A stretch of 41,043 bases of DNA from Legionellaceae bacterium. GTDB taxonomy: Bacteria; Pseudomonadota; Gammaproteobacteria; Legionellales; Legionellaceae. Under the pieces are notes generated by a model. That model did no database searches. It was given only the letters and a program-made list of their open reading frames with translations, and was not told where the DNA came from. The translations under genes were made by a program, and so were the position numbers. Below are positions 1-41,043 of the stretch, piece after piece. Positions within the stretch are counted from its first letter, which is position 1. Each line of letters starts with the position of its first letter. The DNA lies in contig JAUYSE010000200.1 of assembly GCA_030696465.1 (NCBI GenBank), forward strand, positions 1 through 41,043, written 5' to 3'.

Positions 1-134
1 ATCCCTTCATCTGCCAGCAAAATAGTGCCTAACAGCGATAATGCTTGCATCTGATGCAACAAAGGTTCTTTCAAAGACTCAAAATGAGGTAAATTAACAA
101 ACTTATAAAAGGCAATAATTTTTTGTGATTTCAT
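1..134 (-). CDS. trhO: tRNA uridine(34) hydroxylase TrhO/YceA (UPF0176 rhodanese-domain protein); only the N-terminal 44 codons, gene runs off the left edge
   Basis: Too short for the ORF track. The minus-strand ATG at 134-132 reads MKSQKIIAFYKFVNLPHFESLKEPLLHQMQALSLLGTILLADEG with no stop to position 1. The YKF..L......L..PLL......L.GT.LLA.EG pattern is the conserved YceA/TrhO N-terminus as I recall it. It starts 10 nt after the nuoN stop. Confidence 0.6.
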   Translation of the reverse strand, partial: MKSQKIIAFYKFVNLPHFESLKEPLLHQMQALSLLGTILLADEG

Positions 135-144
135 AACAACACCA

Positions 145-1593
145 TTAAGAAAAGGCATTTGCACAGAGGGTCATCACTCCGGCCGGAAACATTCCTAAGT
201 ATAACAAACTTAAACAATGCAAAGATAGCACAGATTTAGTCCAAGTAATAGATTGAGAATGCTGTATATCTTGCTCGCTCGCCGCATCAAAATACATATA
301 TTTTATCATGCGTAGATAGTAAAACGCGCCAACCGCGGTTAATAATAAGGAGAATATTACCACTCCCATCGCGTGCGTATCGACCACCGCTTTTAACACC
401 GCCAGTTTTATAAAGAACCCTGCGGTAGGGGGAACCCCCGCCAATGAAAACAACACGATTAACATTAAACAAGCCATCCACGGATTTTTCTGATTTAAGC
501 CTTTTAAATCTTCGATATTTTTTATTTCTTTTCCGGCAGAAGACAACAATAATAGTAAACCAAAGGCTGCCGCCGTATTCAACGCATAAATTAAAATGTA
601 GAACAACGCCGCCCCATATCCCTCGGCAATGCCGCTAGAAACACCCAATACCGCAAAACCTACATGCGCAATTGCAGAATAGGCTAATAGTCGTCGGATA
701 TTCGTTTGCACTAATGCCATAATATTACCGAGCACAATAGACATTAATGCCATCATCAATAACAACATTTGCCATTGGCCAATAAGATCAGGTAAAGCAA
801 TGGTTAACACCCGAAGAATCATGGCTAGACCCGCAATTTTAGGGCCTGCACTTAAAAATAAGGCGACGGGTAAAGGCGCTCCTTCATACACATCTGGCGC
901 CCACATATGAAAAGGCACGGTTGCGACTTTAAAGCCCATAGCCACCACAATAAAGGCCAAGGCAAACGAGAGAATAGCGGATTGTGTTTGCCAATGCATC
1001 GCAATAATATTGGCAATATCCGATAAATCGAGGCGACCGGTAAGGCCGTACAACCAAGAAAAACCATACAGTAACATCGCGGAGGCAATCGCACCCATAA
1101 TAAAATATTTTAACGCCGCTTCCGTGGCAGTGCCATCGTCACGTTGTATCGCCACCATTGCATATAAAGGCAACGACAGTAACTCTAAGCCTAAATACAC
1201 GGATAACAAAGAGTGTGCTTGTACGAGCACCATCATACCCAAGGTTGAGAATAAGCCCAACACACAGTAATCACCTACTGAAATGCGGGAGTATTGTAAG
1301 TATTCTTTACCGTAAAAAAAGGTTAAGCCGGTCGATAAGGCGATTACTATTATCATCAACCGGGCCAAGTCATCGTGGATCACTAAACCTTGAAATGCCA
1401 GTTCAGAGAATCGGCCGATACAAAAAAACTCAATCAGCGCTGCTAACGCCAGTCCGATAAGACTCACCGTCAATACCACTATATCTCGACGTTTGGGCGT
1501 CACAAAAAGATCACTCAATAATGCTACGCACGCGGTCACGAGTACGAGCACTTGCGACGTTATGATATGTCCGTTTTCTAAATATGAAGTCAT
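145..1593 (-). CDS. nuoN: NADH-quinone oxidoreductase subunit N
   Basis: 482-aa polytopic antiporter-like protein at the last position of the nuo operon, with typical NuoN sequence (GFKVATVPFHMWAPDVYEGAP). Confidence 0.95.
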   Translation of the reverse strand: MTSYLENGHIITSQVLVLVTACVALLSDLFVTPKRRDIVVLTVSLIGLALAALIEFFCIGRFSELAFQGLVIHDDLARLMIIVIALSTGLTFFYGKEYLQYSRISVGDYCVLGLFSTLGMMVLVQAHSLLSVYLGLELLSLPLYAMVAIQRDDGTATEAALKYFIMGAIASAMLLYGFSWLYGLTGRLDLSDIANIIAMHWQTQSAILSFALAFIVVAMGFKVATVPFHMWAPDVYEGAPLPVALFLSAGPKIAGLAMILRVLTIALPDLIGQWQMLLLMMALMSIVLGNIMALVQTNIRRLLAYSAIAHVGFAVLGVSSGIAEGYGAALFYILIYALNTAAAFGLLLLLSSAGKEIKNIEDLKGLNQKNPWMACLMLIVLFSLAGVPPTAGFFIKLAVLKAVVDTHAMGVVIFSLLLTAVGAFYYLRMIKYMYFDAASEQDIQHSQSITWTKSVLSLHCLSLLYLGMFPAGVMTLCANAFS

Positions 1594-1611
1594 AGTTTTG
1601 CCTATAAACGA

Positions 1612-3117
1612 TTACAGTTTTGTTTTATCTGCTTGTTCCAACGTATAACTTACCGTTTGATGTAGCACACTCAGTAAAGGCTTAGGATATACCCCCATGC
1701 CTATTACCATCACGGCTAATAAACCATACGCCGTCAACTCAAACGAAGTTAAATCTTTTAGCTTTTGAATTTTCTTGTTTTCAATAGGGCCAAATATTAC
1801 TCGTTTCACCATCCACAAGGTATAGGCAGCGCCTAAAATAAGGGTCGTTGCGGCGACAAAAGCCACCCAAAAACCTGATTTGATACAGCCTAAAATAACC
1901 ATGAACTCGCCCACAAAGCCGGAGGTTCCCGGTAGGCCTGCATTTGCCATGGAAAACAAGATAAACAAGCTTGCAAACACCGGCATGGTCTGTACCACAC
2001 CACCAAAATCTTTTATTTCACGGGTATGTAAGCGGTCATATAAATACCCTACCCCAGCAAACATCCCGCTGGATACGAACGCGTGCGACACCATAACGAC
2101 GATGGCACCTTCTAATACTAATCCTGCATCGCGTAACAAACCATGCTCTGCTATCCAAAAAATAGCAAAACAACCCATGGTCACAAAACCCATATGCGAA
2201 ATAGAAGAATAGGCAATCAGGCGCTTCATATCTTTTTGTACTAAAGCGATTAACCCAATATAGACCACCGCAATCAATGATAAGGCTATCATGACCCCTG
2301 CGTATGCTCTACAGGCATCGGGCACAATGGGTAAAGCAAAACGAATGAATCCGTACGCCCCGAGCTTTAATAAAATAGCGGCTAAAATTACTGACCCGCC
2401 CGCAGGCGCCTCTGTATGCGCATCAGGAAGCCAGGTATGTACTGGAAACATCGGAATTTTAATGGCAAAACCGAAGAAAAATGCGATAAATATGAGGGTT
2501 TGTACCGGCATACTTAATTTTAACGCGTAGAAATCTTCTATTTTGAAAGAGCCTGACAAACTGCCCATATATAAAAACGCCGCCAACATCAGCACGGAGC
2601 CCAAAAAAGTAAAGATAAAGAACTTGATAGCCGCATACACGCGATTACTTGAGCCCCAAATCCCAATGACTAAATACATCGGGATAAGCGTCGCTTCCCA
2701 AAATAAATAGAACAAAATACTATCTAAGGCAGAGAATATCCCCACTAACAAGCCTTGCATTAGCAAAAAACAGGCCATATATTGTGCGACTTTCTCACGG
2801 ATGCTATTCCAGGTTGCGAGCACAGCCACTAGATTGGTAAATACCGATAAAACTATCAATACCAATGACAAACCATCGATACCTAAACTGTAACTAATGC
2901 CATATAGTGGGAACCAAGTATGGGACTCTAGATATTGCATACTGTAAGTACTGGAATCAAAACCACTCATCAGTGGAATACACAATGCTAAAGATAATAA
3001 TATTGAAAACAACGTTATTATGCGAGGCACTTGCGGATTTTTTTCTGAGCTACTGGCTAAAATAAAACCTGCAGAAAAAATCGGCAACCAAATGAGAATA
3101 CTTAATATGTGTTGCAT
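1612..3117 (-). CDS. nuoM: NADH-quinone oxidoreductase subunit M
   Basis: 501-aa antiporter-like membrane protein (FAIKIPMFPVHTWLPDAHTEAP) at the operon position between nuoL and nuoN. Confidence 0.95.
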   Translation of the reverse strand: MQHILSILIWLPIFSAGFILASSSEKNPQVPRIITLFSILLSLALCIPLMSGFDSSTYSMQYLESHTWFPLYGISYSLGIDGLSLVLIVLSVFTNLVAVLATWNSIREKVAQYMACFLLMQGLLVGIFSALDSILFYLFWEATLIPMYLVIGIWGSSNRVYAAIKFFIFTFLGSVLMLAAFLYMGSLSGSFKIEDFYALKLSMPVQTLIFIAFFFGFAIKIPMFPVHTWLPDAHTEAPAGGSVILAAILLKLGAYGFIRFALPIVPDACRAYAGVMIALSLIAVVYIGLIALVQKDMKRLIAYSSISHMGFVTMGCFAIFWIAEHGLLRDAGLVLEGAIVVMVSHAFVSSGMFAGVGYLYDRLHTREIKDFGGVVQTMPVFASLFILFSMANAGLPGTSGFVGEFMVILGCIKSGFWVAFVAATTLILGAAYTLWMVKRVIFGPIENKKIQKLKDLTSFELTAYGLLAVMVIGMGVYPKPLLSVLHQTVSYTLEQADKTKL

Positions 3118-3135
3118 GCTTCACCCTTATTGGAA

Positions 3136-3262
3136 CTATACTCTTCACACTTGCATTTTCGGCGTTGTTGCCAGTTCGCTCGCCATCGGTCATGGACTGC
3201 GAGTACACTCCCTCGGCTCGTTCACTGTCGCCTAGCCGAAAACTCAATTGCTGTGAGTATAT
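3136..3262. mobile_element. Family-1 MITE-like element, full-length intergenic copy (127 bp) between nuoL and nuoM
   Basis: Imperfect terminal inverted repeats: tatactcttcacacttgcattttcggc on the left, and the reverse complement of gccgaaaactcaattgctgtgagtata on the right. It is flanked by the direct repeat cttattggaa (3126-3135) / cttattagaa (3263-3272). Related copies are at 13585-13739, 15069-15153 and 14913-14955. Confidence 0.75.
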
Positions 3263-3272
3263 CTTATTAGAA

Positions 3273-5243
3273 TTACCTTAACACTAAGCAATAAAAAAAC
3301 AGAAATAAACCTGCTACCATCCCTGCCACATAATGATACAAATACCCAGACTGTAAGCCTCGACCCACTTTGGCCATCCGAGCAAATATTTTTGCTGTAC
3401 CATTCACCATCGCCCCATCGATAATCGAGCGATCACCTACCGTATAAAATATATTCCCTAATAAACGCGCGCCTCGCACAAACAGCACATCGTTCAACCG
3501 GTCAAAACCATACTTGCAGACTAATATTTTATAAATCCAAGAGAATTTTCGTGCTAATAAGCCTGGAAGCGTCAACACTTTTACATATCCGAGCCAAGCA
3601 AGCGCAATTCCGCTCAACGTCAACCAAAACACGGGATGCTTCCAGGCCATACAAGCGCTATACCAAGCAGAATGGGCTTCTTCGCCAATCACGGTCAGTA
3701 CTTGATGTGCCGGTAAAACAAACACACTGTTACCCAGCAAACTAGGCTCATTAAACAACATTGGGTAAAATAAAATATAGCCTAATATCACCGAAGGTAT
3801 CGCGAGAACCACTAAAGGTGCCCAAACCACCGCTGGAGACTCGTGCACATGGTTCCAGGTGGCTTTATCCATACGTGGCGTTCCGTGGAACGTTAAAAAT
3901 AAGGAGCGGAAAGAATACAAGGCCGTAACCATGGCGCCTAAAGCCACACAATAGTAAGCATAATGCGCTGCCGGCAAATGCGACGCTTGTGCTGCTTCGA
4001 TAATGGTGTCTTTAGAATAAAACCCAGCAAAAGGCGGTATTGCACATAAGGCAAGGTTACCAATCAAGAAGCAAATATAGGTAATGGGCATTTTACGCCA
4101 CAAGCCACCCATTTTTTTCATGTCTTGTTCGTGATGCATGCCCATAATCACTGAGCCTGCTGCCAAAAATAACAAGGCCTTAAAGCAAGCATGGGTCATC
4201 AGATGGAAGATCCCTGCACTGTATGCAGAGGCACCCATGGCAACCATCATGTATCCCAACTGAGATAAAGTAGAATAAGCAACCACACGCTTGATATCAT
4301 CCATCACCAATGCCAACAAACCTGTAAACAAGGCACCGGTTGCACCGATAATTAAGATACCGTTTAAAACATCTGGGCAGTACTCCATCACTGGAGATAG
4401 TCTGGCGACCATGAAAACCCCTGCGGTCACCATCGTTGCCGCATGAATCAAGGCCGAAATAGGCGTTGGACCTTCCATCGATTCTGGTAACCACACATGT
4501 AAAGGAATCTGCGCAGATTTACCCATTGCACCAACAAATAGCAACCAACAAATCAAACTTGCAGCACTTAAGCTCGTCGTCAACCAAGGCACGGTCATTG
4601 TAGACAATTGCGTTGCTTGTTGGAAAACCGTCGCATAATCTAAACTGCCAACCGTCGCTAGTAATAAGCCTATTCCTAAGATAAAGCCAAAATCCCCGAC
4701 TCGATTCACTAAAAACGCTTTCAAACTGCCTGCAAGTGCAGACTCTTTATGATACCAAAAACCGATGAGCAAATAAGAGACAAGACCCACGCCTTCCCAA
4801 CCAAAAAATAGCTGTAAGAAGTTATTCGCAGTCACTAACATCAACATCATAAAGGTAAATAAAGAAATATAACTGAAAAACCGTGCGTATCCGGGATCTT
4901 CATGCATATAGCCAATACTGTATATGTGTACTAACAAAGAAACGAAAGTAACCACTAGCATCATGATCACCGTTAAGTGATCCACTAAAAAGCCAATATG
5001 GAAGGCATAAGGGAAGACTTCGGCTCCACTTGCCCATGTATACCAATTCAGATCAATGGGAGGGTACGCATTCGTTAATACTTGTGATGCGACGACTATA
5101 GATAACAATAGAGAAGCTGCGACGCCAGCAATCGTTAAACTATGCGCGGTAACCGGCGCCATTCGTCGACACCCGAAACCAACCACCGTAGCGGTACACA
5201 AAGGGAGAATCACTGCAAGTAATGTCAATAATGCTATGCTCAC
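3273..5243 (-). CDS. nuoL: NADH-quinone oxidoreductase subunit L
   Basis: 656-aa antiporter-like subunit (GKSAQIPLHVWLPESMEGPTPISALIHAATMV) with a long C-terminal extension typical of NuoL. Confidence 0.95.
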   Translation of the reverse strand: MSIALLTLLAVILPLCTATVVGFGCRRMAPVTAHSLTIAGVAASLLLSIVVASQVLTNAYPPIDLNWYTWASGAEVFPYAFHIGFLVDHLTVIMMLVVTFVSLLVHIYSIGYMHEDPGYARFFSYISLFTFMMLMLVTANNFLQLFFGWEGVGLVSYLLIGFWYHKESALAGSLKAFLVNRVGDFGFILGIGLLLATVGSLDYATVFQQATQLSTMTVPWLTTSLSAASLICWLLFVGAMGKSAQIPLHVWLPESMEGPTPISALIHAATMVTAGVFMVARLSPVMEYCPDVLNGILIIGATGALFTGLLALVMDDIKRVVAYSTLSQLGYMMVAMGASAYSAGIFHLMTHACFKALLFLAAGSVIMGMHHEQDMKKMGGLWRKMPITYICFLIGNLALCAIPPFAGFYSKDTIIEAAQASHLPAAHYAYYCVALGAMVTALYSFRSLFLTFHGTPRMDKATWNHVHESPAVVWAPLVVLAIPSVILGYILFYPMLFNEPSLLGNSVFVLPAHQVLTVIGEEAHSAWYSACMAWKHPVFWLTLSGIALAWLGYVKVLTLPGLLARKFSWIYKILVCKYGFDRLNDVLFVRGARLLGNIFYTVGDRSIIDGAMVNGTAKIFARMAKVGRGLQSGYLYHYVAGMVAGLFLFFYCLVLR

Positions 5244-5246
5244 AAA

Positions 5247-5546
5247 TTACCCCTTTAACACATTCATTTGGTCAACATCGATAGATCGACGATTTCGAAA
5301 GAGTAAAACAACTAAAGCTAAGCCTATTGCCGCTTCTGCTGCTGCTACCGTCAAAATAAAGAAAACAAATACCTGCCCCAACACCCCACCGTAATATTGC
5401 GAAAAAGCAATAAAATTGGTGTTCACTGCCAATAGTAATAACTCCACGCAAACTAACAATAAAATAATATTTTTTCGATTACGTAAAATACCTAGCAAGC
5501 CGAGGGTAAATAAAACGGCACCCACCACCGTGTACTGGATAAGCAT
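5247..5546 (-). CDS. nuoK: NADH-quinone oxidoreductase subunit K
   Basis: 99-aa protein with 3 TM segments ([17 protein letters not shown]) at the expected operon position. Confidence 0.95.
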
Positions 5547-5556
5547 ATGTATCCCT

Positions 5557-6198
5557 CTATTCTTTATCAGATTTCATAATAACATTTCGGACTTGTCTGC
5601 GCGGATCGGTCATCATTTGTTGTGTTACATCTTGTCGTTTTCCGAAACGGCGTTCTTTTCTCAATATCAAAGTAATTGCCGCAATAATAGACGACAATAA
5701 CAATACCGCAGCAATCTCGAAGACATACACATATTCTGTAAAAATGACTTTACCGATTGCTTCCGTATTTGACCCCTGCACTGATGCCGCTGCAGCTTGA
5801 ACTGGCATGCCGTCCATCCATACGGCTTCTGGTGCCGCTTTTACGAACGTCTGCACAGGGAATACTTTCCAGAGTATTCCTAACATTCCGCCAAGCAATA
5901 TCACGGCTAAAGGTAGGAACCGCAACCAGTGTTTCAACGTAGCAAAAGGCTGATCTACATGCAACATCATGACGATAAACAAAAAGAGCGTCATCACCGC
6001 ACCTACATACACCAAAATTAATATCAGTGCTAAAAACTCTGCATATGCCAGCATCCACAATACGGCTGCGGCAAAAAAAGTAAAGACCAAGAACAGCACT
6101 GAGCGTACGGGGTTAGACTGTAAAATAACCATCGTTGCCGACAATACGGTTAAGGCTGCAAAAATATAAAAAATAGTTTGTTCTAATAATACATGCAT
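5557..6198 (-). CDS. nuoJ: NADH-quinone oxidoreductase subunit J
   Basis: 213-aa membrane protein between nuoI and nuoK, with a NuoJ-like N-terminal TM bundle. Confidence 0.9.
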
Positions 6199-6209
6199 TT
6201 CTAATCTCG

Positions 6210-6710
6210 CTATCGATATTTTTCGTCTGCCGCACGGTCAGCCGCTAACTGTTTTTCCATAAGATCGCCAACTGCCAATAATTTTTCTTTGGGCATGATG
6301 TTCTGGCCTCGAGAGTCCATATGATAATGTTGGATCGGCGTGACCACGATAGAATCGACTGGGCATGCCTCTTCACACAAACCGCAATTAATACATTTGA
6401 ACATATCAATATCAAAGCGCGTGGTCCTTCGAGAGCCATCGTCTCGAGGCTCTGCCTCTATGGTGATGGCTAGCGCAGGACATACGGCCTCACACAGCTT
6501 ACAGGCAATACAACGCTCTTCTCCGTTTGGATAACGCCGCAAGGCCAATAAGCCCCGAAACCTCGGAGAAATAGGGGTATGCTCTTCCGGAAATTGTACG
6601 GTTATTTTTTTCTTGAAAAAATATTTTAAAGTAACGGCCAAACCCGCCAATAACTCCAAAAACAAAAAGCTTCGAAGATAATGTTTTATATATTGCATTA
6701 TTTTTTTCAT
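6210..6710 (-). CDS. nuoI: NADH-quinone oxidoreductase subunit I (2x[4Fe-4S] ferredoxin-type)
   Basis: Two CxxCxxCxxxCP motifs ([12 protein letters not shown] and [12 protein letters not shown]). The start could instead be the internal Met 4 codons downstream. Confidence 0.95.
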
Positions 6711-6728
6711 ATTATTAGCACCGCCACC

Positions 6729-7751
6729 TTAGAACCAGGGTTTTACCTGTGCAACTACCATACCCGACGTCACTACTATCCAAACGATAGTAACAGGAAT
6801 CAACACTTTCCAACCCAAACGCATCAACTGATCATAACGGTATCGTGGGAATGTTGCACGAACCCACAAATACACAAACAGGAAAAAGCTTATTTTTAGC
6901 AGTAACCATACAAAGCCTGGTACTACTAAAAAAACAGCGTGTAAAAACGGTATCTGTTCAAAAGGGGATAACCAGCCTCCACAAAAAAATATAGCCAGCA
7001 TTGCCGATATTAAAATCATATTGGCGTATTCAGACAAAAAGAACAGCGCAAAACCTATCCCAGAGTATTCTACATGAAACCCGGCAACAATTTCTGATTC
7101 CCCTTCGGCCAAATCAAACGGCGCTCGGTTGGTTTCTGCAAAGCCCGCGATCCAAAATACCATAAATAAAGGGAACAACGGCAAAAACCACCAATGCCAC
7201 ATACCACCACGCTGTGATAATACGATATCGGTTAAATTCATACTGTTTGCCGCTAATAACACGCCAACGAGCGAAAATCCCATGGCAATTTCATAAGAAA
7301 CCGATTGTGCGGCACTCCGTAAGGCCCCAAAAATAGCATATTTAGAGTTCGACGCCCAGCCTGCAATTAAAACGCCGTAAATTCCTAAAGAGCTCATGGC
7401 AAATAAATACAGGACGCCTGCATTGACGTTCGCCAATACTACGCCTTGCGAAAAAGGAATGACCGCCCATCCTACCAAAGCAGGGGCCAATGCAAATAGC
7501 GGCGCAATCACAAATAAATATTTGTTGGATTTAGTCGGAATAATAATTTCTTTGAGTAATAGTTTCACCAAATCAGCAATAGGCTGTAATAAGCCATAAA
7601 AGCCTACACGATTGGGGCCTATTCTTCCCTGGATATAACCAATTACTTTTCGCTCTGCAAAAGTAAGATACGCCACACTTAAAAGAAGCGGTAGCAATAT
7701 AACCACTATTTTAAGGAGAATCCATATCAAGAGACCGAAGTCTTGTAACAT
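6729..7751 (-). CDS. nuoH: NADH-quinone oxidoreductase subunit H
   Basis: 340-aa membrane protein with ND1/NuoH signatures ([34 protein letters not shown]). Confidence 0.95.
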
Positions 7752-7763
7752 AATAAACGATTC

Positions 7764-10112
7764 CTAAGATTTAATCGTAATTTCAGCGAACGCGTGGCCT
7801 AAATCCATGGTTTCAAACATCCCATTCGCCACCCACACTACCTCTTTTGCAACCGCAGCATCTCGGACCAGCGGCAATCTTACCCCAATATCTCCCTGAG
7901 ATACAGTGGCATAATCCTCTAAATTCAGCTGATCAGCTGTTTGCGGATGCACTCGAACACAGGCTCGCTCAGATGCACCACAATTTTGCAATGCAATCGA
8001 GTGACGCACTATGGCATCTGATGCGTACAATGGCCACTCTCCAACTCTTTGGTACAAGGCACGTGCGGAAGGCATGACCTCAGGAAAAAATGGCGTATAA
8101 GGGGTTTCCTGCGCAATATTCACAAGATGCCGAACTTCTTTCAGAATGTCTGCGGAAGATTCATACTCAAAATGTGGACAATGCAATAAATTCGCCAATA
8201 CGCGAAGAATTTTCCAGGCGGGTCTTGCCTCCGCATGCGGTTTTTTAACGCCTTGCACCGTTTGCCAAGCCCCATCTACATTGACATAAGTGCCGGATGT
8301 TTCCATATAGGGCGCAATCGGTAACAACACATTTGCATAATCTGCATGGCTAGGATCATCAAACGCACTCAACATAACGACAAAATCAGCGCCCAACAAG
8401 GCTTGCCTTGCAGCCGCAGGGTTTGAAAAGTCATAGCCAGGCTCTACGCCGAGCAAGAAATAGCCTCGAAGACGTGCCTCTATTGCCTCTTGTACGGACA
8501 AACCTGGAGATTCCACCATTTTTCCGGCGGCTTCTCTATGGGGTAACATCCCCGCTAAGCTTGCACCTGCGCTATTCGCGCCAGAGGTCAAGCGTAAAAC
8601 GTCCACGCCACTCCAAGTCGTAATATAATGTAACAATGTTCGCATCCACGCAGCGTCAGGATGATTCTCAAAGAGTGCTCCGGTCACAATCGCAGCATCC
8701 CCTTGTTGCAAGGCAAGCGCCATCGCCTGACTCACCTCATCCACTTCTACACCAAGAAACAAGCCTTCAAGCTCTGCTGGAAGCGTTTGCGTTCCTTTTA
8801 AAGCAAGTGCTATTCGCGCCAATATCATTGGCATGTGTTGTGGAGAGACAATTTGCTGTGCTGCCACTTGGAATGCGGTTTGATAAGCTACCGGATTAAT
8901 GGCGTGTATAGTGGCACCATTACGGTAAGCTTTATACAAACGAGTGCTGGCTAAAGGTACTTCACGCGCAAGATTTGTCCCTAATAATAATACATGACGC
9001 TTTTTATCTAGTGCCGCATAAGGCATGGTACTCATCGCGTGCATTGGGAGTGTCGCTTGGTCTCTAAAGTCGCTTTGTTGCAATCGATGATCCAGAGACT
9101 GAACCCCAAGCGCACGCATCAATCTTTGTAAAATAAAATGTTCTTCTACGGTTGCTGACGCCGAGGCGAATGCCGCCCACTGCTCTGGGCCATATTGTTT
9201 AATGATCTTGGCCATACCTTCTGCTGCAAAATTCAACGCGGTAGACCAGTCTACGGTTTCCCATTTCCCGTCTTTTTTAATTTTGGGGGAGGCCGCACGT
9301 TGTGCGCTGTTCATGCCTAGATAACTAAAGCGATCTCTGTCTGAAAGCCAGGTTTCGTTCAGGGCTTCATTCTCTCGAGGAACCACCCGCATCAATGTCT
9401 CACGTCGAAGATGCACATGTACATTGGAACCTAAGCAATCATGAGGTGCTACGGCATTACTTTGGGCTAACTCCCAAGGCCTTGCTGAAAAACGATAAGG
9501 TTTCGAGGTTAAGGCGCCCACGGGACAAAGATCAATGACATTTCCAGAGACTTCGGAAGTCATGCTATGCGCAATGTAGGTGCCAATCTGCATATCTTCA
9601 CCACGACCAGTTGCGCCCAATTCACGCACACCAGAGATTTCTTCACCAAACCGCACGCAGCGCGTACAATGAATACAGCGGGTCATCTCGGTCGCAATTA
9701 AAGTACCTAGAGACTGATCTTCTACCGCGCGCTTTGTTTCTGAATATTCAGAATCTGAATGACCGAACCCCATAGAGACGTCTTGCAGCTCGCATTCCCC
9801 ACCCTGATCGCAAATGGGGCAATCTAAAGGGTGATTGATCAATAAAAATTCCATCACTGCTTTTTGTGAATGTAATGCCGCGTCTGACTGCGTAAATACT
9901 TTCATGCCATTTGTAATGGGGGTTGCACAAGCGGGTACCGGCTTACGAACATTTTCCACTTCTACTAAACACATACGACAATTTGCCGCTACCGATAATT
10001 TTTTATGATAACAAAACCGAGGTATAGGAATACCTACCTCATCTGCTACTTCAATGATGGTTTTGCCATTTTCCGCTTCGAATACTTTACCGTTGATTTC
10101 AATAGTAGCCAT
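7764..10112 (-). CDS. nuoG: NADH-quinone oxidoreductase subunit G
   Basis: 782 aa. It has an N-terminal 2Fe-2S and 4Fe-4S Cys cluster region (CYHKKLSVAANCRMCLVEV, HPLDCPICDQGGEC) and a molybdopterin-like C-terminal domain. Confidence 0.95.
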   Translation of the reverse strand: MATIEINGKVFEAENGKTIIEVADEVGIPIPRFCYHKKLSVAANCRMCLVEVENVRKPVPACATPITNGMKVFTQSDAALHSQKAVMEFLLINHPLDCPICDQGGECELQDVSMGFGHSDSEYSETKRAVEDQSLGTLIATEMTRCIHCTRCVRFGEEISGVRELGATGRGEDMQIGTYIAHSMTSEVSGNVIDLCPVGALTSKPYRFSARPWELAQSNAVAPHDCLGSNVHVHLRRETLMRVVPRENEALNETWLSDRDRFSYLGMNSAQRAASPKIKKDGKWETVDWSTALNFAAEGMAKIIKQYGPEQWAAFASASATVEEHFILQRLMRALGVQSLDHRLQQSDFRDQATLPMHAMSTMPYAALDKKRHVLLLGTNLAREVPLASTRLYKAYRNGATIHAINPVAYQTAFQVAAQQIVSPQHMPMILARIALALKGTQTLPAELEGLFLGVEVDEVSQAMALALQQGDAAIVTGALFENHPDAAWMRTLLHYITTWSGVDVLRLTSGANSAGASLAGMLPHREAAGKMVESPGLSVQEAIEARLRGYFLLGVEPGYDFSNPAAARQALLGADFVVMLSAFDDPSHADYANVLLPIAPYMETSGTYVNVDGAWQTVQGVKKPHAEARPAWKILRVLANLLHCPHFEYESSADILKEVRHLVNIAQETPYTPFFPEVMPSARALYQRVGEWPLYASDAIVRHSIALQNCGASERACVRVHPQTADQLNLEDYATVSQGDIGVRLPLVRDAAVAKEVVWVANGMFETMDLGHAFAEITIKS

Positions 10113-10134
10113 GTCTCAACCTTTTTCAGAAAAC

Positions 10135-11418
10135 CTAAGCAAGCACAATACTGCGCTTGTGCCGAATATAATATTCAAATTCATGACGAAAATGCTTTAC
10201 GAAGCTCTGCACTGGCCACGCGGCCGCCTCTCCTAAAGCACAGATCGTCCGACCTTCAATGTTGTCGGCAATATTCACTAATTTATCTAAATCTGCTATA
10301 TCAGCAGTTCCGTGTAATATTCGCTCTAATACGCGCACCAACCAACCAGTACCTTCTCGGCATGGAGTACATTGTCCGCAAGACTCATCCATATAAAATT
10401 CAGAAATACGATACAAAGCATCTACCATACAGGTACTTTCGTCCATGATAATAACTGCACCAGAACCTAAACCAGAACCGGCTTTTTGTATGCTGTCATA
10501 ATCCATATCGAGGGTCATCATGAGATCGCCAGGTAACACAGGCATTGATGTCCCACCAGGAATCACCGCTTTTAAAGCACGACCACCGCGCATTCCCCCT
10601 GCAAGTTCTAACAATGTTTTAAATGGTGTACCTAAAGGAATTTCAAAGTTGTCAGGGCGATTAACATGTCCAGTGACACTAAAGCATTTCGTACCACCAT
10701 TATTCGGTCGACCCAGCTCCAAAAACCATTGCGCACCTTTCTCTAAGATCACCGGAACTGAAGCAAAAGTTTCTGTATTATTGATCGTAGTCGGTTTGCC
10801 ATATAAACCATAGTTTGCTGGAAATGGGGGCTTAAACCGTGGTTGACCTTTTTTACCCTCAAGCGAATTTAACAGTGCCGTCTCTTCTCCACAAATATAA
10901 GCGCCGGCGCCTAAATGGTTATGAAGTTCAAAATCAATGCCGGACCCTTGAATATTTTTACCCAAAAGACCCGCTTGTCTTGCTTCAGCCAGAGCATTAT
11001 CTGTGCGCTCAAATGGCAGCCAAAACTCACCGCGAATATAGTTATATCCGACGGTGGCACCCATCACATAACCAGCAATCGCCATCCCTTCAATTAACTG
11101 ATGCGGATTACGCGCTAAAATTTCACGATCTTTGCAGGTGCCTGGCTCCCCTTCATCGGAATTACACACTACATATTTTTGTATGGGATTATTACGATTC
11201 ATGAAGCTCCACTTCAAGCCCGTAGGAAACCCTGCTCCCCCTCGTCCTCGTAAAGCAGAGGTTTTCAGCGCTTCTATAATTTGTGCTGGTTCCCACTTAT
11301 TTTGAAGGATTTCTCTCCAAATACGGTATCCACCAACACTTTCGTAGGCGGCAAGTGTCCAGGACTCTGGAAGATGAAACGTTCTATAACATACTTGATT
11401 GAGCGCTAGTTTACTCAT
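10135..11418 (-). CDS. nuoF: NADH-quinone oxidoreductase subunit F (NADH/FMN-binding)
   Basis: [13 protein letters not shown] and [12 protein letters not shown] motifs. It overlaps the nuoE stop by 4 nt. Confidence 0.96.
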
Positions 11419-11918
11419 ACATACTGCTCCAAAATCACCTCTAATGATTCTGGGGTTAAGTGCTCATGATATTCTTTATTAATTTGCATCATTGGCGCAC
11501 CAACACAAGCGCCTAAACACTCTACTGCGCGCAGCGTAAAACGTCCATCAGCGGTGGTTTCGCCTAAACGAACCCCTAACTTGCGCTCTAATGCACTGAT
11601 AATGCTTGAACTATCACAGAGTTTACAAGAAATGTTCGTACATACATTAATAAGATGGCGCCCGATAGGTGCTGGCTCATACATGGTATAAAAACTAGCA
11701 ACTTCGTATACGGCAATCCGCGGCATTTGCAAATAATCAGCAATTGCATCCATCGATTCTGTCGTTAAAAACCCTTTTTCTTCTTGGACAATACGTAGGG
11801 TACTCATCACCGCTGATTGTCGCTCTTCTACTGGATATTTTTGAATCCAGGTATCAATTTCTTGTAAACGCTCTGCAGAAACCATCTGTGGTAACGTCTG
11901 CGCTATCTCTTGAGACAT
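11415..11918 (-). CDS. nuoE: NADH-quinone oxidoreductase subunit E (2Fe-2S)
   Basis: 167 aa with the Cys ligands [10 protein letters not shown] ... [12 protein letters not shown]. Confidence 0.95.
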
Positions 11919-11948
11919 AGGTCAACACCTTTAAATAATTTATAGGAA

Positions 11949-13202
11949 TTAGCGGTCTACTTCCCCAAACACAATATCTTGGCTGGCTAAAATAGCCACT
12001 GCGTCAGCCAACATATGTCCCTCAGACATCATGCTTAAACTAGAAAGATGTGCAAACCCTGGTGCCCGAATTTTTAAACGATAGGGTTTATTCGCGCCAT
12101 CTGAAACCATGTATATCCCGAACTCTCCTTTTGGAGCTTCCACCGCACGATACACTTCTCCCTCAGGCAGACAAAATCCCTCGGTAAATAATTTAAAGTG
12201 ATGGATTAAGGCTTCCATATCTTCTTTCATGACCGCACGTGATGGAGGACTCACTTTATGGGAGTCGACTTTAATCGGACCAGGATGTTTCCGCAACCAT
12301 TCGATACACTGTCGAATAATGCGATTTGACTGCCGCATTTCTTCCATACGCACTAAATAACGATCATAACAATCGCCATTTTTGCCCACGGGAATATCAA
12401 AATCTACTTCTGAGTACATTGCATAACTTTGTTTTTTACGCAAATCCCACTCTACACCAGAACCTCGGAGCATTGGGCCCGTAAAGCCCCATTGCAAAGC
12501 CTGCTCTGGAGAAACCACACCGATATCTACGGTGCGTTGTTTCCATATTCTATTATCGGTTAATAAGGTTTCATATTCATCGACACATTTTGGAAAACGT
12601 TCGGTAAACGCCCATAAAAAATCCAGTAAACCACCTTGTCGATCTTGATTGCGTTTATCGGTTTCACGTTCGGAGTGCCAGTGAGACGCTTTATATTGTG
12701 GCATGGTATCGGGTAAATCTCGAGCAACCCCACCTGGACGATAATAGGTCGCATGCATACGCGCACCCGAAACCGCCTCATAGCAATCAAACAAATCTTC
12801 GCGTTCGCGAAAACAATATAAAAACACCGTCATCGCACCAATATCTAAGGCAATCGCGCCCAACCATAACAAATGATTTAAAATACGGGTAACTTCATCA
12901 AACATCGTGCGAATGTATTGCGCGCGTATCGGAATATCTAAATCTAAAAAAGCCTCGATGGTTCGCACATAAGCATGTTCATTACACATCATTGATACAT
13001 AATCGAGACGATCCATATAACCAATATTGTGTAAATAAGGCTTGGTCTCTACCAACTTTTCGGTAGCGCGATGTAATAAGCCAATATGTGGATCCGCACG
13101 AACAATGGTTTCGCCTTCTAATTCTAATACTAAACGTAAAACACCATGGGCAGCCGGATGTTGAGGACCAAAATTTAAGGTATAATTTTTAATTTCTGTC
13201 AT
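11949..13202 (-). CDS. nuoD: NADH-quinone oxidoreductase subunit D
   Basis: 417 aa with an N-terminus ([16 protein letters not shown]) and C-terminus (IVFGEVDR) typical of NuoD/49-kDa subunit. It is a separate gene, not fused to nuoC. Confidence 0.96.
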
Positions 13203-14023
13203 GGCTTCTCTCCTGCTTCGTCGATATAACGACTATCATGACGAATCACTTTCGGCACAGTCACTCTTGGGACAATATCTACAGGTTCGTACACAACACG
13301 TGCCAACGTGGCATCATAACGCATTTCAACATAACCACTCACAGGAAAGTCTTTGCGAAAAGGATGGCCTATAAATCCGTAATCCGTCAAAATACGACGT
13401 AAATCAGGATGGTTGTCAAATAAAATACCAAATAAATCGAAGGCTTCACGCTCAAACCAATTAGCACCTGGCCAAATATCATGAACCGAAGGGATACACA
13501 AATTTGGTTCGTCGAAATATACTTTTACACGTAAGCGATAATTATGAACCGTAGACAATAAGTGATACACCACCGCAAACCGCGGCAACTTCTTCGCAAT
13601 TGAATGATCGGTGTTGTTGCAAGTGCGCTCGCCATCGGTCATGGACACAGAGCTCACTCCCTCGGCTTGCTTGCTTGCACTTTCAGCACTGTTATATGCT
13701 GCTGCTTCTTGCCGAAAATCCCATTGTTGGGAATGCATATCGACATATTCTTTAGGCGCAACACCACGGCAAAAACCTTGGGTTGTAGCTTCCTCAGTTT
13801 CCCAGTCGTATCTTCCATAGCTTAAATAATCAACGGCACATAGATCAATCAGTTGATCAAATGAAAATGTATCTCGCAAGCGCAACAAGGCAGCATGGAT
13901 GGTTGAAACCTCTAACACTAAAGTCAGCTCTCGATATGCCATCACTAACTCTTGAATATCGCTCGAAAATGCTGTGCGGATTTTTTTTTCTAGAGCGCTA
14001 AGCTTTTTATTTATCTGCGTCAT
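13199..14023 (-). CDS. nuoC: NADH-quinone oxidoreductase subunit C, 274 aa, carrying a roughly 45-residue in-frame insertion derived from a family-1 repeat
   Basis: Conserved NuoC blocks are present ([49 protein letters not shown]). I moved the start to the ATG at 14023, which is preceded by the AAGGAG RBS (gtaaggagaaaatagagATG). The track ORF start at 14143 would overlap nuoB by more than 100 nt. Confidence 0.9.
13585..13739. mobile_element. Family-1 MITE-like element copy embedded in frame in nuoC (boundaries +/- 5 bp)
   Basis: The core at 13610-13667 matches 3161-3218 at 50/58 nt by hand alignment. Degenerate ends (acttcttcgcaattgaatgatcgg and gccgaaaatcccattgttgggaatgcata) align to both terminal repeats of the intergenic copies. 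Confidence 0.7.
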
Positions 14024-14036
14024 CTCTATTTTCTCC

Positions 14037-14522
14037 TTACTCGCCAATATCGATGACCGATTTTCTTTGAATTTTATTTTGTAATTGAATGATGCCATAC
14101 AATAAAGCTTCTGCTGTCGGAGGACAGCCTGGTACATAAACATCTACCGGCACAATCCGATCACAACCACGCACTACAGAATAAGAATAATGATAATAGC
14201 CACCGCCATTGGCACAGGAACCCATAGAAATAACCCAGCGTGGTTCTGCCATTTGGTCATACACTTTTCGAAGGGCTGGTGCCATTTTATTACAGAGAGT
14301 CCCTGCCACAATCATGACATCCGATTGCCGCGGACTTGGTCTAAATATAATACCAAAACGATCTAAGTCGTAACGAGAAGCCCCTGTGTGCATCATTTCT
14401 ACCGCACAACAAGCTAAACCAAAAGTAACAGGCCACATAGAGCCTGTTCTCGCCCATCCCACTAGAGACTCTAGCGAGGTTGTTACAAAACCTTGCTGTT
14501 GAAGTTCTGCTGCATCAATCAT
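14037..14522 (-). CDS. nuoB: NADH-quinone oxidoreductase subunit B (N2 [4Fe-4S])
   Basis: 161 aa with [10 protein letters not shown] and [12 protein letters not shown] motifs. Confidence 0.96.
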
Positions 14523-14537
14523 GCTTTCCTCGTATAA

Positions 14538-14894
14538 TCAATCCCACTCCAGGGCACCACGTTTCCATTCATATATAAAACCAAGCACCAGCAATCCTAA
14601 AAAGAGCATCATTGCGCCAAAGGCAAAAACGCCTACTGAACGTAACACTAATGCCCACGGAAAAAAGAACGCTGTTTCTAAGTCAAAAATAATAAATAAA
14701 ATAGCCACTAAATAAAAACGCACATCAAATGGTAAACGCGCATCCCCGAACTCAGGAAAACCGCACTCGTAAGGTGAGTTTTTTTCGGCATCTGGCGCAT
14801 GCTTTCCGAGCAAACCACCAACACCTAATAATAACAATCCAAACACTAACGCAACAAAAATAAAAATTAATATAGGTAAGTATTGTCCTAGCAT
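14538..14894 (-). CDS. nuoA: NADH-quinone oxidoreductase subunit A
   Basis: 118-aa protein with 3 TM segments ([17 protein letters not shown]); first gene of the operon. Confidence 0.95.
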
Positions 14895-14912
14895 TTAGGT
14901 ATCGCTCATTTT

Positions 14913-14955
14913 TCTGTGAGTGTATACGCTTCGCAATTGAATTGCTGTGAGTATA
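14913..14955. repeat. Family-1 element remnant (right-end fragments only) between nuoA and tRNA-Leu
   Basis: cgcttcgcaattgaattgctgtgagtata (14927-14955) matches the right end cgcctagtcgaaaattcaattgctgtgagtata of the copy at 15069-15153. It is preceded by a second end-like ctgtgagtgtata. Confidence 0.55.
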
Positions 14956-14976
14956 GACACAGTATGTATTAAAAAA

Positions 14977-15061
14977 TGGTGCCGAAAGCCGGACTCGAAC
15001 CGGCACGGCTTACGCCACCGCCCCCTCAAGACGGCGTGTCTACCAATTCCACCACTTCGGC
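14977..15061 (-). tRNA. leuU: tRNA-Leu, anticodon GAG, 85 nt with long variable arm and encoded CCA
   Basis: The reverse complement reads GCCGAAGTGGTGGAATTGGTAGACACGCCGTCTTGAGGGGGCGGTGGCGTAAGCCGTGCCGGTTCGAGTCCGGCTTTCGGCACCA. It has an acceptor stem GCCGAAG/CTTTCGGC, anticodon stem CCGTC/GGCGG with loop TTGAGGG, and a T-arm GGTTCGAGTCC. The position downstream of secG matches E. coli secG-leuU. Confidence 0.93.
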
Positions 15062-15068
15062 ACAGAAA

Positions 15069-15153
15069 CTACACTCTTCACACTTGAGTTTTCGGCGTTG
15101 TTGCAACCTCTCTCGCTTGCGCCTAGTCGAAAATTCAATTGCTGTGAGTATAC
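15069..15153. mobile_element. Family-1 MITE-like element, short variant (85 bp, internal deletion of about 42 nt) between secG and tRNA-Leu
   Basis: It runs from ctacactcttcacacttgagttttcggcgttgttgca to cgcctagtcgaaaattcaattgctgtgagtatac. Both termini are near-identical to the 3136-3262 copy, and the ends are mutually inverted. Confidence 0.75.
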
Positions 15154-15159
15154 TTTTTA

Positions 15160-15549
15160 CTACTTCGGCTCAGGAAGCTCTTCTTGGGCCGATTTTGCTC
15201 CCTTACTCACAGGCACCGGAATATCATTTGAAGGGAGGGTTACACTCCGATGCACGGGCACATCCGACGACGGTACTGTGCCTGATTTTGGGACCACTTG
15301 CAACTGAGCGTGTTGATACTCAGTTGACACTATATAAGACAAAGTCAGACTGGTAATAAAAAACGCCAATCCAAGCCCTGCCGTCATTCGAAATAAAAAT
15401 CCACCAGCCCCTTGGCTGCCAAAAACGGTATTAGAGGCGCCTGATCCAAATGAGGCGCCAATATCAGCACCCTTTCCATATTGAATTAACACCAGGCCCA
15501 CCAACATAAGTGCAACAAACATATGCACCATTAATACTATTTGATACAT
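15160..15549 (-). CDS. secG: Preprotein translocase subunit SecG
   Basis: 129 aa with two TM segments and the Gly-rich linker GKGADIGASFGSGASNTVFGSQGAGGFL, followed by a Pro-rich tail. Its start overlaps the tpiA stop by 13 nt. Confidence 0.9.
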   Translation of the reverse strand: MYQIVLMVHMFVALMLVGLVLIQYGKGADIGASFGSGASNTVFGSQGAGGFLFRMTAGLGLAFFITSLTLSYIVSTEYQHAQLQVVPKSGTVPSSDVPVHRSVTLPSNDIPVPVSKGAKSAQEELPEPK

Positions 15550-16283
15550 GATAAAATACCTAAAAACGATTCCACTTTCAAAGAAGCTCCACCCACTAGC
15601 ATGCCATTAATATCTGGCATTTCTAATAAATGCGACGCATTCTCCGGCGTTACACTGCCTCCATACAAAATTGGAAGCTTCGACGCAATTAACGCACCCA
15701 AACACGCCTCGACTTGAGAACGTATATATTGATGCGTATCCTGTGCTTGCATTGGTGTTGCTGCTTGACCTGTACCAATAGCCCATATTGGCTCGTACGC
15801 CAATAGCCAGGGTTTTGTTAGTGTTTTGGTCAAACACACGGCTTCTATTTGTCTTTTCAGAACAGTCTCTGTCGCCCCTGCCAAACGCGCTTCCAACGAC
15901 TCACCAATACAAAGAATGGGGATCATATCATGTTCTTGTACATGATGGAATTTTTGCGCAACAAATTCATCGGTTTCTTGAAACAAGGATCGACGCTCAG
16001 AATGTCCTACTAATACATAACGACATCCAAATTCTTGTAGCATAGGGGCTGAAATTTCACCCGTGACTGCTCCCGCATTCAAAGGATAAACATTTTGCGC
16101 GCCTAACGCAATTGGCAGTCCCTGCAAACCACTTTGTACACATTCTAAAAAAGAAACTGGCGGTAATATAACCGCTTGCGATAACTGCGCCATTTTAGAT
16201 GCCCGCAACGCTTCTAGAAACCCTTTCACAAAAGAAAGGCTCCCGTGCATTTTCCAATTACCGACGATCAAAGGACCGCTCAT
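15537..16283 (-). CDS. tpiA: Triosephosphate isomerase
   Basis: 248 aa with NWKMHG, VGHSERR and AYEPIWAIGTG motifs. Confidence 0.95.
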   Translation of the reverse strand: MSGPLIVGNWKMHGSLSFVKGFLEALRASKMAQLSQAVILPPVSFLECVQSGLQGLPIALGAQNVYPLNAGAVTGEISAPMLQEFGCRYVLVGHSERRSLFQETDEFVAQKFHHVQEHDMIPILCIGESLEARLAGATETVLKRQIEAVCLTKTLTKPWLLAYEPIWAIGTGQAATPMQAQDTHQYIRSQVEACLGALIASKLPILYGGSVTPENASHLLEMPDINGMLVGGASLKVESFLGILSCIK

Positions 16284-16360
16284 AGATATTCCCTATCACA
16301 ATTGCGCAGGCGACTATACCCTAAATAAGTATCTTCATGCAAGTCCAACTAAAATTTTCA

Positions 16361-16428
16361 CAGCCATTCCCGCCCAACCCAAAAACTTTGCCGACAAGAC
16401 TTTTCGAATAAAGGGCTTCGGATAGATC
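16361..16428. repeat. Family-2 element, truncated copy (left half only) in the tpiA/rph divergent intergenic region
   Basis: cagccattcccgcccaacccaaaaactttgccgacaagacttttcgaataaagggcttcggatag aligns to the left halves of the 180-bp copies at 26074 and 39449. No matching right arm follows. Confidence 0.6.
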
Positions 16429-16532
16429 GTGCTAATTTTACACATAAGATGCGTTTACCCTGAGAATTTATACAATCCTTGCCCTCCTGCACCTCTACGT
16501 TTATACTTCGCCTTTTCTAAGGATTTTCTTCC

Positions 16533-17249
16533 ATGCGCCCCAGTCGTCGTGAACACAATCAACTGCGTCCTATTCAATTTACACGTCACTATACGCAACA
16601 TGCTGAAGGCTCAGTTTTGGTTGAATTTGGACAAACCAAAGTTCTTTGTACCGCTTCCGTTATTGAGGGCGTTCCACGCTTTCTCAAAGGGAAGAAACAA
16701 GGCTGGATCACCGCAGAATATAGTATGCTGCCCCGCTCTACGCATAGTCGTATTGAAAGAGAAGCTGTGAAAGGCAAACAAAGTGGGCGTACCGCAGAAA
16801 TTCAACGTTTAATTGGTCGTTCATTACGTACTTGTTTCGACATGAAAGTGCTTGGCGAAACCACCATTACGCTCGATTGCGATGTATTACAAGCAGATGG
16901 CGGCACTCGAACTGCGGCAATTACTGGCAGCTGTGTCGCACTTTGGGATGCCCTCAACTGGATGCTTTCTCGCGAAAAAATCAAACGATTTCCCGCCTTT
17001 CAATTTATCGCGGCTGTTTCTGTCGGTCTTTATCGAGGACAAGCCGTTCTTGATCTAGATTATGCCGAAGATGTCCTCGCAGAAACCGACATGAACATTG
17101 TCATGGATGAACAAGGGAAGTTTATTGAAATTCAAGGAACCGGCGAATCTAAAAGCTTTTCTAAAGAAGAATTACTCAGCTTTATTGAGCTTGGACAAGC
17201 AGGAATATCCGAGATTATTGCACAACAAAGAAAGAGTGTAGAAGGCTGA
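16533..17249 (+). CDS. rph: Ribonuclease PH
   Basis: 238 aa with [14 protein letters not shown]... and [13 protein letters not shown] motifs. An AAGGA RBS lies upstream. Confidence 0.95.
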
Positions 17250-17250
17250 A

Positions 17251-18222
17251 CTACCTCCGCCCTTTTTCTTCACATAATCTAAAAAATGAAGCATAGCGCT
17301 CGCGGGAACATAAACCGGCCTGCAGCGCCTGCTGAATACCACATCCAGGTGTATTCTCTACGTGAGAGCAATTTCTAAACTTACAATTTGCGGCATATTG
17401 TCTTAAATCTCGAAATCCATACAAAATATCCGATACCGGCATCGGCCAAATATCAAACGAGCGCACCCCAGGAGAATCAATCAAAGCCCCTCCCTTGGGT
17501 AACCAATACCAACGAGAATTTGTGGTGGTATGTCGACCATGGACTTCCGCAATGCTAGAATCTGCAATGCGCAACTGCTCATGCGGTAATACACTACTAA
17601 TGAGGGAGGACTTTCCTACACCAGACTGCCCTGCCATAACAGACACCTGCCCAGATAAACTTTCCTCCAACGAGCCTAATTTTCCCTGATGCTGTGATGC
17701 CATACAGATAGAATATCCCATCGGGGCATAAATTTTATGTAATGTCTTAACAATGTTTTCACAAGGAAGATCAGTTTTATTTAATACAATACCGACGGTC
17801 ACATTTAAATGCTCTGCTACCACCAAATAACTATCTAATACCGGCCACAACACCAAAGGCTCTACGGCAATGACTATCAGTATTTGTGTAATATTTGCCG
17901 CCACTGGTTTCGGAGCACCTCGAGGCTGGGCGCGCATTAAAGCGGCTGTACGCGGATGAACACTGACAATAACACCTTGTTCTTTGCCGGCCGCTAGTTG
18001 CCACACTACTCGATCCCCTGCCACGAGATCTTCTACGTGCGTCCGTAAGCTGCATAAAAAACGGCGCCCATCCTCCGCCTCTACTTCCGCATTATGTCCA
18101 AAACGAGCCACTACCAATCCTGGCAACAAGGAAATATCGCCATCTTCCTCTGCTTGTAAAGATTTTTTTTGTAGCGCCTGAATCCGCGTACGTTGCTGTA
18201 ACGAAATTTTTCTTTTAGACAT
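17251..18222 (-). CDS. rsgA: Ribosome small-subunit-dependent GTPase A
   Basis: 323 aa with a circularly permuted GTPase (LNKTDL ... GQSGVGKSSLI) and a C-terminal zinc motif CKFRNCSHVENTPGC. Confidence 0.93.
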   Translation of the reverse strand: MSKRKISLQQRTRIQALQKKSLQAEEDGDISLLPGLVVARFGHNAEVEAEDGRRFLCSLRTHVEDLVAGDRVVWQLAAGKEQGVIVSVHPRTAALMRAQPRGAPKPVAANITQILIVIAVEPLVLWPVLDSYLVVAEHLNVTVGIVLNKTDLPCENIVKTLHKIYAPMGYSICMASQHQGKLGSLEESLSGQVSVMAGQSGVGKSSLISSVLPHEQLRIADSSIAEVHGRHTTTNSRWYWLPKGGALIDSPGVRSFDIWPMPVSDILYGFRDLRQYAANCKFRNCSHVENTPGCGIQQALQAGLCSRERYASFFRLCEEKGRR

Positions 18223-18327
18223 TAACCTTCATACTACATAAAATGGAAAGTACCACCATACTAGATTAGAAAATATTGTCAATTGCTGTTAAAATATTTC
18301 GCATGCTTAATTACTCAATGACTCTGT

Positions 18328-19578
18328 GTGAAAATTTATCTAGTTGGTGGCGCCGTTCGTGATAGCTTGTTAGGTTTACCGATACAAGAACGTGATTGGG
18401 TCGTGGTTGGTGCCACCCCGCAAGACCTATTGTCAAAAGGTTTTGAGACTGTCGGCCGTGATTTTCCGGTTTTTTTACATCCTAAAAGCAAAGAGGAATA
18501 TGCCTTAGCCCGCACCGAGCGCAAATCTGGTTCGGGATATACTGGTTTTATATGTGACAGCCAACCCAATATTACTTTAGAAGAAGATCTTTCTAGACGT
18601 GACCTCACTATCAATGCGATAGCACAAGATCCCAACGGCCAATTGATTGATCCTTTTCAAGGTCAAAAAGATATCCAAGCAAAAATTTTACGTCATGTTT
18701 CCCCTGCATTTATCGAAGATCCCGTACGCGTGTTACGAGTGGCGCGATTTATGGCACGATTTCACTCACTCGGATTCACTCTCGCAGCAGAAACCCGACA
18801 ACTCATGACCCATATGGTGCAACAGGGAGAATTGGAGCATCTTACCCCAGAACGTGTCTTTCTCGAATGGCAAAAAAGCCTGCAAGAAAAAAACCCTGAG
18901 CAATTTATCCTGACCTTACGTGCGTGCGGTGCTTTACGTGTAGTGCTTCCAGAGTTAAATACACTCTTTGGCGTACCACAACAAAATACTCTTTTTAGCA
19001 ACAAAGACTGCGGAATGCATACCCTCCAAGCTTTACAAAATGCGAGTATGCTCAGTTTAGATCCTCAGGTACGTTTTAGTGCAATCACCACTCTCTTAGG
19101 TAAAGCCTTAACTTCGCCCTCGCAATGGCCAGAACATCCTGACTATCCAGCACATAGCGTGACACTCATTGCCCGCATGGCAAAACGCCTACGCATCCCT
19201 AAACTATATAGTGAAATCGCACAAAAAACTGCTCTGCTGCATGCACCCCTTGCGAAACGGGCACAGCTTTCCGCTGAAGAATTATTCCAACTCTTGCAGC
19301 AAAGTGATGCCTTTCGTAAACCGCAGCTCTTCATGCAGATATTACTCGCCAGCCAAGCCCAAGAAATCTACGCGCAGCAATCAGATGCTCAGACAAGGAG
19401 CGTCGCTCTTCTTGCTTGGGGGGAGTCACTACTAAAAACCTGTCTACAGCTTAATTTACAAAGCATTATTCACTCTGGATTAACCGGAGAAGCCCTAGGT
19501 GCGGCTATTCGTAAAGCCCGCATAGACCACCTTCAAAAAAACTTTCTTAAAAAGGACGCTCATGTCAGTAAAAAGTAA
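18328..19578 (+). CDS. cca: Multifunctional CCA-adding enzyme (tRNA nucleotidyltransferase), GTG start
   Basis: 416 aa with [28 protein letters not shown] and RDLTINA motifs. Confidence 0.93.
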
Positions 19579-20113
19579 TAGTAATTTAATCTGGATTGAT
19601 TTAGAAATGACCGGTCTTTATCCTGAGCATGATCGAATCATAGAAATTGCCACGGTGGTCACCAATAGCCAACTCGAGATTTTAGCGGAGGGACCTGTCC
19701 TTGCCATCCATCAAGCACCAAATCACCTCAGTGCGATGGATGAATGGAACACCAAACAACATAATCGCTCCGGCCTTGTGTCTCGCGTACAAAATAGTGA
19801 TATCACTGAAAGAGCAGCAGAACTCGAAACCATTATGTTCCTAAGTCAATATATAGACAAAGGTTACTCCCCTATGTGTGGTAACAGTATTTGCCAAGAC
19901 CGACGATTTTTATATAAGTATATGCCTGAATTGGCTTACTATTTTCATTATAGAAACTTAGATGTGAGTACGCTAAAAGAACTGGCTCAACGTTGGCGCC
20001 CTAACCTAATGAAAGGCTTCAAAAAAGAATCGCAACATTTGGCTCTACAAGATATCCGAGATTCTATTGATGAATTAAAATTCTACCGAGAACATTTTCT
20101 ACAGTTGGAGTAA
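19562..20113 (+). CDS. orn: Oligoribonuclease
   Basis: 183-aa DEDDh exonuclease ([33 protein letters not shown]). It overlaps the cca stop by 17 nt. Confidence 0.94.
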
Positions 20114-20115
20114 CC

Positions 20116-20787
20116 ATGGAACGCACCCTTTTAACCCTGCCCAATGAGGCGGATCGCCTATTATTACACTCCTGTTGCGCTCCTTGTTCTGGAGAAGTAA
20201 TGGAGGCTCTGTTATTTTCTAAGATTGATTTCACTATTTTCTTTTACAACCCGAATATTCATCCTCAGCAAGAATATGAAATTCGTAAAGAAGAAAATGT
20301 CCGTTTTGCGGAGAAACATAACATTACTCTCATTGATGCTGATTATGATAAAGATAACTGGTTTGAACGCGTGAAAGGACTAGAATGGGAACCCGAGCGG
20401 GGCAAACGATGTACGGCTTGCTTTGATATGCGTTTTGAAAGGACGGCGCTCTACGCGCATGAACATGGGTTTCCGCTTATCTCCAGCTCTTTAGGTATTT
20501 CTCGTTGGAAAAACATGGAGCAAATCAACGACTGTGGTGTACGTGCCGCCAATCGTTATCCTAATCTCAGTTATTGGACTTACAATTGGCGTAAAGACGG
20601 TGGCTCAAGTCGGATGTATGATATTGCTAAACGTGAAAACTTTTATCAACAAGAATATTGTGGTTGCGTTTACTCTTTAAGAGATACGAATGCTTGGCGT
20701 AAAAAAAACCAGCGAGATCGTATTAAAATTGGTGAGCAGTATTATCAGTGCTCGTTGGTGTCGTCTGACAAGAACTGCGAAGCCTAA
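20116..20787 (+). CDS. queH: Epoxyqueuosine reductase QueH (DUF208)
   Basis: 223 aa with [35 protein letters not shown] and YCGCVYS motifs, characteristic of DUF208/QueH. Confidence 0.85.
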
Positions 20788-20799
20788 GAAGTTTTGCAC

Positions 20800-20868
20800 G
20801 TTGCGACCATTAGGATGCAGAGCAGTTGATAAGACTGTTTAACTGCTCCGCTTCCTAACGGTCGCGAC
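20800..20868. terminator. Long imperfect hairpin (28-nt arms, 13-nt loop) between convergent queH and bamA; possible bidirectional terminator or REP-like element
   Basis: gttgcgaccattaggatgcagagcagtt (20800-20827) pairs with aactgctccgcttcctaacggtcgcgac (20841-20868) at 24 of 28 positions, and one mismatch is a G-U wobble. There is no clear U-tract on either side. Confidence 0.5.
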
Positions 20869-20878
20869 TCGGATCAAC

Positions 20879-23191
20879 TTACACCGCTGAAGACACCGTA
20901 AACTGGAAGAACTGCAGCTTATCCAATGGTTGAGGATTAATTGCTTTCGCAACACTAAACGCTAAAGGACCAAATGGAGAGCGCCACTCTATAGAAAGAC
21001 CGGCAGAATAACGGATAGGTCCCGCATCAGTTCCTTGTAATGCCTCTGGTAATCCATAAGAAAATACGTTACCAGCATCCATAAAGACAGAAGTACGTAC
21101 GGTATCTCGGCTAATTGGATAGGGTAATATCAAAGCCAAGGTTCCACTCGTCAAGAAATTTGCTCCAAGCGAACGACCATAGTTATCTTGTGGCCCAAGA
21201 GAGAAGCTATCATAACCCCGAACTTCACCAGGCTGCGCAATACCACCCGCAAAATAGTTTTCAAAAAATGGCAAACCCTGATTATTATATTGGTTTCCGT
21301 ATGCCACATTGCCTAATACATTAAAAATAAACCCTGAAAACAATGGCTGAAACCAATGAATCATGTACGAGCCTTTATAGTACCGTAATGATTTTTCAGT
21401 CCCCGCTAACGCAGTCAACATACTCAGCTGTTGATTCACCCCACTGGTGGGGAAAGGCATCTGGTCATAGGTATTTCTATTCCAACCACCGGTTAAACGA
21501 ATTTCTTGAAAGTTTCCGCCGTAAAGATCAACAAAGTTCTGAATTTGTAAAACATTTCCCGCATTAGTAATGTTTAAACCTTGATATCCATAACCAAGCT
21601 GTAGACTGCTTTTTTCACTTAGTAAAATATTGTAGTAGGCATCTCCACCAAATTTATCGGAGGAGTAAGCACTAACATCTAAATGCTGTGGATCAACGGT
21701 ACGGAAATAGAAATCAGCGCCAAAACCTATGCCGGTGGTTGTTGCAAAGGGATTGAAGTAATGCATCGTATAGTCTTGTCCCCAATAACTGGCGTTAAAT
21801 CCAATACCCACTGCACGTCCTGTTCCCATAAAATTATGCTGATCAAACGAAGCGTTAAATTGAGGTCCGTTTGTACCATAACCTAACGATGCCTTCGCTT
21901 CTGCTGAAGGACCTTCCTCTACATCAACATCGAGATCTACTTGATTATTCGCATCCGCAACGGGGACTGTTTTTACACTGGCATTTTTTAAGTAACCCAA
22001 CATACGTAATTGTCGTTCAGACTCTTTAATGTTACGTAACGACAACAAGGCACCTTCATCTTGTCGAATAGCGCTGCGTAACACATAATCACCTGTTTTT
22101 GTATTCCCATGAAACTGAATACGCCGCACATATACATGCCGACCAGGCTCAATAATAAAGGTAATGAAGACCGTTTTATGCTCCTCATCAATTCGTGGAT
22201 CAGCTTGTATCACAGGAAAACCATAACCTACGTCACCTAAAGTATCCCCTATCGCAGAAATACTCTCCGTCACTTGTTTGCGTGAGAATACGTTACCAGG
22301 CTGAACTAAAACTTTCTTGCGCATATCCTCAGGAGAAATAACGGTATTACCTTTTAAGGCAAACCCTGAAAAATGATATTGTGCACCTTCTTTCACATGA
22401 ATAGTGATAAAGACGTCTTTTTTATCTGGAGATAACAATACTTGTGAAGATACAATTTTAAAATGAAGATAGCCTCGGTCCATATAGTAAGAACGAATAG
22501 CTTCGAGAGAGGCATCCATTGCGGGTTGTGAATATTGATCTTTTTTGCTGAAATACGTGAAAAAATTGCTGGTAGATAATGACATTTCAGGCAAGAGATC
22601 TGAATCAGAGAATTCTTTATTACCAACAAACGTAATCGTTTTAATTCGAGAAACCCGGCCTTCTGAAATCGTAATGGTAATGGCGACTCGGCTCTCTGTA
22701 AGCGGCGTGACTTGTGTGTTGATACGGGCATTATATTTGCCACGTTCGGTATAGGCTTGTTCCAATTCTTTTTCGAGTCTTTCTAGAACAGCACGTTGAA
22801 AAATGTGACCTTTTACTAAACCTAAATTCTTTAATAACTCTTTCATTGCATCTTTAGGGATTTCTTCATTCCCTACAACAGAAATAGAGCCTATTGTCGC
22901 CCGCTCTACCACGTGAACAATTAAAGTATTGCCTGAGCGAGACAATGAGACTGCTTGAAAGAAGCCTGTATCATATAAGGCACGGATAATTCCTGCGGTT
23001 TGTTCTGGCTCAAGCCGCTCGCCTGCTTGAATCGGCAAATAATTGAGGACCGTTCCTGCATGAACGCGCTCTAAGCCCTTCACTTGAATATCTTGAACTA
23101 CAAAGCCTGTTGCCGCATATGCGGTTAAAGAAAAGCTCAGTATCCAAATACTCAAGCATCGAATAAAAAAAGACGTGTAATTATTTTTCAT
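20879..23191 (-). CDS. bamA: Outer membrane protein assembly factor BamA (Omp85 family)
   Basis: After the signal peptide MKNNYTSFFIRCLSIWILSFSLTAYA, POTRA repeats begin with FVVQDIQVKGLERV. This aligns closely to E. coli BamA as I recall it. A C-terminal beta-barrel follows. I chose the ATG at 23191 over the upstream GTG at 23224. Confidence 0.9.
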   Translation of the reverse strand: MKNNYTSFFIRCLSIWILSFSLTAYAATGFVVQDIQVKGLERVHAGTVLNYLPIQAGERLEPEQTAGIIRALYDTGFFQAVSLSRSGNTLIVHVVERATIGSISVVGNEEIPKDAMKELLKNLGLVKGHIFQRAVLERLEKELEQAYTERGKYNARINTQVTPLTESRVAITITISEGRVSRIKTITFVGNKEFSDSDLLPEMSLSTSNFFTYFSKKDQYSQPAMDASLEAIRSYYMDRGYLHFKIVSSQVLLSPDKKDVFITIHVKEGAQYHFSGFALKGNTVISPEDMRKKVLVQPGNVFSRKQVTESISAIGDTLGDVGYGFPVIQADPRIDEEHKTVFITFIIEPGRHVYVRRIQFHGNTKTGDYVLRSAIRQDEGALLSLRNIKESERQLRMLGYLKNASVKTVPVADANNQVDLDVDVEEGPSAEAKASLGYGTNGPQFNASFDQHNFMGTGRAVGIGFNASYWGQDYTMHYFNPFATTTGIGFGADFYFRTVDPQHLDVSAYSSDKFGGDAYYNILLSEKSSLQLGYGYQGLNITNAGNVLQIQNFVDLYGGNFQEIRLTGGWNRNTYDQMPFPTSGVNQQLSMLTALAGTEKSLRYYKGSYMIHWFQPLFSGFIFNVLGNVAYGNQYNNQGLPFFENYFAGGIAQPGEVRGYDSFSLGPQDNYGRSLGANFLTSGTLALILPYPISRDTVRTSVFMDAGNVFSYGLPEALQGTDAGPIRYSAGLSIEWRSPFGPLAFSVAKAINPQPLDKLQFFQFTVSSAV

Positions 23192-23370
23192 TTTTCTAGT
23201 ACACCAAACGCAATAGATTGCCACCTTTTTACAACGCGAAACTATATACCATATCCTCCCGTTAAGATAGTCCTTTTTAATGATTCCATCATTCTCGCTC
23301 TACCCATATTTTAAAACCCAAAATTCCCGCGTATACTGTGCGGAAGCTCAAGTCCAACCAACGAGTTTTT

Positions 23371-25113
23371 ATGGCAAATTTCCAACATTTGCGGTGTACT
23401 ACTTTATCCAATGCCTGGCGTTTATGCCTGCCGTTTTGGCGTTCTGATGCGCAACGGACTGCCTTATTTTATTTTAGTGCAGCGCTTTTTTGTGTGATAG
23501 GGGGTATCTATACTCGCATTCAACTGAATATCTTCAATAAAGATTTTTACGATGCTTTACAACGCTTCGACCAACCTGCAATAACTCAAGCATTATTCAA
23601 TTTTGTGGGACTCGTCCTCCTCTTACTTTTGTTTTATGGCTATGCTTTTTATTGTAATGGGGTATTAAGCCTCCGCTGGAGACAGTGGTTAACCCATCAT
23701 TACCTTCTCCGTTGGCTTAAGCATGCAAGCTATTACCGTTTAAATTTCCTCAATATTGAAAATCTTGATCAACGCATCAGCGAAGATTTAGAGCAATTAG
23801 CGGATATAACGATAAACCTTATTACGCTTATTTTTTCTGAGTTACTCTCTTTTATTTCTTTTGCTTATATTCTATGGAAACTATCTCATGAATTTTCTGT
23901 ATCTGTATTTGGTCTACATTTTTCAGGGTATTTACTTTGGGCAACTCTATTATATGGGCTATTTGGCCTAGGGATTACCTATTGGATTGGTAACAAACTA
24001 TCAGGCTTGGACTATCAGCAACAACAATTCAGCGCCCATTTTCGCTATGCACTCATCAGAATACGCGAATACAGTGAGCAAATCGCTTTATATGGTGGCG
24101 AGAACCTAGAAAAAATTAAATTAACACAAGCCTTTCAATGTATTGTGTCGAATGCTTTCGCTATTCTTGAACTACGAAAACGACTCACTTTTTTTAATAA
24201 CGGATATAATCACATATCTTTAGTTCTCGGTATTTTTTTAGCCATTCCACTCTATCTACAACAAAAAATCGCCTTAGGTGTTCTGATGCAACTTTCTGCT
24301 GCATTTAGCGCCACCATTGCCTCTATGGCCGTCTTGATGGAAAGTTATGTACTTATTGCACAATGGAGGGCAGTGGTGTCGCGTTTAACGGAGTTTGAAA
24401 AAACCATAGATGCCGTAGAGGCTATACCTTCCCCCATAAAACGGCATAGTCATTCCAGTATTCTTCTGCGCTCACTAAACATCCATTTGCCTTGTGGAAA
24501 ACCGCTATGCTCTTTCCATAATCTCCATATCCCTCAAGGCAGCACTTGGTTAATTACCGGGCCAGCCGGTTCTGGAAAAAGTACTTTGTTGCGTGTTCTA
24601 GCAGGGATTTGGCCGTACAGCACAGGACATATTTATTTTCCAAAAAACGCAAGCACCTTATTTTTATCCCAAAAACCTTACTTACCCTTGGGCACCTTTC
24701 GAGAACTATTGTATTACCCCGGTAAGATAAATGTCGCAGAAGAGCCTGTTTTGTGCGATATATTACAATGTTGTCAACTGGAGTCGTTCGGTGTGTATTT
24801 AGATGAGCAGCGTTCTTGGTCGGATATTTTATCGCAAGGGGAACAACAACGTGTTGCTTTCGCACGTATTTTTTTAAATAGGCCGGATATTGTTTTTTTA
24901 GATGAAGCTACCTCTGCATTAGATGAGACCAGTGAGCACTGGCTCTACACACAAGTGCGCCAACAACTACCTCAAAGTACTCTCATTAGTGTTGGGCATA
25001 GACAAAGCTTGCTAACGCAGCATGAATATCTATTATCTTTTACCTCGTCTAAGCTAAAAATAAACTCTACTGCCGCCTGCTTAGAGGAGTTACGGAATCA
25101 ATATTTCACCTAA
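23371..25113 (+). CDS. ABC transporter, fused permease/ATPase of the YddA/SbmA-BacA (ABC_membrane_2) type
   Basis: The N-terminal TM domain has the NLDQRISEDLEQL motif. The C-terminal NBD has Walker A GPAGSGKST, signature LSQGEQQR and Walker B IVFLDEATSALD. The ATG at 23371 is preferred because a TATACT hexamer sits at 23332-23337, right against the alternative GTG at 23338. Confidence 0.85.
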   Translation: MANFQHLRCTTLSNAWRLCLPFWRSDAQRTALFYFSAALFCVIGGIYTRIQLNIFNKDFYDALQRFDQPAITQALFNFVGLVLLLLLFYGYAFYCNGVLSLRWRQWLTHHYLLRWLKHASYYRLNFLNIENLDQRISEDLEQLADITINLITLIFSELLSFISFAYILWKLSHEFSVSVFGLHFSGYLLWATLLYGLFGLGITYWIGNKLSGLDYQQQQFSAHFRYALIRIREYSEQIALYGGENLEKIKLTQAFQCIVSNAFAILELRKRLTFFNNGYNHISLVLGIFLAIPLYLQQKIALGVLMQLSAAFSATIASMAVLMESYVLIAQWRAVVSRLTEFEKTIDAVEAIPSPIKRHSHSSILLRSLNIHLPCGKPLCSFHNLHIPQGSTWLITGPAGSGKSTLLRVLAGIWPYSTGHIYFPKNASTLFLSQKPYLPLGTFRELLYYPGKINVAEEPVLCDILQCCQLESFGVYLDEQRSWSDILSQGEQQRVAFARIFLNRPDIVFLDEATSALDETSEHWLYTQVRQQLPQSTLISVGHRQSLLTQHEYLLSFTSSKLKINSTAACLEELRNQYFT

Positions 25114-25929
25114 ACGCACGCTCTGATCTTTTTTAAGGCTGTGGCGCCAATGCATATTTGTCTGAGGGGGTAACAACATAATCACCGTAGATCCTAAAGA
25201 AAAGTACCCCATTTCATCCCCTTGAGCCAATATAACGGAAGACTTTTCTGGATTCACTTGATGAAGAATTTTATTTGAACGCGGAACAGTACCTCCCCAC
25301 GTGGTGGTCATAGAGCCCACAATCGTGGCACCGACCATCACCATCGCCAAAGGACCAAATCGTGTATCAAATAGACAAACTAAGCGCTCATTGCGAGCAA
25401 ATAATTTAGGGATATGCTTGGCCGTGAACGGCTGCACAGAAAATAATTTTCCAGGAATGTAGGTTGTACTGACTAAGGTTCCTTGAATAGGCATATGTAT
25501 ACGATGATAATCTTTAGGGGCAAGATACAACGTGGTGAAAAGACCATTTTTAAAAGGGGCTGTTGCAACATGAGGAGTCAAAAGCTCCTCTAGTGTATAT
25601 GTTCGCCCTTTTGCTTGAAATATTTGTTGATTTTTGATTTCGCCGATGGCACTGATTGTACCATCAACGGGGCATATAATTGAGCCCGCTTCTAGAGGGC
25701 GCACTCCAGGCTTTAATGATCGAATAAAAAAATCATTGAAAGTTGCATATTCTTCAGGGGTTTCATGTACGGCTTCTTGTAAATTAACCTTGAAGTGTCG
25801 AGCAAAAGCTCGAATTAGGCTGTTTTTAAACCAAGGCGTTGTCATACTTGCCGCTTGACCGGCCAAAGTGGTTAAAAACCGCTTTGGTAGTAAATAGTGA
25901 CCTAACAGACGCAAAGAATCAGTTATCAT
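25090..25929 (-). CDS. psd: Phosphatidylserine decarboxylase proenzyme
   Basis: 279 aa. The N-terminus aligns with E. coli Psd (YLLPKRFLTTLAGQAAS), and the LGST self-cleavage site (FSLGSTVIML) is present. Confidence 0.93.
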   Translation of the reverse strand: MITDSLRLLGHYLLPKRFLTTLAGQAASMTTPWFKNSLIRAFARHFKVNLQEAVHETPEEYATFNDFFIRSLKPGVRPLEAGSIICPVDGTISAIGEIKNQQIFQAKGRTYTLEELLTPHVATAPFKNGLFTTLYLAPKDYHRIHMPIQGTLVSTTYIPGKLFSVQPFTAKHIPKLFARNERLVCLFDTRFGPLAMVMVGATIVGSMTTTWGGTVPRSNKILHQVNPEKSSVILAQGDEMGYFSLGSTVIMLLPPQTNMHWRHSLKKDQSVRLGEILIP

Positions 25930-26073
25930 TATATAATCACAAGAGTATTATTGCGGAAAAAAGAAAGGGCCAATCAGTGTGTCGCCAATTGACCCAGTGG
26001 AATGACACATAGCAAGTCCAACCTCGCAGCGCGCATAATAAATGTTTTATCGCATCCTCGTCAAGACAAAAAT

Positions 26074-26253
26074 CAGCTATTCCCGCTCAACCCCAAAACG
26101 CTGCCAACAAGGCTTATTGAATAAAGGGCTTTCGTAGACCTTCACCGCGCAAGGACGCGCGGTGAGAGCGTCAGGATGACTTTATGCGTGTTTACGAAAG
26201 CCCTTTATTCAATAAGCCTTGGTACCACTAATATAATCAGGCGGGAATTCCTT
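26074..26253. mobile_element. Family-2 MITE-like element, full copy (180 bp) in the psd/aroQ divergent intergenic region
   Basis: Outer inverted repeat attcccgc (26079-26086) / gcgggaat (26241-26248). Perfect 29-bp inner arms at 26108-26136 and 26193-26221. Central 9-bp hairpin tcaccgcgc/gcgcggtga. Flanked by the 9-bp direct repeat gacaaaaat (26065-26073 and 26254-26262). Confidence 0.8.
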
Positions 26254-26329
26254 GACAAAAATCAGCACCTATAGACAGAATTCGTAATATCAGGCAAAAT
26301 CCCTCATCCTTTTTTTATGGTCATAATAT

Positions 26330-26767
26330 ATGATAATCATCGATCTTATCCATGGTCCGAATCTAAACCGTTTAGGTGAAAGAGAATCACATCTTTATGG
26401 TAGTATGACCCTAAATGCGCTTAATGAGCGCATGCAACAAAAGGCCAGCGCACAAAAAGCTCGCTTACTGACCTTTCAAAGTAATCATGAGGGAGCACTC
26501 ATAGATTATATCCATGAAGCACCCAAACGTGGTGTACATCATATTATTTTTAACCCTGCGGCTTTTACACATACTAGCATTGCGTTACGAGATGCTTTAC
26601 TATCAATAGCAACTCCTTTTATTGAAGTGCATATTACAAACTTGTCAAGTCGCGAACAATTTAGACAATGCTCCTATTTTTCTGATATCGCACAAGGCGT
26701 TATTAGTGGTTTTGGCGTCCACGGGTATTTGCTCGCCTTAGAAGCCATTCTTCAATCTTCCTTTTAA
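26330..26767 (+). CDS. aroQ: 3-dehydroquinate dehydratase, type II
   Basis: 145 aa with [11 protein letters not shown] and [14 protein letters not shown] motifs, in the conserved aroQ-accB-accC arrangement. Confidence 0.92.
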
Positions 26768-26781
26768 ACGAGAGTACAATC

Positions 26782-27234
26782 ATGGATATACGAGAAATCC
26801 AAAAACTCATTAAAATTTTACAAGACAGTGACCTTGCAGAAATAGAAATTAAAAAAGGCGAAGAGTCTGTTCGCTTAACCCGCAATCACCATTCAGCCCC
26901 TGTATATCAGGCGCCAGTCCAAACAGCCAGTATAGTGGTTCCTAAAACCACTGGATCCTCTCCTGCTCCTGAGAGTGTTGCAGAGAGCCTTCCGCCCCAA
27001 GGACATATTGTACGTTCCCCTATGGTAGGGACACTTTATGTATCCTCCTCTCCAGAGGCAGCACCTTTTGTCACGATGGGCCAAACCGTACAAGCAGGCC
27101 AAACCTTGTGTATCATTGAAGCCATGAAAATGTTTAACGAGATCGAAGCAGATAAATCAGGGAAAATCGTCTCTATTTTAGTCGCGAATGGTGATCCTAT
27201 TGAGTACGATCAACCCCTTTTTGTTATAGAATAA
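26782..27234 (+). CDS. accB: Acetyl-CoA carboxylase biotin carboxyl carrier protein
   Basis: 150 aa with a Pro/Ala linker and the biotinylation motif [15 protein letters not shown]. Confidence 0.95.
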
Positions 27235-27244
27235 GGAGCTCGAT

Positions 27245-28588
27245 ATGCTCAGTAAAATAGTCATCGCCAACCGTGGAGAAATTGCGCTGCGCATATTACG
27301 CGCTTGTAAAGAACTTGGCATTAAAACGGTTGCGGTGCATTCCGATGTTGATAGAGATCTCCTACATGTCCGCTTGGCAGATGAAAGTGTCTGTATTGGC
27401 CCAGCCGCTTCTCAAAAAAGTTATCTCAATATCCCTGCTATTATTTCAGCAGCTGAAATCACTGATGCAGTGGCTATCCATCCAGGCTATGGATTTTTAT
27501 CTGAAAACGCCGATTTTGCCGATATTGTCGAGCAAAGTGGTTTTTGCTTTATAGGTCCAAGAGCTGAGTCTATTCGACTCATGGGTGACAAAGTTTCTGC
27601 TATCGCAGCCATGAAGGCTGCCGGAGTCCCTTGTGTTCCCGGTTCTGAAGGGGCGGTGACCGAAGATAACAGCAGCTTAGCGATCGCGCGTAAAATAGGC
27701 TATCCTATTATGGTGAAAGCCGCTGGTGGCGGCGGCGGCCGAGGAATGCGTGTGGTCCGCAGCGAAGAGCATCTGCTCAATGCGATTGCTTTAACGCGTA
27801 GTGAGGCACAAGCAGCATTTGGTAACCCAACCGTCTACATGGAAAAATTTTTAGAAAACCCGCGTCATATTGAATTTCAAATTTTAGGGGATGGCAAAGG
27901 CCACGCAGTCCATCTAGGAGAAAGAGATTGCTCCATGCAACGCCGCCATCAAAAAATCATTGAAGAAGCGCCTGCACCTGGCATTTCAGAAGAAATGCGT
28001 AAAGAAATCGGGGCACGTGTTGTACAAGCTTGTTGTGCCATGCAATACCGCGGAGCAGGAACCTTTGAATTCCTCTATGAAAACGGACAATTTTATTTTA
28101 TAGAAATGAATACTCGTATTCAGGTCGAGCACCCTGTTACGGAGCTCATTACTGACATTGATCTTATCAAAGCACAAATTAAAGTTGCCAGTGAACTGCC
28201 TTTCACTTTCAAACAAACAGATATTCAGCTTCGTGGCCATGCTATAGAGTGTCGCATTAATGCGGAAGACCCTCTAAACTTTCGCCCTTCTCCTGGCACT
28301 ATACGTTTACTACATCAACCCGGAGGACCTGGAATACGCTTTGACTCTCACGTATATACCAGCTACACCGTACCTTCGCATTACGACTCCATGATAGGCA
28401 AACTCATTGCTTATGGTAAAGATCGCGAAGAAGCTTTTGCTCGTATGCGTAACGCTCTGGATGAAATAATTATCGATGGAATAAAGACCAATATTCCTTT
28501 ACATCAACGCTTATTACGCGATAAAACCTTCATCCAAGGTGGTACTAACATTCATTATCTAGAACATTTTTTAACGGAACAAGCGTAA
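27245..28588 (+). CDS. accC: Acetyl-CoA carboxylase biotin carboxylase subunit
   Basis: 447-aa ATP-grasp protein ([28 protein letters not shown]). Confidence 0.96.
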
Positions 28589-29457
28589 TGTGGTATGCCC
28601 TACATCTTGAACAAGTCCCCTCAGAAGCCATAGAAGGCCTTTCTGACCTACTAGAACAAATGGAAAGTGTCTCGATTACCTTGCGTGATCAAGGGGACAA
28701 CCCTATTTTTGAACCTGATCCTGGAACCACCCCATTATGGGATCAGCTGGTCTGCTCTGCCTTATTTCTCAGTGCCGATCAAAGAGCTTATGCAAAAAAA
28801 TGTATTTCTGCCTTATACCCTGCTTTTGTTCTTCACGAAGAAGATATTCCCGATACCAACTGGGTAGAAAATTCAAAACAAGGGTTTGAAGCCCAATGTT
28901 TTGGCCAACGTCTTTGGGTGTGCCCATCGTGGATACCACTGAACGTTGAAAATGCCAGTGTGGTAACGCTTGATCCCGGCTTGGCGTTTGGTAGCGGTAC
29001 ACATCCTACTACTAAACTATGCTTACAATGGTTAGATAAACACGACATCACCGACAACATCGTTATCGACTATGGCTGTGGCTCTGGCATTCTCGCACTC
29101 GCGGCTTTACGCCTGGGAGCTAAAAAAGCATTTGCCATTGACATTGATGACCAAGCGTTAGAAGCAACACTACAAAATGCTAATCTCAACCAACTCGCGC
29201 ATCAAATCGAGGTTATGCTGCCTCACGCCTTAGAACACAGCGCCGATCTTCTATTAGCGAACATTCTACTGCAGCCGCTGCTCTCACTAGAAAATATCTT
29301 TTATACTTTTACCAAACCTGGGGGCATCATTGTTCTCACAGGAGTTCTAGAGGATCAAATCCCCTTACTCCTTGAGAAATATCTGACGGATAACTGGACT
29401 TTCATAGAGTCTATTTCTGATGATGGCTGGGCCTTACTCGTTTTCTCAAGAAAATAA
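28588..29457 (+). CDS. prmA: Ribosomal protein L11 methyltransferase
   Basis: 289 aa with the SAM-binding motif DYGCGSGILALAA and LDPGLAFGSGTHPTT. Its ATG overlaps the accC TAA by 1 nt. Confidence 0.92.
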   Translation: MWYALHLEQVPSEAIEGLSDLLEQMESVSITLRDQGDNPIFEPDPGTTPLWDQLVCSALFLSADQRAYAKKCISALYPAFVLHEEDIPDTNWVENSKQGFEAQCFGQRLWVCPSWIPLNVENASVVTLDPGLAFGSGTHPTTKLCLQWLDKHDITDNIVIDYGCGSGILALAALRLGAKKAFAIDIDDQALEATLQNANLNQLAHQIEVMLPHALEHSADLLLANILLQPLLSLENIFYTFTKPGGIIVLTGVLEDQIPLLLEKYLTDNWTFIESISDDGWALLVFSRK

Positions 29458-29471
29458 GCGGAAAACTTATA

Positions 29472-29499
29472 TTGCAATAATAGGTGTGCTCGTTATAAT
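29472..29499 (+). promoter_or_regulatory. Candidate sigma70 promoter for the MFS transporter gene
   Basis: TTGCAA (29472-29477), a 16-nt spacer, then TATAAT (29494-29499), 34 nt upstream of the ATG at 29533. Confidence 0.5.
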
Positions 29500-29532
29500 C
29501 AAAAATTATATAGTTTTAACAGGAAGCAAGCG

Positions 29533-30822
29533 ATGAATACTCTAAAAAACACGCTTATTACCCCAAACATCAAAAACTTAGGTTTTTCCTGGTTAGTATG
29601 GGGCTTAGCCGCCACTTTTTATTTCTCAGACTATCTCGCGCGGGTTGCGCCTAGCGTCATGCATCGCAGTCTTCAAGAAGCGTTTAACATCAATGAAGCA
29701 GGCTTTGGTCTCCTCATTAGCTCTTTTTATATTCCCTATATTTTTATGCAAATTCCTGTGGGGCTGACGGTCGATAGACTCAGTATTCGAAATCTTCTTA
29801 CAGGAATGTCTCTCATCACAGGATTCGGGTGTATCCTATTTGGTTTAGCAAGCACCTTAGAAGTCGCATGTATCGGCCGAATGCTTATTGGATTCAGTGC
29901 TGCTTTCGCTTTTATTAGCGCTTTACGCTTAGCAACTTCTTGGTTCCCACCTCATATGTTAGGTCTACTTGCCGGCCTGACTCAAGCATTAGGAATGTTG
30001 GGTGCATCCACAGGAGAGGCCCCCGTATCTATGCTTGCAGAACTTGTTGGCTGGCGTCATACTATGCTCTTAATGGCAGGCTTGTTTATTATCTTATCGG
30101 CACTACTCTATCACTTTATACACGATCATCCCGATCAAGCACATGATGCGCCTGGCGATAAAACCACCTTATCTATTATTCAAAGCCTAAAAATTGTTTT
30201 GTCTAATAAGCAAACTTGGATAAACGCCTTATATGTCGGTTTCCTCTACGCACCAACCGCGGTCATCGGCGAAGCCATCGGTGCCGCCTACTTACAATAT
30301 GGTCGAGGCCTCTCAAGTCATGGTGCCGCTTTTGCAACAGGACTCATCTTTATTGGCTGGGGGATCAGTGGACCACTGTCTGGTTGGCTATCTGATCGCA
30401 TGGGGAGACGTAAGCCCCTGATGATTTGTTCTGCGCTATGCGGAGTGATTTTTAGTACTTATTTTGTCTTTATCGATTCTTTCAATGAAACAAGTGCCTG
30501 TATTTTATTCTTTTTCTACGGGGTCACCAATATTGGAGTCGCTATCGGCTATGCAGTATCCACAGAAATACATCAACGTGATGTTATTGGGACCTCTATC
30601 GCTTTTACAAATATGAGTTCTATTTTTGTAGGCGCTTGTCTAGTACCTATCGTAGGGTATCTGATTGACAATATTGCTGGGGTACGGGCTTATAATGTAT
30701 CTAAGTTAGTGCTTTCTGATTTTCAATTTGGTTTGCAACTACTGCCACTATGCTCTCTTGTTGCATTGGTTATGGCATTCCGTATTAAAGAAACTTTTTG
30801 TCGCCCGATTATACATTCTTAA
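29533..30822 (+). CDS. Major facilitator superfamily transporter (substrate unknown; a Pht-type amino-acid/nucleoside transporter is possible but unverified)
   Basis: 429 aa with about 12 TM segments and the MFS loop motif WLSDRMGRRKPL. Confidence 0.85.
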   Translation: MNTLKNTLITPNIKNLGFSWLVWGLAATFYFSDYLARVAPSVMHRSLQEAFNINEAGFGLLISSFYIPYIFMQIPVGLTVDRLSIRNLLTGMSLITGFGCILFGLASTLEVACIGRMLIGFSAAFAFISALRLATSWFPPHMLGLLAGLTQALGMLGASTGEAPVSMLAELVGWRHTMLLMAGLFIILSALLYHFIHDHPDQAHDAPGDKTTLSIIQSLKIVLSNKQTWINALYVGFLYAPTAVIGEAIGAAYLQYGRGLSSHGAAFATGLIFIGWGISGPLSGWLSDRMGRRKPLMICSALCGVIFSTYFVFIDSFNETSACILFFFYGVTNIGVAIGYAVSTEIHQRDVIGTSIAFTNMSSIFVGACLVPIVGYLIDNIAGVRAYNVSKLVLSDFQFGLQLLPLCSLVALVMAFRIKETFCRPIIHS

Positions 30823-30859
30823 AAAATGATAGGGTTGGGCTCAAGGCCCAACCCTATCA
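30821..30859. terminator. Intrinsic terminator between convergent MFS gene and typA
   Basis: Perfect 14-bp stem tgatagggttgggc (30827-30840) / gcccaaccctatca (30846-30859) with a 5-nt loop. The A6 run at 30821-30826 gives a U6 tail on the typA (minus) transcript. Confidence 0.8.
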
Positions 30860-30863
30860 AGGG

Positions 30864-32684
30864 TTATACGTCTTCTTTACGAGAGGCACGTTTACGCGCA
30901 TTCTCCAACAACATTTTTTTCCGTATACGAATCGACTTCGGTGTGACTTCTACTAGCTCATCATCATCAATAAACTCTAATGCTTGCTCTAAAGTCATGA
31001 CAATAGCCGGTGTCAACACAATATTTTCATCTGTTCCGGAGGCACGAATATTCGTCAATTGTTTTTCTTTTGTCACATTGATCACTAAGTCGTTATCACG
31101 GGAGTGAATCCCTACGACCAAGCCTTCATATACTGGCGTTTGCGGTCCAATAAACATGCGACCACGATCTTGTAATTGAAACAAAGCGTATCCACGTGCA
31201 ATGCCTTGTCCATTAGAAATCAAGACCCCTTGCGCTCGCTTTCCAACTCGTGCGCGCACTAATGGTCCATAATGACTGAACACATGGTACATGAGGCCGG
31301 TACCTGAAGTACTGGATAAAAACTCTGTGTGAAAGCCGATCAACCCTCGAGTAGGAATGGTGTAGTCTAAACGTACACGACCCTTGCCGTCCGGGACCAT
31401 ATTTTGCATGTCACCTCGACGCTCTCCCAATTTTTCCATGAGGATACCTTGATGGGTCTCTTCCACGTCTACTGTCAAGTTTTCATATGGTTCTGACCAC
31501 TCTTCGCCCTCTTGTTTGAGAATGACTTCTGGTTTGGATATAGCTAACTCATAACCTTCACGGCGCATATTTTCAATTAAAATAGATAAATGCAATTCAC
31601 CTCGGCCAGACACTCTGAATTTATCCGGGTCTGCCGTATCTTCTACGCGTAAAGCAACATTATGTAATAATTCTGTTTGGAGACGCTCTCGAATTTTTCG
31701 ACTCGTCAAATATTTTCCTTCCTGACCTGCAAAAGGAGAATCATTCACTTGGAATACCATACCGATAGTAGGTTCATCGACCAATAACGCCGGCAACGCC
31801 TCTACCAGATCAGGTTGACACAATGTATCAGAAATATGCAGATTATCAACCCCGGTTACAGCAACAATTTCTCCAGCATTGGCACGCTCTACCTCTGCAC
31901 GCTCTAGACCATAAAATCCCAGCACTTGTAATATACGCGCAGATCTGACGTTTCCTTCAATATCAATGATTTTTATAGCTGTTTTCGGTGTAATGTTTCC
32001 ACGTGTAACACGACCTATGCCAATGGTGCCTACATAAGGGGAGTAATCAAGAGAGCTAATTTGCATTTGAAAAGGCCCTTCTGAATCAACATCAGGTGGC
32101 GCCACTTCTTCGATGATCATCTCTAAGAGAGGATCCATAGAATTACTTTCTTCATCTAGGTTCCGCTTCGCAAACCCAAGTAAGGCAGAAGTATAAATCA
32201 CAGGAAAATCTAATTGACTCTCTGTTGCACCTAAATTATCAAACAGATCAAATACTTGATCAACAACCCATTCTGGACGCGCCCCTGGTCTATCTATTTT
32301 ATTGACCACAACAATAGGACGTAATCCCCGTGCAAATGCTTTTTGTGTGACAAAACGTGTTTGTGGCATTGGGCCGTCTACAGCGTCTACTAGGAGTAAT
32401 ACACTATCCACCATCGATAATATACGTTCTACTTCACCACCAAAATCGGCATGACCAGGTGTATCAACAATATTAATGTGATAACCATTCCAATGTACCG
32501 ATGTATTTTTGGCAAGAATCGTGATTCCACGCTCTTTTTCAATATCATTAGAGTCCATTACCCGTTCTATTCTCGGCGCTCTTTCATCCAAGGTATGGGT
32601 TTGTTGTAATAATTTATCCACTAAAGTGGTTTTTCCATGATCAACATGGGCTATGATTGCGACATTCCGGATTTTCTGTATCAT
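30864..32684 (-). CDS. typA: Translational GTPase TypA/BipA
   Basis: 606 aa with [29 protein letters not shown] and NKIDR motifs. Confidence 0.96.
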
Positions 32685-32800
32685 AAAATTTCACTTATAC
32701 TCACGAAAGAATTCTAACTATTATTTTAAGAACCAATATGATAACAAAAATTGTTCATAATGCACAATGTAATAATTTCATATTATTTATAAAATTTTGC

Positions 32801-32830
32801 TTGTTATTCAACCAGTCCGTGCCGTATAAT
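32801..32830 (+). promoter_or_regulatory. Candidate sigma70 promoter for the 928-aa ORF
   Basis: TTGTTA (32801-32806), an 18-nt spacer, then TATAAT (32825-32830), 38 nt upstream of the ATG at 32869. Confidence 0.4.
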
Positions 32831-32868
32831 ATAGCGCAAGTTGGTCTTTAAGGCAGGGCTATCTCCGC

Positions 32869-35655
32869 ATGGGACCCAAAGAAGCGTCACCAAGCAACAC
32901 TATCAGCAACGGATTCTTTTCAACGATCCCGAACCCTGTGCATTATTTATCTGCAAAAACAAAACAATTTTGGTCTTACTTTTATCCCAAAATAAACCCC
33001 TCTGCCGACAACAATATCTGGAAGAAAGGCCATAGAAATGGCATCCCTTATAGCTTGTATGGCGGATTTGACTCTCTCAGTATTCTCTATAACATCATAA
33101 ATGCTCTCGCCAAGCTCTACAATAATATCTCTGATAACGATAACCTTGCCACTGATATCATGCATAACTGGCTTACTAGTCCTTGGGGTATTGCCATTAC
33201 CGTTATCGAAGGCATTATTCTCCTCTCCTGGGGTATTATTGCAAACTTTTTTAGAGAGAAACACTCAAAGAAAGATACCATCGGTAAAGCCATTGCAAAG
33301 TCGTGGCTTTACCTACGAGACGTCCTCAAAGGGGTAAAAAACGTCTTACGTGGCATGCAAAATGCTTTTTTACTCCTTGTTCTTTTAGGGGCAGCGGTAA
33401 TGCCCTATTTCTTCCCTATTTGCGTCGCAGTAATTGGCGTTTCAATGATCCAACAAATATGGCGTAGAACTTTACGAGAAGAACGAAAAAATATAGAAAA
33501 AGACAATGAGGAAGAAATCTCTAAAATATTGGCAGATTATACCTATGATGCAAAAACCCAAGGCCTAAGAAAAACCCGAACAAACCAAAGCCGCCTTACT
33601 ACCCGCCTCGCCTATGTATCAGCGACCTATGCAGGTATTTTAAATGGCTTTTATTGGTATGCGGGCATTGCTACGCTTTGCGTTTTAAATCCCGCATGGA
33701 CGTTTACACTAATTGGCATCACTCTATTTTTTATGGTCTCCACGATCATTACGCGCATTCATGAAGAATATGAATTTCAACGCAAATGTAATATCACGGA
33801 AGATCGCCTTAATATTGCGCAAAGTTATCAGGAATTACTAAAATGGAACGCAAACATCGAAGCATTTGAAAAAGCTGATGCTCTCAAAAAAGCTGCCGCG
33901 CTCAACGAGTTAGAGGCCAATCTGAATAAATTATTAAAAGCGCAACAAGCATTACGAGCCCACTCCCTCCAATCTCCGGCCTCTGCTGTTCTCGAAGGGA
34001 TGCAAAACCATCTTGCTGTCTACGGCATTATTACAGCAATTATTATTGCCAGTTCTCTCTTTTTTGCCATTCCTCCTGTTGTGCTTATTACCGCAGTATT
34101 AATCGGATTAACTTGTTTTCCGGTATTAGTTGCCCATTCTTGGCGCAAACATAAAAAACATATTGAGGAAACAGAAAAAAAATATAATCCAAATGCTGAC
34201 GCCTTGGAAAATAAAATTCGTGATTTAATCGTCGTCATAAAAACGCCGGGTATAAACTATTCTCAGGAAATCGTGACACTTGTTGACTTAGTCTACCCGA
34301 ATAAAATCGACATCAACCATAATCCAGACACGCCAACATTACCAAAATCTCCTATTACAGCAACTGACGCAACCGCGCCTCTCCCAAAAACAATCGACAC
34401 TACTAACCCTCTTGAACCCCCGAAACCTGGTAATAAAGAATTAGATGCAATTGAAGTTGCACGCACTACCCTTGCAGGAGTAAAGCAAGGCGCTCGCTCT
34501 TTTAGTTTTATAGCGACATTCACTCAAATACTTGATAGCCAAGGACATTGGAGGGACAATCCGATTACTGCTGCATTTTCTATAGGTTTTGCCCTGACAA
34601 ACGCTTCTGTTTATTTTGTCAAAGCCATGTCCAGTACCTATGGTAAAGATAATAATCAGCCCGTCAGTCCCGCTTCAAGTCCAATGACTTCGCCTTCAAA
34701 ATTTGCAAGCCTGCATAAACTTGCAAAAAAATGCAGCGGAAAATGTCTTGATGCAGTAAAATCAATCAAAACGTTCTTCACCTCTAAAGTATCAGACCCT
34801 CTCTCTAAAAATAATAAATCTGACACTATTCCATCTACATTTAATACTATTAATAGCCAGCTTGAACAAGATAAATCTGATACCAAGCCCCCTTTGAATA
34901 CTACAAAAGACCAACAAAAAGCGACGACACCACCCTCTCCAATTCCCCAACAATCCGAAGTTTATCCTCCTCCCAATGCAAAGAAAACTCCCCAAAAAGC
35001 ATCTGAGCCACTCTTTCCAATGTCTTCTCTTCCCAACGCAGCAGAATCTACAACACAAAAAGTGTTACCTGCGCCAACTAACACTAAAACCTCTGCGGAT
35101 CCACTCTTTCTAGACGCAAAAACTACCGTACACACGCCAGCCCTATTCACCATCTCTCCGGCATCTACACCCTCTATTTCCCCCCTTCCCACCGCAGCAA
35201 CTAGAGTGCATGAGCTGCCGCCTAAGTCCATCGATACAACAACCCCTGTGGCTTCTTCAGGCAGGCCAACTCAGACAAAACCGCCCACATCTACACCGCA
35301 AAAACAACAACATTCACTTTCACGATCTACTTTATTCAAAGATCTTGTAACTCCCCCCCGTACTCCCCTAGCAGATACAACTGATACATTCCCAACTCAT
35401 CGAAAAATTAGTGCCTCTACTAATTCATGCTCACATTGGACTCGGTCTTCAAGAGGGAGTGCAGCAACACCATCGAGATTACCTAACCATTTAGGTACGT
35501 ATTTAAGTACGAGCACTCTGGAAATTAGTACTCTTCCAGAAAGCAGCACACCAATTGGCTTCTTATCAAGTCATTCTGGCAAATTGGAAAAAAAAAACTT
35601 CCCGGAGCACCACGAACCGGAGAGAGCTCTTTTTATAATACCCTTCGCTGTATAA
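32869..35655 (+). CDS. Hypothetical 928-aa polytopic membrane protein with coiled-coil segment and a 330-aa Pro/Thr/Ser-rich disordered tail; candidate secreted effector
   Basis: Long uninterrupted ORF. Hydrophobic hairpins lie at about aa 105-127, 166-197, 248-296 and 383-424, with heptad-like K/E/A/L-rich stretches at aa 300-365. From aa 595 it is low complexity (TPPSPIPQQSEVYPPPNAKKTPQK...). The C-terminus PEHHEPERALFIIPFAV is Glu-rich. I recognise no enzyme motif. Confidence 0.8.
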   Translation: MGPKEASPSNTISNGFFSTIPNPVHYLSAKTKQFWSYFYPKINPSADNNIWKKGHRNGIPYSLYGGFDSLSILYNIINALAKLYNNISDNDNLATDIMHNWLTSPWGIAITVIEGIILLSWGIIANFFREKHSKKDTIGKAIAKSWLYLRDVLKGVKNVLRGMQNAFLLLVLLGAAVMPYFFPICVAVIGVSMIQQIWRRTLREERKNIEKDNEEEISKILADYTYDAKTQGLRKTRTNQSRLTTRLAYVSATYAGILNGFYWYAGIATLCVLNPAWTFTLIGITLFFMVSTIITRIHEEYEFQRKCNITEDRLNIAQSYQELLKWNANIEAFEKADALKKAAALNELEANLNKLLKAQQALRAHSLQSPASAVLEGMQNHLAVYGIITAIIIASSLFFAIPPVVLITAVLIGLTCFPVLVAHSWRKHKKHIEETEKKYNPNADALENKIRDLIVVIKTPGINYSQEIVTLVDLVYPNKIDINHNPDTPTLPKSPITATDATAPLPKTIDTTNPLEPPKPGNKELDAIEVARTTLAGVKQGARSFSFIATFTQILDSQGHWRDNPITAAFSIGFALTNASVYFVKAMSSTYGKDNNQPVSPASSPMTSPSKFASLHKLAKKCSGKCLDAVKSIKTFFTSKVSDPLSKNNKSDTIPSTFNTINSQLEQDKSDTKPPLNTTKDQQKATTPPSPIPQQSEVYPPPNAKKTPQKASEPLFPMSSLPNAAESTTQKVLPAPTNTKTSADPLFLDAKTTVHTPALFTISPASTPSISPLPTAATRVHELPPKSIDTTTPVASSGRPTQTKPPTSTPQKQQHSLSRSTLFKDLVTPPRTPLADTTDTFPTHRKISASTNSCSHWTRSSRGSAATPSRLPNHLGTYLSTSTLEISTLPESSTPIGFLSSHSGKLEKKNFPEHHEPERALFIIPFAV

Positions 35656-35718
35656 TATAGATGCCTCCCTTAACCCAACCACGATAGCATCACAGAGAAA
35701 TGTTGGTTATAGCTTATT

Positions 35719-36336
35719 TTATGCGCAAGGTATATTCTGAGTGTGGTACAACTCTGGATTCAATGTTTTATCGTTATACATTTTAAATTGTTGATATATC
35801 CGAAAAGTGCGAGATCCCAAGCGCACAGCTTCAAGCAACTCTATAAGACATTGGCCCAATTCTTTTCTCTGAAGAAGCAAAATTTGCCATTTGTAAGTAC
35901 AACTCTCACGATGCGATTCATCAACATCCGATCGACATGTTTGTATATGCATATGGTATATTTTTAATGCTAAAATAGATAAACGATCTATCATCATACC
36001 GGGAGTTTCGGAGTGTAATACACTTTTTTCTGGAGAACATGGCTGGAATATATCAATGCAAGCAGAATCTATTTTTTCCATTCTATTGTTGCGTTGTTGA
36101 TTGAATGTATCTATAGCGCGCTTCGCTTCATACACAAATTGATACCCTTGATCTTCTCGGCGTGCTTTATCCTCCGCCAACCAAAGACAATAGTTAAACC
36201 AATGGTTTTCTTCTACTTCTCTTAAAACACCTTGTTGCGTCATGTATGGATCAGAAATCACTGCTGCTGCTTTCCAGCGAGCCAGTGCCTGATCCTGCAA
36301 AATTAGCAAATTCTCGACAAACTTTTGGATATCCAT
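35719..36336 (-). CDS. Hypothetical cytoplasmic helical protein, 205 aa (possibly DUF4254-like; family assignment from memory only)
   Basis: ORF with motifs NYCLWLAEDKARRED and ETPGMMIDRLSILALKIYHM. The start is set at the first ATG (36336); the track start at 36372 is a TTG. Confidence 0.7.
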   Translation of the reverse strand: MDIQKFVENLLILQDQALARWKAAAVISDPYMTQQGVLREVEENHWFNYCLWLAEDKARREDQGYQFVYEAKRAIDTFNQQRNNRMEKIDSACIDIFQPCSPEKSVLHSETPGMMIDRLSILALKIYHMHIQTCRSDVDESHRESCTYKWQILLLQRKELGQCLIELLEAVRLGSRTFRIYQQFKMYNDKTLNPELYHTQNIPCA

Positions 36337-36387
36337 GCTTTTTCTCTCTATAATGGTGGCTACAGCGTACAATATAATGAATGCATT

Positions 36388-36885
36388 ATGCTCAAAAATG
36401 TCACTGCAATAATTTTATCCTTTCGATTGTTTCAAGTGGGACTATGTCTTGTGAGTATTGGGGGTCACGCTGCACAACCACTTCCCAATCATTGTACTCC
36501 TATCGTCATTGAAGGAGAATTTCTTTCTTTTGACACTCAAAAACCAGGTGTTTTTTTACTGCATAATATATCAAATTACCAAGTTTGGCTTACCCGTGTT
36601 AATACGCATGAGGAACAACAAAGCTCTGAGCTAAGCCCAGATAAATGGACGACTATCGTGATCAAAGACCGAAAATTAGAATACCAATGCATTGAATCAT
36701 CACCTGGGCACGAGCAAGAAATGCCGTGTCAACTAATGCTCATGGCATGCCAATGGTCAAAAGGCTCGATTCCAAGCACAGTCACTCATTCTATGCTTGC
36801 CCTCGAAAATGAAACACTAGCACAAACTAGAAGTATTTTAGGTAGCCGAGGATTTCACTTAGACGTCCAACAATCTAAAGCATAA
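36388..36885 (+). CDS. Hypothetical secreted protein, 165 aa, four Cys in the mature part
   Basis: The start was moved to the ATG at 36388, which yields a classical signal peptide MLKNVTAIILSFRLFQVGLCLVSIGGHA/AQP. The track start at 36325 would overlap the divergent gene. Confidence 0.65.
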   Translation: MLKNVTAIILSFRLFQVGLCLVSIGGHAAQPLPNHCTPIVIEGEFLSFDTQKPGVFLLHNISNYQVWLTRVNTHEEQQSSELSPDKWTTIVIKDRKLEYQCIESSPGHEQEMPCQLMLMACQWSKGSIPSTVTHSMLALENETLAQTRSILGSRGFHLDVQQSKA

Positions 36886-36924
36886 TGGGCGCAGAATGGA
36901 TGTTCCTCTACGCCCCATTCTCTG

Positions 36925-37209
36925 TTATTTTTCACGTGACCCTACATATTTATCATCAAAATAACGACGTAATTTTGTACGCAACGTACCTCGACTAATC
37001 CCTAATAATGCGGCAGCTCGTGATTGGTTATATTTGCAATGTTCCATTACTGCTTTAAACAATGGAGTTTCTATTTCTTCTAAAACAAAGAAATATAAAT
37101 CAACCGGTTCTGTTCCTTTTAACTCAGTAAAATATTTCTGAACCGACTGTGCAACGTTATCCGCCAGTGAAGCACCTTGATTTCCGAGCTGTTGTGAGAT
37201 CGTGCTCAT
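36925..37209 (-). CDS. fis: DNA-binding nucleoid protein Fis
   Basis: 94 aa with a C-terminal HTH (NQSRAAALLGISRGTLRTKLRRY) and a central LYFFVLEEIETPLFKAVMEH block that align to E. coli Fis. Confidence 0.9.
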   Translation of the reverse strand: MSTISQQLGNQGASLADNVAQSVQKYFTELKGTEPVDLYFFVLEEIETPLFKAVMEHCKYNQSRAAALLGISRGTLRTKLRRYFDDKYVGSREK

Positions 37210-37339
37210 ACCCTCTTAACTCCTTTTTTAAAAATAAAGATATTACCGAACCCAGCCCTCTATGACAAGTAATATTGCAACATAGCTGTAATCTGACTTA
37301 TAGTACGCTTCATGTATAATTTAGAATATATGAGCACTG

Positions 37340-37636
37340 ATGAATAATATATTACCCATGCTAGGCACCCTAGCCATCGTATTACCCCTTCTGCTTGCTT
37401 TACTCTATTGCTTTAGAAAAGCAGCAGGCTCTAGCTGCACTGATAACGATTTTATTCGTATTATCAGTGAATTACCCGTAGGGACTAAAGAGCGTATTCT
37501 CGTATTAGAAGTTAATGATACGACTCTTATTGTAGGGGTCACCGCTCAACAAATGAATCTCTTACATGTCATAGAGGAGTCGACCCTGGTAGAAAATCCT
37601 GCATATCAAAAACCGGCGCTCTCTTTAGGAAGCTAA
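37340..37636 (+). CDS. FliO-family small membrane protein (orphan; no other flagellar or T3SS export gene in the window)
   Basis: 98 aa with a single N-terminal TM (LGTLAIVLPLLLALLYCF). It is followed by LPVGTKERILVLEVNDTTLIVGVTAQQMNLLHVIE. This closely parallels E. coli FliO LGARERVVVVDVEDARLVLGVTAGQINLLHKLP, recalled from memory. Confidence 0.7.
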   Translation: MNNILPMLGTLAIVLPLLLALLYCFRKAAGSSCTDNDFIRIISELPVGTKERILVLEVNDTTLIVGVTAQQMNLLHVIEESTLVENPAYQKPALSLGS

Positions 37637-37719
37637 CTAGGGGGCAGCTGATTATCTCAGTGACTACCGACATTTCTGCCTCCTAATGATCGCAAGAAGA
37701 CCAGGGAGGATGAAAATAA

Positions 37720-37750
37720 CTTGCATATATATATCACGCGCAGTATATAA
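37720..37750 (+). promoter_or_regulatory. Candidate sigma70 promoter for epmB
   Basis: TTGCAT (37720-37725), a 17-nt spacer to TATATA (37743-37748) or a 19-nt spacer to TATAAT (37745-37750), about 45 nt upstream of the ATG at 37793. Confidence 0.5.
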
Positions 37751-37792
37751 TCTATCCATCATTGAAAGATATTCTAAAAGGTTTTTTTCATT

Positions 37793-38758
37793 ATGCATTG
37801 GCAACAACATTTAATTCAGGGCTTTACCTCTAATCAGGATCTTTTAAATTATTTAGAGTTACCTCCTGACAGTAGCCATGACGCAGCACTTACTTTTAAG
37901 ACAAAAGTCCCTTTAGGATTTGCAGCACGGATGCAAAAAGGAAATCGTCATGATCCTCTCCTTATACAAGTATTGGCGGATCCCCAAGAACTCGAATCTC
38001 CGACAGAATATGTTCAAGATCCCTTAAGTGAACTCGATGCCAACCCGATCCCCGGCTTATTACATAAATACCACGGCCGAGTTCTACTAACACTGACTCA
38101 AGCGTGTGCAGTACATTGCCGCTATTGTTTTCGCCGACACTTCCCTTATGCGGATAATAATCCTAAGTCTAATCAATGGGAACGTGTGCTCCAATATATT
38201 GCCAATGATCCCAGTATTTATGAAGTGATTTTAAGTGGAGGAGATCCACTTATGCTGGCAGATAAAACCCTGCTGCTCTTTATAGAACAACTTAATCATA
38301 TTGCACATGTGGATATTTTGCGTTTTCACACGCGACTCCCTATTGTATTGCCTGAGCGGATTGATAGCTCCCTTTTGCATACTCTACAACAATCTCGCCC
38401 ACAAGTGGTTTTTGTTATGCACTGTAATCATCCACAAGAAATAGACGAACAAGTCATTCTTGCCTGCCAACGGCTACGTGAGCAAAATTTACCCTTGTAT
38501 AATCAATCCGTATTACTGGCGGGGGTAAATGATAACAGCGACCTTCTGGCAATGCTTAGCCGACGATTATTCAATATAGGCGTGCAACCTTATTACCTAC
38601 ATGCTCTCGATAAGGTCGCGGGCGCTCATCACTTTTTTGTCCCAGAAGAACGTGCGCAAGCTATTTATCAGCAATTGCACGCAAAACTACCCGGCTACTT
38701 ATTGCCTAAATGGGTAAAGGAAGAACCCAATACCCTGGGAAAGACGTTTTTAGGGTAA
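37793..38758 (+). CDS. epmB: EF-P beta-lysylation protein EpmB (lysine 2,3-aminomutase-like radical SAM enzyme, YjeK)
   Basis: 321 aa with the radical SAM CxxxCxxC motif in LTQACAVHCRYCFRRHF, plus SGGDPL and KAM-family C-terminal blocks. Confidence 0.88.
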   Translation: MHWQQHLIQGFTSNQDLLNYLELPPDSSHDAALTFKTKVPLGFAARMQKGNRHDPLLIQVLADPQELESPTEYVQDPLSELDANPIPGLLHKYHGRVLLTLTQACAVHCRYCFRRHFPYADNNPKSNQWERVLQYIANDPSIYEVILSGGDPLMLADKTLLLFIEQLNHIAHVDILRFHTRLPIVLPERIDSSLLHTLQQSRPQVVFVMHCNHPQEIDEQVILACQRLREQNLPLYNQSVLLAGVNDNSDLLAMLSRRLFNIGVQPYYLHALDKVAGAHHFFVPEERAQAIYQQLHAKLPGYLLPKWVKEEPNTLGKTFLG

Positions 38759-38785
38759 AAAAAAGCGGCCATTGGCCGCTTTTTT
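38757..38785. terminator. Bidirectional intrinsic terminator between epmB and the convergent 181-aa ORF
   Basis: The sequence is A8, gcggcc, att, ggccgc, T6: a GC stem flanked by an A-run and a T-run. It overlaps both stop codons. Confidence 0.8.
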
Positions 38786-39329
38786 ATGATTGGAAAGAGG
38801 GTTCTGCTCCCGGTAGCGGCTCATTTTCTGGGGCTACAGATGCTTGCTGACTAGACACAAAATTCGCTGCGGGTTGAAGTGGCAAGGGTTGAGGAACTTT
38901 AGGACCCAACGCATTGACCATCGATGTGACAGAATTATTTTCTGTTGCGTTTACAACTGGAGCTGATTCGGTAGCGTCATTTGGCTTGCTTGTAAATTTG
39001 CTTTTTAACCAAGAAGCAACCGAGTACAAACCTGAACCCACTGCTTCTAAGAGCAATGTTGCAGCAACACCCATCACGCCAACTATGGCAGAGGCTACTG
39101 GTAAAGCCATTTCAGCCAAGAAAGGCATTATTTTAATGAAAAAAGCCGCTACTGGCGGTAAAAAATAAGTAACCAAGCCTAGTGTCAAACCGATTACACA
39201 AGCCAGACCAAACATCAATATTTTACTACCATGTTTATTAAAAAATCCTTTCTCCGGCTCATTTGATTTAACAGGCACAGGGGCTCCTGCAAGTTGTGCT
39301 CCCTTTGCTGTTGGAATGGGACTTGGCAT
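38784..39329 (-). CDS. Hypothetical small membrane protein, 181 aa, central bilobed hydrophobic domain flanked by Pro-rich disordered termini
   Basis: AAGGAG RBS 8 nt upstream of the ATG. The hydrophobic block at aa 37-108 has 2-3 TM segments. The C-terminus ...APENEPLPGAEPSFQS is Glu/Pro-rich. Confidence 0.7.
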   Translation of the reverse strand: MPSPIPTAKGAQLAGAPVPVKSNEPEKGFFNKHGSKILMFGLACVIGLTLGLVTYFLPPVAAFFIKIMPFLAEMALPVASAIVGVMGVAATLLLEAVGSGLYSVASWLKSKFTSKPNDATESAPVVNATENNSVTSMVNALGPKVPQPLPLQPAANFVSSQQASVAPENEPLPGAEPSFQS

Positions 39330-39448
39330 AAAAATTACTCCTTTAAATTAGTTTAAAAAACGTCCAAATGCTAACACAACTCTTTTTGGCTTACAAGCTA
39401 GATAGATCAATATATAGTCAATTGTCAACACATCCTAATTAGATTTCT

Positions 39449-39628
39449 CAGCCATTCCCGCCCAACCCCAAAACGCTGCCAAACAAGGCATCCGATAAAA
39501 TTCTTTTCGCAAACCCTCACAACGCATGGACGCGCTGTGAGAGCATCAGGATGATTTTATGCGTGTTTGTGAAAAGAATTTTATCGGAATGCCTTGTTAC
39601 CACTGATATAATTAGGCGGGAATTCCTG
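39449..39628. mobile_element. Family-2 MITE-like element, full copy (180 bp) in the divergent intergenic region between the 181-aa ORF and the 185-aa secreted-protein gene
   Basis: It has the same outer ends as the 26074 copy (cagccattcccgcc ... ggcgggaattcct) and the same central block. It is flanked by the 9-bp direct repeat tagatttct (39440-39448 and 39629-39637). Its inner arms, about 27 bp, are self-complementary but differ in sequence from copy 1. Confidence 0.8.

Positions 39629-41043: not shown

Follow-up and report, generated by a model that had tools for sequence, protein, structure and literature searches.

We hold it to be very probable that a non-autonomous, TA-targeting palindromic repeat inserted in a loop of the gene of the complex I subunit NuoC in the window (the whole 41,043-nt stretch of Legionellaceae DNA analysed here), was kept in frame, was tolerated by the protein and then aged. 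The repeat belongs to a family of copies of about 125 nt, which we regard, with somewhat more than even confidence, as an undescribed Legionellales branch of the ERIC superfamily with RPE-like behaviour, namely with a gain of 41 codons, a stop-free hydrophilic antisense frame, and repeated capture inside housekeeping proteins of intracellular bacteria. What the window shows is a core subunit of respiratory complex I with an old insertion that is still open, and comparable insertions of the family appear to have occurred in many essential enzymes of bacteria related to Legionella and Coxiella.

The nuo operon of the window lies on the minus strand, and its nuoA-N gene set is apparently complete. 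Ten subunits (NuoA, B, C, D, E, F, G, H, L, and M) were confirmed by NCBIfam, while nuoI, J, K, and N were assigned from the position and size of their ORFs only. The features relevant to the argument are the following.

3137-3261, plus strand: intergenic copy of the repeat in the nuoL/nuoM spacer, full-length (125 nt; profile model positions 1-125)
11949-13202, minus strand: nuoD (NCBIfam)
13199-14023, minus strand: nuoC, 274 aa, intact (ORF list, NCBIfam, Pfam Complex1_30kDa)
13586-13738, read on the minus strand: repeat copy in nuoC, decayed, essentially full-length, 51 codons
13675-13708, minus strand: region of 27 extra nt in the nuoC copy, 9 codons (approximately EAAAYNSAE), placement ambiguous
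14037-14522, minus strand: nuoB (NCBIfam)
14538-14894, minus strand: nuoA (NCBIfam)
15069-15153, plus strand: intergenic copy of the repeat in the secG/tRNA-Leu spacer, about 85 nt, internally deleted, both ends kept

The copy between nuoL and nuoM occupies most of the 155-nt spacer that extends from the nuoL stop (3273) to the nuoM start (3117). It is presumably transcribed as part of the nuo mRNA, and on the mRNA-sense strand it folds into a hairpin with a z of -3.5. In Yersinia, ERIC hairpins in transcripts have been reported to act as processing or stabilizing sites. The frame that is read in nuoC is free of stops in this intergenic copy (3137-3262), too, as the earlier note on this DNA had claimed. 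The second intergenic copy takes up most of the 98-nt spacer between the secG stop (15160) and the tRNA-Leu gene (14977-15061), and its hairpin has a z of -4.3. A six-frame peptide search of the window revealed no copies beyond these three, all of which are in one orientation and are located in or beside the nuo operon. Decay has gone furthest in the nuoC copy, whose canonical orientation is that of the plus strand.

The relationship of the nuoC segment to the intergenic element, which the earlier note had proposed from the window itself, is upheld by external evidence. A nucleotide profile constructed for nhmmer from 12 copies from other genomes, with no window sequence among them, matches nuoC at 13591-13732 with 45.2 bits (E = 2.5e-13). 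The similarity, the significance of which had been left for checking, is thus highly significant, and since the match covers model positions 6-120 of 125, both ends of the element are recognizable in nuoC, albeit decayed. The same profile matches 3137-3261 with 91 bits (E = 1.7e-27) and the third copy in two parts, 15071-15116 and 15115-15152 (model positions 2-47 and 88-125, E of about 1e-7 for each half). At the protein level, a profile of 59 database segments of the element-encoded peptide matches the NuoC block with E = 1e-8. Within the window, 95 of 125 aligned positions are identical between the nuoC copy and 3137-3261 over the full length (76%), and the repeat finder aligned 13591-13667 with 3142-3218 (83% over 77 nt) and joined both of these regions also to 15067-15152. 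An earlier hand count of 50 identities in 58 nt between 13610-13667 and 3161-3218 was reproduced exactly. The motif TCGGCGTTGTTGCMA, when up to 2 mismatches were allowed, was found 3 times, as compared to 0.10 expected from shuffles. As to the extent of the nuoC copy, the proposed location (13585-13739) held, and its boundaries were refined to 13586-13738.

Translated on the minus strand, the repeat copy corresponds to NuoC residues M96-L146, ending with DHSIAKKL, and the ORF runs through it, as had been noticed, with neither a stop nor a frameshift. The block is placed in the linker after GFCRGV (conserved motif GF(S/C)RG) and before the next conserved block, in agreement with the previous assignment, and makes this NuoC exceptionally long: among the best 120 of 8000 NuoC homologues all are of 223-235 aa, and none contains the block. 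The closest of the homologues is 57% identical, and the window NuoC is nearest to Legionella NuoC. In an alignment with 11 Legionellales homologues (223-235 aa), a block of about 46 residues is unique to the window protein, which answers in the affirmative the suggestion that it might be lineage-specific. Because the profile of external copies matches the block and the block is missing in NuoC homologues, it is, as far as sequence comparison can tell, a dispersed element inserted into nuoC, and not an old NuoC loop copied elsewhere.

The ends of the nuoC copy read ATG CAT TCC CAA CAA TGG on one side and GCG AAG AAG TTG on the other. This decay, by which alone the age of the copy is judged, shows it to be apparently old. 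Its fold is weak (RNA fold z = -1.5) because the terminal stem is gone. Additionally, the copy has gained 27 nt, which the nucleotide profile alignment assigns to the insert state behind model position 88, the peptide profile alignment shows as a gain of 9 residues after FRQ, and the pairwise alignment with 3137-3261 shows as the same 27 extra internal nt. Since 27 is a multiple of three, this gain probably arose after the insertion. The NuoC peptide derived from the block is strongly hydrophilic (GRAVY -1.0).

Full-length copies of the family comprise 125 nt, or 126 nt in some subfamilies, start with TATACTCTTCGCACTTGAATTTTCGGC and end with GCCGAAAAYYCAATTGCTGTGAGTATA. Nearly all of them have the termini TATACTC...GAGTATA, and thus TA ends, and the inverted ends of the element are of about 27 nt. 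Young copies, inside a purD gene of the ADI_DC_SW MAG and a gene of a PyrC-like protein of Rickettsiella sp. Opha, fold end to end (z = -9.3 and -8.2, respectively). Our scan of genomes, in which one genome per species was searched with a degenerate pattern for the element ends, revealed copies in Legionellaceae metagenome-assembled genomes (MAGs), in several MAGs of Pseudomonadota or Gammaproteobacteria, and in Rickettsiella sp. Opha, and a scan of metagenomes added 13 loci; a pattern scan of viral contigs revealed zero copies. The named hosts of the family are Legionellaceae MAGs, Rickettsiella sp., and Ca. Rickettsiella viridis, the taxonomy of MAG hosts being, for several copies, that stated in the records.

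In two loci with tandem copies (L020 and L023) the neighbouring copies have one common TA at the junction GAGTA-TA-TACTC. The PurD and PyrC-like ORFs that contain a copy are intact: an L codon is followed by exactly 41 element residues, YSQQ...AKSI. In the PurD host, Pfam recognizes GARS_N and GARS_A ahead of the element and GARS_C behind it, and the PyrC-like host is an amidohydrolase. As the frame is kept with a footprint of 125 nt, 2 nt must have pre-existed at the target, and the net gain is 123 nt, that is 41 codons. The tandem junctions and this frame arithmetic indicate a probable TA target duplication, such as has been reported for ERIC (PMC2759123) and for the Correia and RUP elements (PMC2229807). 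The first codon of the element is NTA, with N contributed by the host, and the last one is ATA; in database proteins, I, L, or V precedes Y in 37 of 57 cases and I follows AKS in 65 of 73. In view of the 126-nt subfamilies, preservation of the frame is not universal in the family.

Small size (<200 bp), the lack of coding capacity for a transposase, terminal inverted repeats, dispersed copies, and the probable TA duplication are generic features of bacterial MITEs, and the family has them all. Our search for a partner transposase of the family found none. Locus L029, considered as an autonomous partner, consists of half an element followed by a 224-aa ORF. This ORF, the N-terminus of which derives from the element, contains a segment similar to a signal peptide, is lipoprotein-like, and bears no sign of a transposase.

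Three reading frames, one of them antisense and the other two sense, are open in most copies of the family. The antisense frame, (L/I/V)YSQQ...AENSSAKSI, is hydrophilic and stop-free (GRAVY -0.6 to -1.0, pI 4.7-6.8), while the peptides of the sense frames are basic, Cys-rich, or hydrophobic. Four clear interior in-gene copies were found by nucleotide search, and all four are in the antisense YSQQ frame.

L011: copy in the gene of the PyrC-like protein
L019: copy in purD
L032: copy in an ORF, flanked by 101 and 265 residues
The window: copy in nuoC

A word-indexed protein search with the peptide profile returned just 7 short ORFs. We then searched 1.84 billion representative proteins exhaustively with a profile of the antisense peptide as the only query, so that the outcome is no measure of frame bias; 97 proteins were returned at E<=1e-3, 94 of them with a match of at least 30 bits. 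These 94 comprise 65 short ORFs, 17 proteins with an interior copy, 9 with an N-terminal copy, and 3 with a C-terminal one. Among the interior hosts are DprA, TilS (with the copy within the PP-loop domain), HemC, TsaB, a MobA-like transferase, a ResB-like protein, an EAL-HDOD protein, a methyltransferase, an ankyrin protein, and an RHS protein; in RecX the copy is close to the C terminus. The presence of copies in the same strand and frame in PurD, the PyrC-like protein, DprA, TilS, HemC, and others bears out the suggestion of the earlier note that the family tolerates exonization. DprA, TilS, HemC, and one hypothetical protein with copies are encoded by the same Legionellaceae MAG, and the peptide of these copies is almost identical to that of the window intergenic copy. 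Alignments with PDB entries give approximate insert lengths of 43 aa for the PurD host and 59 aa for the HemC host. The HemC insert, accompanied in this protein by a partial second copy, splits two matched stretches that are three residues apart in solved structures.

Based on these findings we propose the following course of events in nuoC. A palindromic repeat, mobile but non-autonomous, would have entered the gene at a surface-loop codon. With one TA pre-existing at the target, to be duplicated, as we infer, by a putative transposase, the net gain would be 123 nt, or 41 codons, and the frame would be preserved. The antisense strand of the element would be the coding one and the target TA would be at codon positions 2-3, so that translation of the insert would follow the one frame that is both hydrophilic and free of stops, (L/I/V from host NTA)YSQQ.FRQGA...AENSSAKSI. 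The insertion site would be the hairpin loop that joins the AVDY strand and the PRF.VVYHLLS strand, a place where the length of the loop varies already among complex I enzymes, and the extra peptide would therefore be tolerated. Later, the terminal repeats and the hairpin would have decayed and 9 codons (27 nt) would have been gained, to give a total of 50 extra residues. The gene of the partner transposase, for which an IS630/Tc1-mariner-like enzyme is the first candidate, would be expected to be flanked by TACTCTTCGCACTTGAATTTTCGGC.

The proposed position of the insert can be related to known structures. Solved NuoC/NDUFS3 chains have about 5 residues between the AVD strand and RF.VVYHLLS (e.g., Paracoccus 8qby_C), and the linker at the insertion position is already much longer in Legionellales NuoC. 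With so much length variation in working enzymes, the site is most likely a solvent-exposed hairpin loop, an assignment argued from the variation of loop length alone. The AlphaFold2 model of the window NuoC, based on a 12-sequence alignment, had a mean pLDDT of 57 and was too poor to place the loop. When the 50 residues are removed from NuoC, the ancestral linker (APKEYVD and one residue) is about 4 residues shorter than that of homologues; either host sequence has been partly lost, or the edges of the block are off by a few codons.

We infer that the modified NuoC is translated and functional and that the insert is neutral. A domesticated insert, which would give NuoC or complex I a new property in interaction, assembly, or regulation, we consider unlikely. 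The insert has been long kept open, has been enlarged by 9 in-frame codons, and is still as hydrophilic as described above, all of which would suit such a role. However, an open frame is needed in any case for the translation of the downstream NuoC domain. Conservation of the family peptide is highest where it is translated from the terminal inverted repeats, which indicates that it follows a constraint at the DNA level, and the enzymes that host the peptide are unrelated to each other. Moreover, none of the best 120 of 8000 NuoC homologues has the block.

Quite unlikely as well is an interrupted nuoC that is non-functional or redundant, be it because the gene decays along with a reduced genome of an intracellular bacterium or because another nuo operon stands in for it. 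The visible part of the genome is 41 kb, one of the Legionella NuoC matches is named 'subunit C 1', which hints at paralogues in the order, and the window NuoC scores below the cut-off of the best equivalog model, NF004732 (251 vs. 376 bits). On the other hand, it passes the NCBIfam NuoC model NF004730 (238.5 bits, cut-off 193), and all conserved blocks of NuoC are present. A dead gene would have collected stops or frameshifts by now, and the intact ORF of 274 codons around an old, decayed insert argues against such a gene, as does the secondary gain of a multiple of three nucleotides. The end of nuoC and the start of nuoD overlap at 13199-13202, in the usual coupled arrangement, and the nine other nuo genes that were checked score as intact. 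Taken together, the frame open despite the age of the insert, the type of the secondary gain, the conserved blocks, the nuoD overlap, and the intact neighbours suggest that nuoC is alive.

The reverse direction, in which the loop would be ancestral to NuoC and the intergenic copies would be fragments derived from nuoC, can be practically dismissed: the three window copies do lie in or beside the nuo operon in the same orientation, but other genera have the element in many unrelated contexts, where its terminal inverted repeats are present and its hairpins intact, decay is most advanced in the nuoC copy among the three, and the block is missing both from the best 120 of 8000 homologues and from the 11 aligned ones. 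Hardly any weight can be given to a repeat-induced chimera that would have put the copy inside nuoC, since, although misjoins at repeats are possible in metagenome assemblies, nuoC sequence is present on both flanks and in frame, and the sequence of the nuoC copy, which has a private gain of 27 nt and shares only 76% identity with the window copy nearest to it, is found nowhere else, so that reads collapsed or borrowed from another copy cannot account for it.

TA-flanked palindromic MITEs that are translated within genes are already a known kind of element. What appear to be new are this family itself, the breadth of its in-gene copies, and its link to ERIC. At gathering thresholds, the only Rfam match in the window was tRNA, and our literature searches on palindromic, MITE, or ERIC elements of Legionella, Rickettsiella, or Legionellales yielded nothing specific to the family. 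No Pfam or NCBIfam model, DUF1658 included, was matched by the element peptides at E<=10; NCBIfam includes the TIGRFAM models of RPE domains.

A link to the QMITE families of Coxiella burnetii, also of the order Legionellales, was considered in the earlier note and did not find support. QMITE1 elements are of 300-400 bp, have direct repeats of 2-3 nt, and encode basic peptides of DUF1658 type, QMITE2 elements are of 150-190 bp and have variable direct repeats of 7-11 nt and a GTAG REP core targeted by IS1111, and some copies of QMITEs overlap or extend ORFs (PMC5896051). When only these published features are compared, the family fits neither of them, as its element is of 125 nt and ends with TA, and its peptide is acidic to neutral; its detectable relative by sequence is ERIC/IRU. 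The main text of PMC5896051 makes no mention of nuoC.

The Correia/NEMIS elements of Neisseria and the RUP elements of pneumococcus resemble the family in that they are MITEs of small size, flanked by TA, with inverted repeats at their termini and with duplication of the TA target (PMC2229807), but they are unrelated to it in sequence and hosts. The 107-bp form of Correia has open frames fused to ORFs, and RUP has been linked to a transposase of the IS630 family (PMC2229807).

In behaviour, the closest parallel is provided by the Rickettsia palindromic elements (RPEs), which are palindromic repeats of 105-150 bp found in frame in many unrelated housekeeping genes of an intracellular bacterium; their insertions are apparently tolerated in proteins, and each RPE family encodes a conserved peptide (PMC10969869, PMC2229807). 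Likewise, copies of the Legionellales family occur in many unrelated proteins, with a conserved element-encoded peptide and in one frame. No sequence relationship between the two was detected, however, and their hosts differ in order and class, with no Rickettsia among the hosts of the family. TA termini are regular in the family and only occasional in RPEs (PMC2229807). In-frame capture of palindromes has hitherto been mostly a curiosity of Rickettsia, and the ERIC cases have been terminal or doubtful. If our placement of the family is true, 'protein-coding palindromes' have arisen a second time, independently and outside Rickettsia. The family provides a second natural system in which to study how proteins absorb 40-50 random residues. 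It also suggests a simple rule for in-gene MITEs, according to which the length of the footprint is divisible by three once the target duplication has been subtracted, and one open frame is hydrophilic. A practical consequence is that the element-derived peptide inflates the counts of 'hypothetical proteins' and can lower the scores of family models, as in the case of the equivalog cut-off missed by NuoC.

By sequence, the closest system is ERIC (IRU, RU-1). ERIC, of 127 bp, and the family, of 125 nt, are both imperfect palindromes over their whole length, have the same termini, TATACTC...GAGTATA, with 5'-TA-3' ends, occur in transcribed spacers, and contain an open frame of about 42 aa that is able to fuse with host ORFs (for ERIC, see PMC2759123). 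The family consensus is 64-65% identical end to end to the published RU-1 and SeRU-1 consensus sequences (PMC2759123), as compared to 51-54% in the other orientation. The global alignment score of the two, 33, exceeds that of shuffles (-12.8 +/- 5.4), also when the terminal 8 nt are fixed (1.7 +/- 5.2). The Legionellales profile can be aligned end to end with an ERIC copy of E. coli (model positions 2-124, 14.7 bits); a control search of 50 kb of E. coli DNA gave the single ERIC copy as the sole match (E = 8e-4), with the runner-up at 3.4 bits. Conversely, the top 24 matches of a single ERIC query in 302 kb of loci were all full-length copies of the family. Profile scores between ERIC and the family range from 11.6 to 16.6 bits, and a blastn search of 5,426 E. 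coli genomes with the family consensus gave no match. Such a pattern of similarities indicates that the Legionellales family is a probable remote relative of ERIC, and not ERIC in the strict sense. If so, the ERIC lineage is extended to another gammaproteobacterial order, which may help to find its transposase, and protein-coding palindromes become tied to ERIC, an element long known and mechanistically unexplained.

The differences between the two concern hosts, frame, and length. The family is found in Legionellales, and ERIC in Enterobacterales or Vibrio. The antisense frame is open in the family, whereas in the E. coli ERIC copy examined by us it is closed by TAA (L033), and the published ERIC open frames are on the opposite strand (PMC2759123). 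In the case of ERIC, the net gain would be 127 - 2 = 125 nt and hence not divisible by three, in contrast to 125 - 2 = 123 nt for the 125-nt form of the family, a gain that would permit insertions in frame in the interior of proteins. In the clearest reported ERIC fusion, that with an amidase, the element is terminal and accounts for residues 463-496 of 496 (PMC2759123). The difference in length may explain why this ERIC fusion is terminal, while the Legionellales family is inserted in the interior of proteins such as NuoC.

Copies of the ERIC-like element of the window-type subfamily that lie in frame within coding sequences were also found in DprA, TilS, HemC, and a hypothetical protein of a single Legionellaceae MAG (locus tags Q8R79_), the HemC of which contains one full copy of the element and a partial second copy. 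Additionally, the peptide encoded by the element (IDSSSLALQQGA...NAKSL type) is present in 2-5 tandem, diverged copies within long metagenomic ORFs, and repeat arrays may have been the building material for stretches of these proteins.

Proteins with element-derived peptides
Host proteins of the Q8R79_ MAG: P0136, P0138 (TilS), P0156, P0159 (NCBI MDP3559278, MDP3559993, MDP3558976, MDP3558907)
Metagenomic ORFs with tandem element peptides: P0142 (681 aa), P0144 (741 aa), P0217 (361 aa), P0131 (383 aa)

Tandem head-to-tail copies of the element itself occur at two loci from other genomes or metagenomes, L020 (10940-11189) and L023 (1673-1850), where neighbouring copies have one TA in common at their junction and where copies of the tandem subfamily are 126 nt rather than 125 nt long. 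At another locus outside the window, L029, a half element read in a sense frame supplies the start codon and the first ~20 residues (MFYSSHLSFRRRSRSTRNPHVC) of a lipoprotein-like ORF (3374-4048), which is preceded by a 270-aa ORF. This element-derived N-terminus is either a genuine N-terminal extension or the product of a miscalled start.

Within the 41-kb window, the ERIC-like element is present three times (3137-3261, 13586-13738 and 15069-15153); each copy is located in or adjoins the nuo operon, and their orientation is the same. The copy in the nuoL/nuoM spacer (3137-3261) would form a hairpin within the polycistronic nuo mRNA, and this predicted hairpin could influence mRNA processing or stability. 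The window also contains a second, unrelated repeat family of ~185 nt:

26074-26255
39449-39630
16361-16418

Repeats of this family have inverted termini (CAGCCATTCCCGCC ... GGCGGGAATTCCT) and can be folded internally into a long hairpin, the 32-nt arms of which show 97% complementarity. The sequence of their 3' part resembles a promoter directed outward (GCCTTG..TACCACTNATATAAT), and a plus-strand ORF is located ~75 nt downstream of each full copy.

The practical effect of in-gene repeats on annotation is shown by the window NuoC (13199-14023, minus strand). Because of the mobile insert, it scores only 251 bits against the best NCBIfam equivalog, NF004732 (cut-off 376 bits), with the match split into two stretches, and is rescued only by a second NCBIfam model, NF004730. 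Separate from this insert, at the same hairpin, is a long extra linker (YL.YG.YDWETE.AT..GF.RG...; window 13739-13830, NuoC residues ~66-95) that is common to Legionellales NuoC proteins. In contrast, the solved structures of NuoC/NDUFS3 have only ~5 residues at this hairpin.
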